Part shown: positions 1 through 64,000 of the stretch, in pieces
Position numbering within the stretch: the stretch's first letter is position 1
Layout of the letters: each line of letters begins with the position of its first letter
Assembly (NCBI GenBank): GCA_951406725.2
Contig: OX597833.1
Coordinates: 41,850,001 to 41,914,000, forward strand
Reading direction: 5' to 3'
Length of the DNA: 64,000 nt
From: Octopus vulgaris
Taxonomy: Eukaryota
Program-made: the position numbers and the translations under genes
The notes under the pieces: model-generated
What the model was told of the DNA's origin: nothing
Database searches by the model: none
Seen by the model: only the letters and a program-made list of their open reading frames with translations

Positions 1-659
1 TTAATTGATATGAATGCACACACACTATATGTGTGTGTGTGTGTGTGTGTGTATTAAAATCTATGAGGATTACTTAATAGAATTTTTGAAGTGTAAAGGT
101 GATCTTAAAAAAATATGTTATGAATTCTTTTATGCGGATGTTACTAACCTTTTTTGGGAAGAAATCTTTTTCAGGTGTGCAAGCACTTTTCGGGAAGGCC
201 ATTTTTTCTTGCCAAATAAACACATACACTATATATTCGTTCTTCACTCATTTATTATTGCTCTTATTTTATTTTATGTCCATTGTCTGGAAATCTTTCG
301 TCACACACCTGTGACCTCTTCCATCCCATGTGTCTCCTCCTGTTCTGTTTAGTCCATAGGCTCATAAAACCAGTTTCCAAGATTCTGTGGTACACACACA
401 TGCACATTAATCTAAGCCTGAAAGAGATGTGTTTCTGTTAGAGGCCTGTGAATCTTGGTCACATTGAGCCCAATCAAACCATTTTAAACAATAATAATAA
501 CAAAAACAACAATAACAACAACAACAACAATATATATGTGACTAAAGTGGAGTACCATGGAAGATGTGCTATCAAGGCACACTACTAGGGACACACCCAA
601 AATAAGGTTTGAATTCTACATTTTAAAGTCTCTTATCTAAACTTTAATTTTAAACATAA

Positions 660-698
<39 letters not shown>

Positions 699-715
699 TT
701 ATTTGGTAGTTTAAT

Positions 716-1379
716 TACAGCTGAATTACCCAGTAATACCCGGAAAAGCAGGGGTTATTTCTAGTTCCCATTCCCATTACACTGTTTCATGTCCTATCCC
801 ATTCCCTGTTCAGTTCCTGTTTTAGTTCTGCTCTCATTCCTATCGCCAATCCTATATCAATTGATAAATTTTAGAATCAGTTAAGTGAAATTAAGCCATC
901 AAATATTTTATTAACATTTATGATAATAGTTTATTGCTAAAAATAGGTATTACAAACTATTAATATGATTAGTGGGTGAATGAGGAATGTCCCTATATTA
1001 TTTTAACAAATTAATACGCTTCTGAGTAAAATAAATTAGATAAATAGATAGATTTACAAATACATTGACAAGTAGTCCATGTATTGTAGCTGGCATTGTT
1101 GCATGTTGTAGCTTATAGTAGCTGATTTGTAAACATGTGAAACAGTCCCCTTCCCAAGGACACCCATTATAAATTTTTATTGAAATCCAATTCAACTATA
1201 ATTGAACTGGATGTTAGGAAGAAATAAATAACAAAATTGGATTTAATGTGGAAAATTATTTCAATATACCAAATTTGAAAATTTTGATGTAATTTTAAAA
1301 TCTCACAATATGTGACAGCACCAGGGAAGACCCTACAAAGGTAGAGAGACAGACAGTTATAGGATATCACACTCAAACA

Positions 1380-1417
<38 letters not shown>

Positions 1418-1505
1418 AACACATACACACAAATTTACAAACATACACACAGGTAATCACTAGTTTAAAATGGTGTAGACATATGTATGTATCTATGTAC
1501 GTATG

Positions 1506-1539
<34 letters not shown>

Positions 1540-1975
1540 AGTGTGTGTGTGAAATTTTCTTTGTGATGGACAGCAGAAAAGTTACCTACCCTCTCTCTCC
1601 TTAAAGCTACGTATTCTTCACACTCACCTTTCTCTGTGTGTGTGTTGTATCTATGTATTTACGAATGTATGTATGCAGCATCGCATGTATATGACAGCTA
1701 TATTAATGTTAACATCCCATTGTCACCACTGTTCTCACCTTCACTGATATAAATCACCCTTACTTTTCTACTTCCTTTCTCTCTGACAAATACTTTTTGC
1801 AACCTTCTCATTTTAACATATAATTTGGGGCGGGGGAACATTATAGATTTTTATTGAAATCCAATTAGCTTATTATTGAACTGGATGTTAGTGTAATATG
1901 TATGCAAAGTTTTGTGAATATTGTTTTGTTGGTTTAAACACTAAGATTGTAACAGACAGACAGAAATTGCCATTA
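716..1975 (-). mobile_element. Non-autonomous Helitron/Helentron-like element(s)
   Basis: Left end acagctgaattacccagtaatacccgg (decayed CTAG plus hairpin); right end acagacagacagaaattgccattata; internal duplication 1173-1218 / 1848-1891. Confidence 0.5.
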
Positions 1976-2299
1976 TATATATATATATATATAACTATGC
2001 ATATATATATATATATATATATATATGCATAGTTATATATATATATATATATATGTAGATGTAGTTATATATGTAAATGTTAGGTTTGCTATCCACAATA
2101 TTCTATATTGTGGAAATGCTCCATGGCTTCAGCCTGTGAATTATGTCATTGCATATAAATCTTGGTGGAATGAAGTTGCAACATTAGTTCATCTGCAGGT
2201 GCTAGTGCTTGTTGTAAATGGTATAAAGAAAGGTAGATTCTGCAATGTGCTCGACCAGATCATTAGAAAAATATTTGCTGATCACCTTTTCCTTCTTTG

Positions 2300-3150
2300 A
2301 GTTTGGTCAAATGATATTGCATGAGATAAAATTATAGGCAGTCATAGAGTTGGGAATGGAAATGCCAACGGCATACTTTTATCCAACTGTGTTTCTTACA
2401 ACCTTGTCATCACCAATACACTGTTTTTGCAAAAAAACAAATACAAAACAATATCCATGCTCTGAACACTGGCACCAACTTGATCAAATGATAGGAAACC
2501 AATGAAACTGACGTGTGCATTTCATACATCACTCCTCTAGTTCATTCATAAATTGCTGCAGGTTAGGTGTACTATTTAAATTCAGCAAAAGCAACATCCA
2601 ATTAAAAAGATAAAACTAAGGCTCAAAGCTCAAAGTACCAAAAGTCAGAGATCCAAAGATCAAACTTCAAACTTCAAGCCTCAAAAAATTCCAAGATAAG
2701 AATAACCTCTACTGATGATCTCTGCTCTCAGATAAGAAATACAACATATGCCAAAGAAGTGGCTGGATGCAGCAATCATAAACATTGAGACTAGTTTGTT
2801 AGAAATGATTCCTAACATATTTGATAAGCTACTTCTTCTTCACAGGCTTGAGGACAAAGCATCTACTAAAAGGAGACAAGCAACTTGACATCAACAGTTT
2901 GAAGAAAGCTAGGTTAAGACTTTGTAGAATGAAAAAAAAGTAGTGGCTTGAAAGAGCTACTGACCAGTAAGAATCTTTTGATATGAATGACAAAATCCAA
3001 TTATGAATGTCTAATGAGATTTTATGAACCACAACATACAGTGGTGACTCATCTTAAGTTTAAGGGTGAAGCTCACAAACCTATCTGACCTGTTGAAATG
3101 ATGAGTTGAATATTTTTAGTAATGTTTTAAACCACCATCAACATTATCTG
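2300..3150 (+). pseudogene. Decayed RTE-clade LINE (APE endonuclease region)
   Basis: Frameshifted peptide IGSH.VGN.NANG..L..NC...NLVITNTLF.QKNKYKT..HP.S.HWHQLD. Confidence 0.65.
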
Positions 3151-3175
3151 TAAGTAACTATTCTTGTTATCTGTA

Positions 3176-3820
3176 TGAGGGGGATACCCAAAAGTAACTG
3201 AAAATGTTCTCTGTGGGACAAACCTGTTGTAGTTCAGGCTTCTACTGCTAGAAAGCTACTTGATGCAACCCTCAGGCATCAGTCTGCTGACCAGCATTGT
3301 CGAGTGATGTCATACTGCCATGTGAATGCACCTTTGCTTTGCAAGTGCTTCTCCCCTGTTCAGCAATTTTTGTGATGGTTGAAATGAAGGAACAGTGTGC
3401 TTCAATGAAATTCTGTTTTCTGCTGGGAAAATGGTGGCTGAAACAGTTGTCATGCTTCAAACAGCTTACAAGGAAGCTGTCATGAGCAAGACACAAGTTT
3501 ATGAGTGGTTTCCATGCTTTAGGAATGGTTACTTGTCGCTTGAAGATCAACCTCGTCCAGGATGACTATCAACCTCCCAAACAAATGAAAACATCATGAA
3601 AATTCACGAACTGATCTTGGAGGACCATCACGGAACAATTGCCAAACTTGTTGATATGACTAGTGTGTCCTGGAGCTCCTGCCAACGAATTTTGCATGAA
3701 GAATTGTGAATTAAAAGTGTTGCAGTAAGATTTATGTCTCGCTTGCTCATGGAAAATCAAAAGCAGTCATAACTGAATGCATGTCATGAACTGAAAGAAC
3801 AGCTGGAAGTCGATCTGTTG
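3176..3820 (+). mobile_element. Mariner 5' remnant (TIR and HTH transposase fragment)
   Basis: TA(C/T)GAGGG-type end; peptide EQ..MKFCFLLGK..ET..ML..AY..MS.TQVYEWF..F.NG..S.EDQPRPG with stops and frameshifts. Confidence 0.75.
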
Positions 3821-4044
3821 GGGTGGAAAGACACATCCAGTTTGTGGTTGCTGTGAAAAAGATGAAGTGAACTGAGCAAGGATTAAGTTAAGAGTAATGT
3901 GCCAAGGGACACATATATAGTGTGACTGTATCAAGTAATTTTGATAAAGGTTTTACATATCTGTGTGTGGTGTGCGATGTATTTTGTCTTAGGATGAGTG
4001 TAATTTAGTGCACAAATAAGAGAGAGAAGACAGAGTGGAAGAGA

Positions 4045-4079
<35 letters not shown>

Positions 4080-4763
4080 TAAACAAAAGGTTTCAGAATT
4101 TTATTAGGTTTTACTGAATGTAAGTGAAAGATAGAGAAGAAAGGAAAATTTAACAGATGTCTAATGTTATCAGTAAGCCTGCTGCTATATTTTACCAGCA
4201 CTACTGGACCATTATCAGTTAATTTGCCCTTGCAAATGCCACATTCCTTTTACTCTCCACTTTTCTTTTTCCAGCTGGTATATTGGTTACAATTATGTTC
4301 AACTCTTTCATAGTTCTAATAATATCTATTACATTAGATGTAGTTCTGCTGGTATCTGTTATGTAGGGTACCTGTATCTATGTGTGCATATCATAATCAT
4401 TATTCTTGCATAGGTCAGAGGGAATTCACTAAGGCAGATGTCCTATAGCCAGATGTGCTTCCTGGTGCCTATCTTCTTCTGTTTCCAAACAACTTAATAT
4501 TTCTAGACACGGCTGGACATGTTTACCCAATAGAGTGAAAATAAGGAACATTGCATGATGCTGACGATTATTTATAACTCTTCTGTGATGTCAAGATTAC
4601 AAGATACAAACGTATTAAATACATGCATACATATATGCATATATAAGGGACTACTTTTAGCTTCTGTCAACCAAACTGAGTCACAAGGCAATGATTGGGC
4701 CTGGATCTACAGTCGAAGACCTGCCTAATGTGCCACACAGTAAGAAATTAAATTGAAACCACA

Positions 4764-4817
<54 letters not shown>

Positions 4818-4821
<4 letters not shown>

Positions 4822-5140
4822 TCATCATCATCATCGTTTAACATCCTTTTTCCGTGCTAGCACGGGTTGGACGGTTCGACCGGTGTCTGGGAAGCCAGGA
4901 GGCTGCACCAGGCTCCAGTCTGATCTGGCAGTGTTTCTACAGCTGGATGCCCTTCCTAACGCCAACCACTCCGCGAGTGTAGTGGGTGCTTTTTATGTGC
5001 CACCTGCACAGGTGCCAGGGGAGTCCGACATCGGCCACAATCGGTCGCTGTTTTTAACGTGTCACCAGCACGGAAGCCAGCCAAGGCAGCGCCGGCATCG
5101 GCATGTTCGGATGGTGCCTTTCATGTACCACCGGCACAGG
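4818..5140 (-). mobile_element. SINE family E with a Meta-like domain and (GAT)n tail; other copies at about 16986-17290, 20930-21075, 28915-29140, 41543-41851, 42740-42893, 47115-47296, 49390-49685 and 62900-63100
   Basis: GGTTGGCGTTAGGAAGGGCATCCAGCTGTAGAAA motif with tandem GTGCCGGTGGCACGTAAAAAGCACC sub-repeats. Confidence 0.8.
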
Positions 5141-5295
5141 AACCCTGAAAGCAAAGGTCACTTCCTTTTCCCTCCCAGCAGTTAGACACAAAAAAAAACA
5201 CAGATTTTGTTTGTACTTTGTTTGTATATATAAATTTTCAGAATGAGATAAAAAGCCAAAGCTCTGAAAGATTTTAGAACATTTGTATATAGAAG

Positions 5296-5343
5296 GTCTT
5301 ACAGCTGTTTCCAGGATATTTTATATATCCATTCATCAGAGAT
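5296..5343 (-). ncRNA. Degenerate minimal hammerhead ribozyme in a PLE 3' remnant
   Basis: Reverse complement reads TCT-CTGATGA-atGGATAT(ataaa)ATATCCtg-GAAA-CAGCTG-TA-AGA, with palindromic stem III ACAGCTGT. Confidence 0.7.
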
Positions 5344-5576
5344 GGTGTGAGAAGATGGTAAAGCAATAGTTATTTTAGATAAGATACGAAATAGAGAGAG
5401 AAGTGGAGGAATGAAATTAGATGTGAGATATGCAGGGATATTGCATCTGTAGACCCATTATTTAGGCAGAATGGTTTACATATAAGATTCCTGGAGCTTA
5501 ACTATAGTCTGTCCATAGCACTTACTCAGCATTACCTGACACCTTTGGGTCTTATTGACACCATTACCACTCATAA

Positions 5577-6303
<727 letters not shown>

Positions 6304-6307
<4 letters not shown>

Positions 6308-6611
6308 CGTCACCGTGACCGACCAGGCTATCAGATGTTGCTACACATCGCTGTTCACAATGTGCTTCGCATTGTTTTAGCCTTCAAATGACGCCACCCC
6401 GCTTGTTAAGCGGGCAGGCCAACAGAAGAAAGAGTGAGAGAAAGTTGTGGCGAAAGAGTACAGCAGGGATCGCCATCACCCCCTGCCGGAGCCTCGTGGG
6501 GCTTTAGGTGTTTATGCTCAATAAACACTCACAACGCCCGGTCTGGGAATTGAAACCACGATCCTACGACCGCGAGTCCACTGCCCTAACCACTGGGCCA
6601 TTGCGCCTCCA
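6304..6611 (-). mobile_element. tRNA-derived SINE (head type C: GGAGGCGCAATGGCCCAGTGGTTAGGGC)
   Basis: A and B boxes; head shared with 24202-24587. Confidence 0.85.
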
Positions 6612-6742
6612 TTAAAAATTATAAATGGAATAGAATGGAATTATAAAAATTCTTTGCGCATGGTGAATGAACGCTATTTAAAAATTATGAATGGAATAGA
6701 ATGGAATAATATTTTAATCAACGTAAAAGACAGAATTTACTA

Positions 6743-7900
6743 CAAATTCTTTAATAAAACAACCATGATAAACGAAACTCAACTATACATATAATGATAA
6801 AACCTCCCTTTACCAAACACTATAACATACCTATATAGCAATCTCCCTAATCTATACATTCACACACAAATACACACACATAAAACACACACCCACTACA
6901 TATACATATACCCACTCCACTCACACCTACATATACATACGTACAAACTCGATATATACACCAAAATATTCACACCCACACCCATACAGATAAATAAATA
7001 TATATATCCATAAAAATGGGTGCAATCCCATGCACATCAATCATGCATGTATACAAGTGCATACACAAGCACACACTTTTACATAGCAATCATGCACTCC
7101 TGCATCTACACATGCACTTATACACGCGCACATGCACACACACCCATGCACATGCATATTCACGGACACTCTCCTAAACATCTAAATATACGTATAAATG
7201 GCTACAAACAATACCCAATAAAAAACTACCATAATTAACATACCAAGCTATAATACATGGGGACTAAATATACTAAAAAATTCTTTAATAAAACAATCAT
7301 GATAAACGAAATCCATACATACAAATATAAAGATAAAACCCCCTTACCAAATACACAATACACACAAATACACACACATATATACACACACCCACAAACA
7401 TAACCATATACACACTCACACATACAAATACATACGTACAAAACGCGATATATACACCATATACATTCCCACACCAATAGATTATTAAATAAATACATAT
7501 ACAAACATAAATATATATATATATATAAAATATATATATATATATATATATATACATTCACACATATCATCACATACACAAATAAATAAAATACTCTCTC
7601 TCACAAAAGTAAATAAATATTTAATAAATGTATATATGAGTGTGTACACGCAGACGGGTGCAATCACACGCACATTCAAACATGCATGTATACAAGTGCA
7701 TAAATAATCACACTCAATTACATAGCCACTCATACACTCCCGCATCTACACTTGCACTTGTACACACGCACACATGCATACACACCCATACCTACATATT
7801 CACGGACACTCTTCTAAATATCTATATAAACGTATATTGCAACAAACAATACCCAAATAAAACTGCCATATCAACATACCAAATATAATACAAGGGGATT
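6743..7900. repeat. Diverged tandem duplication in the PLE 3' UTR (units about 6743-7277 and 7278-7900)
   Basis: Colinear shared anchors: aaattctttaataaaacaa.catgataaacgaaa; catacgtacaaa; gggtgcaatc; catgcatgtatacaagtgcata; catattcacggacactct; aaacaataccca; tataataca.gggga. Confidence 0.85.
7078..7321. repeat. Downstream pseudo-LTR copy
   Basis: Near-identical to 10741-10984. Confidence 0.92.
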
Positions 7901-8275
7901 GTAAACATTCACACATACATACAAAACTCAATATATACACCACTAAATACGCCCAAATCATCCATAAATAATATATATCCACATATATACATATAACATA
8001 TACATAATAAAATAAATAAATAAATAAGTAAATAAAATAAAAGAAATCTAATATAAATAAATAAAGTCTTAACTTACCAAACTCAATATACCATAAACCA
8101 TATTATATATACCATATTATATATTAATATACATTAATAATAAATTAATGAAAACAAAGAAATACCAATTAAAGACTAACTATAATTAAAGCCTAAACTA
8201 CATAACTAAAAATATATGGTACTCTAAACTAAAATTAATATTAAACTAAAGTAACCTATAATAGGGAGCTATTAA

Positions 8276-10738
8276 TTATGTATCATGAAACTTATTATAT
8301 AGGTAAAGTAACCTATGTCTGCATTTTATTTTGCGCTCTTCACCTGTATTAAGTAAATTATCATACTTATAAAATAAAATTTCTTTAAACTCATTAGAGC
8401 ATAAATAACAACAATTCGCTCCTATAGTATATGATTTAGTTTTACAAATTATTTCCCAAGTTAAACTATAATTAATATTTTGTGATTTAAGTCTCCAAAT
8501 GTACTTACTAAGTCCAGTGGAGTTGATTAAGTTTTTATTTTTAAAAGAATTCAGATGTGTGATTCTTAATTTTATTTTAGAGGAAGTAGACCCTATATAA
8601 ACCGCTTTTGGGTAATTATTATTCTTAAAGTTATTATCATGTAATGTAACTATACATTTATACACTACATCGTTAATATCACATTTATTATTTAATTTAC
8701 ATTTAGATTTATCTCTACAAGTACAATTAATATATGTCTTATCTTTATTATTATTATCAAATAATTTATTTTTATAAAAATTATTCAATTTAAATTTATT
8801 AAATGAAGAAATAATGTTACCTACATTATTAGTAGTGGAATAACCTACTCCAAAATTATTACTAGAGAAAATGTTTTTATATTTACGATTATCTCTAATA
8901 AAAAGTTCTATAATATCTAAAATCTCTTTGATAATATTCGTTTTTACTTGATCACCATAAGGAACTATTAACCAAATTTTATTCTTATTAACCTTATTAC
9001 TATCATTGTCATTATTATAATTATTATATTTATAATTCTTTATCTTATTAAAATTATTAACAGAATTATATTTATGTACAGCATTTAAGGAATTATTAAT
9101 ATTATTAATTTTATCAATATTATTATTATTATCATTATTAAATTTGTTTTTTTTATTCTTATTTTTATTTTTATTATTTTTATTTTTATAATTTCTAATA
9201 TTTTTACCACTAATACTAACAAAATTATAATTATTATTATTATAATTATCTCGAAAATAATTAGTTATATCTTTATCTTTAATATTATAAAATTTAATAT
9301 TCCTATTATAACCAGCCCCTCTAAGGGCCTCATTATAATAAGTAGTATGTTTATTAAAAATCTCTATATCATAAGAGAGTAATGAAATACGTTTACTTAT
9401 ATTATTAATCAAAGATTTTTTAATAGAATGTGGGTGATTACTATTAACATTTATATATCTAAGGTTCTCATTAATTTTATGATATGGTTGTGTTTTACCT
9501 GTAATTAGATTAAAATTAACATCTAAATAATTAACATTATAATTCTCCTTATATATAGTAATACTTAAACCATATCTTTTAAAGAAACTATATAGTTTTT
9601 TCTTATATACTTCTAGATTCCTATTAGTACAATTCTTTGTAATTAGTAGAAGATCATCTCTATATAAACCACCCTCTATCTTAAGATTTTCTAATTGGAG
9701 TTCGGATAAAAGGAAAATACCTACTAAATCAGTAGCTTGTGCAGAATCTGGTGCTCCCATAGGTATATCAAAACAATCTCTAGTATCATTCCTAGCCCAT
9801 AATTTATTTTTATATTTAATGAGCGATTTCCTAGCCATTTTAATTACATTAACTTCTTCAAGTGACATTCCCACTTTATTCATTGCGAAAATAAGGGCTT
9901 TATTAAACACAATTTCATTAATAGAAGAATAATAATTATCTATATCTATTTGAATAAATTTATAACGATTTTTATCTTTAATATTATTAAACCATTTCAA
10001 TGTATTGTTATTACTAAACCATAATTTTAAATAATTAAGTTTATTTAATTTATTAATATATTTATCTAAAATAAATTTACTTAATTTACCTAGGTCAGAT
10101 TTACATGGGCAAATTAATCTAACTTTAGGGTCTGAATAAAAATGATCTTTATGGTCTTTAAGAGTAATTCTGGGGTGTAAAGGTACATAAGGTTCAGTTT
10201 TATTATCCAATTCATATTTTAACATTACTAATTTAGAGGCCTTATTAATATTATAAAGTATATTATCTGGAACAATTTTATATTTTTTAATTATTTCTTT
10301 CCCTAAGAGTTTATCATATAATTTAACATCTAATTTATATAAATTCCTAGTTTTATCAGATTGTACTATAATACCATCCATATTTCTCATATCTTTAATT
10401 CTAATAGCTAAGTTTCTTAAATATTCATTATTTCTATTTGGGTATTTATGGAATTCAATATTTTTTACTACCTTCCATATATTATCTTCTAGTAATTGTA
10501 ATTCTTTATTGAATGGAGGTTCCTTTCTAGATTTAAATTTAGAGGTAAAATTATCATTCCTACTATCATTATCATTAAATAAATAAAAATTATAGTAATA
10601 AGCTTTCCATTTAATTCTAGAAATAAAACCTTTAACATTATTAATAAGTTTCAAAATAAATTCCTTTCTAGAAGGTATAGGAATATCTTTCAAAGATGAA
10701 TCCCAAAATAGCAGTTCTATCTTACCTGTAAATTCCAT
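8276..10738 (-). CDS. Penelope-like element polyprotein: reverse transcriptase plus C-terminal GIY-YIG endonuclease (Hydra-clade-like)
   Basis: Uninterrupted 820-aa ORF. N-terminal IPIPS..F..RIKWKA; RT motifs KDHK..P.VRLICP, IQIDIDNYYSSI, PMGAPDS, GLYRDD, YLDVNF; thumb SNHPHSI; linker CTC-x5-C; endonuclease VVYKC...VYIGST..R; C-terminal CYLC..E...LLN..E..KCRH. Confidence 0.93.
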   Translation of the reverse strand: MEFTGKIELLFWDSSLKDIPIPSRKEFILKLINNVKGFISRIKWKAYYYNFYLFNDNDSRNDNFTSKFKSRKEPPFNKELQLLEDNIWKVVKNIEFHKYPNRNNEYLRNLAIRIKDMRNMDGIIVQSDKTRNLYKLDVKLYDKLLGKEIIKKYKIVPDNILYNINKASKLVMLKYELDNKTEPYVPLHPRITLKDHKDHFYSDPKVRLICPCKSDLGKLSKFILDKYINKLNKLNYLKLWFSNNNTLKWFNNIKDKNRYKFIQIDIDNYYSSINEIVFNKALIFAMNKVGMSLEEVNVIKMARKSLIKYKNKLWARNDTRDCFDIPMGAPDSAQATDLVGIFLLSELQLENLKIEGGLYRDDLLLITKNCTNRNLEVYKKKLYSFFKRYGLSITIYKENYNVNYLDVNFNLITGKTQPYHKINENLRYINVNSNHPHSIKKSLINNISKRISLLSYDIEIFNKHTTYYNEALRGAGYNRNIKFYNIKDKDITNYFRDNYNNNNYNFVSISGKNIRNYKNKNNKNKNKNKKNKFNNDNNNNIDKINNINNSLNAVHKYNSVNNFNKIKNYKYNNYNNDNDSNKVNKNKIWLIVPYGDQVKTNIIKEILDIIELFIRDNRKYKNIFSSNNFGVGYSTTNNVGNIISSFNKFKLNNFYKNKLFDNNNKDKTYINCTCRDKSKCKLNNKCDINDVVYKCIVTLHDNNFKNNNYPKAVYIGSTSSKIKLRITHLNSFKNKNLINSTGLSKYIWRLKSQNINYSLTWEIICKTKSYTIGANCCYLCSNEFKEILFYKYDNLLNTGEERKIKCRHRLLYLYNKFHDT

Positions 10739-10740
10739 AA

Positions 10741-10984
10741 TTTACATAGCAATCATGCACTCCTGCATCTACACATGCACTTATACATGCGCACATGCAC
10801 ACACACCCATGCACATGCATATTCACGGACACTCTCCTAAACATCTAAATATACGTATAAATGGCTACAAACAATACCCAATAAAAAACTACCATAATTA
10901 ACATACCAAGCTATAATACATGGGGACTAAATATACTAAAAAATTCTTTAATAAAACAATCATGATAAACGAAATCCATACATA
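10741..10984. repeat. Upstream pseudo-LTR copy (direct repeat of 7078-7321)
   Basis: 244 bp with one mismatch seen (tacatgcgc vs tacacgcgc); ends 2 nt before the ORF ATG. Confidence 0.92.
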
Positions 10985-11081
10985 GTTGATTATATATAGA
11001 TTATATATATTTATATTCTTTCATTGATAAATTTATATTATTTTAATTTTATATTTTGAAATATTGATATTTTTAGATCGG

Positions 11082-11135
11082 AAATCCACCTGACGAATGT
11101 CATTTGAAGACATGAAACAATTGTAGTGGCGATTT
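11082..11135 (+). ncRNA. Minimal type-I hammerhead ribozyme (intact core)
   Basis: CCAC-CTGACGA-ATGTC(atttgaa)GACAT-GAAA-CAATTG-TA-GTGG. Stem I CCAC/GTGG is extendable with AAAT/ATTT, stem II is 5 bp, stem III is the palindrome ACAATTGT, and the GUA cleavage site follows 11125. Confidence 0.88.
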
Positions 11136-11304
11136 ATTTACTTTATATTAAAATTTTTTATGTATTGATTAAGTCTTTCCTTGTTTGATATGCAAAATAG
11201 TGGTTTTGTCTCGAATTAATATTATATAATATTTTACTATAAAATTGGATTTAAATCTAAATCTGGGTTTTTTTCCCTGTAATTTTGGATTTATTCCCTA
11301 ATAT

Positions 11305-11375
<71 letters not shown>

Positions 11376-11453
11376 AAATGAGAAAATGGAGAAATATATC
11401 TAAATCAATCATCAACTATCAGATCTATCTCATTTTATATATATATATATATA

Positions 11454-13714
11454 TTAGCAGAGATACCCAGCATTGCTCAGGATTAAAATGGCATTGCAGC
11501 ATTGACAACAAAACATTTGTAGAGTAAATGATGGGCTAATTCGGCTAAGCAACATGCTATGCATTCATTTGGAGTATTTCAGGCCCTAACCTGTGGGGGG
11601 TTTATGTGATTTTTGAATGCACTGAAAAGCTGTCTAGTTGGCACTGTGTCTAATATGACCCATCATCTGAAATGTTGACACCTCCTTCGAGTTTGTTGTC
11701 CTACATCACTCATAAAGTAAATTTGGAGGAACTGTTGTTGTTCATTTATGGGTAACAGGGAACCAATGAGGTGATAGACTTGCCCTTGAACTTTGACGTT
11801 GGTGTAAATTCATGTTTATCTATCTTCTTAGATGCACCAAACGATGTCATTTGTAGAGTTGTATTGTCTGAAAATCCTTTGACTGGATGGAAATGCCTTC
11901 TAGAAGATCCATAAGAGGTTGAGAAGGAGCTGGTAGTGCTGGCAATGTTACCTGACCACCTGAGCAGCACATACCATTTGTTTCATTTGAAAATTTTAAA
12001 GCTCTGCATAAATGACAATTTGTGTTTAGCACACCAATTTGGACAGAGTTATCATTTTTACAAGAATGGGATGGAACAGATTCAAGAGTTGTGAAGAACG
12101 AATTTGTACGTAGTCTGTTTCTGAGAGCTTTTCTATTGGACTTCCGTCTAATCATTTAAATATTGATTAATGAACCAGCATTAACTGCTGCAACATGCAT
12201 TTGCTGATCTTGAGAAAATCTCATCTAGCTTCTCTCTTCAGACTCTTGCCTTTGGTTTTCTACAATCCTCCTTGCTTTATACTTGTTTCTGGAGAGATTA
12301 CGTCTTTTCTTTGGTAGCATATTTTTTCCAATATTGTAAACAAAAAATTTTGAACATAGAAAGAAATTATACATTAATCCCTATTTTTGTAAGCAGTTGT
12401 AATCGTAAAAATTTATTTGAAGAGAGCAGAAATTGAAAGATGAGAAAGCAAAAAGAACAGAGAAAGAAAGTGAAAGATGTATATACGTCTATATGAAATG
12501 GGTGTGTGTGTATATGTGCATGTGTGTGCATGTGTATGCATGCATGCATGTGTGTGTGTATGTGAGAGAGAAAGAGGGTGAGAAAGAGAGATAGAGTGAG
12601 TGAATGAAGGTGTGTGTCATGATGATTGATATCTTATAGAGAATGTGACATCATCGTATAAAATGTTTACGATAGTTGATTTATGGAAAAGATTATGTTA
12701 AATTTTTGAAATGCAAATATGTGAATAGAGGTTAAGTTTAATTTGTAGCTGAAATAGTACTGAATCTTTTGATACCCCATACGTCAAAACCTGTAACTCG
12801 GTTTTGGTATGCATAAGGAATATATATATATATATATAGGACAGTATCTCACATTACAATAGAGGTGTAATACTGAAATAGTGTAAGAGATAAGAGATTG
12901 CTCTATGTTCACACTAAGCAAGAAGTTGGAAATTATTTTGGCCCATGACACTCTTGGCTTTTGTATTTGACACCTGTTGCTTCAAGTATTTTATTTCGAT
13001 TTTATGTATATATGTATGTGTAAGCCAATGAGGGAGACCTCTACATGGTAGCTAGACCTGGTAGAAATAGCAGCCAAATCTCCCTCAAAACACCATACTG
13101 TCTTAATCCGACAATTTTACCTATTATGTAGTTTGAATGAGAAACTGTAACTAAAGAGAAAGATTAACCCCAAAATTTTACGCATTTTAATAGCAATCAT
13201 TTATTTCTCTTTTTTGCTTAATTAGTAGTTTTTCATGTCAGATGCAAAGGTGAAGAGGGTTAACTTGGACGGTGTTGGGTAGTGGAGATGTTTGGTGATT
13301 GTATGTGGTGATTACTTTGGACTGTTTCTTCTTAATAAGGATAATTGATTGATAACGAATCTTAACACAATATATATACTACCACTTCAAGTGGAATTGG
13401 ACGTCATAAGAGAGACAGCGTAGTGACGATTTTGGCTGACTGTCATCCTGTACGCCTCTTGTTGCTAGCGAAATGGTATGTGCTGGCTGTCTGAGCAACT
13501 GGTTGATTTTAATGGTAGAACAAACAGGACAAAAAGATTACAAAAATAGCGATTCTCACTTTGAAACTAACAATTTTGAAAATCTTCTTAGATTACGGAA
13601 CGCTCCACTCTCTCATATATTCATGTTTAAAATTTCAGCGTGATCGGATGAACAATACTCGAATTATAAGTGCACAAACAAACAGACAGACAGAACGGAT
13701 TTTAAATATTAAGA
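11454..13714 (-). mobile_element. Internally deleted Helitron with a Rep/helicase N-terminal pseudogene
   Basis: 5' TC end followed by (CTGT)n; 3' decayed hairpin CCTGAGCAATGCTGGG plus CTAA (for CTAG). Frameshifted peptide from ATG 12320: MLPKKRRNL..CHLCRALKF..E..GMCC.GG.V.LP..QMTSFGA..KVQGQVYHLIGSL..FLQIYF. Confidence 0.8.
11690..12320 (-). pseudogene. Helitron RepHel N-terminal fragment (zinc-binding / helitron-like domain)
   Basis: Conserved Helitron motifs split across ORFs 11847-12155 and 11746-11970 by frameshifts. Confidence 0.8.
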
Positions 13715-14435
13715 TAAATAGATCAGAGACAGAAAATGGAATCCACAAGATTCTTTATCGAAATCCACTACAATTGTTTTGACTTATCCCACACCTGTAC
13801 TTCACAGGTCAGATACTGTATAATTGTCTTGCATCGCAGGTACAGATTGCATCTCCTTATAAGATATGTAGTTAATTAACTGTCAATTTGGAGATACACA
13901 ATTGCCAGAGAATAGACTGAACAGTATGTGGAATCAAAGGAATTATGATTATAAAGAGGGTCATTGGAAGCAAGTGAGATGTGCTCAGTGACCAGTTGCC
14001 CCCTTATCTCTTGACTGTCTTATGACCCTTTCTTTTCTACTTTCTCCCTGACTTTATTTGCTAGTCTATCTAATTCTCCCTTCCTCTACATACTTATAAT
14101 GGGTTTATTGCTAAGCAGAGATCAATTTAATACATCTTTTTGTATATCTAATAATTTGCTTATATCTTTGTTTCGAGAGCATGTAAATCTCTACCTTTAT
14201 ATGTCTGGGTTTTATTTTGATCTCATCTATGTTTTATGTGTGTACTATTCATGCAGTTTTGGTTACTTTTTCTGATGAGTTGTAGTGCACCCGAGCACTG
14301 TATACAATAAGTTCATTATTATTTTGTGTTGATGTTTTTATTTGTCTTCTTATTGGCGTATTTCATTTTATTACTTTTTGAGAAGTATGTCTTCTCTCTT
14401 AGTTTCTTATAAGAACTCCCAGTTTCTTATACAGC

Positions 14436-14504
14436 TAGATATATATTCTTATAAAATACCTAGATATGTATTCTTATAAAATACCTAGATATGTATTCTT
14501 ATAG
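14436..14504. repeat. 25-bp tandem repeat, about 2.7 copies
   Basis: tagatat(a/g)tattcttataaaatacc repeated. Confidence 0.85.
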
Positions 14505-14552
14505 AGCTAACAGAAATGGCAAGGAGAAAAAATGAGGCACTGGTTTAAAAAG

Positions 14553-14652
14553 TCACCTGAGGAAATGCAATCAGCACCTGTGATACAAGACAATTGTATA
14601 GCATCTCACCTGTAAAGTACAGGTGCAGGATGAGTTGAAACAATTGTAGTGG
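14553..14652 (+). ncRNA. Hammerhead ribozyme-like motif with a 73-nt stem II domain
   Basis: TCAC-CTGAGGA-[...GCACCTGT...ACAGGTGC...]-GAAA-CAATTG-TA-GTGG; same stem III and stem I 3' arm as the 11082 motif. Confidence 0.6.
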
Positions 14653-14966
14653 ATTTGTCATGAATTTCATTCTGTCTCTGATCTAGTTATATAAACTTCA
14701 TGGACATCAAGGAATCTCTGAAATAATTCTATTAGCATATGCATCCCTACTGTTGTTGACATCAGTTAGCCAAAAACTATGGACAAGCTTTACACAGCAT
14801 CCTACAAAGTTTCTACCTGAATATAAATGAACTAATTATATATAAGAATATATAGTTATCTTTCTATCTATCTATCTATCTATCTATATATATGTGACCG
14901 TGTGTGTATTGTCGGCGATTATTTTTTCCTCCGTCTTCCCTTCCTTGGATCTTTCCTTTTCCTATG

Positions 14967-14999
14967 TTTCTGACGAAGAGCTCTGCTCAAAATGTTAAA
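14967..14999 (+). ncRNA. Decayed minimal hammerhead ribozyme
   Basis: TTT-CTGACGA-A-GAGC(tct)GCTC-aAAA-tGTT-AAA; two CpG-type transitions away from CGAAACGTT. Confidence 0.5.
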
Positions 15000-15095
15000 T
15001 CTTCCTTCTTTCTTTCCTTTCCTGAGCGTCCAATAACACTATACTTGTACCACGTCTTCGCGTTGTGCTTTCTCTTTGTGTTTTCATGTTTGGAT

Positions 15096-15139
<44 letters not shown>

Positions 15140-16275
15140 AAGCCACACACTGGGTAAAAGTACATTATCAAAGGAAAGAGAAATGATACAGAAACCTAAA
15201 ATCTAATGTCAAATGACAAGACAAAATACAGGTAGACAAGAGTTGGTTATATGAAATTCACCAGTTGAACAGTTTTAAATAAGTAATAAAGACTGCTGTG
15301 AATTTTCTTCTCTCTTCTCTTTCCACATATGAAATCTTTAGGTATCAATCGATTTATGGTGGACCACTGTAGACTATATTCCAGTTTTCTGCTTAATTAT
15401 ATAACTTATTTATAAATAACTGACTGTCCATTGTTTATTCCATCTATCTATGGTATTGTTCTATAATTTCAGTAACGACGGAGAGATAGATATATGGACA
15501 TAAATGACGACTGACTGATGGATAGAGAGTTTGACTGGCTGATAGTTAATAGATAGATATAGGCTGATAGATAAGTAGATATACATATTGACAGATAAAT
15601 ATCTGGACAAACTGATAGATTAGATATATGTATTGATGAATAAATATCTCAGAAGATAAATAGATGGATAGATAGATCTATCTATTAATGCAAACATTAT
15701 AGGAATAAAGATGTTCATATGCATGTATTGGGTGTATGTATGTAAGAATATCTACCATCACTTCTGGCATTATCCTTACCACCTGCACTTTTGCTTCTGT
15801 TTGTATACATACATATTTATATTTATATATTTTTATACATGTGGAAACTGGTGGGTGTGTCTTTTTTTTGTCTATGCTGTCGCTAAGGACAGTTTTATTG
15901 ATCTTCCTTGCCCTCACATCCTGGATACAGAAAACTTGCCATTGTCACCATTAACACCAGCACCAGCAGCATTACTGCCATCATCTTATTATCACCAATA
16001 TCACCAGTATCGATAAAGTCTATGTCTACCTTATCTGCAGCATCATCTCCCTCACCATGACAACCATTAACAGCAGCAATTGATCATCATTTTTGCTACT
16101 GCTAACACTATCAACTATAATACCATCATCATCATCATAAACACCACTGTTACCATCATCATTACTACTATTATTATCACTACCACCACCACCACCATCA
16201 TCATCATTACAGCCCTTTCCATTTCTGTGTGCCAATACCACCTTCATCTTTATCCCCACTACTATTACCACTGTG

Positions 16276-16740
16276 GAAATGTGTGGCTTAGTGGTTAGGG
16301 TGTCAGCATCATGATCGTAAGATTGTGGTTTCAATTCCTGGACCAGGCGACGCATTGTGTTCTTGAGCAAAACACTTAATTTCACGTTGCTCCAGTCCAG
16401 TGGTTTTCAACCAGGGTTCCGCCAGTACAGTCCAGGGGTTCCGCAAGAAGTTACAAAACTGCTAAAATCGGCAGTAATTTTTAATTCTCCTGTGCAGATA
16501 TGTGTGCATAAGACTATTAAATTATTGCACAGGGGTTCCCCGAGCCAGTGGAATGTTTCCTTGGGGTTCCGCTCCAGCAAAAAGTTTGAAAAGCATTGCT
16601 CCAGTCCACTCAGCTGTCAAAAATGAGTAACGCTGCGATGGACTGGCGTCCTGTCCAGCTGGGGAACACATACGCCATAGAAACCAGGAAACCAGGCCCA
16701 TGAGCCCGGCTAGGCTTTAAAAGGGCACATTTATTTATTT
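16276..16740 (+). mobile_element. tRNA-derived SINE (head type D) interrupted by a hAT MITE
   Basis: GTGGCTTAGTGGTTAGGG..GGTTTCAATTCC..CTTGAGCAA.ACACTT, with tail GCTGCGATGGACTGGCGTCCTGTCCAG. Confidence 0.8.
16398..16598. mobile_element. hAT-type MITE inserted in a SINE
   Basis: TIR CAGTGGTTTTCAA / TTGAAAAGCATTG with a perfect 8-bp TSD CTCCAGTC (16390-16397, 16599-16606). Confidence 0.9.
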
Positions 16741-17316
16741 TACTATTACCACTGTCATATTATTTACCCCCTTGTCCCCGTTTGTCAGTGCAACTTCCTC
16801 CAGTTTCTGATGTCTTCATATGAAACAAAACACACTGGACTTGTTACCAATAAAACATATTGAAACTTACAACTAGCACTTTGTGTTCTTTATTTTAAGT
16901 TACTTATCCAAGCTCTTCCAAACAATTAACTCTAAGACTTGTGGGTATATGTATGTGTGCGTGTAGGTATATATATATATATATAATCATCATCATTGTT
17001 TAACGTCCGTTTTCCATGCTAGCATGGGCTGGATGGTTCGACCGGGGTCTGGGAAGCCAGGAGGCTGCACCAGGCCCAGTCTGATCTGGCAGTGTTTCTA
17101 CAGCTGGATGCCCTTCCTAATGCCAACCACTCCATGTAGTGGGTGCTGGAAATGACCACGATCGGTTGGTGCTTTTTACGTGCCACAGGCACGGAGGCCA
17201 GTCGAGGTGGCAGCGCTGGCAACGGCCATGTTTGGATGGTTCTTTTACATGCCACCGGCACTGGTATCACAACTGCAATTTCCATTGATTTTTTGAAAAT
17301 TGCATATATATATATA

Positions 17317-17450
17317 TATTATATTAAATTAGAGATAAAACCACTATTATTTATCTCTAATTTAATATAATATATATTTATACTATAAAATTAGATTTAA
17401 TCCTAAATCTAATTTTTCCCTGTAAGTTTGGATTTACTCCCTAATATTAT
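17317..17450 (+). mobile_element. Very short PLE-type 3' end with a 5' inversion
   Basis: Hairpin tatattaaattagagataaa/tttatctctaatttaatata followed by the same tail as 11195-11305; lies in (TA)n. Confidence 0.65.
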
Positions 17451-17483
17451 ATATATATATATATATAGACATACATATAGACA

Positions 17484-17525
<42 letters not shown>

Positions 17526-17560
17526 TAACATACAAACATATGTGTATATATTCATGTATA

Positions 17561-17777
17561 CAAGGGGTTACTGAAAAGTTCCTGGCTTTGGATAAAAGAG
17601 AATATAAGAGGACCAGTTAATTATGGTTTTATTCAATATACTTCCTTCTCAAATTCACACACTTATTGCAGCAATCCTTCATTTTTTCTAAGCCCTATAA
17701 AAGAACTCAGAAGTTTGGACCTTCAACCAGGCCTTTTGTGATATCCTTAAAGCCAGGAACTTTTCAGCATCCCCTCA
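17561..17777. mobile_element. Mariner-derived MITE
   Basis: TIRs caaggggttactgaaaagttcctggcttt / aaagccaggaacttttcagcatcccctca with TA flanks. Confidence 0.8.
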
Positions 17778-17974
17778 TACATATATATATATATATGAGT
17801 AGAAGCCTATTGTATTATGTATGTGTATGTAACAAATAGATTAACTGGGTTAATTACAGGACAATGCAGTTGAGAATAAACAACAAAATGACATCCATTC
17901 ATCAAAACTGTCTTCTTACAAATTCTCATCTTTGACACAAATGTTGTTTTCATTCTTATTCACACACACATAAT

Positions 17975-18014
<40 letters not shown>

Positions 18015-18227
18015 CCTCTCTCTCTTTCGGAGAGGCACTGAGCGGCTATACGCACATTTACACACACGGCAGTAACTTCCGCCTACCAAATTCAATCACA
18101 AAGCTTTGGTCAACTCGGGGCTATAGTGGAAGACACCTGCCCAAAGTGCCATGCAGTGGGACTGAACCCGAAACCATGTAGCTAGGAAACAAGCTCCTTA
18201 ACCACACAGCCATGCCCGCGCCTATGT

Positions 18228-18594
18228 ATATATATATAAATTAGAAAAAAACCCACCTTTTATCAATTCAATAATGAAAAATTAAATCATACCATTTAGA
18301 AAAATTACATATTATAGAAAGATTAGATATACGATAAAACATATAACGATGATTAAGTAATGTGCAAAATAATAAATAAAATGTATATATTTGGTAGAAT
18401 AACCACGTGTTTCGTGGCTATATTTACCAAATATATACGTTTTATTTATTATTTTGCACATTACTTAATCATTGTTATATATTTTATCTTATATTTAATC
18501 TTTCTATAATATGTAATTTTTCTAAATGGCATAATTTAATTTTTCATTATTGAATTGATAAAAGGTGTTTTTTTTCTAATTTATATATATATAT
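18228..18594. repeat. Long fold-back palindrome (arms about 180 bp) followed by a unique 3' tail to about 18700
   Basis: ttagaaaaaaacccaccttttatcaattcaataatg... is mirrored by ...cattattgaattgataaaaggtgttttttttctaa. The tail ttttccctgtaagtttgga..ccc..atatt is shared with 11270-11305 and 17413-17448. Confidence 0.9.
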
Positions 18595-18671
18595 ATATTA
18601 TATTTTGTGAAATTTGATTTAGTATTTCTAAATTGAATTTTTCCCTGTAAGTTTGGAATAATATTCCCTCA

Positions 18672-18736
<65 letters not shown>

Positions 18737-18749
18737 TTATATATGCAGT

Positions 18750-19072
18750 GAAGGCGCGTGGCTTAGTGGTTAGGGCATTCAGCTCACGATTGTAAAGTCG
18801 TGAGTTCAAATTCCTGGCGACGCGTTGTGCTCTTGAGCAAGACACTCTATTTCACGTTGCTCCAATCCACTCAGCTGGCAAAAATGAGTTGTACTTGTAT
18901 TTCAAAGGGCCAGTCTTGTCACATTCTGTGTCACACTGAATCTCCCTGAGAACTACGTTAAGGGTACACGTGTCTGTGGATTGCTCAGTCACTTGCATGT
19001 TCATTTCACGAGCAAGCTGTTCCATTGATTGTATCAGCTGGGAGCCTCGTCGTCGTAACTGACAGAGTGCTC
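18750..19072 (+). mobile_element. tRNA-derived SINE (head D); decayed copy at about 25378-25743
   Basis: Same head as 16276; tail shared with the reverse complement of 24202-24390. Confidence 0.85.
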
Positions 19073-19221
19073 CTCTATATATGCATGTCATCATCATCAT
19101 CATCATTTAATGTCTAATTTCGATGCTAGCACGAGTTGGATGGTTTGACAGCAATATTTGTTTCAACACATGAGTTTACATCAAGAATTTTGCAAAACAA
19201 ATACATAAACATGTATATGTA

Positions 19222-19291
<70 letters not shown>

Positions 19292-19379
19292 ATCATGATC
19301 ATTTTATGTTTGCTTTCTGTACTTGCATGGACTGGAATACATAGATGTTCATTATTTCTTCGTAACATATACAATTCAA

Positions 19380-19421
<42 letters not shown>

Positions 19422-19708
19422 CTACATATTTGCCAATACAAGTTTTGAATTCATCTCAAATGTTATTTTGGATAATATAAAAAATTTTCTTTTTTATACT
19501 CGATAAAATTTATATATATACACATTTGCAATGCTGGACCACTGACATCTACAAGTTTTTTTCACTGTTTATTTTCTCTAATTCTTTTCTGTTGAAGAGC
19601 ATTGGCTTGAAACATAAAATACTTTTACATTTTTCCCTGAGGATCAAACTAATAAACTCCCTTCCAGTTCATACACCTGTCTTCATCTTTTGTTTTTCTA
19701 TAAATTTC

Positions 19709-19744
<36 letters not shown>

Positions 19745-19745
19745 C

Positions 19746-20612
19746 CATGGTGTCCCAAAAGTCACTGATGGATTTCAATTTTTAATAACTTCCTTAACTT
19801 TACGAATGAATGCATGAAATTTTGATACAATATAAAGGGCATAATGGAAATTAATATGTACCCATTTTGGAACCCCACTACATCACATATGCAAAATGAC
19901 ATCACTTAAATAGCAGCCATTTTTGGCTTTGCATGCCTGTGCTCTTTCCAAAACTTGCACTATACTACCCTCAAGAGTTTCAGACCCTACTTCTCTAATT
20001 TCTCTATTGATGTTCTCCTTCAGTTGCACCAGGGTCTCCAGTTTGTTGACGTAAACCCTCTCTTTCAGGTATCCCCACAAGAAAAATTCTGGGCTAGTCA
20101 AGTCAGGGGAATGTGAAGGCCAGTTGACATTGCTGTAGCAGGAGATTATTCTCTTTCCAAAGCATTGCTTTAGCAACTGCATTGTTTCTCTAGTGGTATG
20201 AGCAGTTGCCCCATCTTGCTGGAACCATGTGTAAGGTCTACTTTGAATGGGCGGACGCACAAAGGTCTCAATCATGGATACCTGAAAGAGAGGGTATACA
20301 TCAACAAACTGGAGATCTTGGTGCAACTGAAGGAGAACATCAATAGAGAAATCAGGTAAGTGGTGTTTGAAACTCTTGAGGGTGTTATGGTGCAAGTTTT
20401 GGAAAGAGCATGGGCATGCAAAGCCAAAAATGGTTGCCAGTTAAGTGATGTCATTTTTCATATGTGATGTAGTGGTGTTGCAAAATTTGACTTGTGCATG
20501 TTAATTTCCATTATATCCTTTATAACTGTATCAAAATTTCATGCATTTATTTATTAGTGAAGTTAAGGAAGTTATTAAATTGAAATCCGTCAGTGACTTT
20601 TGGGACACCCTG
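19746..20612 (-). mobile_element. rosa/DD41D-type Tc1/mariner deletion derivative with inverted repeats of about 330 bp
   Basis: Arms 19746-20074 and 20276-20612 begin CA(G/T)GGTGTCCCAAAAGTCACTGA. Peptide WFQQDGATAH...WPSHSPDLTSPEFFLWGYLK has 41 residues between the last two acidic catalytic positions. Confidence 0.85.
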
Positions 20613-20629
20613 TGTATGTATGTATGTAA

Positions 20630-20877
20630 GGTAGGAGAGTCCAGTTTGCTGGACATTGTTATAGAGCTAAAAACGAGGCAATTTCTACTATTCTCCTCTG
20701 GAAGCCATCTACTCGCAATACCAGAGGGCGCACACTCTCCTACCCTGATGTAATCTCCAGGGATACAGGCATCCAGCAACAGGACCTCCGTAATGCCATG
20801 ATGGACCGTGAAGTCTGGCGTAGCATGGTAAATTCCATGGTCTCGACCACGGTCGAACAATGATGAATGATGATGAT
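20630..20877 (+). mobile_element. 3' end of an RTE-like LINE
   Basis: Peptide FAGHCYRA..LLWKP..RGR..Y..VI.RDTG...L.NAMMDR..WR followed by a (TGA)n tail. Confidence 0.65.
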
Positions 20878-21157
20878 GTATGTATGTATGTATGTGTGTG
20901 TATAATATATATATATATATATATATACCCACAATGGCATTAGAAATGGCATCTAGCTGTAGACACCATGCCAAATCAGATTGGATGCTGGTGTAGCTCT
21001 CCAGTTTACCATTTCAGTCAAACTGTCTAACCCATGTCAGCATGGAAAGCAGACACTAAATAATAATGATGACTATGATAATGCACACATACGCATATAT
21101 ATATATACAAATGTTCTGAAAAAAAGTTATCAATTTAAAATTGTTCTTTTTTGGTCT

Positions 21158-21163
21158 TTTATT
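21158..21163 (-). terminator. Candidate polyadenylation signal AATAAA of the OSGIN gene
   Basis: AATAAA on the minus strand about 120 nt downstream of the stop codon; the region is AT-rich, so specificity is low. Confidence 0.4.
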
Positions 21164-21280
21164 AATAAAAAATTCTTATAAATTATGTTTACTATATTAA
21201 AATGTAAACACCATATAAAATGCTTTCTCTGAAAAAAATCTTTTTTTAATATAAAAAAAATTCCTAAATAATTATTATTG

Positions 21281-22286
21281 TTATTTTCCCTGAGCTTTCA
21301 TTATTAAATGATTTGTGATCCCTAATGAACCCCCAATTGCAAAACGTACAAAATTATCGCCCATCAATGGTCCCATGGCATACATTCCAGGCTCTTTGAT
21401 TGCTTCATAAGAAAAAGGGTCCACTTGGATGGGATTATGTTTACTGTCAATAGATTGTTTTTCAATGGTGCCTAGATATTTCCCTTCTTGTGGCAGGAAT
21501 GCTAAGTTAGGTTTTGCACCAATCAATACAACAGCCAAGGAGGTATTCAGGGTACTTATGTTGCAGCTGTTTTTAAGACACTTTATCAGTACTTTGTTGT
21601 CTTTCTGCAGTTCTTCAACCTGATGCCTGGAATATGGTTTATAAAGGTCGTTCACTTCTTTACCTTTCATAAGAGAGTATACTCTGTGATATTCAGGGTA
21701 CATGCTTAGAGGTAACTTTTTGAAAACCAGAGATGAATCATTTGGACTGACACGAAATACATGAGCAACAGAGATATCATTTTCGAGAGCCATCAAAATA
21801 GCATCAGCAGCAGATAGGCCAGCACCAACAACAACAACAGGATCAGAGTCACTTGCAATCTCTTTTTTTGTAATCATTTGTTCAAAAGCTTTAAGGGAGT
21901 GTACCACATAAGGCAGATTTTCCCCAGTGGTACCTAATCGGTTAGGTAGGTCCGTCGTACCTGTAGCTAAAACTACTGAGTTGCTTTGGAAACAAAAGTC
22001 CTCGTGTGGAAAAGGTTCCTGGCCATCACGTCGTTTTGTATCCACTTTATGTCCGCGTACTTCCCATAAAAATTTATGGTCTGCTTTAACATTTTGACAG
22101 CAAGGCATTGCTTCTCCACTCTCACAATCAATTCCTTCACAAGTGTCCAGAACTTTCTGCACAGAACTAACTAAATAACCATTGCGGAAATTCTTGTAAA
22201 TGTTCTTTTCTTTTAAAAAATCGCAATAATAGTTGCGGACATCTGCAACTGTTGCACGATTGTCTTTCCTGTTTTTTTCAGACACC
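21281..22286 (-). CDS. OSGIN: OSGIN-family terminal coding exon (FAD/NAD(P)-binding domain)
   Basis: TTCTTTCTTCAG acceptor at 22287. Motifs VVLATG, VVVVGAGLSAADA, YPEYHRVY and GMYAMGPLMGDNFVRF; TAA stop at 21281. The full spliced CDS is 1497 nt (498 aa). Confidence 0.95.
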
Positions 22287-24040
22287 CTGAAGAAAGAAAA
22301 AATATGAAATCTGATCAGATTTAAAGAACAAACATACATATAAGAGAGTAATACAATGTGTTTAGTTATTAAAACTGTTTGATGACAAACAAGAACTATT
22401 ATGTGAAATCTAGCAAGACATTTTTGATTAATGTAAAGTTTCTAGTTTGACAATAAGGCTGACACTACAATTTCATTAAAAAAATTAATTAATTTTGATT
22501 AGAAGTTGTTATTAGTGAAAAGAAAATTGACGAGCCTTAAAAAGTTATCTCTAAATAATTTTTGTATGTCTAGTGTTTTATGGTTCATACTGAAATTCCA
22601 TACATAGGAACAAGCTATAAAAGTATTTTGTACTTAGATGAAATTTATAAGGCCAAATTAACAGCCATATAATATGAATTTTTAAGAACATCTTTTACAG
22701 GTGTCATTTTACTGGTATTATCTATCTGACCAAAAAAAGGTGGCAAGCTGGCAGAAACATTAGCACACCGGGTGAAATGCTTAGCAGTATTTTGTTTGTC
22801 TTTACGTTCTGAGTTCAAATTCTGCTAAAGTCAACTTTGCCTTTCATCCTTTTGGGGTTGATAAATTGACTACCAGTTGCGTACAGAGGTTGATCAAATC
22901 GACTGGCACCCTCCCCCAAAATTTCGGGCCTTGTGCCTAGAGTAGAAAAGATTATCAGACACAAACTTGTCTAAAAATAAAATTTTCTTTTCCCCTTGTT
23001 TTTCTTTTGAAAATTCTAATATCTGAAAAATTGGTTTCAAATTTTGGTACAAGACCAACAATTTTGGGGGAGTGGGGTATGTCAATTACATTGAGCACAC
23101 TGGTACTTTTTTTTTTATCAACTTCGAAAGGATGAAAAGCAAAGTCAAACTTGGCAGAATTTGAACTCGGAATGTAAAGATGGACGAAGTGCCACTAAGC
23201 ATTTTACCTGGCATGCTAATGACTGTCAGCTCACTGTCTGTACATTTGAAATATATCTGAAGTGTGAAGAGATCTGTACACAGTGTAAAAAAATTAAAAT
23301 TTCATTGGTCTGTGGTCAGTATTATTTCTTATATGCTTCTACCTAGAAATCAAAGGAAATGACTACTATTTCCTTCAAACATTGCTTTTGTGGCCTGGTC
23401 ATCAATGTTTTGAAACCAATTCAGTTCTATTACGTTTCAGACAGATTCAGTGCTGAGTTGCTGAAGCAGAAATATCGTTATAGTAAATATTCTGCTCAAT
23501 AGCACAGATTTGCTTGTTAGTTGCTTGCCTTAATCACTTGCGTATGTCTCTTAGTGGCTGACAATATGTGCATCTCATATGTCATCATCTCTGCTGGTGA
23601 GGAGTAGTGGGGGGGAGCATCACAGCCATGTGTTGAGAGGGATTCTTTGGAGTTTGAATAAATGTAAGAGAAGCAAAGATTGAAGGAAATATCAGCCATT
23701 TTTCATACTTCCTAGGAGTAAGCAAACAGGAGATAACAGTTGCTACCCAAGGACAAAAATCGTGTTATACAGTGTAATCAATTCATAAACTCCAATCATT
23801 GTGTAATAGTGTCAAACAAGGCACATAACTCTGCTCGCTTCAGTTTATTAGACCAAAAAAATTCTACTCCTTCTTCACGATTGAGTGATAAACATCCACC
23901 AACAAAACAAAGCCGTAATAAAATTAAAACAAATAAAAGATGAAACAGAAAGTAAAAAAATTTCTCACTCATAGTCGTATTTTACAATAGTTTAACTGAT
24001 GTGACAATGGGGAAACGACAAAGGATTATGAAATACTTAC

Positions 24041-24135
24041 GAGGTTTTCTTTTTGTTTAGCCATTTTTGTAAAGGCAAAGATGGTAGTTCCATCCAGTTA
24101 CTAATGCTGATAGTCTGTAGGTTTCCATCCATTTG
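24041..24135 (-). CDS. OSGIN: OSGIN-family exon 4 (QMDGNLQTISISNWMELP...KKTS)
   Basis: CTCCAG acceptor and GTAAGT donor; 95 bp, phase 0 to 2, matching the phase of the last exon. Contains the WMELP motif. Confidence 0.9.
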
Positions 24136-24201
24136 CTGGAGAATGGGAAACAAAAAGATAGATTAAGAAATTGCTTGGATAATTAGGGATAGATGCTATA
24201 T

Positions 24202-24587
24202 GTGGAAGCACTCCGTCAGTTACGAAGACGAGGGTTCCGGTTGATCCGAATCAACGGAACAGCCTGCTCGTGAAATTAACGTGTAAGTGGCTGAGCACTC
24301 CACAGACACGTGTACCCTTAACATAGTTCTCGGGGATATTCAGCGTGACACAGAGAGTGATAAGGCCGGCCCTTTGAAATACAGGTACAACAGAAACAGG
24401 GAGTAAGAGTGAGAGAAAGTTGTGGTGAAAGAGTACAGCAGGGATCACCACCATCCCCTGCCGGAGCCTCGTGGAGCTTTAGGTGTTTTCGCTCAATAAA
24501 CACTCACAATGCCCGGTCTGGGAATCGAAACCGCGATCCTATGTCCGCGAGTCCGCTGCCCTAACCACTGGGCCATTGCGCCTCCAC
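24202..24587 (-). mobile_element. tRNA-derived SINE (head C with the tail shared with 18750-19072)
   Basis: A and B boxes; 11-bp TSD agatgctatat (24191-24201, 24588-24598). Confidence 0.9.
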
Positions 24588-24674
24588 AGATGCTATATAT
24601 GTTGTTGGTTAACCCAAGGTCAGCTGTTATAATAGCAAGATGGAAGTAGTCAAATGAACTTTGTTTGACTGGTA

Positions 24675-25092
24675 GGATCTTTTCGGTTTGAACAGCAGTT
24701 TTTTCTAGCGGTGCCATATGAAATTGTCACCCATAATTATGACCCTAGTATTGATCTATTGCATTTCAATCTCTTTTACGGTTAGGGATAGGAGTGGGGG
24801 GAAGGGTATCTTTTTTTTCTTCGGAAATGTAAATAAACCCAATCTGTTTCTTAAACAAGGGACATATTCATACGGCACAGAATATTTTCACCTCAATAGA
24901 CTTCATTGATTGGTTGAAATTACAGAAATTGAAGAAAAAAACCAACAAATATCATACAAACTATAGAATTTTCTCAATAAAGCCAAGAGAAAAAGATGTT
25001 TTATAAACACATTCTACCAGTATACGAAGTTTAAAAGTGTTTAGTTACGTGGAAATTATTTTTAAAAACTGCCGTTCAAACCGAAAAGATCC
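24675..25092. mobile_element. Non-autonomous DNA transposon with GG-start TIRs and 8-bp TSD (Merlin-like), copy 1
   Basis: TIR GGATCTTTTCGGTTTGAAC(G/A)GCAGTTTTT; TSD gactggta / gactggtg. Confidence 0.85.
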
Positions 25093-25883
25093 GACTGGTG
25101 TCCTCGTCATGATCATCCACTCCTTTTTCAAACATGGGGTATCTAGGCTACATTAACTAACATGACATTCCTTTTTTATGATAGTGTAATGTACTTAGAG
25201 GGAGATGTGATTGTTATTTCTAGCAGATCAAACAATTCTGTATAGACCTTTGCAGACTCAGTGGTAGTAGTAGTAGTTGTGGTGGTGATCATGGTGGTAG
25301 TGGTGGCCATGATGGATTCAGTGCTGATGGTGGTGTGTTGTTTTTTCTTTAGCTCCAGTTAAACAAAAAGTGAAGCCACTGCTTAGTGGTTAGGGCTTTT
25401 GGCTCATGATCATAAAATCATGAATTTGATTCCTGGCAGTGCACTGTCTCCTTGAGCAAGACTCAAGGATACTTCATTTTACTCCAGTTCACTCAGCATC
25501 CTTGAACAAGACTCAAAGATACTTCAAGTTGCTCAAGTTCACTCAGCTGGTAAAAATGAGTAGTACCTGCATTTCAAAGGGCCAGCCTTGTCACATCCTA
25601 TGTCACACAGAATCTTCTTGAGAACTACATTAAAAGTATGTATGTTTGAGGTGTACTCAACCACTTACTCATTAATTCCATAAGTAGGCTGTTCCACTGA
25701 TCAGATCAACTGGAACTCTCATTATTGTAACTGACAGGGTGCCAAAAAAAAAGGTCCAGTTAGCCCTAACTGAGCAGACTTCTGATCAAAGATGTTCCAT
25801 TTAACCATTCAGCCTATTATCCTTAGTTAGTATATCAATAGTATTATTGATATCAATAGTATATGAATAGTATTATATATGTA

Positions 25884-26056
25884 TATATATATATGACGGG
25901 CTTCTTTCAGTTTCCGTCTACCAAATCCACTCACAAGGCTTTGGTCGGCCTGAGGCCATAGTAGAAGACACTCGCTCAAGGTGCCACGCAGTGGGACTGA
26001 ACCCGGAACCATGTGGTTTGTAAGCAAGCTACTTACCACACAGCCACTCCTACGCC
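25884..26056 (-). mobile_element. SINE family A, 5' half; similar halves or decayed copies at about 18070-18222, 43533-43670 and 32165-32490
   Basis: Head through gaagcccgtc, ending at (TA)n. Confidence 0.8.
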
Positions 26057-26988
26057 TAAAAAAAAACACAAAACAAACTGCCTTCAAATCATCTGCCAAA
26101 GTTTATCTACTTTTCTCTGCTCAATTTGCTAAACAGAGAGCAAACTTGGTAAACTAGAGACAAAGTTTCCATTTCTTTATAGTTTTTTTTTATCCCTTCA
26201 CACATTTCTTCTCTTCCTATGACAACATGAATGTGTTTTGGATTCATTTCTGTGTACTTTGAAGGACAAGGAAGTGATAAGACATATGGTTATCTTTCTA
26301 AATAACCAGCTCTAACTATAACATAACGGGTAAGTCAGTTACTAACCACATCCTGATCAAATACCTAATAGTTTGCTGTAATTACCCTGCTCCCTATCCT
26401 GGCGACTCTCTGTCTTATCATTTCATTCAGTGATTTCCCTTATCATCTACATACATCTGTTCAAATTCTCTTTCTAACTTTTTTTCATGATTTTCATTGC
26501 TTCCTCTCCCTTCTATACTCTCAATATCTCTCCTCTTTTTTTTTTTTATCCCTGTCTGTCCCTTTCTCTATAAATGCCATATCATCTGATAATCTTACAA
26601 ACCTGCAATCAACTATCAGAGAACCAGCCTAAGAAACTTGACCTCTGCTGTAGCAGTGAAGGAATGGTAAAGAATGAGCACAGATTAGAAGGGCCTCTGA
26701 GTGCTGTGACAATACAGTTAGCCTTGCTTATGCATGATCTCATTTCCACATTTTGCCTAATTTGTTATTAGCACAGAGTTGGCACTTAATAACATCCTGA
26801 AGGACAATTTCCTTTGCTTCTAGGAATTTTATTGCAGCTTCCAGTCCATTCCAATTCTTTTCCCTAACATGCAAACTACCACACATGTTATTCTTCTTAT
26901 CCTCTATATATCCAAGCTACTCTCTATATTCCAACTTCACTATTACAAGTTTCTCTTACAGTTTTTACTTAACCTGCTAGAAATACCA

Positions 26989-27381
26989 TACTCTTTTACT
27001 CTTTTACTTGTTTCAGTCATTTGACTGCGGCCATGCTGGAGCACCGCCTTTAATCGAGCAACTCGACCCCGGGACTTATTCTTTTGTAAGCCCAGTACTT
27101 ATTCTATCGGTCTCTTTTGCCGAACCGCTAAGTAACGGGAACATAAACACACCAGCATCGGTTGTCAAGCAATGCTAGGGGGACAAACACAGACACACAA
27201 AAACACATACATATACATATATATATATACATATATGCGACAGGCTTCTTTCAGTTTCCGTCAACCAAATCCACTCACAAGGCTTTGGTTGGCCCGGGGC
27301 TATAGCAGAAGACACTTGCCCAAGATGCCACGCAGTGGGACTGAACCTGGAACCATGTGGTTGGTTAGCAAGCTACTTACC
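26989..27381 (-). mobile_element. SINE family A
   Basis: Reverse complement of family A. Confidence 0.9.
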
Positions 27382-28146
27382 ACGTCAAAAAAACCCCCCC
27401 GAAAAACAAAAAGATACATCTCAATAAAAGATGGGACTGTTACAACTGGAATACCTTTGATTATAGATCTGCTTGATCAAAATTAACCTGAGGCTAAACA
27501 AAAATTTTACTAAACCAACACTCACCTCTCTCATTTAGATACCAAAAACAAATATCTTCAGTACTCTAAGATCATCTTTATCTCTACTCTCTAAACTCTT
27601 CCAACCAATAGCAGTTGTTTTAATTTCTCCCAATCCACAATGAAGATATCAATTTCAATTCACTTTCAAACCATCCAGCAGGTAATGACTTCATCCATTT
27701 TATATTAACAGCCCCTGATAGTAAATGTACTTCAGACTCACACCTTCTAAGATGTCTGAGTGTCCAAAATCATCCTTCAAGGCATGACCCTTCAAATTCT
27801 TCACGCAATCAAAACCCATAACCTCAAGTGTGTGTGTGTGGGAGAGGGAGAGAGACTGAGAAAGAGAGAGAGAGAGAGTAAGAGAAAGAAAGAGAGAGAG
27901 ACAGTACATACATACCTATATATATATAAATTTAATGTACAATTTATGGATTTATATAGACCAGTGACATTCACAAAAAAATCTCCTTTAGTGGATCCGG
28001 CTTAGGATTGCCACCGAAATTTAGAAATAGCAGTTATCCTAATTATAATTATACTTATAATTATAAAATTTTTGTATAAGGTTACCAATAATGGTTCTTT
28101 TAACATACCAAACTACTTGGTGAAATTATTAATTAATTTTACCCTT

Positions 28147-28188
<42 letters not shown>

Positions 28189-28347
28189 CACATTGATGAA
28201 TTGCTCTACTAGAGAACTCACTTGTGGAACAACTCAGACAGATTATAAGTAAAAACTTGCAACTGATTTGACCACATGGGAGTTCTCTACATGGCAAATG
28301 CTTGTCTCTTCCCATTACCTATGAGGTTCAATAATAATTCAACTAAC

Positions 28348-28539
28348 CTGCCATGAACCACCAGGTGACCATTTTCCTAGAACAAGGTGTGGGATCTCAT
28401 GCTGTCTGTCATATACCCATGTCAGCAGAGAGGGATTTAGTGCCCCATGATCAGCGTCTGGGTGTAACATATGATCAAACAAAACAGCAACAGGGTTCAG
28501 TGAACGTCCTTCAAGTCCTTGGGCCAAATCATATAAATC
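28348..28539 (-). CDS. OSGIN: OSGIN-family exon 3 (DLYDLAQGLEGRSLNPVAVLFD...HLVLGKWSPGGSWQ)
   Basis: TTTCTAG acceptor and CAG|GTTAGT donor; 192 bp, phase 0 to 0. Carries the GLEGRSxNPVAxLFD and IPHxVLG..PGGxW motifs of OSGIN. Confidence 0.93.
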
Positions 28540-30891
28540 CTAGAAATGAAAAGAAATAAAAAGATATGTCATACGACCTGTAAACAATAAATGGGTGTTG
28601 GATCAAATCTGTATTTAGATACATTGGCATTTCTCTGCTGGGGTTATTTATTTGTTGATATTTAATAGTTTTAAATAAATCACATAGTGCTGCCATGGCT
28701 TGAGTGGCAGATTAGCTGAACTGCTAAAGCATTAGACAAAATACTTAGTGACATTTCTTCTAGCTCTTTACATTCTGAGTTCAAATATTGCCAAGGCTGG
28801 CTTTGCATTTCAGCCTTTTGGGGTTGATGAAATAAGTATGAGTTAAACACTGGGGGTCAATGTAATCAACTAGCCACTGCCCACAAAAATTCAGGCCTTG
28901 TGCCCATATCATCACCACCGACATTTAATCTCCATTTTCCATGCTGGCATGGGTTGGACAGCTCAACAAAAATTGGCAAAGCAGGGGCCGCACCAGGTCT
29001 ATGAATCTGTTTTGGCTTGATTTTAATGGATGGATGCCCTTCCTAACACCAACCACTCGAAAGATCGTACTGGGTGCTTTTTACATGGTACCATCACCAG
29101 TGTGCTTTTTATGTGGTACCAGCACCAGTGCTTTTTATGTGGTATCTTCATTTTAGGATCTTAATTCTGTTGTGGTGGGTGCCTAGCAATGTGCCATAAT
29201 AAAAAGGATTATTATTATTAGGAAGAGGACTAGCAGGTTCATTTGAGCATTGGACAAAATGCCTTGTGGTATTTAGTTGTAACTTTTTACATTCTTAGTT
29301 CAAATCCTACTGAGACTGACCCTGCCTTTTATCCTTCTGGGATAGATAAAATTAAGTACCACTCAAATATTTGGCTTTGTGTCCATGTGAGAAAAAAAAT
29401 TATCATCATCGTCAACACAAATATTTTTCATCATTATTGAACAAAACTGGTCTCTTTTTTCCTTTATTTATTTTGAAATGAATTTCCTCAACCATTTATT
29501 TTGTATAAGCTGTACACTTTTGTCAGTGAGAATTTTTCCCACAATGCATTTCAACATAAGTAACCCAGTTATTTTTATTGAAGTCAACTTGGTGTCCAGC
29601 ATTCAACTTCATTAATAACCAGTTATATGGAAAGTATGACAATTGTCAACTTCTCTTTCTTTCTTGGTGTTGTTCTTGTGAAAATGTGCCAAATTTGGTG
29701 TGAAATCCAGCAAACAAAGTACACATACACCATGTTATTAAAAAACAAAAACAAACAAACAAAAACAACTTGTAAAGATAAATTAGTTGTGTAGAGTGGC
29801 TTGTGGTAGCCGTGTGTATGTGTGTACTGGAGATATTCTATCTAATGTGTTGAACCATTGCAAGTATTATAAAATTAACTGATGGCTCAACTAGCCACAT
29901 GATTTGAACTTTTTGTTGTCGTCACAAAACAAACAACAACAACAACAAAAATAATAAACCTGCTTCCTCACTACCCACTTCTGCCAGACACTATTTTTTT
30001 GTTTGTTTTTATATAATGTTATTTGTTATGTGGTTGATTAATAGGTGTCAGACCAAAATGGTGAAAAGATAGAGACAACGCAAGAATACAGGTTAATGAA
30101 GCTAACTGGAAGGTAGTTACATTTGGTCTCCGGAAAGTTCTATGGTTAAGTAAATGTGGCTCTGTTAATGCTGCTAACTAAATAATTCGATTATTAAGTA
30201 CTCTGATGTGAATCATTGTAGCTTCAGATTAATTTACCATGTCTGTGTTGCTTATTTTCAACAGTGTCATTGTGCAAATTACTACATTGTTTACTGTTTT
30301 ACAAATTGAGTTAGTTAACACATCATGATGTGGTTAATGGTTAATCTGGAATGCTCACCACACCAAACAAAAAACTGTCCAGTTTTGGAAAAAAAAAAGC
30401 AAACAAACAAAAACTGTTGATTTGTGAAACCTGAAAACTTAATTAAAGGTTTTGGAAGGTACCAGTAAATTTGAGAGCCATACTAGGCCAGCCTAGACCC
30501 AATTTGGAAGCTGATCTGATAAGAACCCAATAGAAATGCAGTTAGTGTCAAGAACTAATACATTTTTTTAAACTGTTATTGGTACACATCATAACTGTCC
30601 AAAGAAAAAAACTACTAAAATCCAAGAGAGTTTGAAGGACATTTGACTTCACTCGGTTGTTAAATTTATTGAAACCTACAAACTCTCTTGGATTTTATTA
30701 CTGATATAGACAGGCCTTCATCTATTTCTTAGAGTCTTGAGGTTATTCTTAGAGTCCTAGGCTCGTTTTGTAACCACATGGTTTTGGTTTCAGTCCCACT
30801 GCATGTCAGTTTGGGGAAGTGTCTTCTACACCTTGCAAGTGAATTTAATAGAAGCAAACTGTGTAGAAACCTGTCACACACACACACACAC

Positions 30892-30950
<59 letters not shown>

Positions 30951-31117
30951 AAATGAGATAGGGGTTGAAAATTCAACCCACCATGGGATAATATATATCC
31001 AATATACTGCCAGATAGGTACCCAACAAGATTAATACATAGATGTTAAAAATTGTCAAACAATCAGTTCATCTATTGTATTATATGGGTAAAGGTAATAA
31101 TATTACCGTAAATTAAT

Positions 31118-31615
31118 ACTACAAAATTAGAGAATGGAGAAACATACTTAAATCAATAAAACATCAACTATCCGATGATACCCAATCAATACTTTAATAC
31201 ACCATTACATATGAGTAAAGGCATTATACAAAATGAGATATAGAGTAATAGTAAAAAGATAAAGAGATATAAGTAAAAATTTCAAATATAATATGCAATT
31301 AAATCAAAACTGACAGCTGTTTCGGCAGTGAGGGCAGTCATACCTCATTTAACCTATAAGCCATAAAGGCAGGTATAAATGAGGCATTAACAAGGATGCC
31401 CCACGGCCGAAACAGCTGTCAGTTTTGATTTAATTGCATATTATATTTGAAATTTTTTACTTATATCTCTTTATCTTTTTACTATTACTGTATATCTCAT
31501 TTTGTATAATGCCTTTACTCATATGTAATGGTGTATTAAAGTATTGATTGGGTATCATCGGATAGTTGATGTTTTATTGATTTAAGTATGTTTCTCCATT
31601 CTCTAATTTTGTAGT
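31118..31615. repeat. Near-perfect inverted repeat (arms 31118-31326 / 31406-31615), PLE inverted pseudo-LTR; tail 30946-31117
   Basis: Arms of about 210 bp with only 1-2 differences seen; both end in GCCGAAACAGCTGTCAGTT (hammerhead 3' half); flanked by (TA)n. Confidence 0.92.
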
Positions 31616-31626
31616 TATATATATAT

Positions 31627-31850
31627 ATACTTTATAATTAGGGTTCAGCAAAGATTTGCTTTACCACATACTGAAGTTTAGAAATAGCAGCCAAAGAACC
31701 TCAGCTATTTCCACTACTTTAAAAAGGGACTCCTGGAAAAAACAAAGTCCCTTTTTAAAGCAGTGGAAATAGCTAAGGTTCTTTGGCTGCTATTTCTAAA
31801 CTTCAGTATGTGGTAAAGCAAATCTTTGCTGAACCCTAATTATAAAGTAT
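31627..31850. repeat. Fold-back palindrome (105-bp arms, 14-nt loop) with a 3' tail to about 31942
   Basis: atactttataattagggttcagcaaag...aaaaagggact / agtccctttt...ctttgctgaaccctaattataaagtat. The tail ctacttggtgaaattattaatt..ttttaccctt also occurs at 28113-28147. Confidence 0.9.
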
Positions 31851-32775
31851 TACTTAAGTTTACCGTGAAATGGCCCTTTTTCATGCCAAATTCTACTTGG
31901 TGAAATTATTAATTACTACTTAATTAATTTTACCCTTTGTTATTATTGATAATATATATATATATGACTGACTCAGGTGGTAAACTTAATCTGTTTCCCA
32001 GTTCAACATCACCACCTGGCCCTGTAGGTACCGTAAGGAGAGTCCACTACATTGCAAGTATTTGGTCTAAGTCTTCTGTTTGGTGGTACCTCTCCCTCCC
32101 TCACTCACTCTCAGCAGCTCCAGAGGCCCAGTGAAGGGTTATGGGTATAACCTTCCTTCTTTCTAGCTTTTACTTGATTTAGTCATTCGATTGCAATCAT
32201 GCTGGGGCATCACTTTGAAGGATCTAATCAAGCAGATTGGCCCCAGCATTTATTTTTTAAGCCTGGTACTTATTCTATACGTCTCTTTTGCTGAACCGCT
32301 AAGTTATAAGGATATAAACAAACCAACACTGGTTGCCAGGTGGTAGTGGGGGGGGGGGGGCAAACATAACACAAAGACATAAAGATATATTCATACACAC
32401 ATACACACACACACTAGGCTTCTTTCATATTCTGTCAACCAAATTCACTCACTAGGCTTTGAATGATTGGGTCTATAACAGAAGACACTTGTCAATGTTT
32501 CAGGTTCATTAGAATCAACATCAGTCATATCCTGGAATCCATATCTAATAGTCTATATTGTATCTTGTACAACTGTGGTCTTGTACGAGTTTGCAAAATC
32601 CAGCTTAAAATGTTATGTTGTCATTATGATTATCATTGTTAATTATTGCTAGTTGAAAACACCATCATCACTACCACCACAACTTCATTTTAGATGTTCA
32701 ATGCAGAGGAAAAACAGTCCCATACTCTCTCTCTCATTACCTCAGCATGAAAGTAGATAACCATCAGATACTTAC

Positions 32776-32909
32776 GGATTCAACAACTGATTTCCCTTTT
32801 AAACCTTTGAGCTTTTCTTCTAAGAATGGCACTGAATGAGGCAATCCATTGTAGTAAGGACGGTATCCAGACAGAAGGAAAGATAAACAAATTGCAGAAG
32901 GTCCATTTC
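32776..32909 (-). CDS. OSGIN: OSGIN-family exon 2 (GNGPSAICLSFLLSGYRPYY...VVES)
   Basis: (TTC)n-CAG acceptor and GTAAGT donor; 134 bp, phase 1 to 0. The GNGPSxICLSxLLSGYxPY motif is typical of OSGIN1/2. Confidence 0.93.
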
Positions 32910-33054
32910 CTGGAAGAAGAAGAAGAAGGGGAAACTTAGCAAAATAAGTTAAAGCGAGATGTCTGAATTATTTAGGTCAGCTTTTTATACACATACACAC
33001 ATATGAGTATGTGTGTGTATATATGTACATAAATGTATGTGTATGTATGTATGT

Positions 33055-33107
<53 letters not shown>

Positions 33108-33282
33108 TACATAACATTACACACTCAGGTTTGGCTGTGTTCTTCTATTCACTTTGTAACCACATTGGTTTCAGGTTCCAGGCACTTAGGCAAGTATTTA
33201 TTTGTTTAAAAAAATTCTTTTTTAATTGTAGTCTCAGAAGAACCAATGCTTTCTATATGGAATTTGAAAGGCAGAAACTGCA

Positions 33283-33314
<32 letters not shown>

Positions 33315-35363
33315 AGAGAGAGAGAGCTTGCATATGGTACAAGTGTAAGGAATCATTTCATCTATAAGAGTGACAACATCAACACAAAATGACAAACATG
33401 GGTAGGAAAATATTTAAAAACATCCAAACAGTAGTGTCCTATTAGAGTTTTAATATTTCATACAGTTCTGTGACCTCAGAGAAATGTTTGTGACAGAAAT
33501 AACAATAATATCAACCACAACAATAATGTACATTATACTATAATGTTCTGTTTCCATCCCAGTCCAATGATCATTGTTCCACAGTTTTCTATATCCATTC
33601 CTGTTCAAAAGTTATTGTTACAAAGTGTTCTAACTCCATCCTAGTTTAATTATTTGGCCTCTAATCAACGTTCAGTAATCATCACACAAGTGCTCCTGCC
33701 AATTTGATTAGCAGAAACCTTTATGGTTCTGAGGCAGCAAGTTTGCAGAAACGTAAGCACGCTGGGCGAAATGTTTAGCGGTATTTCGTCTGTCTTTATG
33801 TTCTGAGTTCAAATTCTGCCGACTGCTGTCTCCTTATGCTTTCTTGTTGCCAATGGCATTTTTGACTTTCTGTCCATGACCTTTCAAATGACAATTCAGT
33901 TCTGTTGCAGATCTGCATGGTTAAGTTGCAAACTACTGTGCACCTGCAACTGGTTAAGCCTGAACATGTTGCCACTTTTCCACTGCCACAGGACTTTCAG
34001 AAACTAGAATGACAAACGAGGTCACCATAAAGAGACATCTGAACTTCACTGGACTATAGTGATAAATGCTTGTATGACACAAATACCACTCACCGAGTGT
34101 ACCTAGTGACAGGCCAAAGTGAGATGACCAGTAATCATGTGAAACCATAGGTTTTACATCAGAGCATCCCTGTCCAAGAAGGATGCTGTGACAACAGCTT
34201 GGAGGTCCCTCACTTTTGGTGGTTTTACTGCATACCTTGACACCAACCAACGATATTTCTGTATCCCCACACTCAAACTGTCACCACATATGCTAGTTAA
34301 CCCATTGTTGAGACCCAGACAGGTACTATTATTCTGGGAACAATAATGGCTTACACTTGGTTCCACATTCCTCAAAACCCAGGTACTCCCAAATCAGAGC
34401 CCCACAACAAGATGCAGCCTGAAGTCATCATTCTATATTCACTTTCCATGTTTGCACAGGCCGGATGGATTTTCTCCCTCAGAAATGGAGAATAAATAAT
34501 GAGAGAGATGGGGGATTAAGAAAGAACAGAGAGAGAAAGGTGAAGAAATAGTAGAAGAGTGAGAAAGAGGGGCCAGAAAAGGAGAGATAATAGTGAATGA
34601 GAGTAATATAGTTACTATTTCTAGCAAATCAAGCAAGCAGTGTAGAGATTCCCTTCATTAGCTTATGTAGTTAGTCAACTATTGTTAACCTGAAGTCAGT
34701 TCTGATTCAGCTGATCTATGATCTTCTCCAATCACATCCAGCCATCTGGTGCAGGGCCTGCCACAAGGTCCCCTTCCAGCCCACAATGTTGAATGAAAGC
34801 AAAGCCCTGGTAGGATGACCTAGTAGGAGACAAGTACAGCCTGCAAGTTCATATCTACCAAACCTTACGTCACTAATTAGAGATCACGTAATACACTTAG
34901 ACATGTAATGATTTATATTGTGGAGTGAAATGAGGATGTCCGCATATATTGAGTACTCACCACAGTGGAAGTAAACAGACTTAGAACAGGACAATCATTG
35001 TTCCTCTACTCACAGTGAATGACAGCAAAGTAGACTTAGAGATAATTGTCCTTCAACAATTATCTCTGATGACGTATCTATCCCAACTCAGTGTTTAGGG
35101 ATAATAGTGATGGTTATCAGTATTTAGCTCCAGGTTAGTCCTGACTGAACAGATCTATGATCAAAGGTATTCCATTCATGACCATCTTTTCTTTTTATAT
35201 ATAAAAGGCTACATTCTCTTTTTTTATAGTAAAACAGTAGAATGTTACTTGAGGGAGATTTGGTTGTTTTTTAAATAGTATTTTCCCAAAAAGATCTGTG
35301 ACCCCTTATCATCCACCACCTTCTTTAAGCAGCATCTTCTGGTGCGTGCGTACACACACACAC

Positions 35364-35422
<59 letters not shown>

Positions 35423-36258
35423 TGACAAGATTTACTTGGAAGTTCTAGTACTTTAAATTTGGGTTTCATAACTCAATTGCTTACAGAGTCATTTATCATC
35501 ATCATTATCATAACAAACAAATGAATGCTTTGGAAATGTTTTCTTACATTAACACAGTAACCTAGTTTTCATCGACCCAATTCCCAATCAAATTACATCA
35601 ACATTCCAGAAACATCTGTTCAAACCCATTGACAACTGTTTCTGTTGACTATGATCCAACTCCAGATGTAGGGAATCGATAGGGACAGACAGAGGAAAAT
35701 AATTATTATTCAAACATAAAACTTCTGTCGGAAAAACAGAACATATATTTTCCATACCATACTAAGTTTCTGTTTAATGGTTCAGTCAAAGTCTAAAAGT
35801 ACCAAGCACCAAGTGACCTCTTTTGCAGGGCTTCCCTAAGTGGTGGGAGGAGATTGTCTTCTGACAGGAGATTGGCTCTGAGTGCCTGCAACAGACTGGA
35901 TTCTGCTAAAAGTACCAAAGAACCAGGTGGGTGGTGTTAAACCAGGTGATAAATTACGTAAAAGTTTCACAGTAGGTTGCCTTTATTTATCATCACTTAC
36001 AGGGTAATGGAGCATTCACAGATTTACTATTCTTAGAAATAGTCTAGAGTTACTATTCTTAGAAGTGCTTTTAAATGTACTCCTTCAACTTTTCCTTTTC
36101 CTGGGCAGCATTTCTAACCTTAAAAATCCCTTATATATACACATACTTCCCTTAACACTATTTTCAGAAAACAGGAATAACATATTCGACATAAAGGAGA
36201 TTTTATCATACAACTACACTTTATTTATTTACATATTATTATCATTATTATTATTATT

Positions 36259-36466
36259 ATACTCTTTTACTTGTTTCAGTCATTTGACTGCGGCCATGCT
36301 GGAGCACCGCCTTTTTAATCGAGCAACTCGACCCCGGGACTTATTCTTTTGTAAGCCCAGTACTTATTCTATCGGTCTCTTTTGCCGAACTTCTAAGTAA
36401 CGGGGACATAAACACACCAGCATCGGTTGTCAAGCAATGCTAGGGGGAGAAACACAGACACACACA

Positions 36467-36509
<43 letters not shown>

Positions 36510-36671
36510 GACGGGCTTCTTTCAGTTTCCGTCTACCAAATCCACTCACAAGGCTTTGGTTGGCCCGAGGCTATAGTAGAAGACACTTGCCCAAGGTGCC
36601 ACGCAGTGGGACTGAACCCGGAATCATGTGGTTGATAAACAAGCTACTTACCACACAGCCACTCCTGCGCC
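36259..36671 (-). mobile_element. SINE family A
   Basis: Full-length reverse complement of family A. Confidence 0.9.
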
Positions 36672-37121
36672 TATATATATATATTTTTTGCTTGTTTCAG
36701 TCACTAGACTGTGACCAAGCTGGAGCACTGCCTTGAAGAATTTTTTGTTGAATGAATCAACCCTAGTATTTAATTGTCTTAAGCCTGGTACTTATCCTAT
36801 CAACCTATTTTGCCAAACCACTAAGTTATGGGTACATAAACATACCAACACCAGTTGTCAAGCAGTGGTGAGGGGGGACAGACATAAACAAGGCAGGGAC
36901 CATAACCATTTTTGGAACATTTGTGACTTGTAGGGGAAGGGGCAAGAATTATCCTTAAGCTGATGACATGGCCTCACTGTTTATAATAATAGACTGGACA
37001 AAATGTTGTATGATATTTGACCTTTTATGTTCTGAGTTCAAATTCCACCAAGGTTAATTTTGCTTCCATCATTCCAGGGTCAAACAAAATAAAGTACTAG
37101 TCAATTACTGGGGTCAATATA

Positions 37122-37354
37122 TATTTCTTTATTGCCCACAAGGGGCTAAACATAGAGGAGACAAACAAGGACAGACAAACGGATTAAGTCGATTACATCG
37201 ACCCCAGTGCGTAACTGGTACTTATTTAATTGAACCCGAATGGATGAAAGGCAAAGTCGACCTTGGCGGAATTTGAACTCAGAACGTAACGGCAGACGAA
37301 ATACGGCTACGCATTTCGCCCGGCGTGCTAACGTTTCTGCCAGCTCACCACCTT
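37122..37354 (-). mobile_element. SINE family B with a Nin/Deu-like domain; other copies at about 22738-22955, 23030-23235, 28700-28910, 41245-41450, 43710-43890, 55075-55268 and 61090-61508
   Basis: GAGCTGGCAGAAACGTTAGC..GAGTTCAAATTCCGCC..GCCTTTCATCC.TTCGGG.TC.AT.AA.TAAGTACCAG. Confidence 0.8.
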
Positions 37355-37414
37355 CACTGGGGTCAATATAATTGACTGATCCTCTCATTTCCAATTTTTG
37401 GTCTTTGCCAAGGT

Positions 37415-38044
37415 TAGGAGATCAAAAGAGGAAAGCATTACTCATATAGTAAGTGAATGTAGCAAGCTGGCACAGAAAGAATACAACTAAAGACATGACA
37501 ATTTAAGGAAAGCAATCCACTGGGAACTATGTAGAAAGCTAGGAATTGAACATACTGATAAATGGTATGAACACGAACCTAGTAAAGTACTAGAAAGTAA
37601 GAAATACAAGATGTTGTAGGACTTTAAGATTCAGACTGACAGCAATAGAAGCTAGAAGGCCTGATTTAGTAGTAGTAAATAAAGAGAATAGAAAAAATCA
37701 GATAATTGACTTTACAGTCCCAAATGATGAAAAAATCAATGAGAGATATAGAAAAAATAGCAAAGTACCAGGACCTAGCCATTGATTTACAGAGACTATG
37801 GAAAGTGCAGGTAAACTGTATCCAAGTAGTTATAGGTGCATTGAGAACCATTCCTGAAGAACTGAATAGATGGATTGAGGAAATAAGCATAAAACCCAGT
37901 TTAGTACAACTCCAGAAAATGTTATTAGGGACAGTTAGGATACTTAAGAGGGTTCTTGGCATCTAAGGTTACCTGATGTAGCCCAATGTTAAGATTTTTT
38001 TTCTTTTCCAACAGTCTAATCTCTTGTGTGTATATGAAACTAAT

Positions 38045-38097
<53 letters not shown>
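37415..38097 (+). mobile_element. R4/Dong-like non-LTR retrotransposon 3' end (CCHC plus restriction-like endonuclease)
   Basis: H..SEC.KLAQKEY..RHD..IHWELC..WYEHEP..DF.IQTD..RRPDLV..IIDF.VP..EK..KYQDL..LW..VVIGAL..LQK..LLGT.RIL, followed by a (TAA)n tract at 38041-38097. Confidence 0.8.
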
Positions 38098-38098
<1 letters not shown>

Positions 38099-38527
38099 CC
38101 TTTCTGCTATAGGTGCAAGGCCTGAAATTTTGAGGGAGGGGCTAGTTGATTACAATGGCCCTAGTGCTCAAACTGGTACTTATTTCATTGACCCTGAGAG
38201 TATGTAAGGCAACGTCAACTTTTGCAGTATCTGAATTCACAACATAAAAACAGAATAAATGCTGCTAAGCATTTTGTCCAGTATGCTAACAATTCTGTCA
38301 GTTTCGAAGCAAACTAGCTGGTAGATAGATCCTGAATGAAGTTGCACAGAAAATTATACCTGGTTGCATGTGCAACTGGCCATACTTTGTGCAGTGGAAA
38401 CATGTGTACGCCCAAATAACTATTAAAAAATGCTGTATGAAATTGTTAAATAAAAGGAAATAAATTTTGAGGAAGAACAATTTTCCATATTCTATATCAT
38501 TATAATTATTACTTATATATATATATA

Positions 38528-38909
38528 GGCGCAGGAGTGGCTGTGTGGTAAGTAGCTTGCTTACCAAACACATGGTTCCAGGATCAGTCCCACTGTGTGG
38601 CATCTTGGGCAAGAGTCTTCTATTATAGCCGACCAAAGCCTTGTGAGTGGATTTGGTAGACGGAAACTGAAAGAAGCCCGTCGTATATATGTGTATATAT
38701 ATATATGTGTGTGTGTGTATGTTTGTGTGTCTGTGTTTGTCCCCCTAGCATTGCTTGACAACCGATGCTGGTGTGTTTATGTCCCCGTCACCTAGCGATT
38801 TAGCAAACAAGACCGATAAAATAAGTACTATAAGTCCCGAGGTCAATTTGCTCGACTAAAGGCGGTGCTCCAGCATGGTCGCAGTCAAATGACTGAAACA
38901 AGTAAAAGA

Positions 38910-38911
<2 letters not shown>
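38528..38911 (+). mobile_element. Young high-copy SINE family A (GGCGCAGGAGTGGCTGTGTGGTAAG...GAAACAAGTAAAAGAG)
   Basis: tRNA-like head, CCTTGGGCAAGT core and central (TA)/(TG) microsatellite; many near-identical copies in the window. Confidence 0.9.
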
Positions 38912-38950
<39 letters not shown>

Positions 38951-39135
38951 TTTGAGTATAAACAAAGAAAAATGTACTCAATACATATTCGTGAGTTTAT
39001 TTTTTTCTTTTTCAGAAGAAGCTGTGTCTTCTACAATTATTACTTCAAGTTTTCCATTGTTCTCATAATAGCAATCGTGTAAAACCTCTGCATTGAATGG
39101 ATGAACAAAATAGCAATCACAAACATACCTTATGT

Positions 39136-39570
39136 ATTGGGCCATCCCATAAATAATGCGTTTTTTATACTTATTTTTTTTTCAAAATTAAGATAAACTT
39201 CTTTTTTAAATTTAAAATATACTCTCCTTCATTTTCTACAATGCTCTTCCATCTATCTGGTAGACTTGCAAGGCCCCTCTTCCAAAATTCATTTGTCCGT
39301 GATGAAAAATACTCCTCTAGTCCTGTTCTGACTTCGTCTACAGAATTCATATTTTTTCTGTCCAAATGATTTTGAAGACTGTAGAATAAATGATAATCAG
39401 ATGGGACAATGCCCAGCAAATATGATGGGTGGGGCTTTGTTTCCTATTCAAACTGTTCCAGCCTTTGGAATGTCATCCTCACTGTTTATGGATGAGCATT
39501 ATCCTAATGGAAGAACATCTTTTGTTTTGAAATCAAAGATGGTCGTTTTTCTTCTTACAAGGGTGAAGAC
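39136..39570 (-). mobile_element. Mariner (DD34D) 3' remnant
   Basis: PSDYHLF.SLQNHL...F...FW.RG..LP.RW....EGEY, and TIR tattgggccatcccataaataatgcg. Confidence 0.8.
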
Positions 39571-42500
39571 CTTCTTTAGCCCTGGGTGCTGGTGTTTCTC
39601 CTTTTCCTACCAACTGTCAAAGGCACTAGTTGGCTTGAGACTATAGCAGAGGAGAAGACACTTGCCCAAGATTCCACACAGTAGGACTAAATCCAATACT
39701 ATGCGATTGTGAAGTGAACTTTGAAACAACAGGGCCACGCTTGTGTTACACATACACAAAGACACACGTGTATATTTTCTTTTGATTATTTTGCAGTACA
39801 AAACCCATGAATTAAGACTCAATTTGCTTATGACCTTTGTGTTTGGAGTGTGTAACATATCAACTAAAGAATGCTATGTGGTTTAATCTAAAGACTTTAT
39901 GGCCAACTGAATTCAACAGGAAAATTACGTACACACATACGTATCTATATATGTATGTATAGGTGTGTGTTTACAAATACAGAAAAGGAGACATTAAAAT
40001 GATGACAATATATATGTGTGTGTGTATTTAAGTGGTTAACCTTGGCCTAGAATAATCTTTGGTTTTCCCCACAACTTTACTGTAAATCCAATACAGATTT
40101 TAGGAGAGGGAAAAGGCACAGGGGTGACAGGTGTCCAAGGAGAGGGGAGAAGGAGGAGGGGATGTAAGATATACTGTGTTTTCTTAAAATGTGTTAACTA
40201 ACATAACTGACGAGCAGTGAAAGCGCTGTAATTGGGAATTGAAACTGGGTCACTCACTCGGCTCCTTGCCAGTTCACCTTTTAATTTGTATTTGCCAAAA
40301 AAGAAAAAGACAATTTTTTTTTAGTTACATGCAGACAGATATAAATGTATGTTCCTGCATATATACAAGTGTGCACATGCACACACACACACACAAGTAT
40401 GTAATGGAAGCATATATACACACATGCACACACAAACACACCAATGAACATATATGCATGTGTGTGGGTAAATGCAGGCATACCCAGACACACATTTTGT
40501 GAAACTTGTATTTTAAGAGACGTATGGTAAATGGTATGACATTTTGAAGAGAGGGGGGGGGGTGAAATTAATGGTCTCATCTTCAAACAATGAAATTTAA
40601 AATATTTGAGAGGAAATGTTAACCATTTGATATTTGAGTTGACTACATATTAGTTCACATGATTACAACAGAAGAAAATAATAAAATTGTATCAATATAC
40701 AAATTTGGACTGGATAAACACTGAATATATAGTGGAGAGAGAGAGAGTGTGTGTGTGTGTGTTTGAGCTCAGAGAGTGTCCTTTATAAGTAAAACATTAT
40801 CAGTTATTAGTATCTGTTGCTCTGAGAAAAACAATTGATCGTTAATAATGTTTCCATTTTACAGGAATTAACAGAGATAGAGCTGTGCTAAGAAAGCACA
40901 AGACAGAAATGAGATAGCTAAGACAATGCTTGGACAAAGCTAACACAGCACTAAGTTGGAGACAGCACTAAAACAGAGATAAAACAGAAATAAGAGACAG
41001 ATAACTGAGCTCTAAGACATAAAACATCACTAAGCTAAGAAGTAGAGAATATTAAGATTTTTGGCCTTTAGCTTAAAGCTTACTTTTCTTATTTTTAGAA
41101 ATTGGAAAAGAGTGGCAGAGAGCAGTGACAATTTTTTCCATAGAGGGACAAGAAATCACATGCAGTGCCTATAAACTTTTAGGGTTCTCCTTGAATGGGA
41201 ACAAGGACAACTAAATGTAGTTTAATATATTTGATATCACTAAGGAATCGAGCTGGCAGAATCATTAGCATGCTAGGTAAAATACTTAGCCGCATTCTGT
41301 CTGTCTTTACATTCTGAGTTCAAATTCTGCAGGGGTCGACTTTGCCTTTCCTTTCAGGGTTGATAAAATGAATAGCATTGGGGTCAATTTGATTGACTTA
41401 GCCCCCACTCCCAAACCTGTTGGCCTTGTCCCAACATTTGAAACCAACATCTTAATCTGAACTTTGAAAGTTAGTGGTAAAGATGGGAGACACAAGGATA
41501 AGGAAAGTTTACCAGAGAGAGATGATACGGTTCTGGAGAGAGATCATCATCATCATCATTTAGCGTCCGTTTTCCATGCTAGCATGGGTTGGACGGTTTA
41601 ACTGGGGTCTGTGAAGCCGGAAGGCTTCATCAGGCCCAGTCAGATTTGGCAGTGTTTCTATGGCTGGATGCCCTTCCTAACGCCAACCACTCCGTGAGTG
41701 TAGTGGGTGCTTTTTACGTGCCACCTGCACAGGTGCCAGACAGAGCTGGCAAACGGCCACGAACGGATGGTGTTTTTTCGTGCCACCGGCACGGGGGCCA
41801 GGCGAGGCTGGCAACGGACACGAACGGATGGTGCTTTTACGTGCTACCGGCAATAAGTTTTAAATGAAAGTCTGAAAGGATGAGAGAAATTTTAGGCTGA
41901 AGGGAAACAGTATTGATAAAATGAGTACCATTTACTTATCAGGACCAATTCTTTCAGGGGGGATCACATTCCTGCCCTGTCAAAGTTTGGTTGTTTTGGT
42001 AAAGAAAGAAAAAAAAATCACTCCTTTTTTTATTTTTCAATAATTTCTCAAAAACTAGTTTTTAAACCAGTCGAAATTAGTTGTTAGACCAGTTTAGCCT
42101 GAACAGCTCCTTTGGCTAAAACTGGTCACTCCTTAATATTGAAAACACAAAACAGGATTAAGAAAAAAAAACAAACAAAAACAAAACAAAAATATTTATC
42201 TGACCATCATGTTTTAATTATGATTACATAACCATGATCAACTAACTTTACAGCTGTTCATTACCAGATCTAAAGATAATTAGACTAATCACTTCATTAA
42301 AGAGTTCCTCTTTCTACTTTTGTTAATGAATAATCCAAAACTATTAATCCAGCCTTAATAATGAACTGACAATGTTTATATAAGAAAAGTTAGAACTTAA
42401 AATAAAAATTAAAAAAATTTTTTTTTCTCACCCCAAATTCTAATACAAATATTGATCAAAGGCTTTTCTGTCACGACCATCCAAAGCTACATTACTCATT

Positions 42501-43350
42501 GTGCCCTTCCTTGTTGTTGACGTCATTCTTGTGATTGTTTAGTTCCAAGATAGCCTTGAGCTGACAGACCTTAGATCTAAGACATTCCAGTTGTGACCAT
42601 ACCACCTTTTATTCAGACGTAATATATCTAGAACTACATTATGTAATGAGTTTGTCTTTGTTGTTGATGTTGTTTAGGCCCAGGTTACCTGGTTCAATAG
42701 ACTTACAAACAGAGATTCCAATTGGGAAAATACTGTCCGTCACGGAGAGGTTGGCGTTAGGAAGGGCATCCAGCTGTAGAAACACTGCCAGATCAGACTG
42801 GAGCCTGGTACAGCCTCCTGGCTTCCCAGACCTGTGTTGAACCGTCCAACCCATGCTGGTATGGAAAACGGACGTTAAATGATGATGATGATGAATGTAT
42901 TTAAGACTATGCTATCTAATGTGCCTTAACTTTTTTTTATGACAGCCAGTTGTGATTTGATTGGAGATCTTACAGCTATTTCTAGCAGGCTGAACAACCA
43001 TATCGCAGCTTGACTCTCACAAACATTAATGAATGTTACACTGTTATGCTTGAGCAAGGCTGGAAATTGGATCCAAAACAACAGATACTTACAGATACCG
43101 TAAAAAATGAAACCCTACCACCTCTAGTGAAATCCTAAAAATAAATAAAATACCAAAGAAAAACAAAACAAAAACAACAACGAAAGAAAAAAAACCCACG
43201 TGGCTAAGAAGTTTGTTTTGCAACAACATGGTCTGCATTACATTTAACAACCACTGTATGCCATGTTAGCTAAGTATCTGTTTATCATAGCTATTAATTG
43301 GCCAATGCCTTGTAAGTGGAATTTAATGAATGGAAATTATGGAGAAGGCC

Positions 43351-43391
<41 letters not shown>

Positions 43392-43888
43392 CCAGATTTG
43401 TGTTGTGCTTTTGTCTATGGGAGTAAACAGGTATGTCAAGTTATACCCCTCTGTGAGAAAAACAAATTACTTATTTAATATATAAGCGTATGAATGTATT
43501 TTGAATGTGTGTATATGTATATATATATATATAGGTGCAGGTATGGCTGTGTCTTAAGAACCATGCTTCCCAACCATAAGGTACCAGGTTCAGTGTCTTC
43601 TACTATAGCCTCCAGCCAACCAAAGCCTTGTGAGTAGATTTGGTAGATGGAAACCAAAAGAAGCCTGTTGTGTGTGCGTGCGTGTGTGTGTATATATATA
43701 CACATATATATTTCTTTACTACCCACAAGGGGCTAAACACAGAGGGGACAAACAAGGACAGACAAACGGATTAAGTCGATTACATCGACCCCAGTGCGTA
43801 ACTGGTACTTAATTTATCGACCCCGAAAGGATGAAAGGCAAAGTTAACCTCAGCGGAATTTGAACTCAGAACTTAACGGCAGACAAAA

Positions 43889-43936
<48 letters not shown>

Positions 43937-44185
43937 TACACACACACATGTAATTTAAGGTGTATTCTGTTAGGAACGTAGCAGAAAACAAAATAGCATG
44001 TACGTATTTGTATGTGTGTCTGCCATCACTTGACAACTGATGTGTTTATGTCCCCATAACTTAGTGGTTCAGCAAAAACGCACTGATAGAATGAGTACTA
44101 GGCTTACAAAGAGTAAGTCCTGGGGTAGATTTCTTTGATTACAAACCAGCATGGTCACAATCAAAATGTCTGAAAAAAGTAAAAG

Positions 44186-44561
44186 AAGTGGCTGTGTGGT
44201 AAGTAGCTTGTTTACCAACCACATGGTTCCGGGTTCAGTCCCACTGCGTGGCACCTTGGGCAAGTGTCTTCTACTATAGCCTCGGGCCGACCAAAGCCGT
44301 GTGAGTGGATTTGGTAGACGGAAACTGAAAGAAGCCCGTCGTATATATATATATATGTGTGTGTGTTTGTGTGTCTGTCCCCCTAGCATTGCTTGACAAC
44401 CGATGCTGGTGTGTTTATGTCCCTGTTACTTAGCAGTTCGGCAAAAGAGACCGATAGAATAAGTACTGGGCTTACAAAAGAATAAGTCCCGGGGTCGAGT
44501 TGCTCGATTAAAGGCGGTGCTCCAGCATGGACGCAGTCAAATGACTGAAACAAGTAAAAGA

Positions 44562-44563
<2 letters not shown>
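44186..44563 (+). mobile_element. SINE family A
   Basis: Near-identical to 38528-38911. Confidence 0.9.
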
Positions 44564-44621
<58 letters not shown>

Positions 44622-44789
44622 CTACTGATTCATCAGAAATGATAAATTACAGGATTCAATATAAGACATTATATCTGAAAGGTTTGATGCCGTTCACAAG
44701 GATTTTTAAAGAAATGAACAAGTTTTCTTCAAACTTTCATTTCATATTTCAAAAAATATTCAAAGAGTAGATGAGCCACTTGGTTATAT

Positions 44790-45397
<608 letters not shown>

Positions 45398-45609
45398 GGA
45401 ATAAGAGCCAGAACTAAAGTAGTGGGAGATGTATATGATCAAATGTAAACCTTCATAAGCACTACCCCAGTATGGCTGCAGTCCAATGATGAATCAAACC
45501 AGTGGAAACAAAAAAAAATAAAAAAAATAAAATGAATAACTAAAATAAAATTAGTATAGTAGACAAAAAAAAACAAATAAAAAAACAACTTACAAAAACA
45601 TAGACTTAC

Positions 45610-45679
45610 CAATTATTATTACTTCATAAACCTTTGGTTGGTTGGTTATATCACAGCCTTTCAGATCAAAAGGTGGCAT
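45610..45679 (-). CDS. OSGIN: OSGIN-family oxidoreductase, first coding exon (MPPFDLKGCDITNQPKVYEVIIIG)
   Basis: ATG at 45679 in aaaATG context with an in-frame upstream TAG near 45803. Donor G|GTAAGT at 45610 is phase 1 and joins GA-AAT-GGA-CCT of the next exon, giving the dinucleotide-binding motif VIIIGNGPSA. Upstream acceptor (poly-Y, TAG) at 45930. Confidence 0.85.
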
Positions 45680-46200
45680 TTTGTCTCCTCTTCTCACACC
45701 ACTTAGAACAAACTTATTGCTTCTAATATTACTATTATTATTATTAACTAGAGTGACAGTTTTCCAACTACATGAATGTTTGGAAGAGAATGCGAAGAAG
45801 CACTACTTCCTTGTTCAAAGACTGACTGGCTAATAACTGACTGACAAGCTGATGGGAGTGATAATTCGAATTGCCAGTTGCTGGGCAACACCAATTGTAA
45901 TCCTATTTGAACCAATGGTTTTTTCTCATCTACAAAAAAAAAAGAAAGAAAAAAGAAAAAGGAAAATAAAAAAAAAACCACAAAGCAAAAGAGTAAATAA
46001 ATAAAATTAAAAATACATAGAAAGAAAAGAAAAAAATCCCACAACAGCATGTAAGGAAATATGTAAGAAAACATGTAAAGAAGCCTACATGCAGTTATAA
46101 GTCACATTGACTGCTTAACCTGGAATTAAATAGTTTTGACAAAGCTCCATTCACTTTGGTGAGTGAAAAAAAAAGTACCTTCTCAGTGTTATCAAGATGA

Positions 46201-46228
<28 letters not shown>

Positions 46229-46247
<19 letters not shown>

Positions 46248-46474
46248 TTTAGAAATATATATATATATACACACATATTTAGAAATATATATATATTTAT
46301 ATATACACACACATTTAGAAATATATATATATATACACACACACATTTAGAAATATATATATATACACACACATTTAGAAATATATATATATATACACAC
46401 ACATTTAGAAATATATATATATACACACACACATTTAGAAATATATATATATATATACACACACACATTTAGAA

Positions 46475-46509
<35 letters not shown>

Positions 46510-46548
46510 TTTAGAAATATATATATATATACACACACACATTTAGAA

Positions 46549-46581
<33 letters not shown>

Positions 46582-46588
46582 TTTAGAA

Positions 46589-46623
<35 letters not shown>

Positions 46624-46686
46624 TTTAGAAATATATATATACACACACACATTTAGAAATATATATATATATACACACACATTTAG

Positions 46687-46733
<47 letters not shown>

Positions 46734-46745
46734 TTTAGAAATAAA
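46229..46745. repeat. Compound minisatellite: about 15 units of (AC)n-ATTTAGAAAT-(AT)n
   Basis: Invariant core ATTTAGAAAT with variable dinucleotide arms; one outlying unit at about 46900. Confidence 0.95.
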
Positions 46746-46851
46746 TAAATATATATATATACAAACACACAAATTTTTAATCTTCGGATTTTTTAAAAAT
46801 ATGCTAGGCCACTGGTTTTAATTGATTAATATCAATTTCTACACTCATTTA

Positions 46852-46891
<40 letters not shown>

Positions 46892-46906
46892 CATACACGC
46901 ATTTAG

Positions 46907-46947
<41 letters not shown>

Positions 46948-47294
46948 TTTATTTATATACATTTATATATACATATGTGTATGTACACACACACGTTAAT
47001 GCTTATTTTCATGCCAGGTTATATATAAAAATGATTTGGCATTAAACAGACACACCTATGCATGAGTGTCCATATATGCTATGATATGATATATATATAT
47101 AAATGTGGTTAGTGCAGCCAGTGACATGTAAAGGGTACCCACTACACTCTCGGAGTTGTTGGTGTTAGCATTAGCTACAGAAACCTAACCAAATTTAGAC
47201 TGGAACCTGGTGCAGTTCTCCAGCTTACCAATTCTAGTGAAGCCATCTAACCCATGCCAGCATGGAAAGTGGACATTAAATGAAGACGATGATG

Positions 47295-47326
<32 letters not shown>

Positions 47327-47348
47327 TTGTCATATATTCCATCTTTCA

Positions 47349-47404
<56 letters not shown>

Positions 47405-47424
47405 CACACACACACACACACATA

Positions 47425-48645
47425 AAAAAAAAGTTTTGGGAAGCTATTATTAGGAATTTTCCAAAAATTCTAGGTATTACTCTATTATCAACTCGCACAC
47501 AGTTAGGATTGGTTTTACCAGCACAAAAATCTCTTACAAATTATCTCCTCACATTATATTAGTCTGTTAATAAGAATCCATTTACTAATACTAACATTAA
47601 TTTAGCTAATACCATCAATCCCCTTAGAAATATTAAGAACAAGGTTATTGTCTCTGAAGACAATTCCAACAGAATTAAGTTTATGTCAAGTAATTCTAAG
47701 ATTAAAAACTCTATATACCAGAATAAAATTACTTCAGGTACCGATATCTTTTTTTATACAGGTAGTTCTTCTTCTCAGTTATCTAAAAGAATTTCTAATC
47801 ATTACTCTACATTTAGGGATAGGAATAAACATAACAATACAGGGCTTAGTAAATTAATTTGGTATCTAAAAGACCATAATAAACAATTTAATTTAGATTG
47901 GTTGATTCTCTCCATTTCGTTCCCTTATGATAAAGGCAAGGAATTTTGTCTTCTCTGTAATTGTGAACTATTTTTCATTCTTTTTTCTAAAAATCCCCTT
48001 GTAAACATGGTTATAGAGCGTGCTTATCGATGTAAACATTGGCAGAAACACACCTTTAGTTCATATAAGTGATATCTACCATTATATATAATTTAAACAT
48101 TGATTTTCTTCTTACACTTCACTTCCACTTGATATATCTTTTCCCAAGACTTTAGGCTTTAATTTAATTCACATATCATTTTATATTTCTCATTTATTTG
48201 GTTTCTGATTTTTTTCTTTCCTTTACCCCTCCTCTTTCTATAAGCTACCTTTGACGTTATATCATCTAATGTTTTTTTTAAGAGAAACTTAATAGCATTC
48301 AGTTCATCACTATACATATCCATCATATTCTGTTAAAATGTCTTATTGACGAGTTTTATTTCTTCACATTACATTGTGAGAAGATTACATTGTTTTACAC
48401 CATTTTATTCCTTTGGAATAATACCAATGATATCTTCGAAACATGTGTCAGAAGTAAAAGAATTTGAATAACACCTGCGTTTAACTCCATTTATTTATTT
48501 ATATATATTATACAAAATATTTCACATAAACCTGGAGTTTCTACCTTTAAAAACAAGGTGTTACGCCCTTTTTAATTATGTGATCTTTTGCTACCTATCA
48601 ATTTTTTCTGTGTTAATTATAAACAAGGGAAAAATACACACATCT
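47425..48645 (+). mobile_element. 5'-truncated Penelope-like element (linker, GIY-YIG and 3' UTR with a decayed hammerhead)
   Basis: ORF 47683-48072: SIYQ..FYTGSS..KRISNHYSTF..TGLSKLIW.LK..W..CLLC..E..CKH, homologous to the C-terminus of the 820-aa ORF. CGAAACATGTGTCAGAAG at 48437-48454. Flanked by (TA)n/(CA)n. Confidence 0.85.
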
Positions 48646-49782
48646 ATGTATATGTATATATATATATATATATGTATGTATAACGATATGAGGTCCTAGT
48701 GAAAACCCATCCATAAAACTGAGCACTAGAAAAGTTGTGACCCACCAACATGTAAAAACACACTTTCACCCACTCTACCATAAGAAATTGAACTACAACT
48801 CATCTAACTGAATCTTTCTCTTCTTCACACTTCCTCTTCATAAATTATGATTGTTTTCAAATCCCCTTTCTTGCCTTCACTGTCCTGCTCACTGTATTGC
48901 TACTCTCCACACCCTGAACACTCACACCCTATTTTTCTAACCACGTTCAAAGTTCATGTTCTTGTTACTTGTGAGAATACTCTAGCACTACACCATCTCT
49001 CTTCTACTCTCTCTTACACTTTTGCTGTTTCCAACTCTCTCACTCTCTCTCTCCATCTCTTGTTCCTCTGACTAGGAAACCAAGTATCTCCTTTACATCA
49101 GCACACTTGTTTCTGGCCTCTATCTCTTTCCTCTGTCTGTCTCTCTCTCTAAGTAACCATGTACCTCCTCTATATCAAGACACCTATTTCTGCCTCTGTT
49201 TCTCTGTTACACTAACCTTTCATCTTTTGATACTGGATCACCTCCTCTAAAGCCCCTTCTGTTGTGGCAAGACACCTGCTTCTGTTTCTCAGTCTCTTTG
49301 TCTCACACTCTGACCTTTCATCCTCTGACACAAGTTCCCCTCCTCAAATGCCCTGCCCCTCTCATAATTCCTTGTCTTGTGAGTTACTTGGTTACCCTGC
49401 CAGTGCTGGTGCCACGTTAAAAGCATCCAGTCCACACTGTAACGTGGCTGGTATTTGGAAGGGCATCCAGCTCTAAAAATCATGCCAAAACTAACTTCAC
49501 CTGTGCTAGCGCCACGTAAAAAGCACTGAGTCCACTGTGGGAGTGGTTGGTGTGAGGAAGGGCATCCAGCTGTAAAATCCCTGCCAAAACACACACAGCA
49601 GCCTTGGGTAGATTTTCTACCTTGCTGGCTCCAGTCATTTGTGCTACCCATGCATGCATGAAAAATGGATGTTAAATGATGATGATACACACACATATGC
49701 ATATATAAATATGCACATATATCCACACATATTGACACACACACACACACACTTATGGTTAGGATAGTAAACAGCAGAAGAT

Positions 49783-50145
49783 TATAAATTTTACATATGG
49801 TTCAATATTTGATTGTTTCCCCACAACTGTTTCCATGGAATAAGCAACATTATTTATATAATTACATAATTAACATTCATAATTAATCAATTTAAACAGG
49901 ACAGGTTACTTATCTCCTCAGGGAAGACAGAAAAAATATGCAAATCAAATTACCATTACGTATTTAAATATGCTATAATATTTTGATTTCTAAATTTCAA
50001 CTTTCTCTTCTGATGAGATGGACAATCCATTACATTTAAATTAATTAACCCTGTATGCTAATTACATATTTATATAAATGAGGATGTTTTCCTTCCATGA
50101 AACAACTGCTGAAAATAAAACTATGAACCATATATAAATTTTACA
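49783..50145. repeat. Old inverted pair of PLE-type 3' modules, each with a degenerate long-stem-II hammerhead
   Basis: Plus strand: CTGATGA at 50010 ... TCCATGAAACAACTG ending 50108. Minus strand: CTGAGGA at 49921 ... CCATGGAAACAGTTG. Flanks tgaaccatat.taaa.ttta are inverted. Confidence 0.55.
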
Positions 50146-51745
50146 CATTTCTGATATGTAATATTTTACATATATTGGTCTTAATTATCATTTTTTTCCA
50201 GATTCTATATCTAAATTCAAGTTTATTCCACCAATAATGAACCAAATTGTAATAGTATATTGGAATTTAACGATGTGCTTATAACTGGTTCATTAATACC
50301 ATGGATATATTTTGTGATGTTTATATATCAATTCAGTGTACATGTGGGAATTCCTACGATTATGAAAAAAAAATCTTGTTTTTAATTTTTCAACTCTTAC
50401 TAAATCCTACAAGTTCCACTCTTTTCAAAATTCTTTTTAAAATCAGAATTTAAAATACAGGGAGTTCACATTTTTTGCTTAAATCCCAGAATGGACCAAC
50501 CGTGGGTGCATCATCATTCCATTAAATGTGTTTATATGGAGAATAATAACGAAAAACATAATTACATGTCAGAGTGACAATTAAACAAGGAAGGTATGCT
50601 TGTGAGTTGTGCTAAAAATAACAGCTAAATCACAGACATACAAAAGAAAATCTGATTTTTTTTTCTTTCTTACACTCATATGAACTCCCATGTGTAGAAC
50701 ACAGATTTGAAAAAAACTTCTGAAAATTAAAAAAAAAAAAGGGAAAAGCTATGAGGAGTTATATGCACTGCTTAAAATTGAATTCTGCCCTTTTGTGATG
50801 TGGATAAGTTGGAAAGACAGAGTAACAAATACTATAAAAGCTGAAAATTGAAAGACATCTATTGTTGAGAATCAAGTCCACAAAGCTATCCCATTTTGGT
50901 CATACAATGCTCCATGATGCCCAAGACCATCCTGACAAGAAGTGTTGGAGGTTGTGTTAATTAATATTGATTGATTAATTGATTGACTGAGAGAGAGAGA
51001 GAGAGAGAGAAGAAGAAGCTGAGGAGAGGGTGACAAGAATGTTTTAAATGTATTATGTACCATTCAGGATAAGGGTGACTGAGGGAACTAAGGACAGGAT
51101 CCTTCACTTACCCTACGATCACTAGTTCTCTCAATCCCCCTTATACTCAATGTTCCCTCTCTCTCTCATATATATATAAAAGAGCAGGGAAGGGTAAAGA
51201 TGTAGGAGAGGGAAAATGCGATGAATATGGTGAGTGATGGAGTGGCAGATGAATTTGTAAAGCTGGATAGGGTGAGAAGCTCCACAAATTTGATAAAACA
51301 AAGCACCTAAGATAAATAAAGTTAGGGTGACAGGCAGAAGTGACTTGTAGAGAAATATTTGGTTGGAATTTGACCCGGATATGCACAAGCAGGATGTGAT
51401 TGATTAGGAATGGTAAAGAGGTGGCTGTTAAGAATGAAGTCTATTTTAACACACTTTATGCAGTGAAAGTAGTTGTGAGTATAATGAATTAAGAGCTATA
51501 CATATAAAATGTAAAATATGGAAGAATTGAAAAAGAAACCAATTAAAGTAATGGGACAAATTTTGAAATTTAATCCCTTTGATACCAACCTGTCTGAAAC
51601 TAACTCCATTTGTGTTACTTACTAACTTCCAGTTTTAAAGTGGTCTGAATTAAAAAGTTCCACCAAAAATTCATTTTAATATATGTTCCAAACACTACCT
51701 TAATAATGATAAAATTATCTTACTAAATTCTTCATCATTTTCAAA

Positions 51746-52152
51746 AGTGGCTGTGTGGTAAGTAGCTTGCTTATGAACCGCATGGTTCCGGGTTCAGTCC
51801 CACTGCATGGCACCTTGGGCAAATGTCTTCTACTATAGCCTCGGGCCGACCAAAGCCTTGTGAGTGGATTTGGTAGACGGAAACTGAAAAAAGCCTGTCG
51901 TATATATATGTATATGTATGTGTGTGTATATGTTTGTGTGTCTGTGTTTGTCCCCGCAACATCACTTGACAACCAATGCTGGTGTGTTTACGTCCCCGTA
52001 ACTTAGCGGTTCGGCAAAAGAGACCGATAGAATAACTACTAGGTTAACAAAGAATAAGTCCGGGGGGGGGGGGGCGATTTGCTCGACTAAAGGCGGTGCT
52101 CCAGCATGGCCACAGTCAAATGACTGAAACAAGTAAAAGAGAGTAAAGAGTA
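51746..52152 (+). mobile_element. SINE family A
   Basis: Near-identical to 38528-38911. Confidence 0.9.
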
Positions 52153-52678
52153 AAGGCAGTATATTTCAACAGAGATACAGTAGCAAAATTTTAACAGTGG
52201 AACAGTTTTGGGTTAGGGTATATTACTGATGGGAAATAGAAAACCAGAAGAGTCTTGATCAACATAAAGCTCTTTCCTATTTTTTTTTAACCATTCAGCA
52301 TTCAGATTATTCTGCCAAATTTCATGCTTATTTATACACATTGTTTTGAATTAATCATTTGTTTATTTCCTTGGAACATACATTTTTTCTTGGATTATAA
52401 GCCACTGGGTGTGTATGTGTAAGTCTATATATTGTGGTCAAGGCTTTTTTTAAAAAAAATTGTGTACTGAATATCTGATTTCCATGTGCTTGTTTACATA
52501 TGCGTATGTCATGGTTCAGTGGCTTCGGCTTAAATTTTAATTTGGTCAGTGTGAAAGTTTAGTTCATAGAACATGTGATGCTTCCTATCAAAGCAGGTGT
52601 GAGGATTAGGGAGGGAAGGACAAACAGACATGTTTAATTAAATATGGTTTTAAACTAGACCAACAGGGTGGTAAAGAA

Positions 52679-53010
52679 CTGCGTGGCACCTTGGGCAAGT
52701 GTCTTCTACTATAGCCTCGGGCCGACCAAAGCCTTGTAAGTGGATTTGGTAGACGGAAACTGAAAGAAGCCCGTCGTATATATATGTATGTGCGTGTATG
52801 TTTGTGTGTCTGTGTTTGCCCCCCTAGCATTGCTTGACAACCGATGCTGGTGTGTTTATGTCCCCATCACTTAGCGGTTCGGCAAAAGAGACCGATAGAA
52901 TAAGTACTAGGCTTACAAAGAATAAGTCCCGGGGTCGAGTTGCCCAATTAAAGGCGGTGGCGGTGCTCCAGCATGGCTGCAGTCAAAATGACTAAAACAA
53001 GTAAAAAGAA
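52679..53010 (+). mobile_element. SINE family A (5'-truncated)
   Basis: Matches family A from ctgcgtggcacc onward. Confidence 0.85.
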
Positions 53011-54074
53011 AAAGAAAGAAAAGAAATGAATGCCAAATCTTTTGTCATTTCATTAATAAAAAGGGTGAACCTCTTAGTTTTACAGTACTGTCTGTATTGC
53101 CCACAAATTTTTATCATCCGATAAGAGATCTTACTGGAATTATCTCCTTTGCTTGCTAATTTTACATTTTTAGCACTACTAGAGAAAGTTTTTCTATTAA
53201 TTACTTTGATAATCTCAGTTCAGCAAAATTTTTATCTCATTATATGTTACAGGTGAAATACTGCTATATTTATAGTTGTATGGGTTGACTTCAGAAATGT
53301 CATTTAGTTGTGAGACTCTCTGCCAGTTTCCCCACTTCATTCAGTTCTGATACTCCTGCACTCTCACTTTATATAGTTAGTCTCTCACTCCATACAACTA
53401 TTACTCTCCCTCCCACTCTTCATATAGTTGTTACTATTTTGTTCTTCCTTAAGGAAAGGTTACCTAGTCGCTGAGTTCTTGTTCTGGAGACAAAGCAACT
53501 TTCTTGACTATCTTCTGTAGTATCAGAACTGAAACTGATACTACAATTAGAACAACAGTCACTGGGACACACTGCTGTTGTTGCAGGTTCTACTGCTGTT
53601 ACCTTTTCTACCAGTCTAACTCATTGGGGGCAGAAACTTCAAAAGTGATTCTAATTGCAACAAACATAACTGAGATTTCAGTTCTGTAATGTCAGTCTCA
53701 TTACTTTTGGCTCTGCACTTATGATAGAACAAAGCTCTGAAACGGCCCTGTGGTTTCTAGGTGTGTGTAGGATTGCCATTAGTACATGTAGGTCTATAAC
53801 GATTTCTCCATGTCATTTCTTGAGACCTCTGTATTCTCAACTTGCTCATATTGGGCAACAAATACGACAAGCCAGAAACCAAAATCCCAATTAATGCTCC
53901 TGACTATCAGATTTATTTTGCACTGATCCGCATCTTATGTTAAGACCAAAAAGGTAGGTTAGTGGAGCATCAAAGCAGCTTGTCACCTCATCTCATCCAT
54001 AATGCCTGAAAACTGGGCAGGTACTGCTATTCCTCTTGCAGTGGTTGATAGAAACCACATTTTCCCCACACACT

Positions 54075-54300
54075 GACCCTTTGTTATCATTTTTCTGCTG
54101 ACGTATGTTGCTTTTGTTTCAATTAATTTTTTTAAATAATGAAGAACTTAGTAAAATAATTTACTCATTACTAAGCTAGTGTCTGGAACAAACTGACATA
54201 AAATTTTGATGGAAGATTATCATTTAGATAACTTTAAAATGATAAGCTTGCATCATAGAACCAGGGACAGTCTCAGGTAGATTGATATCAAAAGGGTTAA
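54075..54300. mobile_element. TTAA-type (piggyBac-like) MITE; related copy at about 51570-52195 is interrupted by a SINE
   Basis: Ends ccctttgttatc ... gatatcaaaagggttaa; internal sequence is the reverse complement of 51570-51745. Confidence 0.45.
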
Positions 54301-55266
54301 GCACAGACTTATGCAACTGCTCTTTGCTTATTCTTGTATAGTTGCATGAAACAAGGAAGTACAATGCTTCAAATTCCCTTCTACATTTCTTTTTATTCTT
54401 CAAACCAAATTATATTCAAGCATTCACTGTGGCCTTGCATGTTAGAAAAACTGATATTATTATCATTATTTTAATTATTATTATTATTGTTATTGTTTTT
54501 AGTGAATAACAACCTCTCTAGATTAAAATCTATCTTCTGTTGTCATATCTGTTTTGTTGCCAAGAAGCAGCAACAGCAGCTGTATGTGTTTGGAAGTTGG
54601 TCTCTGCTGTGCTCACTGTTATGATGGCTAACTTGCAAATTGTAAACAAGGTCTGTTACCTAGGCTACTTCATCAGCGGTACTACTGCTACAATTTAGTA
54701 ATAGTGTACCAGCTCCAGCCCCTGGGTGGGGAGGTTTTTGATAATGGCAGTCTGAAATGGTTTAGGGAAACTTATTGGATTTTCTGATGACAAATGAACA
54801 TTTCTTTTCTTTAGTTAAAGGCTTACTGAATGTGTCAGTGTCATCATTGTTATTATCAAAATCATTATTATTATTAGAATAGTGGATTGATAGAATTGGT
54901 AGAGCAACAGAAAATAATATCTTACTCTATTCAGTCACATCCTATTCACATTCTTAATTGAAATACTATCTTACATTCTTTTGGAGCTCATAATATAATT
55001 ACCTGTTAAATACAGGAGCTGAACTAATTCTTGAATTTGTTAGGCCAATGTTAGAAATTATTATTATTATTATTAAAGTGGCACACTGGGCAAAATATTT
55101 AACAGTATTTCATTCGACTTTATGTCCTGAGGTCAAATTCCGTCAAGGCTGGCTTTACCTTTCATCCTTTCAGGGTCAATAAAATAAGAACCGGTCATGT
55201 ACTGGGATAGATGTAATTGATTCCCTCCACCCCTCAAAAACTACTGGCCTTGTACCAAAATTTGAA

Positions 55267-55318
<52 letters not shown>

Positions 55319-55400
55319 TTGCCTTACTGCTTTCTTTGTAATTACTGCTTTTTATCATCCTTTCCACTATGTTTTTGTTTTCTCAATGCAGGTGTATCTG

Positions 55401-55652
55401 ATTATTTACATTTGATGGATATTTATCCTCATCTTGTTTATTGTTAACATAACATTTCAGCTGATATACTGTTCAGCCTTCATCAGGTGTCTTGGGGAAA
55501 TTTCGAACCTGGGTTCTCATTCCTAAGGTATTTTTCGATGTTATTATTATTATTATTATTAGTATTATTGTTCAGGTCATTGCTTGAAATCGAACTCAGA
55601 ATCTTGGGGTTAGTAGCCCGCGCTCTTAACCACTATGCCATATGCCCGTGGG
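55401..55652 (-). mobile_element. tRNA-derived SINE-like element carrying a hammerhead ribozyme (retrozyme-like)
   Basis: Reverse complement: A-box TGGCATAGTGG, tRNA-like anticodon arm, B-box GAGTTCGATT, (AAT)n, a second B-box-like GGTTCGAAAT, then ACAC-CTGATGA-A-GGCTG..CAGCT-GAAA-TGTT-ATGT at 55490-55447. Confidence 0.75.
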
Positions 55653-57284
55653 TGTAACAGAAGGTGTAACTGATGTTAAAACTATTTCATGCCTACATCA
55701 CTTATCTATCATTCTATCTCTCTCTCTCTTCCTCTCACATAGTAAATATCATCAAAAAGAAGGATAGACCTTCAAATGACCACTCAATTAGTATTGACTA
55801 ACTACAAACTGAAGCCTTCACTGCCACAGTTATAATCTGTCCAAACATAAGACAATTCTCACAGGCTCAATCCACCTAAATGTAAATAAGTACCACAGTA
55901 GGTACAGCTCACTATGGTGTGCAGCAAGGTCATTTTCTGCTTAATGAGTATTCTAATTAGCCAAGTGAAGTGATGCTAAGCCCAAATTTTAGATATGATT
56001 CAAAGGGGCAAGACTATGTAAAAATGAAATTTACAACAGCCTCTACAGGTTCCATTATCAATCTCCATCCTCTTTCATATTCTTGCTTCTTTCACCTTGC
56101 CACCTTCTTCTCCCAGTTCATTTTCTGTGATCAACTTCTCTTCTACCCATTCTGTTGGTCAATGTTACTCTCAATGAATGGAGTCAATGAAGCATAGTGA
56201 GAACTCTTTTGTTAGACTGCAACATCTCTAGAGCTGATGCTGCAAAACAGAAAATGCACTTGGTACATTCTGTGAAGTGGTTAGTATTAAGAAGAGCATT
56301 CAGCTATGCAACTGTGCCAAAATAGAGCATACGAGAAAAATGTGATCCCTTGACTGAACTATGGAATCAGGAACATCAAGTAAGAATTTACTCAAATTGT
56401 GTTGACTTATACAACATGGAAAGTATAGAAAGTGGGTAAAAAAATATTTTTTATATATATTTATCTCTAAATATATTTTGATATCTTTTGGAAAGATATG
56501 TTTCTTTATTAGCCACACAGGGCTGGACATGGACGGGACAAATTACAAAGTAGAACTTTTCTTTTCGGGGAGAAAAAAGAAAAAAGTGGGGCAGGTTTTT
56601 GATTAAAAGGGATTGTAGAAAGGAAAAAGAAAGGGAAAAAAAAAAGAAAAAACGATCAATAGGGATAGACAAATGCCTTGCAATATTTAGTTTGGCTCCT
56701 GCTGAGTGGGGTCAACTTTGTCTTTCTCCAGTACTGGGATCAATTAATTGATTTTTATTCTTCCCCAAAATGTGTGACTTTGTACTTTAGTTAGAAATCA
56801 TTATTGTCTTGTTAAATAAGAAGTAGAATCAGTTTTTTAAGTCTGTTTGTAACTTCATAGGCACCTAAAGTAATTAGCAAAAGTGTAGTAAAAACCATCA
56901 AGGAATATTTAAGATTGACAACTGTAGTAGTAGTAGTAGCATTAGTTTACAATATTACAATATTTAATTTCATCTTGCTATGATCTAAGTTTAGATCTTT
57001 CCAAGATGGTTTTTTTCTCTTTTTTTTTCATTTAATTTCTCTAGTTACCTTGAAAATGTACCTATTCCATTGTCACTACTGGTCTTCATTTGTAAATCTG
57101 TAGTAACGAAAGAGTTAAGCCCTCTCAGGAGAAATCAGTTTACTTGCACCAATTCACAAGGCCTCATAGTTTTCTCAGGAGAAACAGGATTGAAACTTTT
57201 TTCCTCTTTTTTTTTCTGTTATATAACAGACAAAAATCAACTGAATCTTTCTTCTTTATTTACAAATCTTAAAATACAGGTGGA

Positions 57285-57513
57285 ATGATTCAGCAGAAAA
57301 TTTGTTGATCCAAGTTCCCAAACAAATTAATCTAGAATATTTTTTCTAACTGTCATTTTCTTTTTAACCTCTGAAGTAAGTTTAGTTGAATGAAAGAAAG
57401 GATTCATGACTGTCATATTTATCAATACACCTGTCTGGCTGTTATTTTATTTATCTTTTATTTTGTTTCACAAGTAATTTGAAACGAGTAACTTAGTATA
57501 GAATGAGTCAGCA
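57285..57513 (+). promoter_or_regulatory. Candidate ARE / CNC-sMaf site pair
   Basis: ATGATTCAGCA at 57285 and ATGAGTCAGCA at 57503, both followed by A-rich flanks, in apparently non-repetitive sequence 5' of the OSGIN coding exons. Confidence 0.35.
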
Positions 57514-57844
57514 AAATTTAATGCAATCACAATGATTGTCACTTTTATTAGCTTTGGTTTTATGGGATATTCTTTACAGTTTATCAGTTGCTGAGTGTTT
57601 TTGTTATTGTTGTTCAGCCCACAGATTTACCTTGACTAAGGTGCCTATAATCAAAGTTATTCCAGCCATAGCCATATACTCTTTTTGGTAGCCCAGAGAT
57701 TACATAAGTAATTGAAGGAAATTTGATTAATATGTCAAGAAAGTATTGTAATCAGAGACAGGTTCCCTGTTTTGTTTGTGTAAAGATTTTGGAATTAGTG
57801 TATTACTGAAATATTGAGTGAAACTTGAGTAGATAAAGGAATTG

Positions 57845-58247
57845 GGATCTTTTCGGTTTGACCGGCAGTTTTTAAAAATAATTTCCACGTAACTAAACAC
57901 TTTTAAACTTCGTATACTGGTAGAATGTGTTTATAAAACATCTTTTTCTCTTGGCTTTATTGAGAAAATTCTATAGTTTGTAAGATATTTGTTGTTGTTT
58001 TTCTTCAATTTCTGCAATTTCAACCAATCAATGACGTCTATTGAGGTGAAAACATTGTGCCGAATGAATATGTCCCTCGTTTAAGAAACAGATTGGGTTT
58101 ATTTACATTTGTGAAGAAAAAAAGATACCCTTCCCCCTAACCCTAAAACAGATTGAAATGCAATAGATCGATACTAGGGTCATAATTATGGGTGACAATT
58201 TCATATGACACCACTAGAAAAAACTGCCGTTCAAACTGAGAAGATCC
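57845..58247. mobile_element. Same family as 24675-25092, copy 2 in opposite orientation
   Basis: Same TIRs and internal sequence reverse-complemented; TSD aggaattg / agaaattg. Confidence 0.85.
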
Positions 58248-58596
58248 AGAAATTGCATGACCAATGCAGAGGTCAAGCCTAAGATACTCTGACAAGTGTT
58301 TAATAGTATAGTCATTCTTGGAATACACTTAATGATACACAACTCAGTTCACCTGTACCAGATTGTAACATCTGGGAATGTTACAGATACTCTGTCCAGA
58401 TGGGTTCCACTCTTACATACTTAGCATCATAAAAATGGAGTTTAGTACAAGCTCCTTTAACTCTGAATACCAACTAGCTTCAGATCACCTATGCCAAAAT
58501 ATTCCTGCTTAAATTCAGATCTTGATTAAAATCTTTTAAGATGAATGATATGAGATTTTAGTTGGTCAATACTAACATAATATAAATCAGTAATAA

Positions 58597-58956
58597 CTCT
58601 TTACTCTTTTACTTGTTTCAGTCATTTGACTGTGGCCATGCTGGAGCACCACCTTTAGTCGAGCAAATTGACCCCAGGACTTATTCTTTGTAAGCCTAGT
58701 ACTTATTCTATCGGTCTATTTTGCCGAACCGCTAAGTTACCGGGACGTAAACACACAAACGTATACACACACACACACACACACACATATATATGACGGG
58801 CTTCTTTCAGTTTCCGTCTACCAAATCCACTCACAAGGCTTTGGTCGGCCCGAGGCTATAGTAGAAGACACTTGCCCAAGGTGCCACGTAGTGGGACTGA
58901 ACCCTGAACCATGTGGTCGGTAAGCAAGCTACTTACCACACAGCCACTCCTACGCC
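58597..58956 (-). mobile_element. SINE family A
   Basis: Reverse complement of family A. Confidence 0.88.
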
Positions 58957-59249
58957 TGGTTACAGATATTTATCAAATCCTCACCAATATCTTGATTACA
59001 TAAATAATTAAAACAGATATTTTACTCATTAGAAGAATATAAAAAAAAGGGGGCAACAAAAGGGTTATTGGGACAACTGGATGTAGGCACTACAGAAATA
59101 CATAAGCAAGGAAGGCAATTAGCAACAAGCAAAGAAGATCAGATTCATCAACATCGTTTTTATATCCACTTTTTTATGTATGGATGGGTCCTTTCCAACA
59201 CACTGTCTTGCCATTTGTTGCATTTCTTTGTCATCTCCTTTGTGAAGTT

Positions 59250-59960
59250 CAACAGTTTCAGCTCAGATTTTATCACTTCTGACCATTTCTTCTTTCTCTC
59301 CCTCCACTCAATCCTTCTGGCACTTCTTTACCTGTCTGCTATCATCCACATGCATTACATGTCTGCATTCTTGCACACTACAACTGATACTTCTTATAGC
59401 CAATTTATCTTTCAGCTAATCTGTACCATGTTGTTCATACATATTAACATGATACAGATATACTTACTTCATTTCCCACCAACCATTGCATATCCTCTGT
59501 ATTCACTACCATGCAGCATAACACAGGCAACATACGATCTGCTCTTCACTTGAAGAGAGAATCCCCTTATTGTTAGTAGATGCAATAGTTTCTTGAACTT
59601 TTTTCCACCTTGTCTTTATTCTAACAACTATGCTTTCAGAGCACCATCCTCTGGTGTTGCTTAACCTGCCAAGGCAACAGAAGCTATCAACTATTTCTAT
59701 AGAGCCTTCCAAATATAAAAGGGAATTCATTCTACTACTGTTCTAACAGCTAACTACTCTTGTATGTCAGCCACTCACCATCAGCCTGCCTGTGACCTTT
59801 TGTGCACCCATAATTCATAATCTGTATATGCTACGGAGTTCATACCTATTTCTTTTCTGCATATTGGACAGAACCCTTTTGCTGATGGCAGTAAAATCCC
59901 ATCTTTTTTTCCTACTTACTAAAACTTTGAGCTTCATCAAATTTTTCTAGAGACTTTTCA
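59250..59960 (-). pseudogene. Decayed RTE-clade LINE, RT C-terminal region
   Basis: Peptide IEIVDSFC.LG...GCSESIV.RI...W.KF.EL.L..K..SL.VK.R.Y.ACV with frameshifts. Confidence 0.6.
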
Positions 59961-60328
59961 ATTTACATATGACAGTTTTTCTAGCCTGAAAAATAATATC
60001 CACCCCAAATCCATATCAGTATATGCTTTAGCAAAATAAATGCCTTCTACTAATAGAAGTTGAGTAATAGAAACAGTAGTTCTCATTAGCAAACTACAAA
60101 AATTAATGAACTGTTTATTGGATATGTCATTAAACCAGTTGATAACTTACATAAGATAAAAATGCTACCTAGAGGGTCTGTTTGATGTCAACACAGGTGC
60201 TGCTGATGCTGAGATTCAGACCTAATTAGTTAGTATCTACTTTTTGTAATTAAGGATTAGTTCCCTAGCACTGAATATGGAATGTATTGAGCTGACCGTC
60301 ACTTTGCATTAATTGATTGCAATCATAG

Positions 60329-60484
60329 CAGCGCCATCTTAAGGCATGGGCACATTGGACATTAGATAGTTGTTCAGGGGTCTCACAAGTCTAGGGGCCC
60401 TTGTCTGACTTGCTGTCTATAAATATTACAGGACCTAGTGCATGGATTTGCTTGGGGGCCCATTATACTTCTAAGATGGCCCTG
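60329..60484. mobile_element. hAT-like MITE
   Basis: TIR cagcgccatctta / taagatggccctg; imperfect 8-bp TSD aatcatag / atccatag. Confidence 0.55.
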
Positions 60485-61514
60485 ATCCATAGTCAATGGA
60501 TAGGATGAAAAATGAACTTATAATTCTGTTTAAAAGGGTGTTTCCTTCACTATTAGTACTGGCCAACAAACTGTTGGTTTCTTAGTGATTACCATTAACA
60601 TTTTAATGTAATTATTTTTCATTTCATAGACCAAATGAAATTTTAAACTATGTGAGTAAATATTTAACTCTAGGTGCATTAAAATGAGTTTAGTTAGAAG
60701 CATCTCATTAAGGCTCCCAACTATTTCTGTGAAGAAGGAAATAATAATAATAATAATAATGGGGTTTGAATAATTCACCTCTGGAAGCATTGGTATTTCG
60801 TTCATCATCCTTAAATGAACCTTATTCAGGGACTTTTTGAGCGGAATGGGCTACTCAACCAGAAGAAAATTCTAACTGGGCCACACCTGCAAGGTCATGT
60901 GCTGTTTATCTTGATATAAGATCACCATGTCATGTGCATATGGTTGTGATGCATGGGCCTAGTGTACCCTTATCAGATGGGTAGTCATGATGGATATATT
61001 GGGCTTCATATAGTTGTACCTCAGTGTCTCTTTGATGGCATACACTGCTCTCCCATTCAATAATAATAATAATAAATAATAATAAAGGGCAGCAACTTTG
61101 GGGAAGGGGATGAGTGAATTATATCAACCCATGTTTAACTAGTACTTATTTTATCAACCCCAAAAGGATGAAAGGCGAAGCCAACCTCGTTGGAATTTGA
61201 ACTCAGAATGTAGTGACGAGCGAAATACCCTAAGCATTTTATCCAGTGTGCTAGCGATTCTTCCAGCTTGTCACCTTATTATAATAATAGTAATAATTAT
61301 TTCAAATTTTTGCTACAACAGAAGCTTGTAGGTGGGAATGAGTCGATTACATTGACCCCAGTGTTCAACTGGTACTTATTTTATTGACCGTGTGAGAATG
61401 AAAGGTAGAGTTGGCCTTGGCAGAATTTGAACTCTGAACATAGCGATGGGTGAAATACTGCTAAGCATTTCGTCCAGCATGCTAATGATTCTGCCAGCTC
61501 ACTGCCTTATTATG

Positions 61515-61546
<32 letters not shown>

Positions 61547-63555
61547 TAATAGTTGTTGTTGTTGTCATCATCATCAAAAAGTGTACTATAAAAATAAAAA
61601 TAGATGCAGATGTACAACATAGCTCAACCCACCTTTCAACATGAAGGTGGCTACATCAACGGCAAGAGTTTTTTTGTGTTTGATAGGTTGAAGATTTTAT
61701 CATTAATAGGATCATGGTGAAACAATTATATTGGACTACATCCAGTTTCAATAGAAACAGCAAAATAGATAATAAAAATCGTTGTAAAGTTAGAGGTCCA
61801 AACAATAATTGTAATTTCATTAAACATTTGTACGATGACAAATTATTGTATAAATTACTGAATTATTGTATAAATGTCCTGTTAAAATTTGTCAGTCTAC
61901 AAATGCCTACATAGGTTTGATAGATAATACATTTAAGATGATATATAATATACAACATCATTTATTTTGAAATAAGGCCAGAAAAAAAGTAGCTAAGCTG
62001 TTGGCTTATATTTGGGAGCTGCAGAAATCCATTATTCATTATGAATTGAATTGGAGCTAAGTAGTGGATGGTAAAATGTATAAGAGGAATAGATATCTAT
62101 GTCATTTGCATATCATGAACACCTTGAGCGTATACTTTTCTAAGGATGACCTACTGAATAGGAATCCTGAAAAGACAGTTATTTCCTGCCTCCTGGAAGT
62201 TGATTGTAATTTATTCATGAAACCATATAAATTTTTGAGTTCTTTTTTATATATATATATAAAATCACCTCCTTTCTGTACATTCAACCACTGCTCTTTT
62301 TCCCCTTCCCTGTACTCCATTCTAAATACCACTCTTATCTGCTATCATTCTCAATGCATTCTCATATCTATCATCATGGCCCACTTACTATAGACCCTTA
62401 TATATCCCTATACCTCCTTCTCCATTGTTCTTACATCTTGTACATCAACCCACTATTTTCTGTTCTATTCTCCTTCCTGAGCCACTCTTATTTATTTCCC
62501 CATACACCTTTAAATACTGGCATTTCCTATTATCTGCAGCCCTTCTCTAATTCATCACTCATTACAATAACCTCTACCTCCAACTATTTACCCCTTCCTC
62601 ACATTCTTAAGAAAGCATCCACTCTCTCATCCTTTCCCATGACCCAATGCCTGTGTCTTATACACCCCTTGTTGCTTGAGAGTTTGCTCTGGTATCCCAC
62701 CACTACCTACCTCTTATCTCTTTCAGCCATATATCCCCTTTATATCAAGACACCTTTGCTTATTTCTCTATCATACTTTAGCTTTTCGACATCTGGCATA
62801 CAGCCACCCACCTCCAACTTCCTGTCCCAAATACTTCCTCTTCACAATGGGAGCTTTTTCATTTTCCTTTTTCTCTGTTCTTTTCTATCTTGCAAGCTAT
62901 ATGACAACCCCAGTAGTGCTGGTGGCATGAAAAAAGCACCCAGTACATTCTGTAAAGTTGTTGGTATTGGGAAAGGCATCCAGCCATAGAAACTATGCCA
63001 AAGATGACACTGGAGCTCAATGCAGCCCTACAGCTCACCAGTCCCCTGTTTAATCACCCTGCCCATGCCAGGAAGGAAAGCAGCCGTTAACTAATGATAT
63101 ATGAATGTTCAGTAAGGAAGACAAAACAATTTCAGCCAACACAAGATGACTAAAGGAAAATGTTCAAAACAAACACAACCAGTTGGACTGCAAAAAGCAC
63201 ATCACAAACCTACAAAACAAATACAAAGCTAGTACAACGATATAGTTGCAGAACTGGTTACCTATATATGAATATGTAAGAGTAATTAGTTTTGTTTGTT
63301 GTTTACAATATAAAGTACAAATTAATGTTTTCTACATGATGACAGGCATGTATAAGTTAATTTATTCAACATGATGATGACTTGTGTATCTTTAGACCTG
63401 TGGCTGTTTCACAGAGGAGAATGCAGATGATGTGTCAAACGAATACTATTTTGAGCAGCCTGGACATGACAATGACTAGTTAAGCCAATATTTGACTTTG
63501 CAGCAAGATCACAGTTAGCACAAGGATAGTTTGCAAAATGATTAACATTTGTATA

Positions 63556-64000
63556 CAGTACCATGCAAAAGTCTTCGGCCACTTTAAACTATTGTAAATT
63601 TCTACTAATTGCCAACTTATAAATGGATGTTTCACATTGCGTTTTTTATGGATGAAATTTTGGCCCTGTTGGAGTCATTTCCATACCTAATCATTATATT
63701 GTGTAGTAGGAGTTCTGAATGAGAGGCGAAGATGCAAGACGATGACCAAAAGTGGCTGTGCAAAAGTTTTTGGCCACCTCACATAAACCAATCAAGAACA
63801 CAGTGGTTTTAAACAGAAAAATGTCTATGATGAAAAGTTATTACATAATGTTCATTTCAAGAAGTTACTGTACATTGTTAACATTTTCTGTGGCTTCCCA
63901 TAACTAGAATAATTGCTTCAATATGCCTGGGAAGGGAAGCGTACAAATCCATCATGATCTTTACAGGTATTAGATGCCATTCTCTGTGGCTGAGCTCCCA
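63556..64000 (-). mobile_element. Tc1-like transposon 3' end with an IR/DR-type terminus (runs off the window)
   Basis: TA|CAGTACCATGCAAAAGTCTTCGGCCAC with an inner direct repeat agtggctgtgcaaaagtttttggccac at 63751; minus-strand peptide EWHLIP..L.ASLP.HIEAII. Confidence 0.7.

Follow-up and report, generated by a model that had tools for sequence, protein, structure and literature searches.

Results

The window analysed here is a 64,000-nucleotide stretch of Octopus vulgaris DNA. Near its left end lies a retroelement copy whose single open reading frame (ORF) is read from the minus strand. Its coding features are listed below.

8276–10738, minus: single ORF of 820 aa with no internal stop, comprising a reverse transcriptase (RT) resembling that of telomerase, an Asn-rich insert, a CxCx5C linker and, at the C-terminus, a GIY-YIG endonuclease (EN)
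9653–9664, minus: RT catalytic motif YRDD
8990–9253, minus: Asn/Lys-rich low-complexity insert (aa 496–583), predicted to be disordered
8699–8725, minus: CxCx5C linker CTCRDKSKC, a Hydra-clade feature
8585–8602, minus: VYIGST motif
8555–8566, minus: endonuclease helix in which two residues, rather than three, separate R from H; one codon lost, private to the window copy
8399–8410, minus: CYLC motif
8315–8326, minus: KCRH motif

All of the coding features named by a first-pass annotation (the uninterrupted 820-aa frame, complete RT motifs, linker, GIY-YIG domain and CxLC/KCRH tail) were located in the ORF. That annotation had also called the element intact, which is doubtful given the in-frame loss of one codon at ~8555–8566. 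The lost codon had been overlooked. Residues Y359, D361 and D362 of YRDD were unchanging across a 49-sequence alignment, as were Y693, Y714, G716 and R725 of the endonuclease (aa 691–808). The Asn/Lys-rich insert differed in length from copy to copy, with dN/dS of ~1. A Pfam search gave no match for the window protein itself, and PF01541 was matched by 3 of 49 members; a PDB sequence search with the window protein returned only weak retron and group II RT matches, and a cluster look-up returned no names for ten relatives. The predicted structure (mean pLDDT 84.6) modelled both RT and endonuclease confidently, and the best seven matches in a fold comparison were all telomerase RTs (E 2.5e-9 to 3.8e-8).

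The R-x3-H spacing disrupted in the window copy was kept in 21/21 other copies and in all 41 homologues that could be parsed (of 45). A literature search on the role of this histidine found no passage; its conservation, together with general knowledge of GIY-YIG enzymes, suggests that it may be important. The structure model retains a helix at the lesion (H722–727).

The earlier description of the element as Penelope-like and Hydra-clade-like was supported: the C-terminal GIY-YIG, CxCx5C linker, predicted hammerhead motif and (TA)n target fit that clade. A telomerase-related RT and a GIY-YIG domain share one ORF, as expected of an EN+ Penelope-like element (PLE). There is no N-terminal EN and no IFD, with motif A to B spanning 64 aa (~65 in Hydra-1_Obim, counted by eye). 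The CCHH motif is absent (one Cys lies between the GIY and YIG strands), CxxC (CYLC) and CxH (KCRH) are present, and the DKT motif reads SDKTRN (aa 127–132). The RWK position aligns with RIKWK in 23/24 copies examined, a conservative K for R. Pseudo-LTRs are direct in 18/20 copies and inverted in the window copy, with the tail at one end, and a predicted hammerhead motif near the 3' end accompanies the (TA)n target, as in Hydra elements. The distance from ATG to end is 5.5 kb in copy L141 and 5.9 kb in copy L076, above the <3 kb that generally describes the clade without being diagnostic of it. The features of Naiad/Chlamys elements, namely an N-terminal EN, an IFD and no canonical hammerhead, were not found: here the EN is C-terminal, the IFD is lacking and a hammerhead motif is present.

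The non-coding parts of the copy, and the sequences that flank it, are as follows.

5921–6304, no strand: (TA)n microsatellite past the SINE
6305–6611, minus: full-length tRNA-type SINE with no target-site duplication, abutting the element at 6611
6612–8275, minus: 3' UTR with diverged internal repeats, truncated 99 nt before reaching the start site inferred for the family and ~1.44 kb before the family 3' end
7078–7321, minus: internal UTR source of the 244-bp repeat
10741–10984, minus: 244-bp UTR piece whose junction lies 7 nt upstream of the ATG, with 5-nt microhomology; likely a template jump
10986–11317, plus: inverted true terminal segment (pseudo-LTR end) with the intron's last 91 nt, acceptor AG at 11075–11076, hammerhead and long tail
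11086–11129, plus: minimal hammerhead motif of type I; its stem III is palindromic and the predicted cut falls after 11125; antisense to the ORF
11318–11373, no strand: (TA)n target microsatellite

A repeat search of the whole window was dominated by microsatellites. The 244-nt direct repeat (7078–7321 and 10741–10984; E 2e-123) was found as first described, with one mismatch (7125/10788) and ending 2 nt before the ATG; the upstream piece bears the derived base at that mismatch. Its reading as a pseudo-LTR failed. We derived the family structure from 20 fetched 10-kb loci and the close full-length copy L141 (97.1%), and by this comparison the repeat is an internal 3'-UTR piece that lies directly upstream of the ORF in 0/20 other copies. 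In 18/20 copies that place is held by the hammerhead segment in sense orientation. The hammerhead motif at 11086–11129, missed by the first-pass annotation, gave a monomer fold no better than shuffles (z −0.38), and an Rfam scan returned no hammerhead, just microsatellite-driven miRNA matches below threshold.

The copy thus consists of two arms. Arm 1 (10986–11317, plus strand) is the family 3' end with a long tail, finishing in TA. Arm 2 extends from the internal UTR point 6612 across the ORF, leaves off 7 nt ahead of the ATG and goes on as the 244-nt UTR piece. The missing 1.44 kb was absent from the window and from the preceding 5 kb, apart from the inverted arm and the UTR repeats. The description of the copy as recent was supported, as private substitutions numbered 12 in 2400 ORF columns (0.5%).

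We consider it likely that the locus holds a young, inverted and truncated Hydra-type Penelope-like copy, probably the product of target-primed reverse transcription on both strands of the (TA)n site, likely immobile, and belonging to a family with the copying cycle proposed below. The first cDNA would have been primed at the long-tail site and halted after 332 nt. The second, internally primed or with its end lost later, would have copied UTR and ORF, jumped back into the UTR by the 5-nt microhomology, and joined head to head with the first. Internal priming explains poorly a junction at the exact 5' end of the SINE.

Two other origins for the left end involve the SINE, whose position against 6611 the earlier annotation had missed. 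In one, which we regard as a lesser but real possibility and which affects only the left end, the copy was inserted with the usual short tail and a later deletion took ~1.35 kb up to the SINE. A short tail would be expected there, since 30/33 two-armed pairs in the family combine a long with a short tail, and the TG/TA 5' flank usual for the SINE is missing. The deletion would, however, need to stop precisely at the first base of the SINE with homology of ≤1 nt, and L146, the one among nine other close loci that also pairs a long tail with an internally ended arm, has a similar end with no need of a SINE context. In the other, RT primed at the (TA)n copied a SINE RNA as far as its 5' end before switching to the UTR of the element, so that SINE and element were copied together. 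The exact joint, the shared orientation, the absent target-site duplication and the (TA)n past the SINE would suit such a chimera, but it is very improbable on age: against the majority of the 29 nearest copies fetched the SINE differs by 4.0%, compared with 0.5% for the element, and it is probably the older of the two. Of 3305 candidate copies, 40 were scored, and the best of these matched at 95%. Many other copies of the SINE have their own target-site duplications, and no SINE stood at this point of the UTR in any of 29 other loci.

The terminal region of the family holds a GT-AG intron of 1.1–1.8 kb with internal repeats. Splicing, as read from genomic copies, was exact at the GT-AG junctions in two subfamilies that use different donors. 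In a sister subfamily, exact matches counted 459 ends with the intron precisely removed and 433 that retain it; the reversed controls matched 0 times. Unspliced controls were a biased sample, being drawn from ORF-bearing loci. The intron was kept in 19/19 hammerheads upstream of the ORF start (a count to which 14 single ORF starts lacking a scorable hammerhead and 5 loci lacking a start match did not contribute) and in 16/16 downstream ones. Every scorable ORF-bearing copy therefore keeps the intron.

The spliced mini-elements are fold-backs that mostly end at the initiator, often with an extra G. None of 43 spliced arms passed the initiator by >3 nt or continued into the leader. Among 50 arms reaching +1, 29 were preceded by G, 9 by A, 6 by T and 6 by C; in distinct non-genomic contexts the base was G in 13/26, against 0.11 expected (p ~1e-6). 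The extra G was supplied by neither arm nor flank in four cases. Many of the G bases could derive from the other arm by microhomology. Five of 50 spliced arms extended ~25 to 275 nt upstream of the inferred start, none as far as the ORF, indicating that read-through RNA is sometimes spliced. Termination of the short pieces at the hammerhead cut was rejected, because breakpoints cluster at the splice acceptor, 43–50 nt upstream of the cut. These copies make it likely that tiny mirror-image copies are all that spliced, capped RNA gives rise to, while protein-coding copies keep the intron.

The minis might instead be one or a few non-autonomous families, spliced once and then self-amplified, in which case they would say little about how the parent is copied. 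Centres are identical at several loci, so that re-amplified minis may be among those counted and not every count is independent, and 13 arms share the same 7-nt context. We nonetheless judge this account unlikely. At least 26 distinct non-genomic contexts occurred among 45 arms, arm ends vary within exon 1, and the minis of two subfamilies with different donors bear subfamily-matched bases.

The first-pass annotation had regarded the window copy as possibly autonomous. This is unlikely, because it lacks the start site, exon 1, splice donor and sense-strand 3' end, retains only 7 nt of the family leader, and has a private deletion in the endonuclease helix. The combination of promoter, intact EN and RT, and sense 3' priming site that defines an autonomous copy was not found in its sequence; the copy is probably not autonomous and likely unable to move again. 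Its protein, with the helix kept in the model and no RT motif missing, could function in trans if a host promoter read the ORF. A source acting autonomously or in trans, with the ORF read from a flanking or cryptic promoter and driving local non-autonomous elements, would be consistent with the open 820-aa frame (five close relatives examined, L061, L141, L142, L147 and L148, are all frame-broken), the few private substitutions and the confident structure model. We hold it to be a slim prospect. Besides the missing parts and the helix deletion, daughters carrying the 244-bp junction numbered 0 in 20 loci. Contigs from four runs, three of them guessed to be RNA and one untyped, also speak against it: among the 40 listed differences (of 85), 26 were sister-subfamily letters and 7 more fell on bases private to the window copy. 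Contigs of the runs guessed to be RNA cover the RT, mostly at 90–99% identity, and are informative on neither strand nor transcription. A database look-up of the sequence gave no RNA record among the listed holders.

The copy had also been put forward as driver of ribozyme and fold-back elements in the window, which the following feature argues against.

17310–17450, no strand: tiny fold-back of the same family, 140 nt; inverted short-tail plus long-tail piece with no hammerhead, 86.5% alike to a close full-length copy

This family fold-back is probably older than the window copy, being only 86.5% alike. A motif scan of the window turned up no further hammerhead whose stem I pairs, and the fold-back at 19864–20486, which had no Pfam match, is presumably mariner-type by its motif. 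A likelier driver is a sister subfamily with six intact ORFs (99.3–99.9% alike), which gave dN/dS of 0.15–0.18 in the RT against the window copy. A 111-nt sister end piece was identical in 40/40 scored. The family has copied itself very recently, to judge from these near-identical sequences.

Discussion

As part of the account that we consider likely, we propose the following cycle for the family. A promoter would lie in the terminal region, as suggested at the DNA level by a TCA-CTT initiator match and the end points of spliced copies. The transcript would run through an exon of 23–27 nt, the 1.1–1.8 kb intron, the hammerhead, two priming sites, a 45-nt leader and the ORF, the priming sites lying ~+105 and +186 past the predicted cut. 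Priming on spliced, capped RNA would run off at the cap after 200–290 nt and produce the fold-back minis, whereas ORF-bearing copies would come only from RNA extending past an ORF into the next terminal region downstream. A further-reaching reading, which we hold tentatively and with somewhat less than even confidence, is that the family shows in its DNA why PLEs keep their introns. The two fixed RT starts in the leader would then serve one target strand each, spliced, capped mRNA would be copied no further than its cap, leaving the extra G and giving promoterless fold-back minis by the hundreds, and full elements would come only from unspliced read-through RNA. On this reading, sense RNA, rather than antisense self-priming, would make the head-to-head palindromes.

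The family compares closely with the Hydra clade of C-terminal EN+ PLEs, which includes Hydra-1_Obim and Hydra-1_Ajap. In the passages retrieved from Craig et al. 2021 (PMC8557442), that clade shares the single ORF, C-terminal GIY-YIG, DKT, CxCx5C, CxxC and CxH motifs, lack of CCHH and IFD, hammerhead and (TA)n target, and by eye the window protein tracks both named elements motif by motif. The octopus family differs in its length (5.5–6 kb between ATG and end, where the clade is generally below 3 kb), in KWK for RWK, in the ~90-aa Asn-rich insert and in the terminal-region intron with internal repeats. It is another family than Hydra-1_Obim, because their hammerheads differ.

Penelope of Drosophila virilis likewise has its start in the pseudo-LTR, a short first exon and an intron ending, on its 3' side, at helix I of the hammerhead, and both spliced and unspliced RNA are present (Schostak et al. 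2008, PMC2377424; Cervera and de la Pena 2014, PMC4209133). It belongs to another clade and its intron is 75 bp; the retrieved parts of those papers stress intron retention and do not report intron-less genomic copies. Poseidon PAc of Anolis carolinensis resembles our family in two internal RT starts downstream of the hammerhead that define the tail, in the cutting and extension of both target strands and in the use of uncleaved RNA as template, according to the passages retrieved from Frangieh et al. 2024 (PMC11167929). There, the starts lie inside the ORF, the tail is 30–40 nt and no strand difference appears in vitro, whereas the octopus starts lie 45 and ~125 nt before the ATG, ~80 nt apart, and are used as a long/short pair in 30/33 cases.

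The Adineta vaga Penelope families, in the retrieved text of Arkhipova et al. 2013 (PMC3846280), share an Asn-rich insert between RT and EN, a TATA-like sequence and TCACT initiator in the pseudo-LTR, an inverted pseudo-LTR with the tail at one end, and head-to-head palindromes. That paper proposes antisense-template self-priming for the palindromes and for intron retention; exact splicing in both palindrome arms here points instead to sense RNA. Animal non-LTR retrozymes are also non-coding hammerhead units from PLE pseudo-LTRs, but as excerpted from Li et al. 2026 (bioRxiv 10.64898/2026.07.22.740005) they are head-to-tail tandem units, in contrast to our head-to-head minis, which have a single hammerhead in each arm and the inferred start as their boundary. 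A literature search found no intron-less or cap-marked PLE copies in print, although Arkhipova et al. 2003 and Evgen'ev and Arkhipova 2005 may describe them. The repeat library of PMC13282606 or the bioRxiv supplements may contain the family.

The window copy itself is an ordinary disabled retrotransposon. The worth of the family lies in its hundreds of very young copies, which divide into exactly spliced minis and intron-keeping coding copies. The significance of PLE intron retention was stated as unknown in the relevant passage of Craig et al. 2021 (PMC8557442), and the clade of the sister protein falls outside the in vitro study of Poseidon PAc, as far as the excerpts of Frangieh et al. 2024 (PMC11167929) extend. 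This split among young copies opens the question of which RNA serves as template to tests through counts within a single genome, through 5' RACE and through in vitro work on an intact sister protein.

Layout of the repeat and the hammerhead

The following features lie in or beside the window copy, a Hydra-type Penelope-like element (PLE) with its ORF on the minus strand.

6305-6611: full tRNA-type SINE
11086-11129, plus strand, antisense to the ORF: minimal type I hammerhead, found by motif match
11318-11373: (TA)n run

The 244-bp direct repeat reported in the first-pass annotation was confirmed at 7078-7321 and 10741-10984, with one mismatch and ending 2 nt from the ATG. Its reading as a pseudo-LTR was not upheld, as the repeat lay directly 5' of the ORF in 0 of 20 loci of 10 kb each. 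In 18 of these 20 loci the hammerhead segment stood in sense immediately 5' of the ORF and its 45-nt leader, and it recurred where the long 3' UTR ends. From this layout it follows that the window has the true end inverted, and that the 244-bp piece comes from inside the UTR. The piece joins 7 nt 5' of the ATG via a 5-nt microhomology, which suggests a template jump; at the single repeat mismatch, the derived base sits in the upstream copy. Candidate genomic places numbered 1191 for the RT half, where the best other match was 98% among the 40 scored, and 2146 for the hammerhead segment (40 likewise scored). A relaxed scan also picked up, at 55486 on the minus strand of the window, a degenerate hammerhead-like core that lacks a pairing stem I.

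The terminal-region intron and its splicing

Short pieces of the terminal region (the pseudo-LTR end) do not stop at the hammerhead cut, a possibility ruled out by breaks lying 43-50 nt upstream of it. The breaks coincide with a TTTTAG acceptor, beyond which the pieces resume with sequence from 1.1-1.8 kb upstream, ahead of a GTATGT or GTAAGT donor. For the sister subfamily, a related subfamily of the same family, exact matches numbered 459 for the spliced junction and 433 for the unspliced acceptor; reversed controls gave 0.

In 43 spliced arms (an arm being one of the two inverted halves of an insertion), the match extended no more than 25 nt from the junction and stopped either short of a TCA-CTT initiator-like site or right at it. 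Exon 1 measures 23 nt up to this site, and none of the 43 arms continued into the leader. Five of 50 spliced arms extended farther upstream (~25 to 275 nt), none reaching the ORF. Among the 50 arms reaching +1, the inferred start site at the initiator, the preceding base was G in 29, A in 9, T in 6 and C in 6, versus C in the genome. With each distinct non-genomic context counted once, G occurred in 13 of 26, versus 0.11 expected, and in four cases no neighbour could have supplied it. We read the extra G as a copied cap, a signature known from other retroelements, although some of these bases may reflect microhomology with the other arm.

The intron was kept at all 19 scorable hammerheads 5' of an ORF start and at all 16 downstream ones, a count that leaves out 14 unscorable single starts, 11 starts that share a tandem array, and 5 loci with no match. 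Two-armed insertions paired a long with a short tail in 30 of 33 cases. Certain minis (short fold-back pieces from the terminal region) have identical centres and may have been re-amplified.

Several loci showed further arrangements. Locus L157 (G000:C22:33800013-33803119) holds two spliced fold-back minis ~950 nt apart with near-identical centres. The 3' regions of L077, L079 and L075 contain a duplicate of the start-site and exon-1 block within the terminal region, so that their nested introns are long, up to 2.4 kb. At L258 (G000:C9:50395800-50399900), a 250-nt unit is repeated at least 11 times in a palindromic tandem array. Its units comprise the tail, the leader and the beginning of the ORF from the sister subfamily and lack the hammerhead; the array looks like the product of repeated small-circle copying or repeated template jumps.

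Protein and clade

The claim of an uninterrupted ORF was borne out (8276-10738, minus strand, 820 aa, no stop), and every motif named for it was found in its place. A protein model from a 49-sequence alignment was confident except at aa 496-583, and its closest fold matches were telomerase RTs. Named protein relatives came from octopods only. The protein also fits the Hydra clade, as first suggested: of the features set out in section 11 of PMC8557442, DKT, CxCx5C, CxxC and CxH were present, CCHH and IFD were absent, and a hammerhead and a (TA)n target were found. The element reads KWK where that account has RWK, and its family is about twice as long. Compared by eye, the window protein follows both Hydra-1_Obim and Hydra-1_Ajap (supplement of PMC8557442), whereas the element's hammerhead is a different one. 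For the Asn-rich insert of the protein, Penelope ORFs of Adineta vaga provide a precedent (PMC3846280).

Other frames were observed in the window. An endonuclease fragment of another Hydra-type family (47683-48072, plus strand) has 41% identity to the window family over 97 aa and carries weak PF01541, CLLC and CKH motifs. A fold-back at 19864-20486, outside the window PLE family, has 211-nt arms (90%) flanking a 130-aa frame whose motifs we take to be of Tc1/mariner type; a Pfam search of this frame gave no match. The same was true of a 102-aa frame (11847-12155, minus strand) containing a CCSGGQVTLPAL motif, which resembles Helitron Rep proteins. A 352-aa frame (21281-22339, minus strand) matched pyridine nucleotide-disulphide oxidoreductase and probably represents a host gene's final exon.

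Age and condition of the window copy

The endonuclease of the window copy lacks one codon between Arg, which is catalytic in GIY-YIG enzymes, and His. The R-x3-H spacing was kept in 21/21 other copies and in all 41 homologues that could be parsed among the 45 carrying the linker. The UTR breaks off 99 nt short of the point where the family is inferred to start transcription; the 1.44 kb that it lacks was not found in the window or the preceding 5 kb. With the putative promoter and the sense end lost and the endonuclease codon missing, the copy is probably dead, contrary to the possible autonomy first proposed. Comparison with two close relatives gave 12 substitutions private to the copy across 2400 ORF columns, an age of roughly 1.4 million years provided that the clock in PMC13282606 (0.09 = 25 million years) applies.

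Full ORFs were present at six of 24 ORF starts read, all six of the sister subfamily and 99.3-99.9% alike; a seventh start lacked the C-terminus. Between sister ORFs and the window copy, dN/dS was 0.15-0.18 in the RT, 0.19-0.25 after the insert and ~1 within it. A 111-nt sister end piece was identical at 40/40 places scored. Contigs of runs guessed to be RNA had sister letters at 26 of 40 listed differences (85 in all), which is no proof of transcription.

Origin of the left end

The SINE is probably older than the element, because it has no target-site duplication and differs by 4.0% from the majority sequence among 29 close copies. We favour insertion into the (TA)n flanking the SINE, with the second arm primed internally; a comparable internal end was seen at L146, one of nine loci. 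Later deletion at the left end is a real rival to such internal priming, and a weaker one is that SINE and element were made as a single chimera.

Proposed mechanism and significance

PMC11167929 describes internal initiation at two sites, with both strands cut and extended on uncleaved RNA. In Penelope, the start site and intron lie inside the pseudo-LTR and the intron ends at hammerhead helix I (PMC2377424 and PMC4209133), and PMC8557442 has the tail at one end only. In the window family, priming at +105 and +186 past the predicted hammerhead cut on spliced, capped RNA would yield promoterless fold-back minis, and unspliced read-through RNA would yield ORF-bearing copies. The window copy would be a two-ended insertion that has lost both its promoter and its sense end. 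That splicing is exact in the two arms of head-to-head palindromes argues, at least for the window family, for sense RNA as template and against the antisense self-priming proposed in PMC3846280.

Earlier publications already describe octopus Hydra elements, copies in inverted orientation, tails at one end only and inserts rich in Asn. A literature search, with key subscription papers outside its scope, returned no report of intron-less, cap-marked PLE copies. The window family appears to be a new, long variant within a known clade, and it is of use in asking why introns are retained.
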